From contig OX597833.1 in the NCBI GenBank assembly GCA_951406725.2, positions 13,826,001 to 13,890,000 of the forward strand: 64,000 nucleotides of DNA, in the 5' to 3' direction. Shown here one piece after another: positions 1 to 64,000 of this stretch. The notes beneath the pieces were generated by a model. The model had not been told where the DNA came from, did not search any database, and was given only the letters and a program-made list of their open reading frames with translations. The position numbers and the translations under genes were made by a program. Source of the stretch: Octopus vulgaris (taxonomy: Eukaryota). How positions within the stretch are numbered: position 1 is the first letter of the stretch; each line of letters begins with the position of its first letter.

Positions 1-94
1 ATATTTGCCCAAGGTGCCACGCAATGGGACTGAACCCAGAACCATGTGGTTCGTAAGCTAGCTGCTTACCACAAAGCCACTCTTATGCCTATGA

Positions 95-473
95 TGACAA
101 TTCAGAACCAACAAGACTTGGGCCAGGGAGAGGAAGGCCCTTCCCTCAGGACAACATATGCTCATAAAGCAAGGAAGAATGGATGCCCTAAAAATAGCTG
201 GAGTCAGGGTACAGAGACTGAGCTGTAAAAATAGGGATCCAACTGGAAACAAGCAAAGCAACAGCCCAGAGATGAGAATGTTGGAGAAAAGGTGTAGGAG
301 TGGCTGTGTGGTAAGTAGCTTGCTTACCAACCACATGGTTTTGGGTTCAGTCCCACTGCGTGGCACCTTGGGTAAGTGTCTTCTACTATAGCCTCAGGCT
401 GACCAAAGCCTTGTGAGTGGATTTGGTAGACAGAAACTGAACTGAAAGAAGCCCGTCATATATGTGTATACGT

Positions 474-540
<67 letters not shown>

Positions 541-790
541 TGTGTGTGTATATGTTTGTGTGTCTGTGTTTGTTCCCCCAACATCGCTTGACAACCGATG
601 TTGCTGTGTTTATGTCCCTGTAACTTAGCAGTTTGGCAAAAGAGACCGATAGAATAAGTACTAGGCTTACAAAGAATAAGTCCTGGGGTCAATTTGCTCA
701 ACTAAAGGCAGTGCTCCAGCATGGCCACAGTCAAATGACTGAAACAAGTAAAGAGTAAAGAGAGATGGCCTGTCCTCCACAGAGAGTGGA
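95..790 (+). pseudogene. Decayed RTE-clade LINE 3' fragment interrupted by a SINE
   Basis: Translation ...KARKNGCPKNSWSQGTETEL*K*GSNWKQAKQQPRDENVGEK...GLSSTE resembles the RTE ORF C-terminal motif GKRKRGRPKxTWRR...W...A.DR..W; it contains stops and is split by the SINE at 293-763. Confidence 0.55.
293..763 (+). mobile_element. tRNA-headed SINE family A, full length with internal (TA)n expansion
   Basis: A-box TGGCTGTGTGG, B-box GGTTCAGTCCC, conserved body and (GTAAAGA)n-type tail; many similar copies in the window. Confidence 0.9.
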
Positions 791-985
791 GGCACGTGGC
801 TTAGTGGTAAGGGTGTTGGATTTGTGATCATAAGATTGTGTTTTCAATTCCTGGACGGGGTGATGCGTTGTGTTCTTGAGCAAGACACTTCATTTCATGT
901 AGCTCCAGTCTAATCAGCTGGCAAAAAGGAGTAACTCTGCAATGGACAGGCATCTCGTCCAGGTGGGAAATATTTACGCCATGGA
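788..985 (+). mobile_element. tRNA-headed SINE, V-domain-like (diverged)
   Basis: Head GGAGGCACGTGGCTTAGTGG...TTCAATTCC; downstream CTGCAATGGACAGGCATCTCGTCCAGG resembles the V-SINE core. Confidence 0.55.
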
Positions 986-1065
986 AACCTTTCGCTAAAC
1001 CTTTACTCCATACGGAGCAAAGGGGTCGAGCAGAGAAATAGTGAAAGTAAAAGCAAAAACACATT

Positions 1066-1400
1066 ATCATCACCATCGTTTAACGTCCACTTTCCATGCC
1101 AGCATGAGTTGGACGATTTTGACTGAGGGCTGGCGAACCAGATGGCTGCACAAGGCTCCAATCTTCATCTGGCAGAGTGTCTACAGCTGGATGCCCTTCC
1201 TAACACCAACCACTCGGAGTGTGTAGTGGGTGCTTTTTACGAGCCACCGGCACGGGGGCCAGTCAGGTGGTACTGGCACAGGTGTCAGTAAGGCAACATT
1301 GGTAACGATCACACTCAAATGGTACCCTTTTACGTGCCACCGGCATGAAAGCCAGTTGGCTGGTCTGGCAACGATCATGCTCGGATGGTGCTCTTGGCAC
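1066..1400 (-). mobile_element. RTE-LINE 3' end (family C)
   Basis: Reverse complement of the recurrent GTTGGCGTTAGGAAGGGCATCCAGC...GGACGTTAAACGATGAT tail, with ~58-bp internal repeats. Confidence 0.75.
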
Positions 1401-1597
1401 CGAAATTAAATGTTTTGCTCAAAAACACATCGCACTTTCCCAGTCTGGGAAATGAAACCACGATCTTGTGACCGTGAATGTAACACCCTAACCCACTAGG
1501 CCACAAGGGCTTCCCACAAACACTGGAAGGCATTTAATCCGGGTTTTCTAATTTCTTTTCCAATCTGCTAGCTACCTTAGGGTAGTTATTCTCCGGC

Positions 1598-2165
1598 TAG
1601 CTGGCAGAAACGTTACGTTCTGAGTTCAAATTCTGCCGAGGTCGACTTTGCCTTTCGTCCTTTCGGGGTCAATTAAATAAGTACCAGTTATGCACTGGGG
1701 TTGATGTTATCGACTTAATCCGTTTGTCTGTCCTTGTTTGTCCCTTCTGTGTTTAGCCCCTTGTGGGTAGTAAAGAAAAAGAAACAGGTATTTCATCTGC
1801 CGCTACATTCTGAGTTCAAATTCCGCCGAGATCGGCTTTGCCATTCATCCTTTCGGGATCGATTAAATAAGTACCAGTTACGCACTGGGGTCGATATAAT
1901 CGACTTAATCCGTTTGTCTGTCCTTGTTTGTCCCTTCTGTGTTTAGCCCCTTGTGGGTAGTAAAGAAAAAGAAATAGGTATTTCGTCTGCCACTACGTTC
2001 TGAGTTCAAATTCCGCCGAGATCGGCTTTGCCTTTCATCCTTTCGGGGTCGATTAAATAAGTACCAGTTACGCACTGGGGTCGATATAATCAACTCAATC
2101 TGTTTGTCTGTCCTTGTTTGTCCCTTCTGTGTTTAGCCCCTTGTGGGTAGTAAAGAAATAGGTAT
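1598..2165 (+). mobile_element. SINE family B (Meta-domain-like), tandem trimer
   Basis: Three head-to-tail ~190-bp units containing GAGTTCAAATTCC (B-box) and GCCTTTCATCCTTTCGGGGTCGATTAAATAAGTACCAG, joined at AAAGAAA(C/T)A|GGTATTTC. Confidence 0.85.
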
Positions 2166-2522
2166 CCTCCCTTCTTGAATTACTTTACACCATAACAACA
2201 ACAGCAGTAGCAACAGAAACAACAGCTACTACTACTACTACCACTACTACTACTACTACTAACATCACCACCACCACCAACTCCACCACTGCCGCCACCA
2301 CCACCACCACTACTACTACTACTACTACAACTACAACTACTACTTTTACTACTTCTACCACTACAATATATGGAGACTGGGATGTTTTGCATTTTATGTT
2401 TCAAGTCCTCCATTTGCCACGGCCACCACCACTGCCGCCGCCACTCCCACCTTCCAACTGCTGCCACTACAGCAGTCACCGTTCTTCTTCGGTACGGCTG
2501 GACATGTCCCTTAGCAACAAGT

Positions 2523-2631
2523 GAAACTCGATAACAACCGTTTCCATATTCTGTTTACTCGTAGATGCATTTATATTTGTACCAGAAATATTAATGGTAA
2601 ATGGAATATGGCAACGGTTGTTATCATGTTT

Positions 2632-2632
<1 letters not shown>
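2523..2632. repeat. Short inverted repeat / MITE-like hairpin
   Basis: GAAACTCGATAACAACCGTTTCCATATTCTGTTTAC pairs with GTAAATGGAATATGGCAACGGTTGTTATCATGTTTC around a ~40-nt loop. Confidence 0.6.
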
Positions 2633-2633
<1 letters not shown>

Positions 2634-2692
<59 letters not shown>

Positions 2693-3201
2693 TATACATA
2701 TATATATATATAAATATATACATATATATATATATATATATACATATACACATACATCTATACATATATATACATACATCTACACATATATACACATATA
2801 TACATACATCTATACATATATATACATATATACATACATACACACACACACACATATATATACATACATATGCATACATATATAAATACATACATACACA
2901 TACATATGCATACATATATCATATACATACATACATACATACACATATACACACATACATATATACATACACACACACACATATACACATATATATATAT
3001 ATACACACATACAGACATATATATATATATATATATACCCATATATACATACATATAGACATATATACATACATATATACACATATATACATACATATAC
3101 GCATGCATACAAATATACATATGCACACACACACACTTATATATGTATTAGATGTGAGTATATATACCTTGTGTAAATGGATGATGATGATATATGTATG
3201 T

Positions 3202-3244
<43 letters not shown>

Positions 3245-3335
3245 GTATGTGTGTATGTGTGTATATATAATCTGTGTGTGTGTGAATACATACATGTGTG
3301 TGTACATATGTATGTATGTGTGTGTATATGTATGT

Positions 3336-3376
<41 letters not shown>
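2634..3376. repeat. Compound (TA)n/(CA)n/(GA)n microsatellite
   Basis: Direct inspection. Confidence 0.95.
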
Positions 3377-3378
<2 letters not shown>

Positions 3379-4942
3379 TATGAATAATATACATCAGTGA
3401 CTGTGTATGTGTGTCTGTATGTGCATTTGTGCCTTAAATGTATACGTATGTGTGTGACTGCATATATTTTAATTATAATTGATATATGTTCGTCAGGGGA
3501 AGCGGAGAAGGGGGTAACCCCCACTATCACCACCACCACAGTGACATTTACGAACTCCCTCCTCCTCTCTTATATTGGTTACAGAAGTCGGTGCAGGGGA
3601 GGGGGGTCTAGGGGGGGACCAATGACCTTTGTAGCCCATCCCCTCCACCGCCCTCATTACACACTTAGAGTAGCCGGTAGAGGAGAGAGATGAGGGAAAG
3701 GGGGCCCCTGCATCACTGACCTTTATATTCTCCTTCCACTACCACCACCACCAGTAGCACCACTACCACCACAACCACTACCACCTCCACCACCACCACT
3801 ACCACCACCACCACCACAACTACTACCACTATCACCACCACTAGTACCAGTCCCCACCACTACCACCACCATCACTACCACCACCACTACCACTACCCCC
3901 ACCCCCACGACCACCACTGCAGCAGTTAGATCAGAAAGTTTGATATGATTGATGGGTCAGCTCCAGCTTCAGTCATTTGATGTCTATCATCATCATCATC
4001 ATCATCAGCATCATCATTGTCTTGATGTCCACTTCCCCTCCACCCCCGCACTTGCATGCACCCCTTCCCCCCCTTCACGTGGGGGATCGAATTTGTTGAG
4101 GTGGATTTTTTATTTTCCTACAGAGGGACGGTCGGATGGGCCCTTCTCTTCCGATGCTCACCCTTTCCTTGTTTCCAAGTAAGATGGTATTGTCCCTCCA
4201 CCCCCACCCATGACCGCAAAAATGTTTTCACAGATGACTGGGAATGAAGGCCACCACTTCCATGATGACACTCACAACTATCAACGAATATGAAGGTAGC
4301 AAGACAGCAACACACACACACAGAGCTAAACACATACACACACACAAACTCACATACCTAAACTCATGCACACACACATACACCTAAATACACATACATA
4401 CTTAAACACACACGCATTTAAACGCATACACACAAACACCTAAAAGCATGAACACACACACACATACACACCTAAAGACATGCACACACACACACACACA
4501 CACACCTAAATGCATACACACACATATATACCTAAACACATGCGCATACATACATATGCACGCACACACACACATAAAGGCATACACATATACACCTAAA
4601 TGCATGCACACACATACATACATACACACCTAAACGCTTACACACACCTCACTAAATGCATGTACACACACACATGCCCAAGCACAGGTACACATACACA
4701 CACCTGAACACACGGACGCACACGACAAGCTTCTTTCAGTTTCCATCAGCCAAATCCAAGCTTACAAGGGTCTGGTCAGACCGGTAGCTATAACGAAGAC
4801 ACTTGCCCTAACTGCCAAGCGGTAGGATGGAACCCAGAATCTTACAGCTTGCAAGCAAACTCCTGGACCCACACAGCTACACTCAGAACGTAAAGACATA
4901 TGTATGTATGTGTATATATGTACAATATATATATATATATAT

Positions 4943-5180
4943 AAAGCACCATCTGATCGTGGCCGTTTGCTAGCCTCGTCTGGCACCTGTGCCGGTGGCA
5001 CGTAAAAAGCACCCATTACACTCACGGAGTGGTTGGCGTTAGGAAGGGCATCCAGCCGTAGAAACATTGCCAGATCAGACTGGAGCCTGGTGCAGCCTTC
5101 TGGCTTCCCAGATCCCAGTTGAACCGTCCAACCCATGCCAGCATGGAAAGCGGACGCTAAACGATGAGGATGATGATGAT
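4943..5180 (+). mobile_element. RTE-LINE 3' end (family C)
   Basis: Same conserved tail ending GGACGCTAAACGATGA...(GAT)n. Confidence 0.8.
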
Positions 5181-5497
5181 ATATATATAAATATATATAT
5201 GTGCATGCACGTATATATGCATGTGCCGTTTTTGGAGTAAGATCTGAGCAAATTATCAGATTGCTATGGCAACAACAAACAGCTGATTGGTGGGTGAGTG
5301 GGTGGGGGTGGGGCATACCAGGAGAGATCAATCATTATTGGTTATTGCTGTAGCAAAGTATCAGCTGTCAGAGTTTTTGCCTGCTGCTATCGTATTATCG
5401 TACATCTTTTATTATATTACTGGTTTCACTCACTGGACTCTGGCCATGCTGGGGCACCACCTTGCTTTGCCGTCTTTTGTCTTTTGTTTTATATACC

Positions 5498-5722
5498 TAT
5501 TTCTTTACTAGCCACAAGGGGCTAAACACAGAGACAAACAAGGACAGACAAATGGATTAAGTCGATTATATCGACACCAGTGCGTAACTGGTACTTAATT
5601 TATCGACCCCAAAAGAATGAAAGACAAAGTCGCCCTCGGCGGAATTTGAACTCAGAATGTAACGGCAGACGAAATACCGCTAAGTATTTCGCCCAGCGTG
5701 CTAACGTTTCTGCCAGCTTGCC
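5498..5722 (-). mobile_element. SINE family B monomer
   Basis: Reverse complement of the family B consensus including the 5' head GCTGGCAGAAACGTTAGCACGC. Confidence 0.85.
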
Positions 5723-6175
5723 ATCTGCTAATGATGATGTATATGATGATAATGATGTTGATGATGGTAATAATGATGAAGATGATGATGATGATGATGA
5801 AGACGATGATGAAAATTAGTCAAGGTTACTCAAATTGTCTTGATAATTTTCAACAGAATAATCTTTCTTCTACTTGTTTCAGTCATTTGACTGTGGCCAT
5901 GCTGGAGCACCACCTTGAAGGGTTTTAATTGAACAAATCGACCCCAGCACTTATTTCTAAAAGTCTATTAGTTTGCTGGTGTAATCAGTATTATTTATTT
6001 CTTTATTGCCCACAGGGGGCTAAATATAGAGGGGACAAACAAAGGTATTAAGTCAATTACATCGACACCAGTGCGTAACTGGTACTTATTTAATCGACCC
6101 CGGAGGGATCCCACGCATACAAGAAAACCTTTTTTCTGTCAAGCGCTTATATGCCCCATTATTATACGATTTTAG

Positions 6176-6565
6176 GCACAGGCATGGCTGTATGGTAAGA
6201 CGCTGGCTTCCCAACCACATGATTCTGGGTTCAGTCCCTCTGCATGGCACCTTGGGCAAGTGTCTTCTACTATAGCCTCAGGCTGACCAAAGCCTTGTGT
6301 GTGGATTTGGTAGATGGAAACTGTAAGAAGCTCATCGTGTGTATATATATATATATATATATATATGTTTATGTGTCTGTGTTTGTTGCCCCACCATCAC
6401 ATGACAACAGATGTTGGTGTGTTTATGTTCCTGCAACTTAGCAGTTCAGCAAAAGAATTCAATAGAATAAGTACTAGGCTTACAAAAAATAAGTCCTGGG
6501 GCAGATTTGTTCAACTAAGGACAGTGCTCCAGCATGGCTGCAGTCAAATGACTGAAACAAATAAA
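6176..6565 (+). mobile_element. SINE family A
   Basis: Matches the family A head, body and tail seen at 293-763. Confidence 0.85.
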
Positions 6566-6768
6566 ATTTTGCTGAACTGTTAAGTTACAGGGACGTAAAA
6601 ACATACCAGCACCGATTGCCAAGCAGTGATGGGAGGACAAACACAGACACAAAGACACACATACACATACATATATATGTATACACACACACACACTATT
6701 AACATTTTGTTTATCATGTAGGCAGTCATCATAATTATTATATTGTCTTGTTTAGAGAGGCTCTCTTT

Positions 6769-6850
6769 CTTTCCTGATGAGAAGATTGCATCTTACACCG
6801 TTTATTCCTATGGAATAAAACCATGTTTTCTTCGAAACATATGTCGAAAG
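6769..6850 (+). ncRNA. Type I hammerhead ribozyme, intact core
   Basis: Stem I CTTTC/GAAAG; core CTGATGA (6774-6780); stem II GAAGA/TCTTC with inner hairpin TTTATTCC-TAT-GGAATAAA; GAAAC (6834-6838); palindromic stem III CATATG; cleavage triplet GTC (6843-6845). Confidence 0.85.
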
Positions 6851-7534
6851 TAAAGGAATTTTATTAACATCTTCATTCAACTCCATTTATTCATTTATTC
6901 ATATATATATATATATATATATATAAATTAGAAAAAAAACACCTTTTATCAATTCAAAATGAACAATTAAATTACACCATCTAGAGAATTACATATAATA
7001 GAAATATTAACAATAATATACCGAAGATTAAGTGAATTGCAAAATATTAATAAAAATGTATATATTTTTTACTTAGAAGGCAACCCACATGTGCTCTCTC
7101 TCTTTCTCTCATTCATCTACCTCATCTACCAGCTATATAATCCCGTGCACAGATAAGTTTGAATGCCTATTTTCACTCCTAGACTGATCATACATGTTTC
7201 TCTATCTATCTAACTATTTTATCTGATTTCTATCTATTTTGTCTGATTTGTTCATTCTTCGTGTAGATCGACCTTCGTGTATTCGCGGTGCACCCGCCTG
7301 CCCACCCCCACCACCAATAGCGGATATCTCTATTTTTCTCCATCTATACCGGATGTCGCTTCTCCCACCACCATTATAGGTGTCTTCTCTTCGAACCCCC
7401 CTCTTCAATACGCTATTTTACCATGCATTACCCCTCTCTTGATATCCTACCTTCTACTTGCCTACAACCTGTCATCATTTCTCTGAACCACCCCTCCCCA
7501 CTGGTGCTCCCCTATATTCCTGCACCCCCCCCCA

Positions 7535-7775
7535 CATAAAAAGCACCATCCGAACGTGGCCGATGCCAGACCCCTCTGGCACCTGTGCAGGTGGCACGTA
7601 AAAAGCACCCACTACACTCGCGGAGTGGTTGGCGTTAGGAAGGGCATCCAGCTGTAGAAACACTGCCAGACCAGACTGGAGCCTGGGGCAGTCCCTAGCT
7701 CCCCAGACCCCGGTCGAAACCGTCCAACCCGTGCTAGCGCGGAAAACGGACGTTAAACGATGATGATGATGATGA
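7535..7775 (+). mobile_element. RTE-LINE 3' end (family C)
   Basis: Conserved tail with (GAT)n end. Confidence 0.8.
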
Positions 7776-8159
7776 TATATATATATACGATTGGCTTCTT
7801 TCGGTTATCATCTACCAAATTCACTCACAAGGCTTTGGTTGGTGTGAGGCTATAGTAGAAGACACTTGCCCGAGGTGTCACACAGTGGGACTGAACCTGG
7901 AACCATGTGGTTGGGAAGCAAGCTTCTTACCACACAGCCACACCCATGCCTATTTGTCTGTTTTCCTAATGTTTTCACTCTAAAAATGCTTTTTTTTCGT
8001 AATGGTTAAACGTGTCTGAAGAATATGTTAAGAGTACACGTATGTGTAGAGTACACAGCCGCTTGTACTTGTAATTCAATGGTTTGCTAGTTTGGTTGAT
8101 TGAATGACCGAAACGGTTATTGTCCAAAACTGGTGGACGATGCTTTTAGTTATATAGAG

Positions 8160-8882
8160 TGATGAAGGGGAAAAAAAAGAGAGACGTGAATGACCGAGAG
8201 AAAAAGAGGAAAAAGTATGAAAGGAAAGGGGGTGAGGAGAGAGTGAAAGAAAGAAGAAGAAAAACTAGAAAGAGAGAGAGAGAGAGAGAGAGAAATGGAA
8301 AGAAAATGATAAAAAGAGAAAGGTTATGAAGAAAGAGAGGAAGAAAAGCTGGATAGAAAGGAAGAGAAAACAATAGAGAGGGAGGGAGGGAGAGAGAGAA
8401 ATAGAGAGGGGAGGAGGAGAAATATCACAGAGGAGAGAGTGATAGAAAGAAGAAAAGCATAGAGAAAGATGGAGAGGTGGGGGAAGAAAGAGAGAAGAAT
8501 AGAGGGAGGGAAAAAGAGTGGGGAAGAGGAGAGACTGATAGGAAAAAGAAGAAAAGCTTAGAGAGAGAGGGAGGTGGGGGAAGAAAGAGAGAGGAATAGA
8601 GGGAGGGAGAGAAAAAAGGGTGGGGAAGAGGAGAGACTGATAGGAAAAAGAAGAAAAGCATAGAGAGAGAGGGAGGTGGGGGAAGAAAGAGAGAGGAATA
8701 GAGGGAGGGAGGGAAAAAAAGAGTGGGGAAGAGGAAGAGAAATATCACAGAGAGGAGAGGTAGATGAGAAGAAAATGAGGAGATGAAGGAAAAAGAAGAG
8801 AATGATGAAGGGTAACATGAGAAGGTGAAAGAAGGAGGGGGGGACATACGGGGTGGAGTTAAGAAAGAGAGGAAATATTGAT

Positions 8883-8917
<35 letters not shown>

Positions 8918-9046
8918 GAGAGAGGGAGAGAGAGAGGGGTGGGATAAGGAATGGACTGGTTTCTTATGGATGGGACAATAAAGGGGGAAGGAAAAAGGGA
9001 AATGTCATTGATAGAGGGAAGGAGATTTTAGAGAGTAAAGGAAATA

Positions 9047-9085
<39 letters not shown>

Positions 9086-9749
9086 TTAGAATAAAAGAAT
9101 GGGAAAGAAAGACAGAATGTTAGAATAAAAGAACGGGAGAGAGAGAGAGACGGAACGGAATGTTAGAATACAGAACAGGAGAGAGAGGCGGAATGTTAGA
9201 ATAAAGGAATGGGAGAGAGAGAGACAGAAAGTTAGAATACAGAACAGGAGAGAAAGGCGGAATGTTTGAATAAAAGAATGGGAGAGAGAGAGACGGAATG
9301 TTTGAATAAAAGAATGGAAGAGAGACAGACAGAATGTTAGAATAAAAGAATGGGAGAGACAGAGAGAGACAGAATGTTAGAATACAGAACAGGAGAGAGA
9401 GGCGGAATGTTAGAATAAAGGAATGGGAGAGAGAGAAAATGAGACAAAGTTAGAGAGATAGAAGAGGGAGAGAGAAGAGAGGGAGAGAGAAGAGAGGGAG
9501 AGAGAAGAGAGGGAGAGAGAAGAGAGAGGGAGAGAGAAGAGAGGGAGAGAGAAGATAGGGAGAGAGAAGAGAGAGAGAGAAAGACTGAGAGGTTTGAACT
9601 TTTTTGTTTTAGTAATAAATTCTAAAATGATAAGTAAATAAAAATCGGCCACACAAGACTTAGACTCAACCGGTACCCTAACATCTGCGCATATGGAGAT
9701 AGGTAGATAGATAGATGGATGGATGGATGGATAGATGGATGGATAGATG

Positions 9750-9793
<44 letters not shown>

Positions 9794-10736
9794 TGGATGG
9801 ATGGATGGATGGATGGATGGATGGATGGATGGATGGATGGATGGATGGATGGATGGGTTTTGGATGGATGGATAGAGAGAGAGATTGACAGAGAGAAAGA
9901 AAGAAAGATAGAAAGTTAGCGACAGAGAGGCAAAGGGGTGGTGAGAAGCAGAGAGAGGAAGAGAGGAAGAGAGACAGGCAGAGAAAGGGGGAAATGGGAG
10001 AGAAGCAGAGAGACAAGTAGAGAGAGAGGAGATGGGTGAGAAGCAGAGAGAGAGGAAGGAGGAGGCAGGAGAGAAGCAGAGCGAGAGAGACAGACAGATA
10101 GCGACAGAGAGGGGTGAAGGGGAGAAGCAAAGAGAGAGAGAGGGGAAGAGAGACAAGCAGAGAAAGAGAGAGATGGGACAGAAGCAGAGAGAGGAAGAGG
10201 GACAAGCAAAGAAAGGGGAGATGGGGGAGAAGCAGGTAGAGAGGAAGGAGGAGGCAGGAGAGAAGCAGAGTGAGAGAGAAAGACAGATAGATATTTACAG
10301 AGATGAGTGAAGGGGAGGGGAGGAGAGAGAGAGAGGAAGAGAGACAAACAGAGAAAGGGGGAAATGAGACAGAAGCAGAGAGAGATGAAGAGAGACAAGT
10401 AGAGAGAGTGGGAGATGGGAGAAAAGCAGAGAGAGGGGGAGGAGGAGGCAGAGCGAGAGAGACAGATACACAGATAGCTACAGAGAGGGGTGAAGAGGAG
10501 AAGCAGAGAGAGAGAGAGAGAGGAGGGGGAGGCAGGAAAGAAGCAGAAAGTGCGAGAGAAAGTGAGAGTGAGAAGGAGAGAGAGAGAACAAGAGAGAGAG
10601 AGGTGGGGGGAGGCAGGAGAGACGAGAGTTAGCAACAACGCGAAAGATGGAACCAGAATTCTTCAAGAAGCAATTCACTTATTGATTTCATTAATAGCAG
10701 GAAGCTAAGATCTTTGCATTGAGCAGGAACCACAGC

Positions 10737-10790
<54 letters not shown>
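8160..10790. repeat. ~2.6-kb purine-rich tract with nested minisatellites (GAATGTTAGAATAAAAGAATGGGAGAG units at 9085-9440; GAGGGAGAGAGAAGA; (GATG)n/(GATA)n)
   Basis: Strongly A/G-biased + strand with visible degenerate tandem units. Confidence 0.9.
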
Positions 10791-10791
<1 letters not shown>

Positions 10792-11063
10792 TGGCACTAC
10801 TACTACTACTACTAATACTACTACTACTGCAGTGCTGTTTCAGCGAGTTTGTCTAAGCAATGGTTGGGTTGATTTATCCAGTGAATGGATGGATCTTCCT
10901 CTGTTGATGTATTGTTGTTTATCCATCGTGACGACGACTCTTCTTTGCAATTAGCTGCTGCCTGTCATTCGATTCCTCTCGCTTCCCAGATTTTGGGTTT
11001 TTTTTTAACTCGTCAAAATTGCTGATTTAACTTGTGCGTTACATGCGTGGGCGTTTGTGTGCG

Positions 11064-12350
<1,287 letters not shown>

Positions 12351-12380
12351 GAGAAAAAAGCAACAAGAATGGATTAGTTT

Positions 12381-12471
12381 TTTTAGTACAATTGTTTCAT
12401 ACAAAGACAAGCTTTATTAAAAGCTGCTAATATTGCAGCAAATACAAGTGTCCCATACTCATCAGCCAAAA
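12381..12471 (-). ncRNA. Type I hammerhead ribozyme (left arm)
   Basis: Minus strand: TTTTGG-CTGATGA-GTATGGGACA...TGTCTTTGTAT-GAAAC-AATT-GTA-CTAAAA. Confidence 0.75.
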
Positions 12472-12936
12472 CACATATGAGTTCTCCAAGCATCCTAGTG
12501 GGTGAGGCTACACTCATGAAGTATCGGAGATAGTTCTATAAAAAGCAAATTTAGGTTGTAAGCGGGCTTCCAAAGTTCTTTAATCATGATGCACAGTCTT
12601 ATAACAAGTTTTAAAAAAGCTTATTAGCTTCACAGAGAAGGTGAATCAATCCATAATGTAGGTGCAAATTTCCAGAGATATGAAGAGATATTTCATACTC
12701 ACTGACGATGAATCTATCCATGATTAATCCACAATGAGGTGGGTATAATTTCCTGCTATATGATAAGATACTTGTCACACCTCTGTTCCTTTCACAAAAC
12801 TGCTATGTTAGAATTTATAAAGGCTGAAGGAATTTTGGAAGCCCACTTACAACCTAAATTTGCTTTTTATAGAACTATCTCCGATACTTCATGAGTGTAG
12901 CCTCACCCACTAGGATGCTTGGAGAACTCATATGTG

Positions 12937-13027
12937 TTTTAGCTGATGAGTACGGGACACTTGTATTTGCTGCAATATTTGCAGCTTTTAATAAAGCTTG
13001 TCTTTGTATGAAACAATTGTACTAAAA
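12937..13027 (+). ncRNA. Type I hammerhead ribozyme (right arm)
   Basis: Stem I TTTTAG/CTAAAA; CTGATGA 12943-12949; long stem II (GTAC.../...GTAT, inner GCTGCAA-TAT-TTGCAGC); GAAAC 13010-13014; palindromic CAATTG; cleavage triplet GTA. Confidence 0.8.
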
Positions 13028-13178
13028 AAACTAATCCATTCTTGTTGCTTTTTTCTCGTTTATAATCACCCCACATTATTGTATGGTTAATACCATATAG
13101 TTTTCTGGTGCATCTAAGTTAAGTACCGCATTCAAGTGAATTCATTAGAACTGACTTGAATCTTAATTGCTTTTACTG

Positions 13179-13211
<33 letters not shown>

Positions 13212-13727
13212 GTATGTATACATATATATGTATCAGCTGAAACATTGTTAATTAAAAAGATGAGAACAAATATCCATCAAACGTGAGCCTGGTGCAGCCT
13301 CTTGGCTTCCCAGTCCCCGATTGAACTGTCCAACCCATGCCAGCATGGAAAACGGACATTAAACGATGATGATGATGATGATGATATATATACATATATA
13401 GGTCATTCGAGGAAGTTAAGTCCTCATTGGGGATTATATAATCCAAGGTATTCCACTGGTTCAATCCATATCATATAACGGTAAAGTCATTTTGTATGTG
13501 TTTAGGATTATTTAAAATCATTAATATTGAAGAAAAAACAGGAAGAAAGTGGAGAATAAATGCATGAAATTACTAATTTATTTGCATATTGTAAAAACAT
13601 GGCATTTTTTTAAAAAAAACATTACAAATAAATCAGTAATTCCATTCATTCTCCACTTTCTTCTTGTTTCTCCATATATACATATCTATATATATCTATC
13701 TATATAAATATATATATATATATTATA

Positions 13728-14122
13728 CTAGCAGTATCGCCCGGCGTTGCTCGGGTTTGTAAGGGAAATAACTATAAAGCATTTTTAGAGAGTTATAGCC
13801 AAAAAATAGCAAAAAAATGCATTAAAAATGGGGAAAAAATGATGGTAAATTTTTTTTAAATCGTTGACTCATCATAGACATTTTTAGAGAGTTACATCCC
13901 TTATATAATAGCGGAAAAAATGCATTAAAAAGGAAAAAAATGATGGTAAATTATTTTTTAAATCGTAAACTCATCGTAGATGCGCGCTAATACCCAGAAG
14001 GGCTCAATATGAATCACGACTATAAGATACCCGGTTTTGGTTAAACTGCACCGCAAAATGTGGGAAGTAGTTAGGAATATAAATCGTAGGAGACAGACAC
14101 ACAACTTCTCTTTTATATATAA

Positions 14123-14125
<3 letters not shown>
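13728..14125 (-). mobile_element. Non-autonomous Helitron
   Basis: Minus strand starts TCTTTATATATAAAAG, ends with hairpin CCCGAGCAACGCCGGG plus CGATACTG-CTAG, inserted between A and T with no TSD; internal ~90-bp duplication. Confidence 0.85.
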
Positions 14126-14156
<31 letters not shown>

Positions 14157-14181
14157 CTACAAAATTAGAGAATGGAGAAAC

Positions 14182-14221
<40 letters not shown>

Positions 14222-14402
14222 GGTTCCGGGTTCAGTCTCACCGTGTGGTACCTTGGGCAAGAGTCTTCTACTATAGTCTCAGGTTGACTAAAGCCTTGTG
14301 ACTTGATTTGGTAGATGGAAACTGAAAGAAGCCTGTCATATATATGTTCATCCCTAGCCACTACACATTCTTTATTTTCTCTCCTTGTTTCTTTCTGTGA
14401 CC

Positions 14403-14438
14403 CTTTCTGTGGAAGAGCATAGGCTCGAAACATTAAAG
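14403..14438 (+). ncRNA. Degenerate minimal hammerhead motif within a short TA-flanked element (14347-14527)
   Basis: CTTT-CTGTGGA-A-GAGC-ATAG-GCTC-GAAAC-ATT-AAAG; core position A6 and the stem III pair are mutated. Confidence 0.5.
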
Positions 14439-14774
14439 ACTTTTTCACTTCCCAAGCGTTATACTAATACATGGTTGTTGTCTACACCACCTGTCTTCGT
14501 CTTTTGTTTTTTTGTGAATTCTCCCCTATATATATATATATATACGTATGTATGTATGTATTTGTGTGTCTGTGGTTGTCACCACACCATCGCTTGACAA
14601 CCGATGTCGGTGTATTTACATCGTTGTAACTTAGCGGTTTGGCAAAAGAGACCGATGGAATAAGTACTAGGCTTACAAAGAATAAGTCCTGGGGTCGATT
14701 TGTTCGACTAAGGGCGGTGCTCCAGCATGGCTGCAGTCAAATGACTGAAACAAATAAACAAATAAAAGAGTTAT

Positions 14775-15172
14775 ATGGCTGTGTGGTAAGTAGCTTGTTT
14801 ACCAACCACATGGTTCCGGGTTCAATCCCACTATGTGGCACCTTGGGCACGTGTCTTCTATTATAGCTTCAGGCCGACCAAAGCCTTGTGAATGGATTTG
14901 GTAGACAGAAACTGAAAGAAGCCCATCGTATATACGTATATATGTGTGTGTGTGTGTGTGTGTATATGTTCGTGTGTCTGTGTGTCTCCCAACATCGCCT
15001 GACAACCGATGCTGGTGTGTTTATGTCCCCATCACTTGGCGGTTCGGCAAAAGAGACCAATGGAATAAGTACTAGGCTTATAAAGAATAAGTCCTGGGGT
15101 CGATTTGTTCGACTAAGGGCGGTGCTCCAGCATGGCCGCAGTCAAATGACTGAAACGAGTAAAAGAATAAAA
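14775..15172 (+). mobile_element. SINE family A (preceded by a further interrupted copy at 14220-14770)
   Basis: Family A consensus. Confidence 0.88.
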
Positions 15173-15186
15173 TAATGTATATATAG

Positions 15187-15420
15187 CGTATGGATGAGGA
15201 CAGCTGCATAAAGAAGTGTCGACCCCTAACTGAAGAGAGAACCTGTGGAAGAGGTGGACCCAGGAAGACGTGGGCCGAGGTGGTGCAGCATAATCTTCAG
15301 ATGTTGAATCTGACAGAGGCAATGACAAGCGATGGAGACCTTTGGTGATTTGTTGTGTTTGAAAAAACACATCATGCCAATGAAATCATAGTCGTGACCA
15401 GTGCCAGTGACATGTGAAAG
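15187..15420 (+). pseudogene. RTE-clade LINE ORF C-terminal fragment
   Basis: Translates RMDEDSCIKKCRPLTEERTCGRGGPRKTWAEVVQHNLQMLNLTEAMTSDGDLW*FVVFEK, matching the RTE motif RGRPRKTW...DL..L......DR..WR; it runs into the family C repeat unit. Confidence 0.75.
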
Positions 15421-16044
15421 CCTCCCTCCATCCCTGCCCTTGCTGGTGACAAGGTATCGATCTGCTCCAGGAAACAGCAAGCAACAGGCACTTGACCACG
15501 GTGCCATAGCGTGGGACTGAACCCAAGACTACGTCGTTGCGAAGCAAGCTTCTTATTGTGTATTCTTTTACTAGTTTTAGTTATTATATTCGGATTATCC
15601 TAGGGCACCGCCCTCAAGGTTGTCAATCATTATCAACCTCAATATGTATTTGAATTCTATATTCATTTTTATCAAAATATATTTTTTATCAGATTACTGT
15701 TATTTTCAATCATTTCCACACACACACACACATACACACACACACATACACACACACATACATACACAATTATTTACATCACTGTGATGGATGTAGATGG
15801 AAATTACATTAATTCACTGATGCATATGCACTGGGGAAAAAAGGAAGTCTACACGGAAATAAATAATTTTAATTACGCTAAGATATAGATATCCGTGTAT
15901 ATATACACATTTATATGTGTGCATGTTTGTACGTATACATATAATTGTTTTCGTTTGTATACATGCATATGTATGTGTATATGCATATAAATATATATAT
16001 GTATATAAATATATGTGTATATGTAAGTATGTAGATATGTGTAT

Positions 16045-16096
<52 letters not shown>

Positions 16097-16827
16097 ATGT
16101 AAGTGTGTATATATAAATCTATTTATTTATCTATCAATCAATTTCCCTGTCTGTGTATTAATCTGTTTTCTTTCTCAATCAATCAATGTCACACTGGTTG
16201 TCTACCAATCCATCAATCAATCAATCAATCACTCACTCTCTACCTCTCTCTCTGTCTCTCTTATCCATCAGAGAAACTGTTAGTATTTCCCATATAATCA
16301 TTTTCTGATTCACCAAGCATTTCCCCTGCCTCCTCCTCGTCCTGCCCTCGAATCAGACTTCATGCACCAGTCTATCTCCTCTCAATACACCCACAATCCA
16401 ATAAACACGAGGATCCTCCTACCATCAGATTAAGGGTAATACCTCTTCCCCTACAACTATGTAAACAAACATGCAGCTCTTCAGCATGAACCTGCTCCGC
16501 CACTTCCATTCCTCTCAAACTTTAACCCCACCTCGTTCCCTAGTTCAAAGCCAGCCCTTACTTCCTTAGGGTTGGTCGTCTTGTGAGCTGCATGCTGGCC
16601 TCCAAAGGGCTGATGGCACACAAAAACGGTATCCAGTGCATGTTGTAAAGTGGTTGGCATTAGGAAGGGCATCCCATTCTGGGAACCATGCCAAAGCAGA
16701 CACTGGAGCACGATGCAGTCTCTGGACCCACTGAATCCCATCAAGCTGTCCCAACCATGCCAGGATAGAACAGGGACATATGATGATGATGATGATGATG
16801 ATAACGATGATGCTGATGATGAATATT

Positions 16828-17072
16828 AAACTTCAGATCAACTCAAATATACTCGGGACGTATTTGACCTGTAAAAAGGCCTTTTCACAGCAGTTTGGCA
16901 AAGGGATAAAAATTCTACTAGTCCATAGTGGTTGGCACTCTGGACTAACTTTGGTGTGCTTACCTCTTTTGCCTAGACGCTGGACATTTTCTCCATGGCA
17001 AACCGCAGTGAAAATGGCCTTTCTTTTACAGATCAAAAATGTCCCAAACACATTTGAACTGATCTAAAGTTT
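16828..17072. mobile_element. Old MITE-like element with ~65-bp imperfect terminal inverted repeats
   Basis: AAACTTCAGATCAACTCAAATATACTCGGGACGTATTTGACCTGTAAAAAGGCCTTTTCAC vs reverse complement AAACTTTAGATCAGTTCAAATGTGTTTGGGACATTTTTGATCTGTAAAAGAAAGGCCATTTTCAC. Confidence 0.65.
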
Positions 17073-17202
17073 TTTTAAAAATTTATACCACAGCCTCATG
17101 CGGTACTCACTTACTTTGTTCCAGCCTGGTGGCTGAAGTGTGCAATCAGTCAATAATTCTTACTGATTTCTTGTCAGTTTAGAGTTGCCCTGTTGGGAGC
17201 CT

Positions 17203-17240
17203 GGCACTGATGAGAGCACAAAAAGCTTGAAATGTATCTA
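17203..17240 (+). ncRNA. Degenerate minimal hammerhead motif
   Basis: CTGATGA-GAGC-ACAAAAA-GCTT-GAAAT-GTA; stem I is poorly paired. Confidence 0.45.
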
Positions 17241-17532
17241 CTAATCCCTACGAGATCAAGCTTAACTGACTTTAGAGGTTTTTACATCTTTTGCTTAAAG
17301 GAGTTTTCTTCATAGCGAGCTGTAGTAAAAATGACCAAATATGTCACAAACATATATTGATGGAGGTGTGGCTGTGTAGTAAGAAGCTTGCTTCCCAACC
17401 ATATGGTTCTGGGTTCAGTCCTACAGCATGGTACCTTAGGTAAGTGCCTTCTACTGTAGTCTCAGGCTGACAAAACCTTGTGAGCAGATCTGGCAGACAG
17501 AAACTGAAAGAAGTCCATCATATATATGTATG

Positions 17533-17563
<31 letters not shown>

Positions 17564-17669
17564 ATAAAATATATGTATGTTTATAATGTGTATATATATA
17601 TATAATATGTTTATATACATAATATATATATATACATAATATATGTATATATTTATGTGTGTGTATATA

Positions 17670-17705
<36 letters not shown>

Positions 17706-17806
17706 GTTAATCCAAACATGAAAACACAAGGAGAAAACACAACAACGTGAGGATGTGGAGCAAATAAAGTATTATTGAACGCTCAGGAAGGAAGGGAAGA
17801 AGGAGG

Positions 17807-17841
17807 GTTTAACGTTTCGAGTGGAGCTCTTCGTCGGAAAC
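17807..17841 (-). ncRNA. Minimal hammerhead motif (U4C variant) in a TA-flanked element (17706-17910)
   Basis: Minus strand GTTT-CCGACGA-A-GAG-CTCCA-CTC-GAAAC-GTT-AAAC; loop-less palindromic stem III AACGTT. Confidence 0.6.
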
Positions 17842-18103
17842 ATAGGAGAAGGAAAGATCCAAAGGGAAGACAGAGGAAAAAAAATCGCCAACGGTACACA
17901 TGCGGTCACATATATATATGTGTATATATATACATATACATATGTATATATATTTGTAAGCTTGTCCCCATCCCTACCATCACTTGACAACCAATGTTGG
18001 TGTGTTTACATCCACACACACACACACACTTTATATCTAACAACTTATCTATGTATATGTAGGTAAGCTAAGCTCAGCCATTGGATATACAGTTGAAACT
18101 TAC

Positions 18104-18210
18104 AACAGCCGCGGCTGCTCAGACGTGAGAAGTTCAGAAAGCGAGGAGGGAGAGAATGATAGAGAGAGAGAGAGAAGAAGAAGAGCGAAGTGGAGGAGTT
18201 CTTGAGACAT
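18104..18210 (-). CDS. Candidate first coding exon of a secreted or membrane protein (signal peptide)
   Basis: GGAATG start; translates MSQELLHFALLLLSLSLSFSPSSLSELLTSEQPRL(+TT), ending at a consensus GTAAGT donor (phase 2); hydrophobic core typical of a signal peptide, but partly (CT)n-encoded; downstream exons not identified. Confidence 0.45.
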
Positions 18211-18804
18211 TCCTTTTATTCTTCCTCTTTTTCCATTCTGTCTTTCTTTCACTCTTTGTTTTTTCTTTTCCTACGGAGACAGTTTTGAAAATGTCAGTTA
18301 TAATTACCTGAATTTTTGGCAAGATATTGTTAACTTTATATAACCCTATACCTAGAAATATTTTACAATAATTGGATGGCAAAGAAAGAAAGAAAGAAAG
18401 AAAGAAAAAACAACAAAAAATACCCATTAACGAGGTGAAAAAGAAGGCATTGTTTCAAAGTTTGCTACTTCAATTTTTCTACATTCGTCTGGGTTGAAAT
18501 AGCAACAACAACAACAACAACATCAGCATCACTATCACATCATCATGATAAAATCTGTCTCTGTAAACTTGTATGGCCTAAATAGATTTGTAACCCAGCC
18601 TATCTCTCACTTTCTCTCTATCTCTCTCTCTCTCCCCTATGTGCTCAAGTATTGTGATGATTAGAGCAACATCCTATCTGAATTTAAATGATGCTTTCTT
18701 AAGCCACCCCAAATTTAAAACACGAGCAATTTGCACAAGATTAAATGGAATTAATTGGATGAAACACAGCCAGATGCTCAATCCATTCGTCTAGCTTTGG
18801 GAAA

Positions 18805-19570
18805 AGCCTACAACCTGTGGGAACATGTTACAAACAGTGGGAATAGGTTACAGCCTATGGAATAAGTTGCAACTTATTAGTATAGGTTACCACTTGTGGG
18901 ATTAGGTTAAAGCTGGTGGGAATATGTTATAAGCTGTGAGAACAGGTTACAAATCTTGGGAATAGATCATAGGCTGCAGGAATACTTACAACTGGAGAGA
19001 TTAGATTACAAATTGTGGGAATAAGTTAAAACTTGTGGGAATAGGGTAAAGCCTGTGGGAATATGTAATAAGCTGCAAGAATAGGTTACAAATCATGGAA
19101 ATAGACTATAGCCTGCAGGAATACTTACAACTGGAGAGATTAGATTACAAATTGTGGGAATAAGTTACAACTTGTGGGAATAAGTTAAAGGCTGTGGGAA
19201 TATGTAATACGCTGCAAGAATAGGTTACAAATCATGGCAATAGATTACAGACTGTAGGAATATGTTGCAACTGGAAAGATTCAATTACAAGTTGTGGGAA
19301 TGAGTTACAACATGTGGGAGTAAGTTACAAGTTATGGGAGAAGAATACTGACAGTAAGCATAGATTACCACCAGTGGGAATAGAATACAGCCTATGGGGA
19401 TAGGTTAGGACTCGTGCAAAGGCGTTACGGTTGTGGGAATGGGTAAGAGCCTTTGGGAATAGGGTATAAATTGTGGGAATAAAATTCAGCCTGTGGGAAT
19501 AGGTTACAACTTGTGCAAAGGGGTTACGGTTGTGGGAATAGGGTATAAATTGTGGGAATATGATTCAGCC
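18805..19570. repeat. ~20-bp minisatellite (TGTGGGAATAGGTTACAAxx) with a 139-bp (7-mer) higher-order repeat
   Basis: Higher-order units start near 18932, 19071 and 19210; monomer variants recur in register. Confidence 0.9.
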
Positions 19571-19773
19571 TGCATCTCACAAGACACAGGCTATAGTAAA
19601 AGACACTTGCCCACGGTGCCATGCAGTGGGACCGAAGCAAGCCACTTGCCACACAGCAACTCCTGCGCTTATATATATATATATATATATATACAATTCA
19701 TTGTGCTCATGACTTAGTATTTGCTTCTTCCATGGGTATGAGTAAGTATCTCATTTATTTCTTTTGCCACATG

Positions 19774-19828
19774 TATCACTGACGAAGGGAGAGCTATTAT
19801 GAGCTAACCCCAAAATCGGTCCGATATG
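19774..19828 (+). ncRNA. Degenerate hammerhead motif in a TA-flanked element (19695-20085)
   Basis: TATCA-CTGACGA-A-GGG...CCC-CAAAA-TCGG-TC-CGATA; the GAAA box is mutated. Confidence 0.45.
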
Positions 19829-20779
19829 GTAATAATGGAATTTTTTAGAAATTTCTGTCGACCTGTTTTCGAGTAGCGTGCGTATTGTGAAAAAATTATA
19901 TGGTTAATGGACAATATGTCCAATTTTGCGGCATATTTGGCATTAGAAATTTTTTCGTTTGCCCTTATTTATGAATTGTTTATAAATTTAACCTTTAAAG
20001 GTATTTTTTAATATGCTGGCCATTGATAAAATTTTTTTCGAAAAGAATTTTTTTTTCGAAGAAAAAATTTTATCCTACATTAGATATATATATATATATA
20101 TATGTATGTATATATACAGAGAGAGAGAGAGAGAGAGAGAGAGTAATCCCATGGACTCATGTTTGTACTTTAGTGTAATGACCATGGAGGGGATTAGAAG
20201 TGAAGGTGACACTAGCAAGATTTGAACTGAGAATCTAACAACAATGTAACCGAGTTGTTTTGTTTGATGCTCGATCGATTCTGTAATCTGCCAACTTTGA
20301 TAGAAATAATAATTTCTCTATTTCACAATGGTTTAGACAAAAGGCCAACTATTTTTAAGTAAGGAGTCAGTCAATAGGATCAGTCACGGTGCTTCACTTG
20401 GTACTTTATTTTATCGACCTCTAAAGGACAACGGCAAAAATTGTCCTTGGCAGTATTTGAACCCAAAATGCATGATGAGAAAAACCCCCATGTTTCCAAA
20501 GGTGAATTATCCGAACCTCAAAGAATCCCTCTCAACACATGGCTATGATGCTCCCCCACTACTTCTGCTCGTGATCAGAGATGCACATATCGTCAGCCAC
20601 CAAGGGACATACTCAACTGTTTAAGATCAAGCAACTGACAAGCAAATCTGTGGTACTGAGCAGAATATTTGCTGTAGCCCATCTTTTATACTAAGACAAA
20701 ACAATGTACATGATAACACTTCCAATCAGTTAAGATCAACAGCCATGAGAGCCATTGCCTGGTACTGCATCAGGGCATA

Positions 20780-20826
<47 letters not shown>

Positions 20827-20864
20827 AGATTGAATCACTAGAGCACTGGTAAAAAAAATTACAT

Positions 20865-21345
20865 TGAACTCAGAACGTAGTATACCTATTTCTTTATTTC
20901 AGAACTCAGAACTCAGAATGTAGTATACCTATTTCTTTATTACCCACAAGGGGCTAAGCATAGAGAGGACAAACAAGGACAGACAAATGGATTAAGTCGA
21001 TTATATCGACCCCAGTGCATAACTGGTACTTATTTAATCAACCCTGAAAGGATGAAAGGCAAAGTCGACCTCGGCGGAATTTGAACTCAGAACGTAGCGG
21101 CAGAGGAAATACCTATTTCTTTACTACCCACAAGGGGCTAAACATAGAGAGGACAAACAAGGACAGACAAATGGATTAAGTCGATTATATCGACCCCAGT
21201 ACGTAACTGGTACTTAATTTATCGACCCCGAAAGGATGAAAGGCAAAGTCTACTTCGGCGGAATTTGAACTCAGAACGTAGCAGCAGATGAAACACTGCT
21301 AAGCATTTCGCCCAGCATGCTAACGATTGTGCCAGCTCGCCTCCT
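20865..21345 (-). mobile_element. SINE family B tandem dimer plus partial units
   Basis: Head at 21345 followed by units joined at AAAGAAATA|GGTATTTC. Confidence 0.85.
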
Positions 21346-21574
21346 TATTAATAATAATAATAATAGTAATAACAGCAACAACAACAACAATAATAATAGA
21401 TTAGCATTTATAGTTCAATAAGATAAGAATTAAAAGAAAAATAACAATTTGAGGAGGAATGGTCAGAAGATAGCAGGAAGATTACAAGAGGATTTCTCGA
21501 AATGGCCAGTAACGTTGCCAAATATTACTTACCAGTATAAGCCCTTTGCCAATAACCAATCAAAAGCAGAGCTC

Positions 21575-21615
<41 letters not shown>

Positions 21616-21962
21616 TTATGGCTAACCATTATTGATTTTAACTTTGTGTCTATACATATGCATAAAGACACACTTGCATACACATGTATAATGTATGCAA
21701 GTGTGTGCATATACATACATATATATATATACACACACACACACATATATACATGTATATATACATATGTATATATATATATATATATATACTTATACAT
21801 GTGTATATATATATATATACATACATATACATATAGCACATACACACACATATATACATATACACAAACACACACACATATATATATATACACACACATA
21901 TATACACTAACACACATTTACATATGTATATATATACACATATACATATGTATATACATATG

Positions 21963-22015
<53 letters not shown>

Positions 22016-22017
<2 letters not shown>

Positions 22018-22266
22018 TGGCACATAAAAACACCATCCGAGCGTGGCCGTTCGCCAGCCTCGTCTGGCACCTGTGTCGGTGGCACATAAAATCACCCACT
22101 ACACTCTCGGAGTGGTTGGCGTTAGGAAGGGCATCCAGCTGTAGAAACACTGCCAGATCTGACTGGCCTGGTGCAGCCTTCGGGCTCCCCAGACCCCAGT
22201 TGAACCGTCCAACCCATGCTAGCATGGAAAGCGGACGTTAAACGACGATGATGATGATGATGATGA

Positions 22267-22319
<53 letters not shown>

Positions 22320-23755
22320 TATATATATATATATACATATATCTATTTATGTGTGTGTGCCGGAGCATCACCTTTAGTCGAACGGACTCCCAGGATTTAT
22401 TCTTTGTAAGCCTAGTTCTTATTCTATCGGTCTCTTTAGCCAAACTGCTAAGTTACAGGGGCAGAAACACTCCAGTTTCAGATGTCAAGTGGTGATGCGG
22501 GGACAAAAACAGACACAAAGACCCAAACACATAAATAGATATCATCATCATGTAACGTCTGCTTTCCATGCTGGCATGGGTTGGATGGTTTGACTGAGGA
22601 CTGCACCAGGCTCCAGTCTGATCTGGCAGAGTTTCTACAGTTGGATGCTCTTCCTAACGCCAACCACTCAGAGAGTGTAGTGGGTGCTTTTACCTGCCAC
22701 TGGCATGAGGGCCAGTCAGGTGGTACTGGTGATGGCCATGCTCAAATGGTGTTTTTTATGTGCCACCTGCACAGGGGCCAGTCCAGCAGCACTGGCAATG
22801 ACCTTGCTCAAATGTTGATTTCACATGCCACTAGCACAAGTGCCAGTAAAGCGACACTGGTAACAATCACGCTCAAATGGTGCTTTTTATGTGCTACTGG
22901 CACAGGAGCCAGTCAGTGGCCTTGGCAACAATCACGCTTGGTCCTCTATCTCCCTCTTCCCCTCTGGTCAGGTAACCAAGTACCATCTGTACAGCAAGAC
23001 ACTTGTTTCTGCCTCTCTGTAACCATCACACTCTAACCTTTGATCATCTGACACAAAATTCCCTACTCCAATGCCCCCTCTCCTTTCAAAATCCCTTGTC
23101 TTGCAAGTTACTTGGTGACCCTGCCAGGGCTGGTGCCATGTAAAAAGCACCCACTTTACATTGTAAACTGGTTGGCATTTGGAAGCACAAAAATCTGCCA
23201 AAACTGACCTTGCTTGCACTGGCGCCAAGTAAAAAAAATACCCACTCCACTGTGCAGTGTGGTTGGTGTTAGGAAGGGTATCCAGCTGTAAAAATCATGC
23301 CAAAACAGACACAATAGCCTGGGGTAGTTTTCTACCTGGCTGGCTCCTGACAAACCGTCCAATCCATGCCTGCATGGAAGGCGAACATTAAACGATGATG
23401 ATGATAATTGTAAAATCTACATACAGAGATCATCATCATCATCGTTTAATGTCGGTTTTCCGTGCTAGCACGGGTTGGAGGGTCCGACCGGGGTCTGGGA
23501 AGCCAGGAGGCTGCACCAGGCTCCAGTCTCATCTGGCAGTGTTTCTACAGCTGGATGCCCTTCTTAACGCCGCCAACCACTCTGTGAGTGTAGTGGGTGC
23601 TTTTTACGTGCCTGCCACTGGCACAGGTGCTAGGGGAGGCTGGCATCGGCCACGTTCGGATGGTGCTTTTTACGTGCCACCGGGACAGGTATCGTGACTA
23701 CAGTTTCCATTTGATATTTAATTTGATATTGATGTACTTGACTCAATAGGTCTCA
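22016..23755. mobile_element. Cluster of RTE 3' ends (22016-22270 +, 22543-22940 -, 23110-23405 +, 23430-23755 -) with a SINE A fragment
   Basis: Family C consensus in alternating orientation. Confidence 0.8.
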
Positions 23756-24113
23756 TATCCAAGTATTTTGGCATGCAAATCCAATTAATGTCTTGGAGTC
23801 GTTAGTACCAGTGTCCTGGTCTCCAAATATACACGCGTAGAGACAGAGATTGCGAAAGACAAAACCAAAGTGGAATTAAATAAAAATGGTGTATTATCCT
23901 AATTTTTCAATACTTTGCCAAATTGCAGAACATCGCTATTCGAGAAAATTCTATAAAAGTGCAACAAACACAGGATGAAAAAGATTAAAAAAAAAAAAAG
24001 AAGAAAGAAAAAAAAAGTGAAAGTGAATATCAGCAATTATGGCCCGAGCTCAGCCAAACATCTCAAAGACAAGTAAATATTGATTCGAAATGTGCAGCTT
24101 TTTGCTTGCTCAC

Positions 24114-24228
24114 CCCCACTGCAGAGACAGAACATCACCAATCTTGCAGATAGCTAAAACCAAACTCTCCCCACTGGACTGGAATAGTGGATAAGATCTT
24201 CCAGTATCTCCATGGAGATTTGGTAAAG
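24114..24228 (-). CDS. Candidate internal coding exon (unassigned)
   Basis: TTGTTTAG acceptor and GG|GTGAGC donor; 115 nt with one fully open frame [38 protein letters not shown](G); appears unique in the window; no recognised homology. Confidence 0.25.
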
Positions 24229-24269
24229 CTAAACAATGCCAGATGTGGCTGGCATATAATTACATACGC

Positions 24270-24325
<56 letters not shown>

Positions 24326-24906
24326 TGTTGTTGAATGCCAGGAAGATACATACATACATACATACTTAATATATATATATATATATATATGCATGCATAC
24401 ATACTTATATATATATATATATATGCATGCATACATACTTAAATATATACATGCACATACATACTAAATATATATAAATATATATGCATGCATGCATACA
24501 TATATATATATACATATGCATACATATATATATATATATATATATGCATGCATACATACTTAAATATATACATGCATGCATACATATATACATACATACA
24601 TACTTAATATATATATATATATATGCATACATACTTCAATATATACAGGCATGCATACATATATACATACATACATACTTAGATATATATATGCATGCAT
24701 ACATATATACATACATACATGCTTAAATATATATATGCGTGCATACATACATATATACTAAACGGTCAGGACTTCATTATCGTTGGTATTAAAACGGCAA
24801 CAATTGCTGCTATTAGTTTTCTTATTCATTATTCCTTCTCATACCATTATCACCACTGCCATTGTAGTTATTATTATTGATATTGTTATTATTATTATTA
24901 TTATTG

Positions 24907-24939
<33 letters not shown>

Positions 24940-25236
24940 TGTGTCTGTGTTTGTCTGCCCAACATTGCTTGACAACTGATGCTGATGTATTTACGTCCCT
25001 GTAACTTAGCAGTTCGGCAAAAGTCCACATTCTAAGTTAAAATTCCTCCCATTTTTATAGATGCAAATATATAATTGTTTGGAAATCATCAGGAAAAAAA
25101 AAAAATCTATTGATTTTTCTGGCCTTTTTTTCCTTCTTTTTTTTTTTTGCCTTTTACGGGGGTTACAGTCTCTAAAACATGTCAGCAATAATATCATAAT
25201 CTTTCCATACAAATTTGTACAAATATTAGGATGATA

Positions 25237-25457
25237 GGCGTAGGATTGGCTGTGTGGTAAGTAGCTTGCTTACCAACCACATAGTTCCGGGTTCAGTCCC
25301 ACTTTGTGGCACCTTGGGCAAGTGTCTCCTACTATAGCCTCGGGCTGACAAAAAGCCATGTGATGGAAACTGAAAAGAAGCCCGTCATATATATGTATAT
25401 ATATATATATAGCCCGAGGCTATAGTAGAAGACACTTGCCCAAGGTGCCATTCATAC

Positions 25458-25509
<52 letters not shown>

Positions 25510-25735
25510 TTGTGTGTCTGTGTTTGTCTCCCCAACAGTGCTTGACAACTGATGCTGATGTATTTACGTCCCTGTAACTTAGCAGTTCGGCAAAAGTGAC
25601 CAATAGAATAAGTACTAGGCTTACAAAGAATAAGCCCTGGGGTCGATTTTCTTGATTGACTAAAGGCAGTGCTCCAGCATGGCCACAGTCAAATGACTGA
25701 AACAAGTAAAAGAGTAAAGAGTAAAAGAGAGAGTG
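25237..25735 (+). mobile_element. SINE family A with a short internal inversion (25405-25450)
   Basis: Family A consensus; GCCCGAGGCTATAGTAGAAGACACTTGCCCAAGGTGCCA is the reverse complement of its own 5' part. Confidence 0.8.
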
Positions 25736-26149
25736 ATAACTATTGTTAGAAATCATTATCGTTGTCGTTTAACATCCGCTTTCCATGCTGGCATGGGTTG
25801 GATGGTTTGACTGAGGACTGGCAAGCCAGAAGGCTGCACCAGGCTCCAATCTGATCTGGCGAGGTTTTTACAGTTGGATGCCCTTCCTAATGCCAACCAC
25901 TCCGAAAGTGTAGTGGGTGTTTTTTATGTGCCACTGGCACAGGAGCCAGTTAGTTAGTACTGGCATTGACCATACTTCAATGGTAATTTTAATGTGCCAC
26001 CGACAGGGGGAACCAGTCAGGCAGTGCTGGCATTGACCATGTTGAAATGGTGCTTCTTATGTGCTGCTATCACAGATGCCAGTCAGGCGGCACTGGCATC
26101 GACCAAGTTTGGATGATGCTTTTTACGTGCCGCCATCGCAGGTGCCAGT

Positions 26150-27212
26150 CAGAACATAGCGATGGGAGAAATACCACAATGCATTTCATCCAGTGTGCCA
26201 ATGATTCTGCCAGCTCACAGGCACAAGGCCTGAAATTTTGGACGAAGGGGTGAGGTCAATTACATCGACCCCAGTGCATAACTGGTACTTAATCTACCAA
26301 CCCTGAAAGGATGAAAAGCAAAGTTGACCTTGGCGGAATTTGAACTCAGAACATAGCGATGGGAGAAAGGGGACGAAGGGGTTAGGTCAATTACATCGAC
26401 CCCAGTGCATAACTGGTACTTAATCTACCAACCCTGGAAGGATGAAAAGCAAAGTTGACCTCGGCGGAATTTGAACTCAGAACATAGCGATGGGAGAAAG
26501 GGGACGAAGGGGTTAGGTCAATTACATCGACCCAGTGCGTAACTGGTACTTAATCTACCAACCCTGGAAGGATGAAAGGCAAAATTGACCTTGGCAGGTG
26601 CCAGTCAGAACATAGCGATGGGAGAAAGGGGACGAAGGGGTTAGGTCAATTACATCGACCCAGTGCGTAACTGGTACTTAATCTACCAACCCTGGAAGGA
26701 TGAAAGGCTGAAATTGACCTTGGCGGAATTTGAACTCAGAACATAGCGATGGGAGAAAGGGGACGAAGGGGTTAGGTCAATTACATCGACCCCAGTGCAT
26801 AACTGGTACTTAATCTACCAACCCTGGAAGGATGAAAGGCAAAGTTGACCTTGGCGGAATTTGAACTCAGAACATAGCGATGGGAGAAAGGGGACGAAGG
26901 GGTTAGGTCAATTACATCGACCCAGTGCGTAACTGGTACTTAATCTACCAACCCTGGAAGGATGAAAAGCAAAGTTGACCTCGGTGGAATTTGAACTCAG
27001 AACATAGCGATGGGAGAAATACCGCAAAGCATTTCATCCTGTGTGCCAACGATTCTGCCAGCTCACAGGATGCAAGTCCTAAATGGCGAATTTGAACTCA
27101 GAACATAGCGATGGGAGAAAGGGGACGAAGGGGTTAGGTCAATTACATCGACCCCAGTGCGTAACTGGTACTTAATCTACCGACCCTGAAAGGATGAAAA
27201 GCAAAGTCGGCT
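26150..27212 (-). repeat. Tandem array of ~130-bp SINE-B-derived units (about 7 copies)
   Basis: GGACGAAGGGG recurs at 26241, 26371, 26502, 26630, 26761, 26892 and 27123. Confidence 0.92.
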
Positions 27213-27696
27213 TTTCATACAATAGACTCAAAAATGCAACCCCTTATAAAAAAAAAACATTTCCCCGGGGGGGTAGACCCCCCCCACTCTCTCTGACCCT
27301 CCAGCTACACAACTGTGTTTGGTGCCAGTCCAGTGTTGCGTGACATATAACGGTTTTGCTTTGACGAGGCTTTGCTTTCCTTCAAAACAAATCTCTCCAT
27401 TTTAACAACCACATAAAACTGCTACACATTCCTTTCATGTTTTTACAATTTTCGTTTCTATGCTCACCTATAACCCACACCTTCTTCCTTTCTTTCTGTT
27501 TTTTTTTTGTCTTTTAAACTCTTCTCGGTGGTTTTTTTTTTCAAATTTTTTCTTAACCATTTATGGTGCTTCGCTTCAAACAAAAATTTTCAGATTTTGG
27601 AGTTTCGTATATAAAAAAAAATTACCAGCAGATGTAAAAATAAAGAAATTGAATCTGGTCATATTAGCATTTCTGTCACTCCGTTGCTTTTTCACA

Positions 27697-28155
27697 GCAA
27701 CAACAACAATGGTGTTGCTGCTGCTGCTACTACTACTACTACTACGACGACTACTACTACTACGACGACTTCTACGATGACGACGACTACTACTACTACG
27801 ACTTCTACTATGACTGCTACGACGACTTCTACTACGACGACTACTACTATTACTACTACTACGACTTCTACTATGACTACTACGACTTCTACTACGACTA
27901 CTACTACTACGACTACAACTACTACTACTACGACAACTACTACTACTATTACTACAACTACGAGGACTACTACAACTACTACGATGACGATTACTACTAC
28001 TACTACTACTATTACTACTACTACTACGACAACTACTACTACTATTACTACAACTACGACGACTACTACAACTACTACGATGACGACGACGATTACTATT
28101 ACTACTATGAGTACTACTAATACTACTATTACTACTACTATGACTACTACTACAG
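27697..28155. repeat. (ACT/ACG)n trinucleotide tract
   Basis: Direct inspection. Confidence 0.9.
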
Positions 28156-28879
28156 GACTGCCCAATGTGCTAAACACTTCTGCTGTGTCACTGGTATTAA
28201 AAGGGTAAATGGGGGGGGGGGTAAAGACATCCTTCGGTCAAGAATGACCATGGGTTTGCACCTAGAAAGCCCCCCCCCCCCACTATGTACAAGTCCGGGT
28301 TAGGTTGTTCATGGAAAACCAGCAGTCACCCATGCCATACCGAAACATATAAAAGAATATAAAAAAGAAAGAATAAACACAAACACACACACATATGATG
28401 GGCTTCTTTCAGTTTCCTTCTACCAAATCCACTCTCAAGGCTTTGGTCAGCTGCAGGGTACAGTAGATGTTTGTACATGGTGCCATGTAGCGGGACTGAA
28501 CCTGGAACCATGTGTCATTGTGTTTGTTCTCCCCATCCCACACACATATACACATATATACACACACTGCCTGGCAACCGGTGTTGGTTTGCTGACATCC
28601 CTATAACTTAGCAGTCCAGCAAAAGAGTCCAATAGAATAAGAACCTGACTGAAAAAAAAAAAAATAGAAGGAAAAGAAAAAATGTGCTGGGGTTGATTTG
28701 TTTTAATTAAAACACTTCAAGGTGGTGCCCCAGCATGGCCACAGTCCATGTGTGTGTGTGTGTGTGTGTGTGTATAAATTCGATTAGAAGTTGTGTTAAC
28801 CTCATGAAGGGATGGTTTCATACACGGAAATATTGGTTCAATAGCGAATATTTTTGGGGAATTAATTTCCTTAAAATAA

Positions 28880-29122
28880 TAGCACCATCTGTCCGTGGCC
28901 GTTTGCCAGTTCTGTCTGGCACCTGTGCGGGTGGCACGTAAAAAGCACCCACTACACTCACTGAGTGGTTGGCGTTAGGAAGGGCATCCAGCCGTAGAAA
29001 CACTGCCAGATCTGACTGGGCCTGACGAAGCCTTCCAGCTTCACGGACCCCAGTTGAACCGTCCAACCCATGCTAGCATGGAAAGCGGACGCTAAATGAT
29101 GATGATGATGATGATGATGATG
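28880..29122 (+). mobile_element. RTE-LINE 3' end (family C)
   Basis: Conserved tail plus (GAT)n. Confidence 0.8.
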
Positions 29123-29331
29123 AATATAACAATTATTAACTTCCCGATCTCCATTTTCTTTTTCATCTTTTATATACATACATACATATATATGTATATA
29201 CAAACATATGTATATATATAAGATATAAGGCTGTAGCAATATGTCGGACATGTTGCTTCTATAAATTACGGCTTATTATAAAAGAAGACAATGATGTAAG
29301 ATTCTGAAGAAAAAGATGTAGTGTGTGTCAC

Positions 29332-30155
29332 TGGTGGTGGTGGGTGGTGCATAGGGATAAAGCAAAGAAGCTGGATGGTGGTGGCAGCAGTGATGGTGGT
29401 GGTAGTGGTGATGGCGGAGGTGGTGATGGTGGCAGTGGTGGTGATGATTGTGATGGTGGTGTTGGTGGTGGTTGTGATGGAGGTGATGGTGGTGATGGTG
29501 GCATGGTGGTGGTGGTGATGATGGCAGAGGTGGTGATGGTGGTGGTGGCAGTGGTGGTGATGATTGTGATGGTGGTGTTGGTGGTGGTTGTGATGGAGGT
29601 GATGGTGGTGGTGGCAGTGGTGGTTATTGTGATGGTGGTAGTGGTTGTGGTGGTGGTGTTGGTGGTGATGGTGGCAGCAGTGGTGGTGGTGGTGGTGATA
29701 GTGGAGGTTGTGATGGTGGTGGTGGCAGTGGTGGTGATTGCGATGGTGGTGATGGTTGTGTTGGTGGTGGTTGTTGTGGTGATGCTGGTGTTGGTGATTG
29801 TGATGGTGGTGGTGGTTGTGTTGGTGATCGTTGTTGTGGTGATGTTGGTGTTGGTGATGGTGGTGGTGATGGTAGTGATGTCAGTTGTGGTGATGGTGGT
29901 TGTTACGGAGATGGTAGTGGTGGTGATAGTATCGTATTGATGGCAGTGGTGGTGATGGGGGTGATGATGGTGATGGTGGTGGTAATGCCTTGATGTTGAT
30001 GGTGGTGGTAGTCGTGGTGGTTGTAGTAGTGATAGCGGTGATGGTGGTTGCGAGGGCAGCCTCGGTAGAGGTCAGAATGGTGGCAGCAGTAGCAGTGACA
30101 ATAGTGGCAATTGTGGTTATGGTGGTGGTGGTGGTGGTTATGGCAATAATGATGG
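29332..30155. repeat. (GGT/GAT)n trinucleotide tract
   Basis: Direct inspection. Confidence 0.9.
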
Positions 30156-30660
30156 GGAAATATTAAGTCATAAAATCTAATTAATAAGTAAAAGCAATAA
30201 GAAAGAAACAAAAAAAAAAAAAACAAAGCAAGGAAAACTAATAAATAAACTAATTAAGAACATGTAATTACTTGGTGAACGAATGTCTATGTATTGTTGT
30301 TTTAATTTGCAGCAGACACAGCAGAGTCATAGTAGAGAACTCTAAGACTCACTAATTAGCAGTGCAATCAGTGAATGTCATTTAGATTACGAAAGTTAAG
30401 CCGGTGCCAAGTTTGACGGTCAGCCACACGAGTGAACGGTTTCAGTGGTTAGGGAAATGGTAAGGAGATGCTGTTAAGCATTTTTTGTGTTACCAGGCAT
30501 GGCTGTGTGGTAAGAAGCTTGCTCTTTGACCACATGGTTCCGGGTTCAGTCCCACTGCGTGACACCTTGTGCGAGTATCTTCTACTATAGCCTCGGGCTG
30601 ACCAAATCCTTGTGAATTGATTTGGTAGACGGAAACTGAAAGAAGCCCAATATGTGTATG

Positions 30661-30694
<34 letters not shown>

Positions 30695-30865
30695 GCTACA
30701 GGTGTAGTTGTGTGGTAAGATTCTTGCACCTCGACCACATGGTTCCGGGTTCAGTTCCACTGAATGACACCTTGTGCGAGTGTCTTCTACTGTAGCCTCA
30801 GGCTGACCAAAGCCTTGTGAATCGATTTGGTAGACAGAAACTGAAAGAAGCCCAACATGTGTGTG

Positions 30866-30898
<33 letters not shown>

Positions 30899-31170
30899 CA
30901 CCGTGACCGACCAGATGTTGCTACACATCGCTGGTCACAATGCGCTTTGCATTGTTTTAGCCTTCAAATGACGCCACCCCGCTGGCTAAGCGAGCAGGCC
31001 AACAGAGGAAAGAGTGAGAGAAAGTTGTGGCGAAAGAGTACAGCAGGGATCGCCTCATGGAGCTTTAGGTGTTTTTGCTCAATAAACACTCACAACGTCT
31101 GGTCTGGGAATCGAAACCGCAATCCTACAACCGCAAGTCCACTGCCCTAACCACTGGGTCATTGCGCCTC

Positions 31171-31171
<1 letters not shown>
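30899..31171 (-). mobile_element. tRNA-headed SINE family D1
   Basis: Head GGAGGCGCAATGACCCAGTGGTTAGGGCAG...GGTTTCGATTCCC; tail TGACCAGCGATGTGTAGCAACATCTGGTCGGTCACGGTGA. Confidence 0.85.
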
Positions 31172-31216
<45 letters not shown>

Positions 31217-31217
31217 C

Positions 31218-31254
<37 letters not shown>

Positions 31255-31342
31255 CAATATATATATATACATATATATATATACATATATATATATACAT
31301 ATATATATACATATATATATATACACATATATATATATACAC

Positions 31343-31377
<35 letters not shown>

Positions 31378-31507
31378 CAATATATATATATATATATATA
31401 CATATATATATAACATATATATATACATATATACATATATATATATAATAATATATATATATATATATATATACATATATATATACATATATATAATATA
31501 TATATAA

Positions 31508-31552
<45 letters not shown>

Positions 31553-31582
31553 ATAAAATTATATATATATATATATTATATT

Positions 31583-31630
<48 letters not shown>

Positions 31631-32159
31631 GTGTGGCTGTGTGGTAAGAAGCTTGGTTCCCAGCCACATGGCTCTGGGTTCAGTCCCATTGCATGACACC
31701 TTGGGCAAGTGACTTCTGCTATAACCTTGGGCTGACCAAAGCCACATGAATGGATTTTGCAGACGGAAACTGAAAGAAGCCTGTCGTGTGTGTGTGTATA
31801 CATATACATATATATATAGATGTAGGTGTGGCAAGAGGCTTCCTTCCCAATCACCTGGTTCTAGGTTCAGTCCCACTATGTGGAACCTGGGCAGGTGGCT
31901 TCTGCTCTAAGCCTCAGGCCCACCAAAGCCTTGTGAGTGGATTTAGCAAGTGGAAACTGAAAAGAAGCTCATCGTGTATGTGTGTGTGTGTATGTGTGTG
32001 TGTGTGTATGTGTGTGTGTGTGTATGTGTGTGTGTGTGTGTGTTTGTTCCCCTATCATCATTTGACAACCGACACTTTTTCTGAAGTCTGATACTTATTC
32101 TATCAGTCTCTTTTAATGAACTGCTAAGTTACAAGGGATGTAAACAAACCAATACCAGA

Positions 32160-32465
32160 GGTCAAGGAGGCAAAGTGGCTGAGTTCCTTTCGAGATCTTT
32201 GGCATTATGTTGGGCCTCAGAAGAAGTCCCAACAAGCTGAGCAAAATCGTAGTCATGGCAGATATCAGCGTCACGCAAATGGCGCACCTGTGCCAGTGGC
32301 ATGTAAAAATCATCCATTACACTCCCAGAGTGGTTGGCATTAGGAAGGGCATCCAGCTGTAGGAAACCACGCCAAATCAGACTGGAGTCTGGCACAGCTT
32401 TGCAGCTTACCAGCCCCAGTCAATCCGTCCAACCCATGTCAACATAGACAACGGACGTTAAATGA
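32160..32465 (+). mobile_element. RTE-LINE 3' end with ORF remnant (RDLWHYV...)
   Basis: ORF-end remnant contiguous with the family C tail. Confidence 0.7.
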
Positions 32466-32466
32466 T

Positions 32467-32682
32467 ACTCTTTTACTCTTTTATTTGTTTCAGTCATTTG
32501 ACTGTGGCCATGCTGGAGCACCGCCTTTAGTCGAGCAAATCGACCCCAGGACTTATTCTTTGTAAGCCCAGTACTTATTCTATCGGTCTCTTTTGCCAAA
32601 CTGCTAAGTAACGGGGACGTAAACACACCAGCATCGGTTGTCAAGCATTGCTAGGGGGACAAACACACACACACAAACACAT

Positions 32683-32713
<31 letters not shown>

Positions 32714-33065
32714 CATATATACGATGGGCTTCTTTCAGTTTCCGTCTACCAAATCCACTCACAAGGCTTTGGTCGGCCCGAGGCTATAGTAGAAGACACT
32801 TGCCCAACATGCCACGCAGTGGGACTGAACCCGGAACCATGTGGTTGGTAAGCAAGCTACATACCACACAGCCACTCCTACACCTATATATATATATATA
32901 CGATGGGCTTCTTTCAGTTTCCGGCTACCAAAATCCACTCACAAGGCTTTGGTCGGCCCGAGGCTATAGTAGAAGACACTTGCCCAAGATGCCACGCAGT
33001 GGGACTGAACCCGGAACCATGTGGTTGGTAAGCAAGCTACTTACCACACAGCCACTCCTGCGCCT
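32467..33065 (-). mobile_element. SINE family A with a tandemly duplicated 5' half
   Basis: Two successive ~180-bp head modules followed by one body and tail. Confidence 0.88.
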
Positions 33066-33635
33066 ATGATGATGATGATGATGATGATAGCAGGATTTTG
33101 TATAGTTTTGTCCACCATTTTCACTCATGGAGGCTTCAGTCGGCCAGAGGCTACAGCAGAAAGAAGACATTTGTGCAATGTACCATGTAGCAGAATCAAA
33201 TACGGTGATTAGAAAATAAAATCTGTAACGACACAGCCATGTATACAGTTCTTAATTACAATAAAAAAAAAAAAGAAAAAAATTCTAATTATACTCTTGA
33301 GATTGTAAACAAAATACTTTTTCTATGTCACACAAAATATTTCTAAAAGCTTATAGAATACATATCCCCCCCAGCCCCCCACCCCACTATTATCGACATT
33401 AACACCATCGCCATCACCACTAACAACAACAGCAACAACCCCACCACTACCTCTACAATCACCTCCACCACCACCACCACCAACAACAACAACAGATCCC
33501 TTTCCACCACCATCCACTGCTGTCTTAAGGAATAAGCACAATGGGCAGGGGTGGGGGGAAGACCTCATGGGTTTAGGGCAGGGGTTGCAAAAGGGAGTCC
33601 GATGGACCTCCTAGGGGTTGGTGAGTAATTACAAG

Positions 33636-34038
33636 GGCGAGCTGGCCGAATCGTTAGCACACCGGACGAAATGCTTAGCAGTATTTCGTCCGTCGTTACG
33701 TTCGGAGTTCAAATTCCGCCGAGGACGACTTTGCCTTTCATCCTTTCGGGGTCGATAAATAAAGTACCAGTTACGCACTGGGGTCGATGTAATCAACTTA
33801 ATCCCTTTGTTTGTCTTTGTTTGTCCTCTCTGTGTTTAGCCCCTTGTGGGTAGTAAAGAAATAGGTATTTCGTCTGCCGTTACGTTCTGAGTTCAAATTC
33901 CGCCGAGGTCGACTTTGCCTTTCATCCTTTCGGGGTCGATAAATGAAGTACCAGTTTCGTATTGGGGTCAATGTAATCGACTTAATCCCTTTGTTTGTTG
34001 CCTCTTTGTTTGGCCCCTTGTGGGTAGTAAAGAAATAT
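33636..34038 (+). mobile_element. SINE family B dimer
   Basis: Full head, then a second unit after the AAAGAAATA|GGTATTTCG junction. Confidence 0.88.
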
Positions 34039-34240
34039 ACAAGGGGTCGATAATAGTCAAGGGGGTCAAATGGAGGGGGGGTCGTTGGCGTGCGAAGGAC
34101 CATCTCTCCTGGATGAACTGCTTTGAAATACTTAGTCAGCACCATGAAACGTGGGAAAATGTTGAATTTTCACTGGATGCCCTTCCTAATGCTGTTGCTA
34201 ACACCCGAGACCTGATGTTGCAATCTGTATCGTAATCAAA

Positions 34241-34809
34241 GATTGAGAGGTGTGACTCAGAGGATGCAGGTTGTCAAGCGCTTGCTTATAGAAATTGGCT
34301 GAACCTGGGGCAACGAGGTGATTTGAGACTGAAACTGACCAACATTCAGCCTGATGTCAATGCCTTGATTCAGGATCGCCATTATCATCCCTCACGTGGA
34401 GGCGCAATGGCCCAGTGGTTAGGGCAGCGGACTCGCGGTCGTAGGATCGCGGTTTCGATTCCCAGACCGGGCACTGTGAGTGCTTATTGAGCGTAAACAC
34501 CTAAAGCTTCACGAGGCTCCTGCAGGGGGTGGTGGTGAACCCTGCTGTACTCTTTCACCACGACTTTCTCTCACTCTTTCTTCCTGTTTCTGTTGTACCT
34601 GTATTTCAAGGGGCCAGTCTTGTCACACTCTGTGTCACACTGAATCTCCTCGAGAACTACGTTAAGGGTACACGTGTCTGTGGAGTGCTCAGCCACTTGC
34701 ATGTTAATTCCACGAGCAAGCTGTTCCGTTGATCGTATCAGCTGGGACCCTCATCGTCGTAACCGACGGAGTGCTAGAGAAGTGCTCCTAATATCATCCC
34801 TCACATTGA
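34241..34809 (+). pseudogene. hAT (Buster/Charlie-type) transposase C-terminal remnant, split by a SINE
   Basis: ...YRNWLNLGQRGDLRLKLTNIQPDVNALIQDRHYHPS|H* matches the family-terminal motif RNRL...DLRL.L+.I.P.+..L.....HPSH*; the final codons are restored by removing the SINE. Confidence 0.75.
34396..34791 (+). mobile_element. tRNA-headed SINE family D2, full length with a 13-bp TSD
   Basis: Same head as D1 but a different 3' half; TSD TATCATCCCTCAC at 34383-34395 and 34792-34804. Confidence 0.92.
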
Positions 34810-35149
34810 TGTTGTCAATTCCAATAAAAGATATTCCAGCAGTATGATGTGTTTTTCACATTTTTTAATGTTGAAAACAATTTCATAAAAACTGAAATTG
34901 AAAGTGCCACTGGACTGACTCCTGTGCAGGTGGCAAGTAAAGAAACACTGTTTCGACCCTGTGCTTGAGGAGACCTATTGAGTCAAGTACATCAACATCA
35001 ACAATCAATGGAAATTGTAGTTGTGGTCCCTGTGCGGGTGGTACATAAAAAGCATCATCCGAACGTGGCCGATGCCAGCACCACATTGATTGGTTTCCGT
35101 GCCAGTGACATGTAAAAAGCACCAACCGATCATGGCCATTGCCAGCCTT

Positions 35150-35778
35150 GCCTGGCACATAAAAAGCACCCACTACACTCACGGAGTGGTTGGTGTTAGG
35201 AATGGCATTCAGCTGTAGAAACACTGCCAGATCAGACTGGAGCCTGGTGCAGCCTCCTGGCTTACCTGACCCCGGTCGAACAGTCCAACCCATGACAGCA
35301 TGGAAAACAGATGTTAAACGACGATGATGATGATGATATATATATATATATATATATAGTCAATTCAAATAAAAAAAAAAAATGCCAAAAATGAATGTAA
35401 GGACATGCTCAAGAAATATATTAGTTTGACACTCAATGAAAGGAGAAAGTTCGACATTTCGCGCATTGCTCCTCGGCAGAAAGGAGAAAGGGAAAAGTCC
35501 AAAAATGGGGAAGAAATCGCCAACAGCGATATATATGAAGACATAACGGACAGAGAAATATTTTGCTGATCTTTTATTTAACAAACGAAAATTCCTAATA
35601 TCTTGATAAATTTGTTTCATAACTCAAAAACCATGCAAACGTTTTCGTATTTAATATCATATTTAATAATTAATAATTTACTTACTTGTCTACGTTATTG
35701 CAAATTGCAAAAAATTTATTCAAAATAATGCAGAATTTGTGCTATGACTTATCTATATGTATGTGTGTGTATATATAT

Positions 35779-35825
<47 letters not shown>

Positions 35826-36101
35826 CGTGTATATATAAATATATATGTGTGTGTGTGTGTGTATATATATATACATGTATATATAAATATATATATGTGT
35901 ATATATATATGTGTGTGTGTATACATATATATATGTGTGTATATATATATATACATGTATATATAAATATATATATGTGTATATATATATGTGTGTGTGT
36001 ATACATATATATATGTGTGAATATATATATATATATGTGTATATATATGTGTGAATATATATATATATATGTGTGTATATATATATGTGTGTGTGTGTTT
36101 G

Positions 36102-36197
<96 letters not shown>

Positions 36198-36491
36198 TAT
36201 ACATATATATATATATCGTCTGCCAGCCTCGTCTGGCACCTGTGTCGGTGGCACATAAAAAACACCATCCGAGCGTGGCCGTCTGCCAGCCTCGTCTGGC
36301 ACCTGTGTCGGTGGCACATAAAAAGCACCCACTACACTCACGGAGTGGTTGGTGTTAGGAATGGCATTCAGCTGTAGAAACACTGCCAGATCAGACTGAG
36401 CCTGGTGCAGCCTCCTGGCTTACCTGACCCCGGTCGAACAGTCCAACTCATGACAGCATGGAAAACAGATGTTAAACGACGATGATGATGA

Positions 36492-36531
<40 letters not shown>

Positions 36532-37294
36532 AATTCAATTAAAAAAAAAAAAAAATGCCAAAAATGAATGTAAGGACATGCTCAAGAAATATATTAGTTT
36601 GACACTCAATGAAAGGAGAAAGTTCGACATTTCGCGCATTGCTCCTCGGCAGAAAGGAGAAAGGGAAAAGTCCAAAAATGGGGAAGAAATCGCCAACAGC
36701 GATATATATGAAGACATAACGGACAGAGAAATATTTTGCTGATCTTTTATTTAACAAACGAAAATTCCTAATATCTTGATAAATTTGTTTCATAACTCAA
36801 AAACCATGCAAACGTTTTCGTATTTAATATCATATTTAATAATTAATAATTTACTTACTTGTCTACGTTATTGCAAATTGCAAAAAATTTATTCAAAATA
36901 ATGCAGAATTTGTGCTATGACTTATCTATATGTATGTGTGTGTATATATATGTGTGTTTGTGTGTGTGTGTGTGTGTGTATGTGTATATATATATATACG
37001 TGTATATATAAATATATATGTGTGTGTGTGTGTGCGTATGTGATGTGTGTGTGTATATATATATACATGTATATATAAATATATATATGTGTATATATAT
37101 ATGTGTGTGTGTATACATATATATATGTGTGTATATATATATATACATGTATATATAAATATATATATGTGTATATATATATGTGTGTGTGTATACATAT
37201 ATATATGTGTGAATATATATATATATATGTGTATATATATGTGTGAATATATATATATATATGTGTGTATATATATATGTGTGTGTGTGTTTGT

Positions 37295-37330
<36 letters not shown>
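35150..37330. repeat. ~1.17-kb near-identical tandem duplication (RTE tail + TA-flanked element + microsatellite)
   Basis: 35361 corresponds to 36531 and 35742 to 36915; even the microsatellite interruptions are largely shared. Confidence 0.9.
35450..35482 (-). ncRNA. Degenerate minimal hammerhead motif (duplicated at 36623-36655)
   Basis: Minus strand TTT-CTGCCGA-G-GAGC-AAT-GCGC-GAAAT-GTC-GAA; architecture similar to 14403 and 17807. Confidence 0.45.
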
Positions 37331-37391
<61 letters not shown>

Positions 37392-37396
37392 TATAC

Positions 37397-37447
<51 letters not shown>

Positions 37448-37458
37448 CATACATATAC

Positions 37459-37489
<31 letters not shown>

Positions 37490-37490
37490 C

Positions 37491-37583
<93 letters not shown>

Positions 37584-37956
37584 TACATATATATACATAT
37601 ATATATATACATATATATATATACATATATATATATACATACATATATATATATACATACATATATATATATACATATATATATATACATACATATATAT
37701 ATACATATATATACATATATATATATACATATATACATATATACATATATATATATACATACATACATATATACATATATATATATACATACATACATAT
37801 ATACATATATATATATACATACATACATATATACATATATATATATACATACATATATACATATATATATATACATACATACATATATACATATATATAT
37901 ATACATACATATATACATATATATATATACATACATACATATATACATATATATAT

Positions 37957-38001
<45 letters not shown>

Positions 38002-38011
38002 CATACATATA

Positions 38012-38109
<98 letters not shown>

Positions 38110-38208
38110 CATACATATATATACATACATACATATATATACATACATACATATATATACATACATACATACATATACATACATACATATATATATATAT
38201 ACATATAT
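37300..38208. repeat. (TA)n/(TACA)n microsatellite
   Basis: Direct inspection. Confidence 0.95.
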
Positions 38209-39141
38209 GTGAGTGTTAGTTTTAAATCACAGTGCAAAAGAGAAAAACATTGGTCCATTGTTGGCGGAGATGCTTAGAAGTTTTATAAATGCGGTTCATA
38301 AAGGAGAAGAATTCTAGAGTGCTGGTATTGAAGTGAACACGTCCATGTATTGATATCATAAGAAATTCAAAAGCTGTCAGATATTTCCTCATATCATACG
38401 ATCTTCTGCATTTATTCCGATATATTAATAATTCATTTGTAAATATTAACTACACAAAATTCCTACAGCTGTCTACTTAAGGCGTAGTTCTATTCAATTC
38501 AAGCAAATTGCAGATGTAACTGGATTTTCCCAAAGTTTTCTTCACAATGCTGGCTAACCCTTATAGTTGAAGAAAATGTCCACTTGATGGAAAACTTACA
38601 AAAAAACCCCAAAATCTATAAAACAAAGGAAAATGCTTCTTCAGTCAAAGTTTTCCAAGAAAGAATTCCTAGATTATTTTCATGCATATTTTCTGAAAAA
38701 TATGACTTAATTCTTTAGTATTCAAACTGGCTAAATCTGGCTCAAATATTCTACAAGTTTTACTGGCCATATCTGACCTCTCACACCTAACCTATACTAA
38801 CATTTAACTCACTATTTGCTTATTTAACTCATTTGTTTTTGTATTACATGTTATTTACTGTTGGTGACGTCCTGTAACCTTATATATATATAGGAGTGTC
38901 TTCTATTATAGCCCCGGGCCGACCCAAGCCTTGTGTGTCTATGATTGTCCCTCTAGCATTGCTTGACAACCGATGCTGGTGTGTTTACGTCCCCGTCACT
39001 TAGCGGTTCGGCAAAAGAGACCGATAGAATAAGTACTGGGCTTATAAAGAATAAGTTCTGGGGTCGATTTGCTCGACTAAAAGGTGGTGCTCCAGCATGG
39101 CGACAGTCAAATGACTGAAACAAGTGAAAAAAAAATATCTG

Positions 39142-39180
<39 letters not shown>

Positions 39181-39574
39181 TATTGATAGAAATGGTAAGA
39201 CAACAAAAGATTGAAAGAGACCTTGATATTATGTAAATAGAGGAATTTATCTGTAAATGTAATATGTGACATAATATGTGGCATGCAGTGGGACTGAACC
39301 CGGAACCATGTGGTTGGTAAGCAAGCTACTTACCACACAGCCACTCCTGCACCTTCTGTTTCTGCCAACCAAATCCCCTAACAAGGCTTTGGTCGACCTA
39401 AGGCTATATTAGAAGACACTTGCCCAAGGTGCCACACAGTCGGACTGAACCCGGAACCATGTATATATATATATATTCTTAACAGTTACTCATGCTGTAG
39501 TTTGAAGCCAAACAAAGAGTAATTTTTCCCCCATCAGTTCAAAGAATGAAAATAGAAGAATTAGTGTATTTCAG

Positions 39575-39660
39575 AAGTGGTTTTTCCTGAAGCCACACAA
39601 GACGTCAATGAACTCATGGAAGGGTTTCCTCGAAAAGTGACTGAGTACACATGGTCAAGA
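39575..39660 (+). CDS. Candidate coding exon (unassigned)
   Basis: TATTTCAG acceptor, AGA|GTAGGA donor, open frame EVVFPEATQDVNELMEGFPRKVTEYTWSR; no recognised homology. Confidence 0.25.
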
Positions 39661-39673
39661 GTAGGAAGCAAAA

Positions 39674-40380
39674 GTGGTGGCTGCGGTGGTGATGGTGATG
39701 GAGACATTGATGGTGGTGGTGGTGGTGGTGGTGGTAGTAATGGAGACTGTGATGATGGTGGAAGTGGAGGTGGTGACGGCGGTAGTGGTGATGGTAAACG
39801 AGATGATGATGGTGGTGGTGGTGGTAGTGGAGGTGATGGTAGTGGTGATGGTAATGGAGATGATGAAGGTGGTGGTGGTGGCAGTGGTGGTGATGGTGAT
39901 AATGGTGATGATAGTGGTGGTTATGATGGTGGCGGTGATAATGGTGATGATAGTGGTGGTTATGATGGTGGCGGTAGCAGTGGCAGTGGTGATGATGTTG
40001 ATGGTGATGATGATAAAGGTGGTTATGATGGTGGTGGTGGTAGTGGTGGTGGTGGTGGTAGTGGTGGTGGTGGTGGTAGTGGTGGTGGTGATAGTAGTGG
40101 TGGTTGAGGTGATGATGGTGATGGTGATGATGATAGCGGTGGTTATGATGGTTGTGGTGGTAGTGATGGTAGTGGTGTTGGAGGTGATGATGGTGATGGT
40201 GATGATGGTAGCAGTGGTTATGATGGTGGTGGTGGTGGTGATGGTAGTGGTGATGGTGGTGGTGATAGTAATGGTGGTTGAGGTGATGATGATAGCGGTG
40301 GTTATGATGATGGTGATGGTGATGATGATAGTGGTGGTTATGATGGTGGTGGTGGTGGTGGTTATGGTGGTGACGGTGAC
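39674..40380. repeat. (GGT/GAT)n trinucleotide tract
   Basis: Direct inspection. Confidence 0.9.
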
Positions 40381-40951
40381 ATTTAAAGGAGCCAGTACAT
40401 CTGAATCCACTTATTGTTCTCTTTCTGGAACCACAGAGCTGGTAAGCCAAAGGACAAAACGACAAACAGGATCTCTCGTCTCCAATGGAAGATTTGATGT
40501 AATTTACGAGAAGCACCGATTCCGTACACACTTGAGAAAACACTAAGAAAACACGAGAGATTCCATTTAATAAACCTCTTTAGTTAAAGTGCTTCAAGTA
40601 GCCTGCGGTGAATAATATTTATAGAGACTTTTGAGGAATCTGCTTGTCCCATACGACTGCTTGACAATCGTATGGGACGCTGGTGCATTTACTTAGCGGT
40701 TCAGCAAAAGAGACTGATAAAATAAATACAAGATTTAGAGAGAATAAAATGTACAGGGGTCAATTTGTTTGACTAAAATTCTTCAAGGTGGGTGCTGCAG
40801 CTGTGTGGTAAGTAGCTTGCTTCCCAACCAGATGATTCTGGGTTCAGTCCCACTGCGTGGAACTTTGAGCAAGTGTCTTCTATTATATAGCCTCGGGCTG
40901 ACAAAAGCCTTGAGAGTGGACTTGGGAGACAGAAACTGAAGGAAGCCTGCC

Positions 40952-41045
<94 letters not shown>

Positions 41046-41466
41046 GTGTACATTTAAATACAAGAGAAGCGACCTTTAACAGGCAGTTTTACACACTAGA
41101 AGAAGCAGTCAAAACAACCACAACCACATTTAAGAGTAATTTTGAAGGCCACTGCTAGGTAGTGAATTTTCTAAAAAAACTTGCTACCCTATATATTTTA
41201 CATACATATATATATATATATATAGATATAATCATCATCATTATCAGCACCGTCGTTTAATGTCCCCTCAGCATCGCTTGACAACTGGTGCCGGTGTGTT
41301 TACATCTCTGTAACTTAGCAGTTTGGCAAAAACGACTGATAGAATAAGTACTAGGCTTAAAAAATAAGTCCTGGGGTTGATTTCTTTGACTAAAACCCTT
41401 CAAGGCAGTGCTCCAGCATGGCCACAGTAAAATGACCAAAACAAGTAAAATAATAAAAGAATATAT

Positions 41467-41880
41467 AGGAGTGGCTGTGTGGTAAGTAGCTTGCTTACCA
41501 ACCACATGGCTCCGGGTTCAGTCCCACTGCGTGGCAACTTGGGCAAGTGTCTTCTACTATAGCCTCGGGTCGACCAAAGCCTTGTGAGTGGATTTGGTAG
41601 ATGGAAACTGAAAGAAGCCCGTCGCATATATGTGTATATATATATGTATGTATGTGTGTGTGTTTGTATATGTTTGTGTGTCTGTGTTTGTCCCCCCAAC
41701 ATCGCTTGACAACCGATGCTGGTGTGTTTACGTCTCCGTAACTTAGCGGTTCTGCAAAAAGAGACTGATAGAATAAGTACTAGGCTTACAAAGAGTAAGT
41801 CCTGGGGTCGATTTACTTGACTAAAGGCGGTGCTCCAGCATGGCCACAGTCAAATGACTGAAACAAGTAAAAGAGTAAAG
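41467..41880 (+). mobile_element. SINE family A, full length
   Basis: Family A consensus. Confidence 0.92.
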
Positions 41881-42494
41881 ATATCTTTCTCTTTTTTATA
41901 TATATATATTATATATACATATTTAAAATTTAAAAATAGGATAAAATCTTTATAAGAATTTATCAAGTAGTCAGTGTGAAAAACCTTATAAGGGAAAAAT
42001 TCATAATTATTCCCTTTAGATATATTTATCTATATTAAGGGCATTACTACACATAAAAGCCTCACGCTATGAGGGACTCTCAAAGTCAATAAATACAGTG
42101 TACCGAACGCAAGGGAATGCTACTCTGATCCCCACCCATGAAATTTCAGGACTTGTGCTTTTCGCAGAAAGGGTCGTTATTACAGTAAAATGAAGAACAT
42201 CTGTAGCTCCACCTAGTTATATTTTTTGTCTTGTAAAAACCAAAGGGCCTTAACTCTTTAAAAGCATTCAGGTAACTCTTTCAAATGTAATGATTATTTA
42301 TTCTTCAAGGTGGGTGCTGCAGCTGTGTGGTAAGTAACTTGCTTCCCAACCAGATGATTCCGGGTTCAGCCCCACTGCTTGGCACCTTGGGCAAGTGTCT
42401 TCTACTATAGCCTCGGGTCGACAAAAGCCTTGAGAGTGGACTTGGGAGACAGAAACTGAAGGAAGCCTGTCGTGTGTATATACATATATATATT

Positions 42495-42780
42495 GTTGTG
42501 AATTGATCATGTGTTACAGTTCTATATTTAAGAGATGAGGAATTATGCACATTATTTACATTGTTTACATTTGATGGATATTTGTCCTCATTTTGTTTGT
42601 TGTTAACACGTTTCAGCTGATATACCCTCCAGCCTTCATCAGATGTCTTGGAGAAATTTCGAACCTGGGTTCTCATTCCTAAGGTATTTTACGATGTTAT
42701 TATTATTATATTATTATGGCGTAGTGGTTAAGAGAGCGGGCTACTAACCCCAAGATTCTGAGTTTGATTCCAGGCAGTGA

Positions 42781-42821
<41 letters not shown>

Positions 42822-43245
42822 TTTGTGTGTGTAATCTGGGAATGCATACAATGAGCTTCTCTGCCCTAGGTGTATGGAAAACACTAGGCGAGAAACGGAA
42901 GAAAATTTGAAGAAAGAAGGGTGGAGCACTTGCAGAAAACAGCACTGCTTGGAACCGCTGGAATAGTCCGGAAAGTGCTCGAAAAATAAGAGGTGTCACC
43001 TTTGTTCACTGATAGTGAACAGCTGGCACTGTAGTACATCTCCAGCGATAGAAGCTGTGCAAAAGCAATGATAATAGTAATGATAATAATAATAATAATA
43101 ACATCGAAAAATACCTTAGGATTGAGAACGCAGGTTCGAAATTTCCCCAAGACACCTGATGAAGGCTTGGAGGGTATATCAGCTGAAAGGTGTTAACAAC
43201 AAACAAGATGAACACAAATATCCGTCAAATGTAAATAATGTAATC
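42495..43245 (+). mobile_element. Composite element: inverted HHR-like module (42495-42710 -), tRNA-like head (42717-42785), (AAT)n, HHR-like module (43095-43245 +)
   Basis: ~160-bp inverted repeat; A-box TGGCGTAGTGG and B-box GAGTTTGATTCC; CTGATGA-A-GGCT...CAGCT-GAAA in both arms. Confidence 0.65.
42821..43068 (+). pseudogene. 3' end of an RLE-type non-LTR retrotransposon (R4/Dong-like) inside (TAA)n
   Basis: 42918-42989 translates RVEHLQKTALLGTAGIVRKVLEK*, the typical R4-clade C-terminal motif; flanked by TAA repeats on both sides. Confidence 0.75.
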
Positions 43246-43294
43246 ATGTATTATCTTGTGGTTTTGAAATTTTGATAATGTAATTGTTTATGTC

Positions 43295-44068
43295 TTTATT
43301 GGTCACAGGGGGCTAAACATAGAGAGGACAAACAAGGACAGACAAAGGGATTAAGTCGATTACATCGACCCAAATGTGTAACTGGTACTTATTTAATCAA
43401 CCCTGAAAGGATGAAAAGGCAAAGTCGACCTCAGCGAAATTTGAACTCAGAACGTAATGGCAGACGAAATACCTATTTCTTTACTACCCACAAGGGGCTA
43501 AACACAGAAGGGACAAACAAGGACAGACAAACGAATTAAGTTGATTACATCGACCTCAGTGCATAACTGGTACTTATTTAATCGACCCGAAAGCATGAAA
43601 GGCAAAGTCGACCTTGGCGAAATTTGAACTCATAACGTAACGGCAGACGAAATACCTATTTCTTTACTACCCACAGGGGGCTAAACATAGAGAGGACAAA
43701 CAAGGGCAGACAAAGGGATTAAGTCGATTACATCGACCCAAATGTGTAACTGGTACTTATTTAATCAACCCTGAAAGGATGAAAGGCAAAGTCGACCTCA
43801 GCGAAATTTGAACTCAGAACGTAATGGCAGACGAAATACCTATTTCTTTACTACCCACAAGGGGCTAAACACAGAAGGGACAAACAAGGACAGACAAACG
43901 AATTAAGTTGATTACATCGACCTCAGTGCATAACTGGTACTTATTTAATCGACCCCGAAAGCATGAAAGGCAAAGTCGACCTTGGCGAAATTTGAACTCA
44001 GAACGTAACGGCAGACGAAATACCGTTAAGCATTTCGCCCGGCGTGTTAATGTTTCTGCCAGCTCGCC
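43295..44068 (-). mobile_element. SINE family B tandem tetramer (ABAB)
   Basis: Four 183-184-bp units; units 1/3 and 2/4 share diagnostic variants. Confidence 0.92.
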
Positions 44069-44309
44069 TGTTTATTTTAAGGATGACATTGCAGGGTAAG
44101 TGTGAGAGGCCTGATCTTGTTTGTTTGAATATGAAACAGGTTGAATATTTAGGCCGGATATGGCCGGTTTGAATACTAAAGGGTTGATGTGTCTCACCTT
44201 TTTCATGAAATGCCACAGATTTATAGAAGTGAGGTTAAGATTCTAGTATACGGCCTGGAGTTAATGTTGCTTAAGTATGTAACATGTCATAATGATATAT
44301 CTCTTAGAT

Positions 44310-45040
44310 ATGTGTGTGTGTGTGTGTGTATATGTATGTGTGTGTGTAAACGTGAGTGTGTATATGTATGTGTGTATATACATGTGTGCATATGTATACA
44401 TGTGAATATGTGTATATGTATGAGTATGTATACATGTGTATATGTATGTGTGTGTGTGTAAACGTGTGTGTATATGTGTGTGTGTAAACATGAGTGCATA
44501 TATGTATGTGTGTGTATACATGTGTGCATATGTATGCATGTGAATATGTGTGTGTATATATATGCATGTGTATACATGTATGCATGTGTATATATGTGTG
44601 TGTAAACATGAGTGCGTATGTGTATGTGTGTGTATACATGTGTGCATATGTATGCGTGTGAATACATGTGTGCATATGTATGTATACATGTGTATATATG
44701 TGTATGCATGTGTATATGTGTGTGTAAATGGGTGTGTGTGTGTATACATATGTGTGTGTATATGTATGTGTGTGTGTAAACGTGAGTGCGTATATGTATG
44801 AGTGTGTATACATGTATGCATATAAATACATGTGTATATGTATGTGTGTGTATATGTATGCATGGGAATACGTGTATATGTATGTGTGTGTATACATGTG
44901 TGTATATGTATGCATGCGTATACGTATGTGTGTAAATTTGTGTGTGTATACATGTGTGTGTAAATGTATGTGTGTATATGTACGTATGTGTGTGCATGTA
45001 CATATCCATGCATGTGGAAACACACACACACACGTGTGTG
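44310..45040. repeat. Degenerate (TG/TA)n minisatellite with a recurrent GTAAACGTGAGTG unit
   Basis: Direct inspection. Confidence 0.85.
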
Positions 45041-45341
45041 TGACCTTTGAATGGTTCTGGAATAAACTGGAACAGGCATATTTACGTAGAGTGGTTCTGC
45101 TATGATAATTAACATTATTTATGAGGTAAAATGGAATGCGTTCGTGTGAGCATGTGTGTGTGTATAGGCAGTTAAATAAAGCATGTGTGTGTATGTATGT
45201 GTGTATATATGTGTATTACGGTGCCACTGCGTGGCACCTTGGGCAACTGTTTTCTGCTATAGCCCCGGGCCAACCAAAGCCTTGTGAGTGGATTTGGCAA
45301 ACGGAAACTGAAAGAAGCCCATCATATATATATATATATAT

Positions 45342-45744
45342 ATTACTCTTTACTCTTTTATTTGTTTCAGTCATTTGACTGCGACCATGCTGGAGCCTTT
45401 TAGTCGAGTAAATCGACCCCAGGATTTATTCTTTGTAAGCCTAGTACTTATTCTATCGGTCTCTTTTGCTGAACCGCTAAGTTACGGGGATGTAAACACA
45501 CCAGCATCGGTTGTCAAGCAATATTGGGGGGGACAAACACAGATACACAAACATATACACACACACATATATATATATATACGACGGGCTTCATTCAGTT
45601 TCCATCTACCAAATCCACTCACAAGGCTTTGGTTGGCCCGATGCTATAGCAGAAGACACTTGCCGAAGGCGCCACGCGGTGGGACTGAACCCAGAACCAT
45701 GTGGTTGGTAAGCAAGCTACTTACCACACAGCCACTCCTGCGCC
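45342..45744 (-). mobile_element. SINE family A, full length
   Basis: Family A consensus. Confidence 0.9.
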
Positions 45745-46070
45745 TAGTGCCCCCCACCACCGTTGCTTGACAACTGATGTTGGTGTGTCTACTTCCATGT
45801 AACCTAGCGGTTTGGCAAAAGAGACCGATAGAATAAGTACTAGGCTTACAAAGAATAGGTTCCGGGGTTGATTCGTTCGACTAAAGGCGGTGCTGCAGCA
45901 TGGTCGCAGTCATATGACTGAAACAAATAAAAGCGTATGTGTCTGTATATGAATATACACATAAATGTATGTATGCACAGTGCATGTAAGTATGTGTGTG
46001 CATGTATGCGCATATGTATACGTGTGTGTATATATGTGTGTTTGCATGTGTATGCATGTGTGAGTGTAAA

Positions 46071-46122
<52 letters not shown>

Positions 46123-46370
46123 AGTATATGTGTGTGTATATAAGTATGTGTGTGTGTGTATGTTTGCATATGCTTGTGTGTTTACACATATGTCTGCTTA
46201 TAAGCATGCTTGCACATGCATATATGAGGGTGTGTGTATGTGTGTGCATGTGTGTGTGTGTGTGTGTGTGTCTATATAAGTATATGTACAGAGTTACTTG
46301 CATAATATTTGTACACATCAATGCATGTGTACAGAAGTATGTGTATATATGAATGTATACATGTGTGCAT

Positions 46371-46408
<38 letters not shown>

Positions 46409-46767
46409 CCCCTACCCCCCCATGGCACACATATTCGCTAAACATGATCCAGACACAAATGCAAAAACGTGCAGAAGCTAGGCATCTCCAAACCTTCAAG
46501 CTTATCTCAGAGACATCATAATCATCATCATCATCATTATTATTATCATTATTATTGTTGTTGTTGTTGTTATATGGAACCAGAGAGATATCAACAAGCT
46601 GTAAGTGTCAGCCGCTATGTTTTGCCATCAGATACCCAAATATGGAAATAAGCAAAATATTTTCAAACATTTCTGGGGACACACCCTTACAAAATGCCTA
46701 CAGGAAAAGAAGGCTTGAGATTATAAAAAAAAAAACACATAAATAAATATATATATATATATATATA

Positions 46768-47160
46768 GGCGTAGGAGTGGCTCTGTGGTAAGTAGCTTGC
46801 TTACCAACCACATGGTTCCGGGTTCAGTCCCACTGCGAGGCACCTTGGGCAAGTGTCTTCTACTATAGACTCGGGCCGACCAAAGCCTTGCGAGTGGATT
46901 TGGTAGACGGAAACTGAAAGAAGCTTGTCGTATATATATATATATGTGTGTGTGCGTATTTGTGTGTCTGTGTTTGTCCCCCTAGCATCGCTTGTCAACC
47001 GATGCTGGTGTGTTTACGTCCCCGAAACTTAGCGGTTCGGCAAAAGAGACCGATTGAATAAGTACTGGGCTTACAAAGAATAAGTCCCGGGGTCGATTTG
47101 CTCGACTAAAGGCGGTGCTCCGGCATGGCCACAGTCAGATGACCGAAACAAGTAAATGAG
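46768..47160 (+). mobile_element. SINE family A, full length
   Basis: Family A consensus. Confidence 0.92.
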
Positions 47161-47798
47161 ATAAATGAGATATATATATGTGTATATGTATGTGTGTATA
47201 TATATATGTATGTATGTGTGTATATATATGTATATAGATATATATATGTCAATTGCAGCAGGAATAAAAACAGGATATATATATGGTGCTGTATGTTTGT
47301 ACCGAGAGAATGTCAGGGAAACCTTCCCAACAATATTTTGTTGTTGTTGTTGTTGTCGTCTTTTGTCACTGACACAGTTGTTGTTAGGTTCGATGTTCTA
47401 TCTTTCACTTGTTTCACTCATTGGACTGCGGCCATGCCGGCCATGCTGGAGCACCGCCTTGGAAGGTTTTAGTAGAATGAGTGAACTCCCAGTACGTATT
47501 TATTTATTTATTTATTTATTTATTCATCTACAGACTGGCACTTATTTTATCAGTCTCTAATGTTGAACTGGTAAGTTATGGGAACGTAAACAAACCAACT
47601 AAGCTTGTCAAGTGGTGCTTGTGGAAGAGATAAATACAAACACACAACTCACACACACACACACACATACAGACATGCATACACTCATTATGAAATTTTT
47701 TTCAATTTCTGTTTACCAAACCCAGTCACAAGGCTTTGTTCGGCATATGCCTACAGTAGAAGACACTTGCCCAAGGTGCCATGCAGTGGGACTGAACC

Positions 47799-48250
47799 TG
47801 GGGTTGATATAATCGACTTAATCCGTTTGTCTGTCCTTGTTTGTCCCCTCTGTGTGTAGCCCCTTGTGGGTAGTAAAGAAATAGGTATTTCTTCTGCCGC
47901 TACGTTCTGAGTTCAAATTCCGCCGAGGTCGACTTTGCCTTTCATCCTTTCGGAGTCGATCAATTAAGTACCAGTTAGGCCCTGGGGTTGATATAATCGA
48001 CTTAATCCATTTGTCTGTCCTTGTTTGTCCTCTCTGTGTGTAGCCCCTTGTGGGTAGTAAAGAAATAGGTATTTCGTCTGCCGCTACGTTCTGAGTTCAA
48101 ATTCTGCTGAGGTCGACTTTGCCTTTCGTGGTCAATTAAACAAGTACCAGTTATGCTCTGGGGTCGTTATAATCGACTTAATCCATTTGTCTGTCCTTGT
48201 TTGTCCCCTCTATGTGTACCCCCCCCCTTGTGGGCAGTAAAGAAATAAGA
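47799..48250 (+). mobile_element. SINE family B tandem array (about 2.5 units)
   Basis: Units joined at AAAGAAATA|GGTATTTC. Confidence 0.88.
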
Positions 48251-48717
48251 AACCTTGGCAGATCAGACAGGAGCCTGGTGCAGGCTCCTGGCCTGCCAGA
48301 CCTCAGTCAAACCGTCCAACCCATGCCAGCATGGAAAGCGGACATTAAACAATGATGATGATGATGATAATGATGATGATACTTCAAGAGACTTACATAA
48401 CCTTTACACAACCTTCCCAACACCATTGCAAATTTTTTTTCCACACGGATAAACTCGAGTCACTGAATGTGTTTCACAATACCGTTGTACCGCTGTTGAA
48501 ATGGTGTCAGCACCAGTCCCAAACTGTCAGACGACACTCTTCTATGCTTTACTGAGAGTAAACAGATGAATGGTTGACTGGTATGCAACCTGGTTTCAAA
48601 ACCCAGTTCAGTCATTTTCCTGTCACTGACTTCCACTAACTTGAATGTCTGGTTTATAAGCCAACAATTAGGAAGAGCTATGAGCTCTATTACAATTAAC
48701 TACTATATGTGTGGGTG

Positions 48718-49215
48718 TTGTTGTTGTTGTTGTTGTTAAGCAACAAGCCGGGTAAGGGTGATTAGGTGATGGTCTAGGGCTTAGGGGGCAGGAAACCCCA
48801 GACACTAGTGGCCCTCCAAGTCGCTGGAATTGGAGATCTCCAGGTCCAAATTCTTGAACAGTATGCTATTGCTGCCACCATCACCATTATCACTACTACT
48901 ACTACTGCTACTATTGTTACTGTTGCTGCTGCCACCGCGCTACCAGCACCACCACCACCACCACCACCATTACTACTACTACTACTACTACTGCTGCTGC
49001 TGTTGTTGTTGTTGTTGTTAAGCAACAAGACGGGTAAAGGTGATTAGGTGATGGTCTAGGGCTTAGGGGGCGGGAGACCCCAGACCTTGGGAAAAAAAAG
49101 AAAAAATTTGGTCGTCTTGTTGTAGTCGAGGGCTCTTCGTTGACACCTGACACCACTGGGAGGTGGCCCTCGAAGTCGCTGGAAATGGAGATCTCCAGGT
49201 TCAAATTCTTGAATG
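48718..49215 (-). repeat. Two related copies of an unclassified element, each ending in an (AAC)n tail
   Basis: TTAAGCAACAAG.CGGGTAA.GGTGATTAGGTGATGGTCTAGGGCTTAGGGGGC...GGAGATCTCCAGGT.CAAATTCTTGAA at 48736-48858 and 49018-49213, the second with ~75 extra bp. Confidence 0.7.
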
Positions 49216-49251
49216 GCATATGTGTGTGTGTGTGTGTGTGTTGGTGTAATG

Positions 49252-49545
49252 CAGTGGTTGCCAAACTTTATCGGGCTGTGGCCCTCTTGACTCTTGAGCC
49301 ACATTCCTAGCACCACCACACCACACGACACCTCAACTCAGCACCACCCACATAGGCCCCTTTCTGGAGCGAATTCAGGACAACAGTATTTCATAAATAA
49401 AACTTTAACTAATTATCTTCATTATTTTGTTTTGTTTTTTTGGGGGGTGGGGATTACATCAATTGCCCTCATTTGGCAACCCTATTATTGCCCGCCCCAC
49501 CCCCTTGATCTTCCCCCCGCCCATCGCCCACTTTGAGAACCACTG
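49252..49545. mobile_element. hAT/Charlie-type MITE
   Basis: TIRs CAGTGGTTGCCAAAC / CAGTGGTTCTCAAAG; 8-bp TSD GTGTAATG / GTTTAATG (7/8 match, central TA). Confidence 0.85.
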
Positions 49546-49664
49546 GTTTAATGTATATTGTCGCTATTATGCAAAAGTGTCGTAAGTCCAAAACATTGCT
49601 TTTTCAGAAAATGGAAAAATAGTTCCACCATTCCATAGCAAAGCCATCAGTGTTACTCAAGAAA

Positions 49665-49860
49665 CAGGAAGAGAGAGTGAGAGAAAGTTGGGGCGAAAGA
49701 GTACAACAGGTGTCGCCACCACCCCCTGCCGGAGCCTCGTGGATCTTTTAGATGTTTTCACTCAATAAACACACTCAATAAAAATTCCCGGTCTGGGAAT
49801 CGAAACCGTGATCCTCCGACCGTGAGTCCGCTGCCCTAACCACTGGGCCATTGCACCTCC
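49665..49860 (-). mobile_element. SINE family D 5' half
   Basis: Family D head. Confidence 0.8.
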
Positions 49861-50069
49861 AGCTTTGTAAGACGCTAATGTTAAATTCAACTTGCGATGA
49901 AAGTAAAGGGATGTGAGTTCGAGTCTCATGACTGGCCAGTAATGATTTTTTTCTGCAATATATGGACAATTTATCCTGTTCATGTTATTGTTTTAGCATT
50001 ACCATGCGTTTGAGAATTATTTCTATATCTTTCAATACATCTCAACACTTCTGAAGCCAACTATGGTTA

Positions 50070-50460
50070 CTCTCTTTTACTTGTTTCAGTCATTTGACTG
50101 CGGCCATGCTGGAGCACCGCCTTTAGTCGAGCAAATCGACCCCGGGACTTATTCTTTGTAAGCCTAGTACTTATTCTATCGGTCTCTTTTGCCGAACCGC
50201 TAAGTGACGGGGACGTAAACACACCAGCATCGGTTGTTAAGCAATGCTAGGGGGACAAACACAGACATACAAACATATACAGACACATACATATATATAT
50301 ATATGACAGGCTTCTTTCAGTTTCCGTCTACCAAATCCACTCACAAGGCATTGGTCGGCCCGGGGCTATAGCAGAAGACACTTGCCCAAGATGCCACACA
50401 GTGGGACTGAACCCGGAACCATGTGGTTGGTAAGCAAGCTACTTACCACACAGCCACTCC
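50070..50460 (-). mobile_element. SINE family A, full length
   Basis: Family A consensus. Confidence 0.92.
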
Positions 50461-50625
50461 GGATGTTTACCTTTCAATTATTTCTACAAATATTTTCTAT
50501 AGAATTTAGAGCCAGCAATAAGCTAAATATGATTAAACCGTACAGGGCACTTTTTTGTGCAACAGGTACTGATGAGGCCACCAAATAAGACTGAGCTAAG
50601 AACAAGATTGAGGGGGAAAAGGCAG

Positions 50626-50851
50626 CGAGCTAGCAGAATAGTTAGCACAGCGGACGAAATGCTTAGCATTATTTCGTCTGCCACTGCGTTCTGAGTTCAA
50701 ATTCCGCCGAGGTCGACTTTGCCTTTCATCCTTTCGGGTTGATAAATTAAGTACCAGTTACGCACTGGGGTCGATGTAATCAACTTAATCCCTTTGTTTG
50801 TCTTTGTTTGTCCCCTCTATGTTTAGCCCCTTGTGGGCAATAAAGAAATAA
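50626..50851 (+). mobile_element. SINE family B monomer
   Basis: Full head through to the AAAGAAATAAGA tail. Confidence 0.9.
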
Positions 50852-50984
50852 GATTGAGGAAGGCCTAATGCCAGGTGATGAAAGGAACAAGGACAGGTGT
50901 CTTGCTACAGAAGAAATTCATGGTTACCCCAACATTATCCTTCTTTCTGGAAAGTTAGAATGGTTAAAAAAGAGAAATGGTTCC

Positions 50985-51310
50985 TATGCCAGTGGCACGT
51001 AAAAAGTATCATTCGAGCATGGTCATTGCCAGAACTACCTGATTGGCTCCCGTGCTGGTGGCACATAAAAAGCACCATTCGAGCATGGTTGATGCTCGTG
51101 CCACCTAACTGGCCCCTGTGCTGGTGGCACATAAAAAGCACCATTCAAGCATGGTCACTGCCAGTGCCACCTAACTGGCTCCCATGCCAGTGGCATGTAA
51201 AAATCACCATTCGAGCATGGTTAATGCCAGTGCTGCCTGACTGGCCCCTGTGCCAGTGGTGCATAAAAAGCACCATTCAAGCGTGGTCGATGCCAGTGCC
51301 GCCTGACTGG
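50985..51310 (+). repeat. Array of ~5 units of 58-64 bp from the RTE 3'-UTR repeat
   Basis: GTGCCAGTGGCACATAAAAAGCACCATTCGAGCATGGT...GCC...ACTGGC recurs. Confidence 0.85.
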
Positions 51311-51488
51311 CAAATCGTTCAAAGTTTCGTATTTGTACAGAGCTGTCGATGAGAATTGCATTGATTTCTCACACTGAAACGAGATTACGAATTTTAGAGG
51401 CGGATAAAGTCCCGGGAGGATAATCCCGAGAGGATAAAAAGGTTTTTATTCTTGAATCGAACTCGGATGTTTCTACATTTTCAACTTT

Positions 51489-51900
51489 TATTTTATCAAC
51501 TCTGAAATAATGAAAGTGAAAGTAAACCTCAGAGGAATTTGAACTCAGAAAGCTGTATCTTCTGCCAAATTACTATCTCAAGTGAACGAACCTGACCCCA
51601 GTATATGTTGAGTACTTAATTCATTGATCCTGGAAGATAAAACGTAATGCAGACTTTGCCAGGATTTGAACACAGAACGATGAATTTAAATAGTATTTTA
51701 TCAACTCTGAAATGATGAAAGTGTAAGTAAACCTCAGAGGAATTTGAACTCAGAAAGCTGTATCTTCTGCCAAATTTCTATCTCAAGTGAACCAACCTGA
51801 CCCCAGTACACGTTGAGTACTTAGTTCATTGATCCTGGAAGATAAAACGTAATGCGGACTTTGCCAGGATTTGAACACAGAACGGTGGATTTAAATAGTA
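51489..51900 (-). repeat. ~205-bp tandem duplication of diverged SINE-B-like sequence
   Basis: TATTTTATCAACTCTGAAAT...TTTAAATAGTA repeated twice. Confidence 0.85.
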
Positions 51901-52236
51901 AAAGGCATCAAGTTTATTTGCTCTGCTTTTCCAACCCTTCCACCACCTTAGCTCTCTTTGTTTATACTGAAAATATTATTCCATAAATGGCACATATGAT
52001 CATATGGCAAAGTTCCTAAGCTGATATAGATTCTAAATATGTGTGTGTGTGTGTATGTGTGTGTATGTTTTTGTGTGTCTTTGTGTTTGTATATGTGAGT
52101 CAGTGTTTGTATTTGCTTATCTGTGTGTTTGTGTGTGTGTGTGTTTGTATATATGTGCATATATCTGTGTGTGTGTGTGTTGTGTTGCTGTGTATGTGTG
52201 TGTATGTATGCGTATGTATCGCTGTGTATGTGTGCC

Positions 52237-52276
<40 letters not shown>

Positions 52277-53224
52277 TGCATCCGTCTCTATGTTTGTGTC
52301 TCCTTGTGTGTGTGTATGCATGTCTGTGTGTGCACATGGGTGTGTGTGTGTATGTTTGTGTACAACTGTGTGTATGCATGTGTATGCATACATGTAGCAT
52401 GTATGCGCAAATGTGTACACATTAATGTAAAGCAGGGTGTGAACACAGATTGAGACAGCGACTGAAATCAGCTGGTGGTGCTCCAGCATGGCCACAGCCT
52501 TAAGGCTGAAACATACAAAAGGACAAAAAAATAAAATAGAAGAAAAAGCTATATAGAAAAAAATCAGTATTGAACAACAATCTGTCATCTTCAATACACA
52601 CACACACAATCATATCTATCAATTATATACATACACACACACATACATGCATACATACATACGCACATACATGCATAAATACATACATACACACACAATC
52701 ACATCTATACAATTATGTACATGCACACACACATACATACAAACATGCATAAATTCATACGCATAGACACACACTATCACATCTATGCAGTTATATACAT
52801 ACATACACACATACATAGCTACATCCATAAATACATACAAACACTCACACACACACACTATCACATCTATGCAATTATATACATACATACACACATATAC
52901 ATGCATACATACATACATACATACATAAATACATACACACACACTATCACATCTATGCAATTATATACATACATACACACACACATACATGCATGCATAA
53001 ACATACATACATACATACACACACAATCACATCTATGAAATTATATGCATACATACATACACACACACACACAAACATACATACATACACACACACATAT
53101 GCACACACACACACACACATCAATATCTATTGATTAAAGCTTTAAGCAAGACATTGATATGAAATTTAAAGGAAAAAGAAAGCATCCACCTGTTGTGTGT
53201 GGATGTGTGTGAGTGTGTGTGTGT

Positions 53225-53380
53225 GTGTAGGTGGTACAAGTATGGATATTCCTCTGTGTGTGTGTTTGTGCGTGTGTGTGTGTGTGTGTGTGTGTAGGTG
53301 GTACAAGTATGGATATTCCTCTGTGTGTGTGTTTGTGCGTGTGTGTGTGTGTGTAGGTGGTACAAGTATGGATATTCCTC

Positions 53381-53385
<5 letters not shown>
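53225..53385. repeat. Three copies of GTAGGTGGTACAAGTATGGATATTCCTCT separated by (GT)n
   Basis: Direct inspection. Confidence 0.9.
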
Positions 53386-53449
<64 letters not shown>

Positions 53450-53929
53450 ACAATAACGAAATCACTCACAGACACCTGTTTCCAAACAACAGCAAAAATA
53501 TTTCATCACATCGTTGCAGACATGTTTTGAGTATTGTTAGAGAAAGGTGCCGGAGTGGACAGTGTACTTTAATATCAACATGTGGGGGGGAGGGTGGGTG
53601 GCAGAAACGGTGGAGAGGGGAAGAAAGCGAGGGCGGGGGTGGGGTAAAGATGGGTGGATAGACATATGGTTGGATGGATGGCCGAACGGACAGACACATA
53701 CATAGACCGATAAATAGATAGACAGAGAGAGAGACAGGTAGACAGACAAACAGACAGACAGACAGAGATAGACAGGCAGACACACAGACAGATAGGCAGA
53801 TAGACAGACAGACAGATAAACAGACAGACAGGCAGGCAGGCAGGCAGACAGACAGGCAGACAGACAGACAAACAGACAGACAGATAGATAGATAGATTGA
53901 TAGACAGACACACAGATAGACAGAGATAC

Positions 53930-54002
<73 letters not shown>

Positions 54003-54744
54003 AAGAAAGACAGACACACATATCTAGACAAACAGATAGACAGACAGACATAGATATACAGACAGACAGATAGATAGACAGAAGACAGAAAGAGACAGAT
54101 AGACGAAAAGACAGACAGCCACAAAGACAAACAGACAGACGAGAAATCAATGCCAACTCTAAACTTTAACAAAGCTTAGTCAACTGAGATTTTGTGAGAA
54201 CCGAATAGCAAACATATTGTCGTCCAATTGACACAACATAGGATAAACAGGATTTCATTTGGCGTAGACATGGTGTGTGTTTAAGAAGTTTGCTTAAGGA
54301 GTTCAATTCCACTAAGTGGCACCTTGGACAAGTGTGTTTTCTGCTATAGCCCCTGGGACAACCAAAGTTTTGTGAGTTCATCATAAGCATATGTGTGTGG
54401 TGAGGAAAGCACATGTATTTCCTGGTTTGCATATATAGATACTGAGGAGCTGTCTTTTAAAGGTCAGCCCTTAATAAGGTTCTTAGTAAGTTGCACGGGG
54501 CCAAAATCAAACTGTTTTAAATGATAATAATTAGATATGTTATGTGTATATATATATTGTCATCATAATCATCGTATAACGTCTGTTTTCCATGCTGGCA
54601 TGGGTTGGGAGGTTCGACTGAGGTCTGGGAAGCCAGAAGGCTGCCCCAGGCCCCAATCTGATCTGGCAGTGTTTCTACAGCTGGTTGCCCTTCCTAATGC
54701 CAACCACTCCGAGAGTGTTGTGGCTGCTTTTTATGTGCCACCAG

Positions 54745-54777
<33 letters not shown>

Positions 54778-54785
54778 GTACATAT

Positions 54786-54929
54786 CACTTTGATCACTTT
54801 GACCGACCAGTCCGTCAGGCGTCCATTTGACACCGCTGGTCAGAGCACGCTGTCCACTCCTCTCTGGATCGCGCCTTTCTCATCCACGTGATCCCAATCG
54901 TCCTCCTGAAATCGTCACTCCACCGTCGT
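54786..54929 (-). pseudogene. RTE-LINE 3' terminus, putative partner of SINE D1
   Basis: Translates RRWSDDFRRTIGITWMRKARSREEWTACSDQRCQMDA*; 3' end CTGGTCGGTCAAAGTGATCAAAGTGA. Confidence 0.75.
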
Positions 54930-55559
54930 ACATGTACATATATATATATATATATATATATACATACATATATGTATATATGTATGTATATACATACATA
55001 TAAATAATGAGGGAGATAAATTGAATATTAATTTAATTAATAACAATTTAAAACCAGTAGCCTAGCATACAAAAATCTGAAGAATCAGAGAAAATTCTAA
55101 TACATGTGTATATTTAAAGAGCTAAAAGACCACTAAGTGGTCAGCCATATGCTAGAAACATACATATGTATATATATACATATGTGTGTGTATATATATA
55201 TATAGTTGAAATTTACAGAAAAACAAACAACGAAGACAGTTGAGTGAACAACAAGCAGGTGTATTAGTTCGACACTCAGGAAAGTCAGAAAGTCTTTGTG
55301 TGTGTGTGCGTGTGTGTATGTGTGTATGTGTATAAAAGATTAAAATTCAAGTGAAGCAGGGAAGCAGGCACTCAAATGGTAAGGCACCGGGTCTAGTCAA
55401 AATGCATACACAACAAAGATAGACAAATATGTATTAGGATAACAAAGTACAGGCAGAAAGATGTTCAGGTAATGTGTATAATTCATTGAACCCAAGTGAG
55501 TATATCACTGACCCTTGGGCTAATCAAGGAACACACATTGTATTAAGTAAACAATCCAT

Positions 55560-55963
55560 ACTCTTTACTCTTTTACTTGTTTCAGTCATTTGACTGCGGC
55601 CATGCTGGAGCACCACCTTTAATCGAGCAACTCGACCCCGGGACTTATACTTTGTAAGCCCAGTACTTATTCTATCGGTCTTTTTTTGCCGAACCGCTAA
55701 GTGACGGGGACATAAACACACCAGCATCGGTTGTCAAGCAATGCTAGGGGGACAAACACAGATGCACAAACACACACACATACATATATATATACATATA
55801 TACGACGGGCTTCTTTCAGTTTGTCTACCAAATCCACTCACAAGGCATTGGTCGGCCCAAGGCTATAGCAGAGGACACTTGCCCAAGGTGCCACGTAGTG
55901 GGACTGAACCCGGAACCATGTGGTTGGTTAGCAAGCTACTTACCACACAGCCACTCCTGCGCC
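55560..55963 (-). mobile_element. SINE family A, full length
   Basis: Family A consensus. Confidence 0.92.
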
Positions 55964-56044
55964 ATAATATTACTTTGGATCACACAACGAGCAGCTTCCA
56001 AGAGAGGTGAATCATAAATAAGAACAGATGGATTAAAGTATCAG

Positions 56045-56128
56045 TTCACTACAGCTGTTTCCAACGAATGTTTAATTGGTTAATGGCGACATTACATAAC
56101 AAGAAAAAAACCGTTTTCAACAGGTAAA
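56045..56128 (-). ncRNA. Degenerate type I hammerhead motif
   Basis: Minus strand TTTAC-CTGTTGA-AAACG...CGTTG-GAAAC-AGCT-GTA-GTGAA; palindromic CAGCTG; core A6 mutated. Confidence 0.5.
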
Positions 56129-56560
56129 TGTATGAACCATATTTAGAAACATCGAAACAGCATATGCACCTTCATGATTCTATGAGCCTTGCTGATCAAA
56201 GAATGACAGCTGGACAGACAGGGATCGTGGTTGTCCTTGCATATAGGCATAGCCCCTACATCCCTCTCTGGTTGAGCATTCCTAATCTTGCGGGCTCATG
56301 GGTGCTGGCACCACATAAAAAAAAAGGCACCCATACGGGTTCCGTTTAAAAGGCACCGATGCCGCTGCTGCATAAAAGCAACCAGTACACTCTGGAAAGG
56401 GAAAGTGGTTGGCATTAGGAAGGGCACCCAGCTGTAGAAACCATGCCAAAAGGGACATGGCGCCAGGGTAAGCTGGGCAGCTGGTCAGCTCCAGGCAAGC
56501 CGTGCAACCCATGACAACATGGAAAATGGCCGTTAAACAATGACAATGATGATGACAATA

Positions 56561-56596
<36 letters not shown>

Positions 56597-57657
56597 GTGA
56601 CGCTAATGATGATGATAGTGATGATGATGATGATGACAATGGTGATCATGATGATGATGATGATGGCATATGTACATACTCACACATGTTTTACACATAC
56701 TGACACATCTTATTAAACAAACATCTGGTCACAGACCTACCTGTATTGATAAGAGAATATGGCAGAAATACCTGTCTTTTTATGTATTGTATAAAAAGAA
56801 ATAAAGCACTTTGAGAGAAATAGACAGACACACACACACACACATTCATAGACACACACACTCACAGACACACATACACACACAGACACATACACACATA
56901 CACAGACACACACAGACACATATACACACACAGAGACACACATACACACATACAGACACATATATACACACAGACACACATACACACAGACACATATACA
57001 CACACACAGGCACACATACACACACAGATACATATACACAGACACACATACACATACACGCACACACACTCAGACATACACACACACACACACACAAGAG
57101 CACATATAAAGACAGACACACCGGCACCCGCCCACACAGACTAATGTGTAACACGCATCTTGAGAATATTGATAAAGTAACTCTAGACATACACATACAC
57201 ACACACTTCCATAAACACACACACAACCTCTGGAAACACACAGACACACAGCTCCATAAACACACACACACTCCTGTAAAAACACACACACAAACTCTGT
57301 AAACACACACATCCTCATAAACAGACATACACACATGCACACACACATAAACCTCTGTAAACACACGCACACACACATCTTTATAAACACACAAACACAC
57401 ACACACACGTCCATAAACCCACAAAAGCTTTGGCAGACAATTTATAAACACTTCTTTGTCAGATCGTGTGTGTGTGTGTGTGTGTGTAAGCATATGTAAG
57501 TGTGTATGTGTGTGTGTGTGTGTAAGCGCGTGTGTAAGCATATGTATGTGTGTATGTGTGTATATATACCCATGCATGTGAGTGTTTGTGAGCATATGTA
57601 TGTGTGTATGTGTGTGTGCATATGTATGTGTGTGTGTGTATACATCTGTATAGGTGT

Positions 57658-57711
<54 letters not shown>

Positions 57712-57819
57712 GTGTGTATATCCATGCATGTGAGTGTTTGTGAGCATATGTATGTGTGTATGTGTGTGTGCATATGTATATGTGTGTGTGTGTATACATC
57801 TGTATAGGTGTGTGTGAGA

Positions 57820-57850
<31 letters not shown>

Positions 57851-58267
57851 TGTATATCCATGCATGTGAGTGTTTGTGAGCATATGTAAGAGTGTATGTG
57901 TGTCAGCATATGTATATTAGTGTGAGTGAGTGTATGTGTGTGTGTGCATGCATGTGCGTGTGTGTGTGCGTGGGTGTTTTGTACGTGAGGAGGTGTCAGA
58001 GGTAAAAGAGTGTACCAAAAAGAAAGCAGGTCAAAATAATTATATTTATTGCTAGGGATATTGAAGTGCTGTTTTTTTCAAAAAAAAAAAACATATCTTT
58101 GTAAATTTCCCAAGCTTACATTAGGAACGGCCACGCCCACCTCTCTATGTCTGTCTGTTTGTCCCCCTTTGTTTCCCTTTTATTCAACTGCCTGTCTGTC
58201 TGTCTGTCTGTCCGTCTGCCTTTCATGTGGAACCATGTTTGATTTTGTTGCATAACATGTAGGAGTA

Positions 58268-59690
58268 TATACATACCCATACATACATACACACACACAC
58301 AGACATACCCATACATACATATAGACACACTGACATACTCATACATCCATTCACAGACACACTGACATATCCATACATAGAGACACACTGACAAAGCCAT
58401 ACATACATACAGTGACATACCCATACATACATACAGAGTGACATACCCATACATACATACACAGACAGTGACATACCCATACATACAGACAGACAGTGAC
58501 ATACCCATACATACATACAGATATGCTGATATACCCATACATAAATACATACATACATGCACATATACCCATACATAAATACATACATACATGCACACAC
58601 AGACAGTGACATACCCTCTCTCTCTTTCGGAGAGGCACAAGCACCTACACGCACATATACACACACGGTAGTAACTTCCACCTACCAAATTCAATCACAA
58701 AGCTCCGGTCAGCTCGGGGCTATAGTGAAAGACACCTACCCAAAGTGCCACGCAGTGGGACTGAACCCGAAACCACATAGCTAGGAAGCAAGCTCCCTAA
58801 CCACACAGCCATGCCCGCGCCTACCCATGCCCGCGAATACATACATACAGATATGCTGACATACCCATACATACATGCATACATACATAAATACATACAT
58901 ACATACATAGATACACAGTAACATACCCATACATACATACACAGCCAGTAACATACTCATACATACATACAGACAGTAACATACTCATACATACATACAG
59001 ACAGTAACATACTCATACATACATACACAGCCAGTGACATATCCATATATACATACAGTGACATACATACAGACAGACAGTGACATACCCATACATACAT
59101 CCAGATATGTTGACATACCCATACATACATAGACAGATAGTGACATACCCAAACATACATACAGATATGCTGACACACCCATACATAAATACATACATAC
59201 ACAGACAGTAACATACCCATACATACATAGACAGATAGTGACATACCCATAATACATACATATATGCTGACATACCCATACATACAGACAGTGACATACC
59301 CATACATACAGACAGTGACATACCTATACATACACACAGAACCACATAAATACATACATACACAGTGACATACCTATACATACATAGATATGCTGACATA
59401 CCCATACATACATACATACATAGTGACATACCTATACATACATAAAGACAGACAGTGACATATTTATGACATACCCATACATATATACAGACAGTGACAT
59501 ACCTATACATACACACACAGAACCACTGACATACCCATACATAAATACATACACAGTGACATACCTATACATAGATACAGGCAGTGACATACCCATACAT
59601 ACATACAGATATGCTGACATACCTATACATACATACAGACAGACTGACATATTTATGACATACAAAGACATACAGACAGACAGTGGCAAA
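58268..59690. repeat. ~24-32-bp minisatellite GACATACCCATACATACATACAGACAGT, interrupted by a SINE A head (58670-58822 -)
   Basis: Direct inspection. Confidence 0.9.
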
Positions 59691-60033
59691 TAGAGAACCA
59701 CTGACATACAACAAGATGGCGCTCTATTTATTTCATGAAACATACATAAAACACCCACACACACAAAGTTGTACACCCTTATACACACACACAAATTGCT
59801 ATGACCTTTATGTACGCCCCTAACTCACACAGAATGGTCCGCCTTTCACTCATCTATCCACACACATACACACAAATATATACATAGGTACACACACACA
59901 CACATTTACACACACACATACATATATATACATACACACATACATACTCATATATATATAATAATAATATTAGGGAGTAAATCCAAACTTACAGGGAAAA
60001 ATTAGATTTGCCTAATAGTGGTTTTATCTCTAA

Positions 60034-60075
<42 letters not shown>

Positions 60076-60083
60076 ACATTTAT

Positions 60084-60116
<33 letters not shown>

Positions 60117-60142
60117 CACACACATTTATACATATATACAGA

Positions 60143-60175
<33 letters not shown>

Positions 60176-60281
60176 CACACACATTTATACATATATACAG
60201 AACACACACACACACACACATATATATACACACACATTTATACATATATACAGAACACACACACACACACATATATATATA

Positions 60282-60470
60282 TCATCATCATCATCATCAT
60301 CATCATCGTTTAACGTCCGTTTTCCGCGCTAGCATGGGTTGGACGGTTTCGACCGGGGTCTGGAGAGCTCGGGACTGCCCCAGGCTCCAGTCTAGTCTGG
60401 CAGTGTTTCTACAGCTGGATGCCCTTCCTAACGCCAACCACTCCGCGAGTGTAGTGGGTGTTTTTTTTAC
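60282..60470 (-). mobile_element. RTE-LINE 3' end (family C)
   Basis: Conserved tail with (CAT)n on the + strand. Confidence 0.8.
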
Positions 60471-60513
<43 letters not shown>

Positions 60514-61440
60514 CACACACACCTGTGATTGTCTTCTTTCAGTTTCCCTGATAACAAAGCCACTCACAAAGCTTTGGTCAGGCTCAGGGCCATAGCAGGA
60601 GACACTCGCCCAAAGTGCCATGTAATGGGATTGAACCCAAGGCCTCATAGTTCGGAAACAAGCTCCTTAACCACACAATCAATCAAACACACAAACACAC
60701 ACACATCGTATGTGCACACGGTGTCCAACTCACGATATATCTTTAAAAAGGCAGATAATTGAAATGCCTAACGAGTAAATATTTAAAATGGAAACCAAGT
60801 AACTGCATTTTGTAATGGAGCTAAACGGTGGTGTGTGAAGGTTTTTTTTTTTTGCAAATCAGTCATTTGTGAAAGCCTCTCGGTTTCATGTTGTGATTTT
60901 TATTGACATTTCAGATCTTGTTTTGTCGGCCTATTCACACGAAACCCACCACGACCACCACTACAAATACCACCACTACCACTGCATTTGTCTTGCATTC
61001 TTTGATGGGGTGCGGGTGGGGGATAAAATAGAAAGCATGTCAAGCACTGGGTGCAGAGGTGTGTGTGTGTGTGGTGGGGGTGACAATATAGTCAACTAAT
61101 TCTCCCACCCCCACTGCACTTAAAAAAAAAAAAAAAAAAAATCTGTGGCCTTGTGCTGTCTATATTTTTTAAAAAAAGTAATAAAATATAAAAAGAAAAC
61201 TTATTTTGAAGTCCTGATCACATCATTATCACCGTTGCCTTCAGAATTGGAGCAACTACCACTATCACCACCACCACCACCACAACCACTACCATCACGA
61301 CAACCACCTCCACCACCATCGCCACCACCATTGCCACCACCATCACCACCACCACAAACATCACCACCACACCATCATCAACCACCTCCACCACCACACC
61401 ACCACTGTTTTATGCTTGTTTTTCTATGCTGGTATGTATT

Positions 61441-61668
61441 ACCTATTTCTCTCACTACCCACAAGGGGCTAAACACAGAGAGGACAAACAAGGACGGACA
61501 AACGGATTAAGTTGATTACATTGACCCCAGTGCATAACTGGTACTTATTTAAACGACCCCGAAAGGATGAAAGGCAAAGTCGACCTCGGCAGAATTTGAA
61601 CTCAGAACGTAACGGCAGACGAAATACAGCTAAGCATTTCACCCGGCGTGCTAACGATTCTGCCAGAT
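61441..61668 (-). mobile_element. SINE family B monomer ending just after the multimer junction
   Basis: Family B consensus; ends GAAATA-GGT. Confidence 0.85.
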
Positions 61669-62582
61669 TGACGCTTATACCACCTTGCTGGTATGTAATA
61701 CCATCATACAAGCTATGTCTTTCATTTCCAATCTACTGTGAAAAAAACAAAAAAACACAACAAAATATGTCCAGCCAAGCGGAAAATATCACCTACCCTG
61801 GAAACGTTTGAAGGGTTGGCAACAGAAAAAGCATCCATCTATAGAATATCTACCTCAACAAAGTCGGTCCAACCCATGACAGCATGGCAAAGTGGCTGTT
61901 AAAACGATGGGGTTACAAAGCAATGTTGATGGAATACATCAGTTCTGAAAAATGTCCCCTTAATTTCATTTGGTAACTTTTCCTTAATTTTTGGTCAAAC
62001 AACCCTTTCAGTAATAAGATGGAATAACAGAAGGGTTCATAATGAAGCATATTCTTACTTATGACATACCAGTTGAAGTTGTACATAGGTGAGAAATTTG
62101 CTTGCCAACCACATGGTTCTGGGTTTTATATACACACACACACATACATATATATACATACATATATATGCATACATATATGTATGTATATAAATACATA
62201 CATATACACACATACACACACACACATATATATTGTTGCTATTATGCAAAAGTGTCACAAGTCCAAAACGTTGCGTTTTCAGAAAATCAAAAATAGTTTC
62301 ACCATTCTGTAGCAAAATTATTGTACTACACTTTGACATTTTTTCATATCAGGGGACAGTCAGGCGACATATTTTCAAAGAGAATTGGAAATGAAGAATA
62401 CTGCTTGCATGAGACAGTAACATACACACACACAATCAGTCGAAATTGCGAGGATGATCCGATTCTTGACTGAAGATTAAAGGCTTCAAATGACCCGTCT
62501 GTGTTTTTTGTATCGTCTTCTGGATGTTTTGCATTTTTTTTTATTTTTTTATATATACATATATATATATATATATCATGAA

Positions 62583-62882
62583 ATCACGTGACCGACCAGG
62601 CTATCAGATGTTGCTACACATCGCTGGTCACAATGCGCTTCACATTGTTTTAGCCTTCAAATGATGCCACCCTGCTGGCTAAGCGAGCAGGCCAACAGAA
62701 AAAAGAGTGAGAGAAAGTTGTGGCAAAAAAGTACAACAGGGGTCGACACCACCCCCTGCCGGAGCCTCGTGGAGCTGTAGGTGTTTTCGCTCAATAAACA
62801 CTCACAACGCCCGATTGGGAATCGAAACCGCGATTTTACGACCGCGAGTCCGCTGCCCTAACCACTAGGCCATTGCGCCTTC
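62583..62882 (-). mobile_element. tRNA-headed SINE family D1, full length
   Basis: Matches 30899-31171. Confidence 0.88.
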
Positions 62883-62885
62883 ACG

Positions 62886-63295
62886 AGTGGCTGTGTGGTA
62901 AGTAGCTTGCTTACCAACCACATGGTTCCGGGTTCAGTCCCACTGCATGGCATCTTGGGCAAGTGTCTTCTGCTGTAGCCCTGGGCCGACCAATGCCTTG
63001 TGAGTGGATTTGGTAGACGGAAACTGAAAGAAGCCTGTCGTATATATGTATATATATATATATATATGTATGTGTGAGTGTATTTGTGTGTCTGTGTTTG
63101 TCCCCCTAGCATTGCTTGACAACCGATGCTGGTGTGTTTACGTCCCCGTCACTTAGCGGTTTGGCAAAAAGAGACCGATAGAATAAGTACTGGGCTTACA
63201 AAAAGAATAAGTCCCGTGGTCGAGTTGCTCGACTAAAGGCGGTGCTCCAGCATGGCCGCAGTCAAGTGACTGAAACAAGTAAAAGAGTAAAAGAG

Positions 63296-63296
<1 letters not shown>
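62886..63296 (+). mobile_element. SINE family A, full length
   Basis: Family A consensus, head-to-head with SINE D1. Confidence 0.92.
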
Positions 63297-63329
<33 letters not shown>

Positions 63330-63522
63330 AATATATATAAAAAGAATTATGACATTTATTACTTTTTAGTGGACAATACATCGGTTTGTAGTTATTGATT
63401 TTTAATTTTTGATTTAAATAATCCTATTATTCTTGTAGTTCATTTTTTTATTTCATTAAATTTATGTCTTTTCTATATATTTACATATTGTGAATTCTAA
63501 TATTAATAAAATGCTGGAGCAG

Positions 63523-63571
<49 letters not shown>

Positions 63572-63695
63572 CTGGTTTTGAATTATTTGGCATTCTAGTT
63601 ATCGTTCATTCTATCATTATTTGTTTGTTCCTGTCTGCGCTACGAAAGGTCTTTGTATATTTTTTTGTTGGTCGTAATTATTCATACCAATATTA

Positions 63696-63789
63696 ATTCC
63701 TGACGAAGAATCGAATTTTTATTTCATGAAGAGTTTTTTTTTTGCTTTTGTCTTTGGAATTGATTAGACTCCAAAACAATTTGTAGAAT
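63696..63789 (+). ncRNA. Degenerate hammerhead motif in a TA-flanked element (63340-63870)
   Basis: ATTC-CTGACGA-A-GAATC...GACTC-CAAAAC-AATTT-GTA-GAAT; the GAAA box is mutated. Confidence 0.4.
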
Positions 63790-63864
63790 GTATATTGGTT
63801 CCGTACCAACTTGGATTATGAATTAAAGACCGTCTACACCTACAATTTTTTCTTTTCCTTAGAC

Positions 63865-63936
<72 letters not shown>

Positions 63937-64000
63937 CATATATATATTTGGTCCAGCAGACCAAAAAAATTATTTTCTTCTTCCCTCTCCCTTCCCCTCT

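What the first reader, a model, noticed from the sequence alone, without database searches (positions are those of the whole stretch)
42495..43245. Possible Penelope-mobilised SINE: tRNA-like Pol III head + (AAT)n + hammerhead-type tail, with an inverted tail copy upstream
Seen: after removing the nested LINE fragment, the + strand reads tRNA-like head (A-box 42717, B-box 42760), (AAT)n, then a ~150-bp module containing GACAC-CTGATGA-A-GGCT...CAGCT-GAAA-N-GTGTT. An inverted copy of that module lies immediately upstream (42495-42710), and a short fragment recurs at 13231-13250. Both copies lack the NUH triplet between GAAAN and stem I (GACAC/GTGTT), so they may be inactive deletion variants. 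Established: SINEs normally borrow 3' ends from LINEs. Inference: a tRNA head fused to a pLTR/HHR module with PLE-style inverted geometry would be an unusual SINE class driven by PLE machinery.
Basis: inference. Interest (0 to 1): 0.8.

Follow-up and report, generated by a model that had tools for sequence, protein, structure and literature searches.

The report
Penelope retrotransposon with tRNA-type promoter
This SINE-like repeat is the terminal repeat of a protein-coding Penelope-type jumping gene, in which a tRNA-derived sequence fills the promoter position and likely lets RNA polymerase III start the RNA, an arrangement we found described only for non-coding elements.

Summary
The tRNA-like head, (AAT)n and hammerhead tail together are the pseudo-LTR of a Penelope/Poseidon-type element (RT plus GIY-YIG-type endonuclease). 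29 of 30 endonuclease-seeded copies run into the head. The tail is the start of the ORF (ATG, then the hammerhead). Only 153 nt lie between stop and next ATG, and the tRNA-Arg-like head fills most of it. The window holds one insertion, 42515-43242: inverted pair, 9-bp target duplication, nested R4/Dong fragments. The family majority has an intact minimal hammerhead (138 of 170 copies have the triplet-length form); both window copies carry a 3-nt deletion. 60 of 78 copies that reach the A box end at or just above tRNA position 1, about 20-fold above background truncation. The 2.58-kb sense strand has no TTTT. Best reading: a Pol III-type promoter sets the RNA 5' end, and SINE-like copies are by-products of the same master. 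Pol III transcription is inferred, not shown; mRNA-type reads were uninformative. Rival: a hairpin at the same site stops reverse transcription.

The parts
42506..42514 (+). Left target-site duplication (9 bp, one mismatch to the right copy)
   Evidence: 62 of 90 inverted pairs elsewhere have 9 or more matching duplicated bases vs 2.6% of shuffled pairings
42515..42696 (-). Inverted, 5'-truncated pLTR copy with the long 3' end; holds the ORF start codon (42675-42677 region) and a triplet-less hammerhead (core 42636-42642, GAAA side 42605-42614)
42697..42715 (-). (AAT)n remnant of the inverted copy; junction with the forward copy
42716..42784 (+). tRNA-Arg-like head; A box 42717-42727, B box 42762-42770 (C>T decay in this copy); starts 1-2 nt above the A box
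42785..42820 (+). (AAT)12 linker, left part
42821..43066 (+). Nested R4/Dong-type LINE 3' fragments (a 3' UTR piece like that of locus L029, then an ORF C-terminus with stop at about 42987-42989 and its 3' UTR); the clade name is recalled from the motifs
   Evidence: 61% over 18 aa to the C-terminus of L301
43067..43101 (+). (AAT)n linker, right part
43102..43242 (+). Forward pLTR tail = 5' coding end of the Penelope ORF; start codon lost in this copy (43119-43126); minimal hammerhead remnant 43151-43194 lacking the cleavage triplet; short 3' end
43243..43251 (+). Right target-site duplication
13231..13284 (+). Separate, more diverged tail fragment of the same family (77%)

Best explanation
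[quoted passage not shown] Shown: the unit is ORF stop, 36 nt, A box, B box, (AAT)n, ATG, minimal hammerhead, then one of two 3' ends; in partial tandems the long end runs straight on into the ORF. Shown: insertions are often inverted pairs with one long and one short 3' end inside a 10-14 bp target duplication. Inferred from the anole Poseidon element (PMC11167929): the protein nicks AT-rich DNA and starts reverse transcription at two internal sites early in the ORF. Inferred: because each pLTR holds both the promoter and these start sites, copying back to the RNA 5' end yields a unit of about 285 nt that looks like a tRNA SINE, without a separate SINE master. Inferred: a small hairpin at the 5' end helps join or fold back the two cDNAs. 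Inferred: ribozyme cleavage is not needed for insertion, since an in-frame 3-nt deletion that removes the triplet is carried by about one copy in six.
For: Endonuclease-seeded copies continue into head 29 of 30 and tail 27 of 30; 38 of 40 and 38 of 40 in a position-ordered sample; 24 of the 25 best protein hits reach the head, one is cut earlier. RT domain PF00078; endonuclease aligns with a Pfam GIY-YIG-positive PLE and lacks its Zn-finger linker. Stop to ATG 153 nt; 2 of 14 copies read open from that ATG through the hammerhead into the ORF, 6 of 14 are in frame. Head aligns best to the genome's tRNA-Arg genes, 48 of 75 positions, among 25 distinct genes of 8 isotypes, with tRNA position 1 seven nt above the A box. 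5' ends of 91 position-ordered copies: 13 inside the head, 42 in -15..-1, 18 fold-back or other junctions at the hairpin, 18 native extensions; 9.8% per nt vs 0.7% inside the head and 0.2-0.5% upstream. Whole-genome counts agree: 831 upstream vs 3681 head. 4 of the 6 ORF-start copies whose upstream pLTR passes the A box also stop at -3..-9. No run of 4 T in 2577 nt of sense strand, P0 0.006 by base shuffle, vs 40 runs in 13,614 nt of 12 control ORF sets. Three other PLE families of this genome have T runs and no A/B box pair by pattern, two showing CCAAT/CRE/TATA-like motifs after the stop instead. 90 of 102 inverted pairs have exactly one long end, none two.
Against: No transcript evidence: reads from 3 runs of one study of a related organism were equal on both strands, 73-79% ran on into unrelated sequence, and no start or end peak was found. 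A hairpin of -11 to -14.5 kcal/mol (4 of 5 copies; -7.6 in one) sits exactly at the boundary. The ends are spread over 15 nt, not one base. T-run absence is not unique: Dong ORFs had 2 runs in 3132 nt, and conditional on the element's own codon usage P0 per copy is only 0.03-0.33. Rfam and ARAGORN do not call the head. Pfam GIY-YIG did not hit this endonuclease. The ~6% divergence suggests the family is old, so present-day transcription may be absent.
Confidence: 0.6

Rival explanations
1. The tRNA-like head is a passenger (an old captured tRNA or SINE head) in the 3' UTR of an ordinary Pol II or read-through-transcribed PLE. Short copies are 5'-truncated products that pile up because the hairpin at -30..+12 stops the RT or lets the cDNA snap back.
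For: The hairpin coincides with the boundary; fold-back junctions are common (89 distinct contexts; also the main loose end at -14 in RNA reads); short and long copies are indistinguishable; heavy 5' truncation is normal for PLEs (PMC8557442, passages).
Against: Windows of equal folding energy elsewhere (hammerhead -12.3; -470, -934, -1254) show no comparable stop; fold-backs that include native sequence from above the apex were 0 vs 89; most of the 42 ends in -15..-1 join unrelated or truncated inverted sequence rather than a fold-back; no other promoter candidate in the 153-nt spacer; no T4 runs.
Confidence: 0.27
2. The head works as a Pol III promoter only for the short RNAs (SINE-like parasite of its own parent), while the protein comes from Pol II read-through of full copies.
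For: Same 5'-end pile-up; Pol III products are normally short and uncapped (established knowledge; PMC10886601 passages argue autonomous LTR elements must use Pol II); Dong ORFs show that A-rich retroelement ORFs can be T-run poor without a tRNA head.
Against: Absence of T4 runs extends over the whole coding strand, where short RNAs put no constraint; ORF-carrying copies share the boundary (4 of 6, small n). This rival overlaps the best explanation and differs only in who makes the mRNA; its confidence is the share of the best explanation in which the long RNA is not Pol III-made.
Confidence: 0.3
3. An independent tRNA SINE family with its own short masters, mobilised in trans by a PLE; ORF-carrying copies are chimeras.
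For: Short copies outnumber ORF-carrying ones about 4:1 among head-bearing copies and look like SINEs.
Against: Practically all ORF copies carry the head at the same junction; no diagnostic site separates 96 short from 33 long copies (three columns at p<0.01 out of about 250, none a subfamily allele) and divergence is alike, 5.7-6.6% vs 6.6-7.3%.
Confidence: 0.08

Closest known systems
Penelope/Poseidon PLEs, e.g. Poseidon of Anolis carolinensis (PAc; PMC11167929, main text read)
   Same: RT plus C-terminal GIY-YIG-type EN without Zn-finger linker; hammerhead at the ORF start; two 3' ends about 30 nt apart; partial tandems; inverted 5'-truncated copies; AT-rich targets.
   Different: The pLTR spacer is a tRNA-derived A/B-box unit; D. 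virilis Penelope has a TATA-less LINE-like internal promoter (PMC2377424, abstract). ATG lies upstream of the ribozyme core here rather than in it.
Minimal type I hammerheads of metazoan PLEs (PMC4209133, results and discussion read)
   Same: 5-bp helix I, extra base between positions 9 and 10.1, G10.1-C11.1 pair, palindromic ACGT in place of helix III, GUU triplet.
   Different: None in structure; activity untested here; about one copy in six has an in-frame triplet deletion.
SMalpha / Sjalpha of Schistosoma (passages in PMC6765202 and PMC8490949; original papers not seen)
   Same: Pol III-type SINE-like repeat with a hammerhead downstream of the promoter.
   Different: Non-coding, often tandem, canonical active ribozyme; the passages name no autonomous partner sharing the head.
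TRIMp3: Cassandra, Helenus, Ajax (PMC10886601, passages)
   Same: Small-RNA-derived Pol III promoter inside a terminal repeat.
   Different: Those are non-autonomous LTR elements whose LTRs are not shared with the autonomous partner; here the coding element itself carries the head.
Non-autonomous PLE derivatives: animal retrozymes (10.64898/2026.07.22.740005, first fifth and passages; PMC7229834, passages) and Chlamys MRC1 (PMC8557442, passages)
   Same: Short pLTR-related units moved by PLE machinery.
   Different: No tRNA head or Pol III promoter mentioned in what was read; retrozymes are head-to-tail arrays, these are dispersed solos and inverted pairs.
tRNA SINEs (definition in PMC3531059, passage)
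   Same: Under 700 bp, tRNA head with A and B boxes, tail from the partner element.
   Different: Partner is a PLE, not a LINE; no separate lineage; inverted-pair insertion.

Membership tests
EN+ PLE, Penelope/Poseidon clade | Single ORF with RT | tested here: met
   PF00078 in L091 and L093; all copies seen are broken, ORF read in pieces
EN+ PLE, Penelope/Poseidon clade | C-terminal GIY-YIG EN with CCHH motif | tested here: met
   Profile alignment to a Pfam GIY-YIG-positive PLE matches the Y-x-I-x-C-x-C...Y-x-G-x-T...EH motif; Pfam PF01541 itself did not hit; fold model too poor to use
EN+ PLE, Penelope/Poseidon clade | No Zn-finger linker between RT and EN (separates from Neptune and Nematis) | tested here: met
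   Linker present in L319, absent here; criterion from PMC8557442 introduction
EN+ PLE, Penelope/Poseidon clade | Placement on an RT tree with named references | not tested
   No named reference proteins were at hand
EN+ PLE, Penelope/Poseidon clade | pLTR partial tandem, inverted 5'-truncated copy, 30-40 bp tail at one end | tested here: met
Minimal type I hammerhead | CUGANGA, GAAA, NUH, helices I and II, palindromic 15.2-16.2 | tested here: met
   Family majority; 51 of 170 position-ordered copies fully intact, 138 with the 13-nt form. Not met in the two window copies
Minimal type I hammerhead | Self-cleavage | not testable with these tools
   No read peak at the site and no exact pile-up of 5' ends there; neither is a test of activity
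tRNA SINE | tRNA-derived head with A and B boxes | tested here: met
   64% to tRNA-Arg, z about 7 vs shuffles; Rfam and ARAGORN negative
tRNA SINE | Transcribed by Pol III | not testable with these tools
   Only indirect signs; reads uninformative
tRNA SINE | Non-autonomous family distinct from its partner, using a LINE RT | tested here: not met
   Identical to the PLE's own pLTR, no diagnostic sites; partner is a PLE
Non-LTR retrozyme | Head-to-tail arrays with a hammerhead per unit | tested here: not met
   Copies are solos or inverted pairs

The most novel reading that the evidence does not exclude
An autonomous, protein-coding retrotransposon transcribed end to end by RNA polymerase III from a captured tRNA promoter in its pLTR: the coding strand has been purged of oligo-T terminators, the uncapped RNA is translated from an ATG about 120 nt downstream of the A box, and the same RNA spawns tens of thousands of SINE-like copies by internal priming.
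Probability: 0.3. Interest if true: 0.85.

Novelty: new variant of a known kind. Interest (0 to 1): 0.66.

Why it matters
Pol III promoters in mobile elements are described for non-coding passengers (SINEs, Cassandra, Helenus, Ajax, SMalpha); coding retroelements are taken to use Pol II or host read-through. Here a tRNA head sits in the promoter slot of a coding Penelope element. If functional, it shows a direct route from an autonomous element to a SINE-like family with no separate master, offers a model for how Pol III hammerhead repeats such as SMalpha could arise from PLEs, and makes translation of a Pol III RNA testable in a natural element. It also warns that some repeats annotated as unclassified SINEs may be PLE pLTRs. 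The 90-of-102 one-long-end rule with target duplications gives genomic support for the two-start-site model shown in vitro for the anole element.

Tried and rejected
Rfam (gathering on the window; E up to 10 on five loci and on two short stretches) and ARAGORN: no tRNA or hammerhead call. Run search: no RNA holder listed; reads laid from 3 raw RNA runs of a related organism and one contig set gave no strand bias, starts or ends, which says nothing for or against a small Pol III RNA. Hairpin-loop orientation versus 3' end: only 27 usable contexts, inconclusive. Pile-up of 5' ends at the ribozyme cut: 5 of 42 within 181-195 but at scattered bases, not accepted. Free-energy folding gave the hammerhead helices I and II as monomer MFE for an intact copy but not the active dimer. 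AlphaFold model of the endonuclease: mean pLDDT 48, no fold search run. PDB sequence search: only distant RTs. Earlier scan findings: none. Ten literature searches found no report of a tRNA head in a PLE pLTR; Repbase, Dfam and SINEBase sequences could not be searched, Lunse 2017 was not held, and the 1994 octopus SINE paper was not seen, so the family may already be deposited under another name. Dong targeting of (TAA)n is recalled; one search did not confirm it.

Full report
1. Observation. The window is G000:C20:13826001-13890000 of a 2.8-Gb animal genome; its repeats look octopus-like (recalled, not tested). The described parts are all there: A box 42717-42727, B box 42762-42770, (AAT)n, a LINE-derived insert 42821-43066, the tail 43102-43242, an inverted tail copy 42515-42696 at 92% identity, and a fragment at 13231-13284. 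Both window hammerheads lack the triplet. A 9-bp duplication with one mismatch (42506-42514, 43243-43251) brackets the pair. ARAGORN and Rfam call nothing.

2. The family. Exact 21-mers occur 7848 times (tail), 3681 (head), 831 (just above the head) and 97 (ORF start), controls 0. With about 40% of copies matching a given 21-mer exactly (32 of 78, 6 of 15), that is roughly 19,000 tail copies and 2,000 reaching the ORF end; rough estimates. Head and tail are linked in 28 of the 30 best head matches and 78 of 91 position-ordered copies from contig C1 (91 of the first 100 listed hits).

3. It is the pLTR of a coding element. Several head copies had a shared upstream sequence that translates as a PLE endonuclease end. 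Seeding on that sequence, 29 of 30 copies run into the head and 27 of 30 into the tail; 38 of 40 and 38 of 40 in a position-ordered sample (40 of 831 hits). Long copies give RT (PF00078) and an endonuclease that aligns with a Pfam GIY-YIG-positive PLE of the same genome but lacks its Zn-finger linker, which by the criterion in PMC8557442 (introduction read) points to Penelope/Poseidon. Pfam GIY-YIG did not hit it directly. The 25 best genomic hits to a related protein are all this family. At the 5' side, in 60 of 97 ORF-start hits fetched, the tail's long end runs directly into the ORF; an ATG inside the tail is in frame in 6 of 14 copies that retain it and open throughout in 2. So the tail is the ORF start, the hammerhead lies in coding sequence as in the anole element (PMC11167929, main text read), and the spacer from stop to ATG is 153 nt: 36 nt, head, (AAT)n, about 20 nt. 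No intact ORF was seen; copies are about 6% from the column majority.

4. Hammerhead. Among 170 copies from position-ordered loci, 138 have the 13-nt GAAA-triplet-stem I form, 28 the 3-nt deletion, 4 other lengths; 51 are fully intact. The form matches the minimal PLE hammerhead of PMC4209133 (results and discussion read): 5-bp helix I, extra base at 9/10.1, G10.1-C11.1, palindromic ACGT. The deletion is in frame. Activity is untested.

5. Insertion mechanism. Of 314 distinct tail copies, 141 have the long end and most others end about 30 nt earlier. Of 102 head-to-head pairs, 90 have exactly one long end, 12 none, 0 two (p about 1e-15). 62 of 90 clean pairs have 9 or more duplicated flanking bases, mostly 10-14 bp, vs 2.6% in shuffled pairings. 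Each pair is thus one event with two differently primed cDNAs, as the two internal RT starts of the anole element predict (inference). The window pair follows the rule. The insert in the (AAT)n matches the 3' UTR of the LINE at L029 and the C-terminus of the one at L301, both of which also sit in the (AAT)n of other copies; R4/Dong identity and TAA targeting are recalled.

6. Is the head a promoter? It aligns best with the genome's tRNA-Arg genes (48 of 75 and 48 of 76; 25 distinct genes of 8 isotypes from the 30 best Rfam hits, so not all isotypes were sampled), position 1 falling 7 nt above the A box. 5' ends of 91 copies (A-box T = 0): 13 at 0..+21, 42 at -15..-1, 18 fold-back or other junctions at the hairpin (a few ambiguous), 18 native extensions. 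That is about 9.8% per nt against 0.7% inside the head and 0.2-0.5% upstream. ORF-carrying copies share the boundary in 4 of 6 informative cases. The sense strand has no T4 run in 2577 nt (31 A4 runs); P0 is 0.006 by base shuffle and 0.0005 at the pooled rate of 12 control ORF sets (40 in 13,614 nt), but Dong ORFs are also poor (2 in 3132 nt) and codon-conditioned P0 per copy is 0.03-0.33. Three other PLE families show 1.5-4.6 T4 runs per kb and no A/B pair by pattern. Against: a hairpin of -11 to -14.5 kcal/mol covers the boundary, although equally stable windows elsewhere cause no such stop and no fold-back contains native sequence from above the apex (0 vs 89). RNA reads (3 runs, one study, related organism, about 6% of each read) hold head, tail and ORF on both strands equally with no start or end peak; they show the family is shared and mostly read inside other transcripts, nothing more.

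7. Separate SINE? 96 short and 33 long copies show no diagnostic allele and similar divergence. The short copies are best seen as products of the same master, not a separate family. By the SINEBase definition (passage) membership fails on independence and partner type, though they work like tRNA SINEs if Pol III starts them.

8. Prior knowledge. Pol III plus hammerhead is known in schistosome SMalpha (passages); small-RNA promoters in terminal repeats are known in non-autonomous TRIMp3, with the remark that autonomous LTR elements must use Pol II (passages); retrozymes are argued to derive from pLTRs (first part and passages; passages); Penelope's own promoter is TATA-less and LINE-like (abstract). 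A 2026 octopus repeat annotation lists many unclassified SINEs and Penelope families and never mentions hammerheads (first third, passages and one supplement). Ten searches found no tRNA-headed pLTR; repeat databases could not be searched and bioRxiv supplements were not available.

9. Verdict. Shown: a Penelope/Poseidon-type element whose pLTR is a tRNA-Arg-like head, (AAT)n and the hammerhead-bearing ORF start, with many SINE-like short copies. Inferred (0.6): the head is a Pol III promoter that fixes the RNA 5' end. Bolder (0.3): the whole coding RNA is Pol III-made. New variant of a known kind; interest 0.66.

Noticed in passing
L319:745-3087 and L320 (G000:C16:20836000-20840200; C2:17354800-17359000): A young Neptune-like PLE family with intact 781-aa ORFs at many loci (98% identical copies); its 3' region has tandem CCAAT and TGACGT motifs and no CTGANGA-GAAA core by pattern.
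   Followed up: partly
L321, L323, L324: Two further Neptune-like PLE families; L321 has a 766-bp perfect inverted repeat and a CCAAT/TATA-like 3' region; L323 has a 290-bp tandem 3' repeat.
   Followed up: partly
L029, L301, L091:7210-8001, window 42821-43066: R4/Dong-type LINEs repeatedly sit in the (AAT)n linker of this family; their ORFs are also poor in T4 runs (2 in 3132 nt).
   Followed up: partly
L246 region just above the A box (and all native copies): The 20 nt above the hairpin apex resemble the reverse complement of the head's first 20 nt, hinting that the head was first joined to the ORF by an old fold-back event.
   Followed up: no
L110 and L111 (G000:C1:7959607, 7965059): Two near-identical head-plus-(AAT)n copies without tail and with shared flanks 5.4 kb apart, probably a local duplication.
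   Followed up: partly
window 34407-34433, 49825-49851, 62847-62873: Heads of another tRNA-like repeat with a similar A box.
   Followed up: no
window 43304-44024, 1614-2158, 26240-27019, 32706-33067: Tandem arrays (131-190 bp units) of partial SINE-like repeats, recalled as octopus OR/OK-type.
   Followed up: no
L260: Cluster of seven tRNA-Cys-like genes in 3 kb, two with altered anticodons.
   Followed up: no
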